DNA from: Vulcanimicrobiota bacterium
GTDB taxonomy: Bacteria > Vulcanimicrobiota > Vulcanimicrobiia > Vulcanimicrobiales > Vulcanimicrobiaceae
DNA: 10,977 bases
Direction: 5' to 3'
NCBI GenBank assembly: GCA_003133025.1
Contig: PKZK01000031.1
Coordinates: 1 to 10,977, forward strand
The position numbers and the translations under genes are program-made. Every line of letters starts with the position of its first letter. Position 1 is the stretch's first letter. The notes beneath the pieces were generated by a model. The model worked only from the letters and a program-made list of their open reading frames with translations. It ran no database searches and had not been told where the DNA came from. Below, one piece after another: positions 1-10,977 of this stretch.

Positions 1-954
1 CGCGCCATGCACAAGTCGGCGGGCAACTATCTCGGCGCGGTCGACGCGATGAACACCTGGGGCGCCGACGTGTTGCGCCTCTGGACGGCATCGGTCGAAT
101 TCCAAGCCGACATGCGCGTGGGCAAGACCCTGCTCGAAGCGGTCGGCGGCGTGTACAAGAACTTGCGCTATCGCCTGCGCATGCTGCTCGGCCTCATCGA
201 CGATCTCACGCCCGAAGAACTCGTGCCGCGCGAGAAGATGGAGCCGCTGGATCAGTTGGCGCTGGCCAAACTCGACGACGTGGCGCACCGGATCGTCAAG
301 GCCTACGAAGAGTATCGCCTGCACGACGTCTACTTGGCGCTCGTGGCCTACGACGGCGAAGACCTCTCCGGCTTCTACATCGACGTGCTCAAGGATCCGA
401 TGTACTCGGGCGAACGCAACGGCGCGCGCCGGCGCAGCGCGCAGTCCGCGCGCTTCACCATCCTGCGCTCGCTGTGCGCGCTGCTCGCGCCGTTGCTCTC
501 GTTCACCGCCGAAGAGGCCTGGCAGGCCGTTCCGGAACGGCTGCGCGGCGATGCGCTCTCGGTCTTCGATCTCGACCTGCCGCGCGGCAGCGAGCGCGGA
601 ACCTTCGAAGCCGCCGAACTCGCGCGTTGGTCCACGCTCAAAGCCCTACGCGCAGAAGTCGCGGGCAGCGAAGGCGTGCGCGACTTCCAGTTGCAGGCGC
701 ACGTGCGCGCCTCCGAAGCGCAGGAGCCCGGCCTGCGCGCGCTCGGCGACAACCTGCGCGAAGCGCTGATCGTCTCGGCCGCGCACCTCGCCGCCGATCC
801 GTCGCTCGGCGCGAACGACCCGCCGCGCGTCACGCTCTCGGCGGCCGAAGGCGGCAAGTGTTCGCGCTGCTGGAAGACGTTGCCGCTGGGCGAAGATCCG
901 GTGCACCCGCTGCTCTGCGCGCCCTGCGCGCACATCGTGCGCGAACTGGCCTAG
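1..954 (+). CDS. ileS: Isoleucyl-tRNA synthetase, C-terminal part (5' truncated by window edge)
   Basis: Frame is open from base 1 (R-A-M-H-K-S-A-G-N, the KMSKS-equivalent motif). It continues with WGADVLRLW, an anticodon-binding region (LSGFYIDVLKDPMY; RRSAQ; LAPLLSFTAEEAW) and a C-terminal zinc finger KCSRCW...LCAPC typical of type 1 IleRS. The ATG at 7 is internal. Confidence 0.95.
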   Translation, partial: RAMHKSAGNYLGAVDAMNTWGADVLRLWTASVEFQADMRVGKTLLEAVGGVYKNLRYRLRMLLGLIDDLTPEELVPREKMEPLDQLALAKLDDVAHRIVKAYEEYRLHDVYLALVAYDGEDLSGFYIDVLKDPMYSGERNGARRRSAQSARFTILRSLCALLAPLLSFTAEEAWQAVPERLRGDALSVFDLDLPRGSERGTFEAAELARWSTLKALRAEVAGSEGVRDFQLQAHVRASEAQEPGLRALGDNLREALIVSAAHLAADPSLGANDPPRVTLSAAEGGKCSRCWKTLPLGEDPVHPLLCAPCAHIVRELA

Positions 955-968
955 CCGCCGATTTGCCG

Positions 969-1787
969 CTAGCCGTGGCCGAGGCTGGCTTGGCTATAGA
1001 TGCGATCGCGGCGGAAGGGCGAGGGTTCGCCGAAAGCCATGTGCGCCAGCGTGCGCGCGCAGTGGAAGCCGTGCGCTTCGAAGAGCCCGGCGGCGTGGGG
1101 ATTCGAAAGCGGCAGAAAGGCGCGATCGACGTGCGGGCGTTTGCGCAAGACCCGCGTGAGCAGCCGTTGCGCGGTGGCCGGATCCGCTGCCCCAAACGGC
1201 CCGAGGACCGGACCCCGGGCGAGCGCGTAACCGTCGTCTTCGGCGAGTACCAGGGCATACGGCGCGAGCGCAAACCCACGCAGTGCGTTGCTGCGGTCGC
1301 AACCGCTCACGAGCGCGTCGAGACGCAAGGCGCGGGCGAGTGCGCCGCTCGCGACGTCCGGACGTGAATCGCCCGCAGGCAGCGGTGCCGCGCGCGCATA
1401 CACGCGCGTGCGATCGATCTCGACGAAACCCAGGCTGCGATACAGCGCTTCCGCCTCGGCCGTGGCGTCGAGCAGCACGCTCGACACGCCGCGGGCTTCG
1501 AGTCGCCCGAGCAACGTCTGCATCAACTTTGTTGCAACGCCGTTGCGCCGGTGCGTGGGCGAGACGGCGAGCATCGCGACGTAGGCCGCGCGGCCGTAGA
1601 TGTTGGAGGTGACGACGCCCGCGGCATCCCCGTTGCGGCGTGCGATGAGCCACGCCTGCGGCGTGGCCTGCATGCCCGCACGCGAGCCTTGCGTGGCGCT
1701 CGCGCCATAGGCCAGCGCGAGCACGTGCATCGCGTCATCGACTTCCGTTGGTTCGAGCGTCCGCACCTCGAGCGACAGCGTCTCCAT
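969..1787 (-). CDS. GNAT-family N-acetyltransferase with a YitH-like second domain
   Basis: Acetyl-CoA binding motif A (LAVSPTHRRNGVATKLM) and motif B (ATAEAEALYRSLGF), plus a C-terminal GYALARGPVLGPFGA segment resembling YitH-type tandem GNATs. Start placed at ATG 1787 (AGGA about 10 nt upstream) because the longer ORF start at 1895 overlaps the divergent gene. Confidence 0.8.
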   Translation of the reverse strand: METLSLEVRTLEPTEVDDAMHVLALAYGASATQGSRAGMQATPQAWLIARRNGDAAGVVTSNIYGRAAYVAMLAVSPTHRRNGVATKLMQTLLGRLEARGVSSVLLDATAEAEALYRSLGFVEIDRTRVYARAAPLPAGDSRPDVASGALARALRLDALVSGCDRSNALRGFALAPYALVLAEDDGYALARGPVLGPFGAADPATAQRLLTRVLRKRPHVDRAFLPLSNPHAAGLFEAHGFHCARTLAHMAFGEPSPFRRDRIYSQASLGHG

Positions 1788-1832
1788 TACCCGTGCGGTC
1801 CTGTGCGCGGGAGCCCGGCACCTGCGGCGTCG

Positions 1833-1838
1833 TATGCT
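1833..1838 (+). promoter_or_regulatory. Putative -10 element (TATGCT) for a leaderless ilvA transcript
   Basis: TANNNT hexamer followed by exactly 7 nt and then ATG 1846, with no clear Shine-Dalgarno. No good -35 seen. Confidence 0.4.
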
Positions 1839-1845
1839 TGCCTGG

Positions 1846-3063
1846 ATGCGACTACCGGTCAGTTTCGAGGACGTCACCGCCGCTGCCGAGCGCATCGAGG
1901 CTTACGTCGTGCAGACGCCGGTGGCCGAGGCCGCTTCGCTCGAGGAGCGCACGGGCGCGCGCGTCTGGCTCAAGCTCGAGACGCGCCAGCGCACGGGCTC
2001 GTTCAAGGACCGCGGCGCGGCCAACCGGATGCTGCAGTTGAGCGCCGCGGAACGGGCCAAAGGCGTGATCGCCATGTCGGCCGGCAACCACGCGCAGGCG
2101 GTGGCCTACCAAGGCACGCGCCTCGGCGTGCCGACGACGATCGTGATGCCCGAAACCACGCCCTTCACGAAGGTTCGCCGCACCGAGCATTTCGGCGCCA
2201 GGATCGTGCTCTCGGGCGAGGGCCTGGCCGACGCCGGCGTGCGGGCGGGTGAGATCGCCGCAAACGAAGACCTGACCCTCGTGCATCCCTACGACGACGA
2301 GCGCATCGTCGCCGGACAGGGCACGACGGGTCTCGAGTTTCTGCGCGCCGTTCCGGAACTCGACGTGCTGCTCGTGCCGGTCGGCGGCGGCGGCTTGATC
2401 TCCGGCGTCGCGGTCGCCGCGAAGCACCTGAAGCCTTCGATCGAGATCGTGGGCGTGCAAACCGAGCAATATCCCACGCTCTATCGCATCTTGACGGGGC
2501 TCGAACCCGTCCACGGCGCGCTCACGATCGCGGAAGGCATCGCGGTGAAATCGATCGGTGAGATTCCGCTTGCGATCCTGCGCGAATACGTGGGCGAGGT
2601 AATCCTCGTTTCCGAAGAGTCGATCGAATTCGCGATCCATCTGCTGCTCGAAGACGAAAAGCTGCTCGCCGAAGGCGCGGGCGCGGCGGGCGTCGCCGCA
2701 CTGCTGCAGCACGCCGGACGCTTTCGCGGCCGCAACGTCGGCATCGTGCTCTGCGGCGGCAACATCGATACCGGCCTCTTGGCCAACGTGATCGTGCGGC
2801 ATCGCCTGCGCGAAGGGCGCGTGGTCCGCATGCGCGTGACGATCGACGACAAGCCCGGCGTGTTGGCCGAAGTCGCGCAAATCTTGGGCGATTCCGGCGC
2901 GAACATCCTCGACGTGGCGCACCAGCGCCTCTCGCTCGAGGTGCCCTCGAAAAAGGCCGAACTCGACGTCACCGTCGAGACGCGTTCGCCGAGCGACCTC
3001 GAACGCATCGTGGCGAAGTTACACGAAACCGGCTATTCCACGTCGATTCTGGAGACGCGTTAA
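1846..3063 (+). CDS. ilvA: Threonine ammonia-lyase (threonine dehydratase), form with a single C-terminal ACT domain
   Basis: PLP-lysine motif TGSFKDRGA, SAGNHAQAVA, HPYDD..IVAGQGT, PVGGGGLISG, GGNID and an ACT domain (DDKPGVLAEVAQILGDSGANILDV). Start could be ATG 1834 or 1846; 1846 is preferred. Confidence 0.9.
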   Translation: MRLPVSFEDVTAAAERIEAYVVQTPVAEAASLEERTGARVWLKLETRQRTGSFKDRGAANRMLQLSAAERAKGVIAMSAGNHAQAVAYQGTRLGVPTTIVMPETTPFTKVRRTEHFGARIVLSGEGLADAGVRAGEIAANEDLTLVHPYDDERIVAGQGTTGLEFLRAVPELDVLLVPVGGGGLISGVAVAAKHLKPSIEIVGVQTEQYPTLYRILTGLEPVHGALTIAEGIAVKSIGEIPLAILREYVGEVILVSEESIEFAIHLLLEDEKLLAEGAGAAGVAALLQHAGRFRGRNVGIVLCGGNIDTGLLANVIVRHRLREGRVVRMRVTIDDKPGVLAEVAQILGDSGANILDVAHQRLSLEVPSKKAELDVTVETRSPSDLERIVAKLHETGYSTSILETR

Positions 3064-3111
3064 GCGTAACTCGGGCAAGGTCGTCGGCCCGTTTGGTCCT
3101 AATTGAGCGCC

Positions 3112-5331
3112 ATGCCGATCTTGAGAACGTTTGCCGCCGTCGCTGCCGCGCTCGCGGTCGCCTGGCCCGCGCCTCCGCCCGCAGCGCCCGTCCGCCCGGT
3201 GACCAACGATTACTTCGGGAAAAAACTGGTCGACCCGTACCAGTACTTCGAGCATCTGAAATCGCCGGAGGTGCAGACGTACTTCCGCGAGCAGGCGAAC
3301 TACACCAACGCCGTTCTGTCGAAATTAGGGCCGGGCCGCGAGACGTTGCGGCGCGACATCGCCCGTTTGGCCGATGCCGGTGCGAGCGTCAACGTGGTGG
3401 CCAGCGTCGCCGGCACGATCTTCTACGTCGAGCGCCCCCCAAGCGCAAACGACGCGCGGCTCATGCTGCGCGGCGCCGACGGCAAGCCGCGTCTGTTGCT
3501 CGATCCCGACGCGTTCGGCAAAGCGACGGGTTCGAAGGCGCATCTCTCGATCTCGGGCGTGCTGCCCTCGCCCGACGGCCGGTACGTTGCCGTGGGCCTC
3601 GTGCCCGGCGGCGCGGAAACCGAGACGCACACGCGCATCCTCGATACTGCGACGGCGACGGTCTTGCCCGAGGATTTCCCGCGCACGTGGCAAGGCGCGA
3701 CGGCGTGGTCGGCCGACGGCAAGACGCTATTCTACAACCAGCTTCCGTTGCTCCAGCCCGGCGAGACGGAGAACGATCGAGAACTCCGTTCGCTCGTGTT
3801 TCGGCACACGTTGGGCGGCACGGGCGCCGATGTCGCGGTGTTCGGCATCGGTGTCGATCCGAACGTGCCGTTCGTGCCGACCGACTTTCCCGCCGTAACG
3901 ATTTCGCCCGCGGCACCGTACGCGTTCGGCGTGATCGCGCACGGCGTGCAGAACGAGCAGACGATTTACGTCGCTCCGGCTGCCGCAGTCGTGGCCGGCG
4001 GGCAGATTCCGTGGCGCAAGGTCGCCGATGTGGACGACGACGTCGTTTCCTTCGACGTCAAGGGCTCGACGCTCTACTTGCTTTCGCACAAGGGCGCTTC
4101 ACGCTATGCAGTGCTCGCGCTCGATCTCGAACAGAGCGGCGCGACCGCGGCCAATGCTGCCGTTGCCGTCCCGCATAGCGAAGTCGTGATCCAGCAGATT
4201 TCCGTTGCATCCGACGGACTCTACGTGCGCGGCATTCTCGGCGGCTTGGCAAGTCTGCGGAAGTTGCCGTTTGCGAGCCACGGGCCACCGGGCGCCGTCA
4301 CCTCGATCGCATTACCCTTCGCCGGAACGCTGCAGGCGTTCGTCACCGATCCGTTAGCTTCGGGCGCGGTCTTCGATCTGGTTTCCTGGACGAAACCGTC
4401 GCTGATTTACGCGCTCGCGGCCAACGGCGAGATCGCCAACACCGGCCTTCGCAAAGCGCCCGACATCGACACCTCGCGCTATGCGTCCATCGAGGTGAAG
4501 GCGCGCAGTGCCGACGGCACGCTCGTGCCCGTCTCGATCGTGATGCGCCGCGGCACCAAGCTCGACGGCAGCAATCCGGCCTATCTCGAAGCGTACGGTG
4601 CGTACGGGTTCGACATCGATCCATACTTTCTCGGCGCGAGTTTTGCGTGGCTCGATCAAGGCGGCATCTGGGCCGTCGCGCACGTTCGCGGCGGCGGTGA
4701 GTTCGGCGAAGCTTGGCACCAAGCCGGCAAGGGTCCGACCAAACAGCACACGATCGACGACGCGATCGCGGCCGCGCGCTACCTCATCGCCAACAAGTAC
4801 ACCACCTCCGCGCACCTCGCGATCGAGGGCACGAGCGCCGGCGGCATCATGGTCGGCGGCGCGATCACCCAGCACCCCGAACTGTTCGCCGGCGCGCTCG
4901 ACGTGGTGGGTTTGACCGACGAACTGCGCACCGAGGTCGCCGACCCCAACGGCGCCGCCAACGTGCCCGAGTTCGGCTCCTCGAAAACGCCCGACGGCTT
5001 CAAATCCGTCTACGCGATGGATGCGTACCAGCACATCGTCAACGGACGCAACTATCCGGCGGTCATGGCCGTCACCGGGATCAACGATCCCCGCGTCGCG
5101 CCCTGGCAGCCGGCGAAGTTCGTCGCGCGCCTGCAGGCAGCGTCGGCCTCGGGCCGGCCCGTCCTGTTACGCGTCGATTACGATGCGGGCCACGGGCTGC
5201 TCGCAGCGTCGCGCGCGCAAGAGGTCGCGCTCCTGACCGACGAGTTCAGCTTCTTGCTCTGGCAATGCGACAGCCCGCTCTTCGCAGGGATCCCCACGCA
5301 CATCGTGCCGGGCAAGTCCGGTGCGCGTTGA
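3112..5331 (+). CDS. Prolyl oligopeptidase family serine peptidase (S9A), likely secreted
   Basis: N-terminal signal-peptide-like sequence (MPILRTFAAVAAALAVAW), DPYQYFE N-terminal motif, beta-propeller region, YGAYG, HVRGGGEFGEAWH, catalytic Ser in GTSAGG, Asp in NDPRV and His in AGHG. ATG 3112 preferred over TTG 3103. Confidence 0.92.
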   Translation: MPILRTFAAVAAALAVAWPAPPPAAPVRPVTNDYFGKKLVDPYQYFEHLKSPEVQTYFREQANYTNAVLSKLGPGRETLRRDIARLADAGASVNVVASVAGTIFYVERPPSANDARLMLRGADGKPRLLLDPDAFGKATGSKAHLSISGVLPSPDGRYVAVGLVPGGAETETHTRILDTATATVLPEDFPRTWQGATAWSADGKTLFYNQLPLLQPGETENDRELRSLVFRHTLGGTGADVAVFGIGVDPNVPFVPTDFPAVTISPAAPYAFGVIAHGVQNEQTIYVAPAAAVVAGGQIPWRKVADVDDDVVSFDVKGSTLYLLSHKGASRYAVLALDLEQSGATAANAAVAVPHSEVVIQQISVASDGLYVRGILGGLASLRKLPFASHGPPGAVTSIALPFAGTLQAFVTDPLASGAVFDLVSWTKPSLIYALAANGEIANTGLRKAPDIDTSRYASIEVKARSADGTLVPVSIVMRRGTKLDGSNPAYLEAYGAYGFDIDPYFLGASFAWLDQGGIWAVAHVRGGGEFGEAWHQAGKGPTKQHTIDDAIAAARYLIANKYTTSAHLAIEGTSAGGIMVGGAITQHPELFAGALDVVGLTDELRTEVADPNGAANVPEFGSSKTPDGFKSVYAMDAYQHIVNGRNYPAVMAVTGINDPRVAPWQPAKFVARLQAASASGRPVLLRVDYDAGHGLLAASRAQEVALLTDEFSFLLWQCDSPLFAGIPTHIVPGKSGAR

Positions 5332-5333
5332 AC

Positions 5334-5363
5334 TTGACAGGCCTCACCCGACGGTGCTATGGT
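5334..5363 (+). promoter_or_regulatory. Sigma70-type promoter: -35 TTGACA (5334-5339), 18-nt spacer, extended -10 TGcTATGGT (5355-5363)
   Basis: Perfect consensus -35 in a very GC-rich context, TG extension and TANNNT hexamer. It lies immediately upstream of the leader ORF. Confidence 0.75.
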
Positions 5364-5371
5364 GCGCGCAG

Positions 5372-5440
5372 ATGTCGCTTCACGCCGCCGCCGCCTGGTA
5401 TTGGTACTTTACTCCGCATGAATCCATGCCGGTGAGGTAG
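5372..5440 (+). CDS. Attenuator leader peptide MSLHAAAAWYWYFTPHESMPVR (22 aa) with a Trp/Tyr/Phe codon cluster
   Basis: Hand translation: ATG TCG CTT CAC GCC GCC GCC GCC TGG TAT TGG TAC TTT ACT CCG CAT GAA TCC ATG CCG GTG AGG TAG. Five consecutive aromatic codons at 5396-5410 lie directly upstream of the first enzyme of aromatic amino acid synthesis. Confidence 0.85.
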   Translation: MSLHAAAAWYWYFTPHESMPVR

Positions 5441-5491
5441 ACGCGCGCGCGAATCCACGACTCGCAAGTTCGCAGAAGCCACCCTCACCGG
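5429..5491 (+). promoter_or_regulatory. Antiterminator helix (2:3): CCGGTGAGG 5429-5437 pairs with CCTCACCGG 5483-5491
   Basis: Perfect 9-bp reverse complement. The 3' arm covers the upper stem and loop of the terminator, so the two structures are mutually exclusive. Confidence 0.8.
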
Positions 5492-5511
5492 GGTGGTTTC
5501 TTCGTTTTCTT
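5474..5511 (+). terminator. Intrinsic terminator of the attenuator (3:4 helix)
   Basis: AGAAGCCACCCT (5474-5485) / loop CACC / GGGGTGGTTTCT (5490-5501) forms 12 bp including 2 G-U pairs, followed by the pyrimidine/U-rich tract TCGTTTTCTT. It lies upstream of the aroF RBS (GAGGA 5536-5540). Confidence 0.82.
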
Positions 5512-5544
5512 CCCCTTCGTACCAACCGTCCGCACGAGGATCAC

Positions 5545-6381
5545 ATGTCGACTCCGTCCATGCTCGCCCGAGGCCACCACAGCACGAACCGAACCGTCAC
5601 CGCCGGCTCCGCACGCTTCGGTGGCGGCGGCTTTACGCTCGTCGGCGGGCCATGCTCGATCGAGGACGAGGTCCAGATGGAGGCCGTCGCGAGCGCGGTC
5701 TCGGCGGCGGGCGGCGCGATGCTCCGCGGCGGCGCGTACAAACCACGCACCTCGCCGTACGATTTCCAGGGGCTGGGGGACGCCGCGCTGCCGCTGATCG
5801 CGGCGGCAGCGCGGCGTCATGGGTTACCGACGGTCGTCGAGGCGCTCTCGGAAACGCAGGTGCCGTTGGTCGCAAGCCGCGTCGACATGATCCAAATCGG
5901 CGCGCGCAACATGCAGAACGTGCCCTTGCTGCGCGCCGCTGCGAAGACGGGACTGCCGATCTTGCTCAAGCGCGGCCCGGCCGCGTCGCTCGACGAGCTG
6001 CTCGGCGCGGCCGAATACGTGTTGCTCGAAGGTAACGAGAACGTCGTGCTGTGCGAGCGCGGCATCCGCGGCTTCGATACGAACACGCGTAACGTGTGCG
6101 ACTTGGGCGGCGCGCTGCGTCTCAAGGAACTGACGCATTTGCCCGTGATCCTCGACCCCTCGCACGCGACCGGCCGCCGTTCGCTGGTCGAACCACTCGT
6201 GCTGGCGGCAGCCGCGGCCGGTCTCGACGGTGCGATCGTCGAGGTGCATCCGGATCCCGATCGCTCCAAGAGCGATGCCGCGCAGGCGATCGATCCCGCG
6301 ACGTTCGCGCGCATCGCCGCTCGCGTCCGCGCCGTGCGTGCGGCGCTCGCCGATGAGGAGGTCTACGCCGTAGCCGGCTGA
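5545..6381 (+). CDS. aroF: 3-deoxy-7-phosphoheptulonate (DAHP) synthase, type I-beta, catalytic barrel only
   Basis: Motifs GPCSIE, RGGAYKPRTSPYDFQGLG (KPRTS marks DAHP rather than KDO8P synthase, which has KANRS), QIGARNMQN, LLKRG, CERGIR, DPSHATG and EVHPDP..SD. RBS GAGGA at 5536-5540. Confidence 0.93.
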   Translation: MSTPSMLARGHHSTNRTVTAGSARFGGGGFTLVGGPCSIEDEVQMEAVASAVSAAGGAMLRGGAYKPRTSPYDFQGLGDAALPLIAAAARRHGLPTVVEALSETQVPLVASRVDMIQIGARNMQNVPLLRAAAKTGLPILLKRGPAASLDELLGAAEYVLLEGNENVVLCERGIRGFDTNTRNVCDLGGALRLKELTHLPVILDPSHATGRRSLVEPLVLAAAAAGLDGAIVEVHPDPDRSKSDAAQAIDPATFARIAARVRAVRAALADEEVYAVAG

Positions 6382-7298
6382 GCCGCGTCGAGATAGGTCA
6401 GCCAGACGCCGTCGAACTTGGCGTCGCCGCCGCGCACTGCGCGCGTGTAGCGCTCGCGCAAACGCGTCGTGATCGGGCGGTCGTCGGAATAGAGCCGGTC
6501 GTCGACGCTGAGAATCGGAATCACTTCGGCGGCCGTGCCGGTGAAGAAGGCTTCGTCGGCGCCGAGCAGCGCGTCGAGTGAGATCGGACCGATCTCGATC
6601 GGGATGCCCTCGTCGCCGGCGATCTGCAGCACCGAGTCGCGCGTGATGCCGTAGAGTACGTCGGCCGACGCGTCGTTCGTGCGCAACGTGCCGCGTTGCA
6701 CGATGAAGATGTTCTCGCCCGAACCCTCGGCCACGTCGCCGCGCTCGTTGAGCAGAATCGCTTCGTCGAAGCCGCGCCCGATCGCGTCGTGCAGCGCGAG
6801 CACCGAGTTCGTATAGTGCCCGCCGGCCTTCACCGTGGACGGCAGCGCGCGCGACGAGAACTTCTGCACGGGCGAGATCGTCGCCCGAAAACCCGGCGCG
6901 TCGCCCGCGAGGGGCGGGAACGGCAGCGCAACGACCATCACGCGCGTGGAGCAGCGAAAGCGCGGCTGCAGGGCCACGGTCTCGTCGCCGAAATAGGCCA
7001 GCGGCCGCAGATAGGCTTCGGCGAGTCCGCTCGCGCGCAACGTTTCGAGGCAGGCGGCGTGCAGTTGCTCCAGACTGTAGTCGACCTTCATGCCGTAGTG
7101 CGCGGCGCCGTTCAGAAAGCGGCGCAGATGATCGTCGAGCCGGAAGACGGCGACGCCGTGCGGCGTCGCGTACGCCCGGATGCCCTCGAAGATCGAGGTG
7201 CCGTAATGCAAGCCGTGGCTCAGCGGCGCGGCCTGCGCGTCCGCCGCCGAAACGATGCGTCCGTCGAGCCAAAATGCCCGCTGCGGCGCTGCGTCCAC
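6363..7298 (-). CDS. ilvE: Branched-chain amino acid aminotransferase (PLP fold type IV)
   Basis: GLHYGTSIFEGIRAY, VFRLDDHLRRF, PLP lysine in KAGGHY, EGSGENIF, GITR and FFTGTAAEV. GTG start with AGGAG 7 nt upstream. Confidence 0.93.
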   Translation of the reverse strand: MDAAPQRAFWLDGRIVSAADAQAAPLSHGLHYGTSIFEGIRAYATPHGVAVFRLDDHLRRFLNGAAHYGMKVDYSLEQLHAACLETLRASGLAEAYLRPLAYFGDETVALQPRFRCSTRVMVVALPFPPLAGDAPGFRATISPVQKFSSRALPSTVKAGGHYTNSVLALHDAIGRGFDEAILLNERGDVAEGSGENIFIVQRGTLRTNDASADVLYGITRDSVLQIAGDEGIPIEIGPISLDALLGADEAFFTGTAAEVIPILSVDDRLYSDDRPITTRLRERYTRAVRGGDAKFDGVWLTYLDAAQPATA

Positions 7299-7316
7299 GT
7301 CTTCACTCCTTACCGG

Positions 7317-9387
<2,071 letters not shown>

Positions 9388-9391
<4 letters not shown>

Positions 9392-9846
9392 GCCACCGCG
9401 CGCGCGGCGCGGTCCCTGAGAAACGTCGTGACGATCAGCGCGAAGACGCCGAGCGTAATGCACGAGTCGGCCGCGTTGAACACCGGCCACCAACGGAAGT
9501 CGATGAAGTCGACCACGTAGCCGTAATGGAAACGGTCGATGACGTTGCCGATCGCGCCGCCGGCGATCGCGCCGAAGGCGATCGAGATCGTGCGCGAATG
9601 CGCCGCCGCATCGCGGAAGCCCACCCAGAAGAGCACGAGCACGATCAGGGCCATGATCACGAGCAGCCACGGCTGCGTGCCGAAGAGCCCGAACGCGCCC
9701 GCGTGATTCTGGACGTAGGTCCAGTAGATGAAATGCGGGATGAAGATCCGGCTCTCGCCGGGCGCGAACGTCGTGACGACGATGTGCTTGGTGAACTGGT
9801 CGAGCGCGATCGTGAGGACGGCCGCGATCAGCACGAAAAAGGGCAT
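9388..9846 (-). CDS. lspA: Lipoprotein signal peptidase (signal peptidase II)
   Basis: DQFTK, NHAGAFG, GGAIGNVIDRF, VVDFI and PVFNAADSCI motifs with hydrophobic segments. The ATG overlaps the ccdA stop (TGATG). Confidence 0.95.
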
Positions 9847-10577
9847 CAGAGGCTTGGCGGTTTGACGTACTGGTAGAAGAAACCCGCGACGCGCGTGAAC
9901 GAGCCGGTCACCAGCACGAGGCCGGTTGCGACCAGGATCGCGCCCGAGGTGGCCTCGATGACCGGCAGATAGCGCTTGATCCGGTTGAGCGCGCCCAGCG
10001 ACTGGGTGATCGCGGCGGCGGTGATCAGGAACGGCACGGCCAGGCCCATCGAGTACATGAAGAGCAGGAAGGCCGCCTGTCCGATGTGCTCTTGCGCGGC
10101 CAGCAGGATGATGCCCGAGAGGATCGGGCCAATGCAGGGCGACCAGCCCGCCGCAAAGCCCAGGCCCACCAGGAACGAGACGAACAGCGACTGCTTGCGG
10201 GGCTGCAGGTGGAAGCGCTTGTCCATCATCAGGGCCGGAATCTTGAAGAGGCCCATCATGTTGAGGCCGAGGATGATGATGATCGCCCCGCCGATGCGCG
10301 CGATCGTATCCTTGTTGTTGGCGAAGACGCCGCCGATCGCGCTGGCCGAGAGCCCGATCAGGATGAAGATGAAGGTGAAGCCGCAGATGAACGCCAGCGC
10401 GTGGCTGAGCACGCGCGCCTTGGCCGCGGCCGAGGTCTCGACCTTGAGATCTTCCAGGCTCGTTCCGGTCAGGAACGAGAGATAGGAAGGCACCAGCGGC
10501 AAGACGCAGGGCGAAATGAAGGAGACGAGTCCTGCCAGGAACGCCGTCAGGACGTTGATCGTGAGGTGCGGCTGCAT
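9846..10577 (-). CDS. ccdA: Cytochrome c biogenesis / transmembrane thiol-disulfide reductant transporter CcdA
   Basis: AGLVSFISPCVLPLVPSY and GWSPCIGPIL conserved Pro-Cys motifs, YSMGLAVPF and about six hydrophobic helices. Start at ATG 10577 (MQPHLTIN). Confidence 0.9.
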   Translation of the reverse strand: MQPHLTINVLTAFLAGLVSFISPCVLPLVPSYLSFLTGTSLEDLKVETSAAAKARVLSHALAFICGFTFIFILIGLSASAIGGVFANNKDTIARIGGAIIIILGLNMMGLFKIPALMMDKRFHLQPRKQSLFVSFLVGLGFAAGWSPCIGPILSGIILLAAQEHIGQAAFLLFMYSMGLAVPFLITAAAITQSLGALNRIKRYLPVIEATSGAILVATGLVLVTGSFTRVAGFFYQYVKPPSL

Positions 10578-10663
10578 TCCAACCCGCCTTCTACGACGCG
10601 GCGAGCCGTGGGCCTGTGGCTCCGGCAGGGCAGCCGGGCCTGGTTCCCGCAATCGGAGCGCTG

Positions 10664-10977
10664 GTGCAACACTGGTTCACATATCCGAACATCGATCCGG
10701 TCGCAATTCATTTGGGCCCGGTCGCCGTGCATTGGTACGGCCTCTCGTATCTGGCGGGCTTCATCGCGGTCGGCCTCTGGCTGGCACGCCCCGCCGGGCG
10801 GCGCCGCCTCGGGCTGACCACCGACCAGGTCACCGACTTCCTGGTCTACGCCCTGATCGGCGTGCTCGTGGGCGGGCGCACCTTCTTCGTGATCGCCGAC
10901 ATCGTGACCAAGCACGATGCGGCGCTCTACTTCGGCAACATGCCGGCCAGCCTGATCAACGTCATCGCCGTCTGGAA
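10664..10977 (+). CDS. lgt: Prolipoprotein diacylglyceryl transferase, N-terminal part (3' truncated by window edge)
   Basis: Not in the ORF track. Hand translation from GTG 10664 (GGAG at 10655-10658) gives MQHWFTYPNIDPVAIHLGPVAVHWYGLSYLAGF...LIGVLVGGRTFFV...IAVW, matching the Lgt N-terminal DPV...HWYG and GGR motifs. Confidence 0.9.
   Translation, partial: MQHWFTYPNIDPVAIHLGPVAVHWYGLSYLAGFIAVGLWLARPAGRRRLGLTTDQVTDFLVYALIGVLVGGRTFFVIADIVTKHDAALYFGNMPASLINVIAVW

Follow-up and report, generated by a model that had tools for sequence, protein, structure and literature searches.

The trpL and pheL attenuators of Escherichia coli follow a four-segment logic in which the leader RNA pairs as 1:2, 2:3 or 3:4. 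The leader considered here, which lies in a window of 10,977 nucleotides from a Vulcanimicrobiota genome, resembles these systems (Rfam families Trp_leader and Phe_leader) in its frame of cognate codons, its 1:2, 2:3 and 3:4 alternatives and its intrinsic terminator, and differs from them in being probably leaderless, in carrying codons for three amino acids and in preceding the first common enzyme of the pathway, DAHP synthase.

A closer parallel has been described in Corynebacterium glutamicum, where the Phe-Tyr-Phe leader aroR precedes aroF (PMC4046766, PMC11802643, in their accessible portions). In the part of PMC11802643 available, ribosome stalling raises read-through and the response is to Phe, not Tyr, while the accessible text of PMC7356990 terms control by aroR translational. 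The Corynebacterium system shares with the window the general layout of a mixed aromatic-codon leader peptide before a DAHP synthase gene, with Phe-Tyr-Phe in aroR as against Trp-Tyr-Trp-Tyr-Phe in the window. The Vulcanimicrobiota leaders also differ in always containing Trp, with Tyr or Phe in about half, in that the controlled enzyme is a catalytic-only second copy, and in having an intrinsic terminator well upstream of the Shine-Dalgarno site of the gene, in contrast to the translational control named in that source. In mycobacteria, leaderless polycysteine short ORFs act as cysteine sensors (bioRxiv 10.1101/834739); as presented in the accessible part of that report, they share with our case the use of leaderless short frames as amino-acid sensors at several loci per genome, and differ in that each senses a single amino acid and acts on the ribosome-binding site downstream, whereas our leaders would act through a terminator and cover several groups of amino acids. 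A caution comes from Streptomyces, where changing the codons of a similar-looking ilvB leader brought no response (PMC1262725). A literature search whose coverage stopped short of subscription journals returned no paper on attenuation in this phylum and, by title or abstract start, no biosynthetic attenuator with Met or Pro codons; further leader genes relevant to novelty may be listed in the supplements to PMC4833913.

Judged from its sequence and from folding models, the element in the window is very probably a ribosome-mediated transcription attenuator of the classical kind, working like aroR-aroF, and is likely to turn DAHP synthase on when the supply of charged Trp, Tyr or Phe tRNA is low. 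The leader region is flanked by a prolyl-oligopeptidase-like gene, which ends at 5331, and by the DAHP synthase gene; its features are collected in Table 1. Promoter spacing predicts a transcription start near 5370–5372. Since the leader ATG sits directly behind the promoter and no Shine-Dalgarno site is present before it, translation of the frame is probably leaderless. Rfam covariance models of leader, T-box and riboswitch families gave no match over 5370–5545 at E values up to 5, and an Rfam scan of the window together with five other stretches of the same genome returned nothing relevant. Parts of the stretch occur in three metatranscriptome runs, and contigs from two of them span the terminator (5407–5574 and 5438–5574, depth 3.5); such contigs give neither RNA ends nor strand and may be DNA, so they are neutral on termination.

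Table 1. Features of the leader region and of one related leader; positions are those of the window unless a locus is named.
Feature	Position	Strand	Basis or remark
-35 hexamer TTGACA	5334–5339	+	part of the sole promoter-like site in 4800–6000 (0.1 expected)
Extended -10 hexamer TATGGT	5358–5363	+	same single promoter-like site
Leader reading frame, 22 codons, TAG at 5438	5372–5440	+	ATG 8 nt past the -10 box
Putative sensing codons 9–13, Trp-Tyr-Trp-Tyr-Phe	5396–5410	+	read in the leader frame
Protector hairpin 1:2, dominant register (5405–5413/5431–5439 and 5416–5420/5425–5429)	5405–5439	+	folding ensembles
Segment 2, 5' arm of the antiterminator	5429–5437	+	pairing, covariation, shuffles
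CG-repeat box after the leader stop	5442–5451	+	conserved alignment columns
Inner helix enclosed by 2:3	5449–5473	+	pairing; sequence varies between relatives
Predicted intrinsic terminator hairpin 3:4 (5474–5501) and interrupted U-rich tail	5474–5511	+	sequence prediction; 73/74 homologues
Shine-Dalgarno-like GAGGA of the DAHP synthase gene	5536–5540	+	read from sequence; outside the terminator
DAHP synthase, 278 aa, catalytic part only	5545–6381	+	above TIGR01361 and PRK08673 cut-offs
Met-rich leader, own genome	L186:3250–3420	-	also L192–L195, L197, L198, L206, L212, L213, L218

Helices 2:3 and 3:4 exceed what chance would give. The original prediction of a perfect 9-bp helix 2:3 (5429–5437 with 5483–5491) holds, with all nine pairs Watson-Crick and a duplex energy of −17.0 kcal/mol, as does the enclosed helix 5449–5454/5468–5473 (six pairs, one of them G-U). 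Helix 3:4 (5474–5485 with 5490–5501) forms the 12 pairs expected of it, two of them G-U, at −19.7 kcal/mol, and the tail (5497–5511) is U-rich as described, though interrupted by C and G. The stretch 5483–5491 serves both the terminator and the 3' arm of the antiterminator. For 54 other hairpins in the genome that resemble terminators, perfect pairing with an upstream segment reached 3–7 bp at best; the leader, whose terminator the U-tract filter of that scan missed, reached 9 bp when scored separately. When segment 2 was shuffled (5421–5440), the modelled switch was kept in 0/150 sequences; the leader fold as a whole is only moderately stabler than its shuffles (z of −2.1, with 9/200 equally good).

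The protector helix required more revision. The Trp-Tyr-Trp codons proposed to lie within helix 1:2 are indeed there, in the cluster Trp-Tyr-Trp-Tyr-Phe, and the proposed pairing of 5392–5404 with 5424–5434 can form (11 pairs with two U bulges and two G-U pairs, −11.2 kcal/mol as a duplex); as the main protector we reject it, since it is a minor fold with a probability of 0.00–0.04 at all transcript lengths tested. The dominant register, 5405–5420 with 5425–5439, has a probability of 0.5–0.87 in nascent-transcript ensembles of six lengths, and constrained energies agree, with −19.6 kcal/mol for the proposed register and −23.4 kcal/mol for the dominant one. Modelling also suggests that the CG-repeat box pairs with early leader codons and so adds an outer stem to the protector.

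Constrained folding with ribosome footprints places the switch of the window on the aromatic codons. With a 12-nt mask from the A-site, the modelled terminator probability is 1.00 through codon 8, falls to 0.98, 0.59, 0.26, 0.00 and 0.00 on codons 9–13, is 0.12 on codon 14 and returns to 1.00 on later codons; a 15-nt mask moves this profile one codon upstream. The proposal that a ribosome stalled at 5396–5410 antiterminates is thus borne out in the model for codons 11–14, while a stall at the first Trp codon is insufficient at equilibrium (terminator probability of 0.98 with the 12-nt footprint and 0.59 with 15 nt). The two predicted OFF states behave as proposed, with a modelled terminator probability of 1.00 both for the untranslated leader and with a ribosome at the TAG.

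These results are consistent with the following mechanism. Transcription would start at the ATG or 1–2 nt upstream of it, and a ribosome would load on the leaderless end. With charged aromatic tRNAs plentiful, the ribosome would reach the TAG and cover segment 2, and the terminator would release an RNA of about 140 nt. A stall on codons 10–13 would instead break the protector hairpin and leave segment 2 free to pair with 5483–5491, so that the terminator could not close and polymerase would enter the DAHP synthase gene. If no translation took place, protector and terminator would both form, which would make OFF the default state.

To assess conservation, we collected orthologues, which occur in 77 of 348 family genomes at E 1e-90 or better, and fetched 74 orthologous loci, leaving out the own genome and two flagged unpublished. 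(The genome tallies 77/348 and, below, 90/151 include genomes flagged as unpublished, whose loci stand outside all counts, alignments and models.) With the window included, 74 of 75 orthologous loci have a short frame whose aromatic cluster contains Trp; the remaining locus ends at a contig edge and retains the 3' half of the leader. All 74 homologues have a -35 box of TTGAC or TTGCC 36–41 nt before the leader ATG, measured from the start of the box, the distance is 36–39 nt in 73 of them and 41 nt in the other (range searched 33–42). This fixed spacing, together with an SD-like word before only 1/74 leader ATGs, makes leaderless translation probable. The first Trp is codon 8–12 in 74/74 homologues and codon 9 in 41 of them. 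Trp, Tyr and Phe make up 328 of 666 residues around the first Trp and 44 of 900 elsewhere in the leader peptides, a comparison that is partly circular as the counted stretch is centred on Trp. Outside the cluster the peptides vary widely, and synonymous codons are both in use (TAT 45, TAC 39, TTT 35, TTC 29).

A covariation count with shuffled controls covered 50 of the 74 loci, excluding a long-peptide subtype and one genus of near-copies, and helix 2:3 covaries across these 50 relatives. It is paired in 90.4% of cells, with five of nine pairs changed on both sides, while slid registers pair in only 27–60%. Double-sided changes number 16 cells as compared to 2.2 in shuffles (0/500 shuffles as high), 12 of the 16 lying in one pair, with the ninth pair broken in 30/50 sequences and the kin non-independent. 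The terminator was found in 73/74 homologues; its count is impaired because 17 of the 50 rows are out of register by one column. Also present is a protector 1:2 that sequesters segment 2 in a register that varies among homologues: segment 2 pairs with the Trp-codon stretch itself in 34/73 and just downstream of it in 39/73. By a strict Watson-Crick count, 28/73 homologues have 4–5 bp only and resemble ordinary terminators.

At equilibrium the terminator probability drops below 0.5 in only 20/73 homologues with a 12-nt footprint and 23/73 with 15 nt, so in most of them 2:3 would have to be favoured kinetically. In modelled transcripts ended after segment 3, 2:3 forms in 73/73 homologues with the ribosome on the aromatic codons and in 0/73 with the ribosome at the stop. 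The same model also forms 2:3 with ribosomes on early codons (mean of about 0.7, and about 1.0 in the window), which means that the upstream limit of the switch depends on the model; without a ribosome, 2:3 forms in 37/73 homologues.

It is possible, though we consider it decidedly the less probable case, that the attenuator in practice senses only tryptophan and that Tyr and Phe codons are kept because they are U-rich, with UAC/UAU-UGG stretches pairing with segment 2. Tyr is present in only 40 of 73 clusters and, judged on the enzyme tree, was gained or lost about seven times, so that a constant Trp (74/74) is accompanied by a labile set of other codons. The pairing of segment 2 with the Trp-codon stretch in 34/73 leaders points the same way, both Tyr codons can pair with G, and the Tyr codon of Corynebacterium aroR is unresponsive to Tyr (PMC11802643). 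Against this, the strongest modelled antitermination in the window falls at Tyr12 and Phe13 and not at Trp9, some leaders have one Trp with three to five Tyr or Phe codons, and some leaders of prephenate dehydratase-DAHP synthase fusions have Phe/Tyr runs and no Trp.

It seems improbable that the signal is not tRNA charging at all and that the nascent peptide stalls on a free ligand, as in TnaC, or that general translation speed is sensed. The folds ended at segment 3 would permit antitermination from any early stall, and a C-terminal Pro-Val-Arg or similar end recurs in many homologues; that end, however, is segment 2 itself read in three frames (the stop occurs in all three relative to segment 2, 44/15/15), and the remaining peptide is not conserved. 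Unlike the TnaC type, the leader has no conserved arrest peptide and ends in a predicted intrinsic terminator, whereas tna relies on Rho (PMC1262725), and codon runs change with the pathway of the downstream gene across related leaders. Even less credible, to the point of being very unlikely, is that the frame goes untranslated and the element is a small RNA or a leaky, constitutive terminator whose pairings are incidental: GC-rich RNA does pair easily, and the modest z of the whole leader would suit such an element, but the ATG position is fixed and the aromatic cluster stays at codons 8–13 in 74 loci, while 2:3 covaries and codons vary synonymously among homologous loci. We therefore retain ribosome-mediated attenuation by aromatic codons as the preferred reading.

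The DAHP synthase of the window matches PRK08673 from position 71 only, so the first 70 or so positions are missing, and its closest named relatives are Vulcanimicrobiota/Eremiobacterota records. The missing N-terminal part is presumably the allosteric domain, as in type I-beta enzymes. Leader-controlled DAHP synthases measure 269–298 aa in 72/73 cases, and the own genome encodes a second DAHP synthase elsewhere, of 347 aa, that matches PRK08673 from position 1. Given an enzyme that lacks the N-terminal regulatory part and a second, longer enzyme, the attenuator would serve to boost the shikimate pathway under starvation. Scanned with a sequence model of the leader, the own genome gave one strong site and 83 other DAHP synthase loci (14 paralogue and 69 distant) gave no match; in a 151-genome sample of the phylum the strong matches of the model are confined to the family, and of 13 weak phylum-wide matches inspected, five are leaders, one is unclear and seven are not leaders.

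The gene behind the leader mostly stands alone. A division into Trp-only leaders heading trp operons and mixed leaders heading lone genes failed on the neighbourhoods: trpE/trpG lie upstream of the leader's promoter, flagellar or unrelated genes lie behind, and trpE/trpG directly follow the enzyme only in locus L129. In a second clade (loci L131–L184) the attenuated gene usually lies between trpE/trpG upstream and flgD-flgE-motAB downstream. The trpE of the own genome (L190:786–834) starts about 47 nt after the preceding gene, which we take to be ribosomal-protein-L17-like, leaving no room for a leader, and that trp operon therefore seems to be without attenuation; Trp leaders do precede trpE in some relatives (L258, L352, L358, L361). 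Within the window, a branched-chain aminotransferase gene (6363–7298) converges on the DAHP synthase gene from the opposite strand with a 19-nt end overlap, and stands closely behind tgt without a leader.

The leader is not alone of its kind. A plain pattern search for the shared frame gave mostly chance matches, many of them in controls. A scan of the own genome for a promoter, a close ATG, a short frame and a terminator left four of 86 candidates, namely the aromatic leader, a Leu/Ile and a Met-rich leader (upstream of leuA and of a cystathionine synthase/lyase gene, respectively), and one before a gene we assume to be Ro60/TROVE-like. In the last of these (L187:2400–2900, minus strand), a promoter, short frame and strong terminator lie upstream of that gene; the unit is possibly Y-RNA-like and had no convincing Rfam match. 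Leaderless Leu/Ile leaders with terminators precede leuA at 11/16 loci (own genome L188:3230–3410, minus strand; L222–L230, L232), Met-rich ones precede one cystathionine synthase/lyase paralogue at 11/30, and Pro leaders precede proC at 11/29 (L272–L277, L283, L292, L295, L296, L301), with a twelfth proC locus sharing the 3' half. Under equilibrium folding the Met leader of the own genome did not switch, nor did about half of the 11 Met leaders or six of the eight Pro leaders folded, and one of the two Pro leaders that did switch was folded from a wrong internal start.

A model built from aromatic leaders only also matched a Trp leader (trpE), a Met/Cys leader (sulfonate-binding protein), a branched-chain leader (ilvE) and Pro leaders (proC), at E values of 2e-6 to 8e-4 per genome, and the Pro leaders align with the aromatic ones over segment 2, the CG box and the terminator. 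A second model matched 90/151 family genomes; a terminator accompanies 47 of its 51 new matches, and in 43 of the 51 a short frame is coupled to a promoter. The agreement of codon run and gene class was judged by inspection, with 31 downstream proteins scanned. On this basis, leaders with Cys/Met runs stand before genes for PAPS reductase, sulfite reductase, sulfonate-type binding proteins, a Cys/Met PLP enzyme and homoserine dehydrogenase, and leaders with aromatic runs before genes for DAHP synthase and for prephenate dehydratase-DAHP synthase fusions. A leader with a Trp pair stands before trpS, and branched-chain runs are found before the genes of a TPP enzyme and of a threonine-dehydratase-like enzyme. 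The leader of one MFS gene has no clear codon run. Fusions with their own Phe/Tyr(/Trp) leaders occur at L337, L344, L351, L353, L365 and L383. Leaders with three consecutive Tyr codons precede an unnamed protein of 248–274 aa (L348, L359, L362, L363, L366, L375, L378, L384); one of three such proteins scanned matched the CADD family weakly (TIGR04305, E 7e-4), two scanned gave no Pfam match, and no solved structure matched, while the codons suggest a role tied to tyrosine.

Common descent of these leader frames is likely, with convergence on a CCGG core as the alternative. We lean, by a little over even chances, towards the broader reading that Vulcanimicrobiota copied one leaderless attenuator RNA frame (a CCGG antiterminator core, the CG box after the stop and a terminator with a complementary loop) before many amino-acid genes and retuned it through codons 8–13 only, in which case leaders would predict gene function and the switch in the window would replace the missing allosteric control of its enzyme. 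Retuning would then have placed Trp/Tyr/Phe codons before DAHP synthase, Trp codons before trpE and trpS, Pro codons before proC, Cys/Met codons before sulfur genes and Ile/Leu/Val codons before ilvE and ilvB.

Taken alone, the element is of modest news value, since its mechanism is a textbook one and Corynebacterium already provides a leader of a DAHP synthase gene. What it contributes is a well-conserved, probably leaderless version with codons for three amino acids, from a little-studied soil phylum, with the putative attenuator gating an enzyme copy that has no regulatory domain. The natural series of codon sets in a similar frame (Trp-only, Trp/Tyr, Trp/Tyr/Phe, Pro, Cys/Met and branched-chain) makes a change of specificity directly testable, and, if the copied-frame reading is true, leader codons could annotate unnamed genes, for example through a tyrosine link for the 250-aa CADD-like protein.
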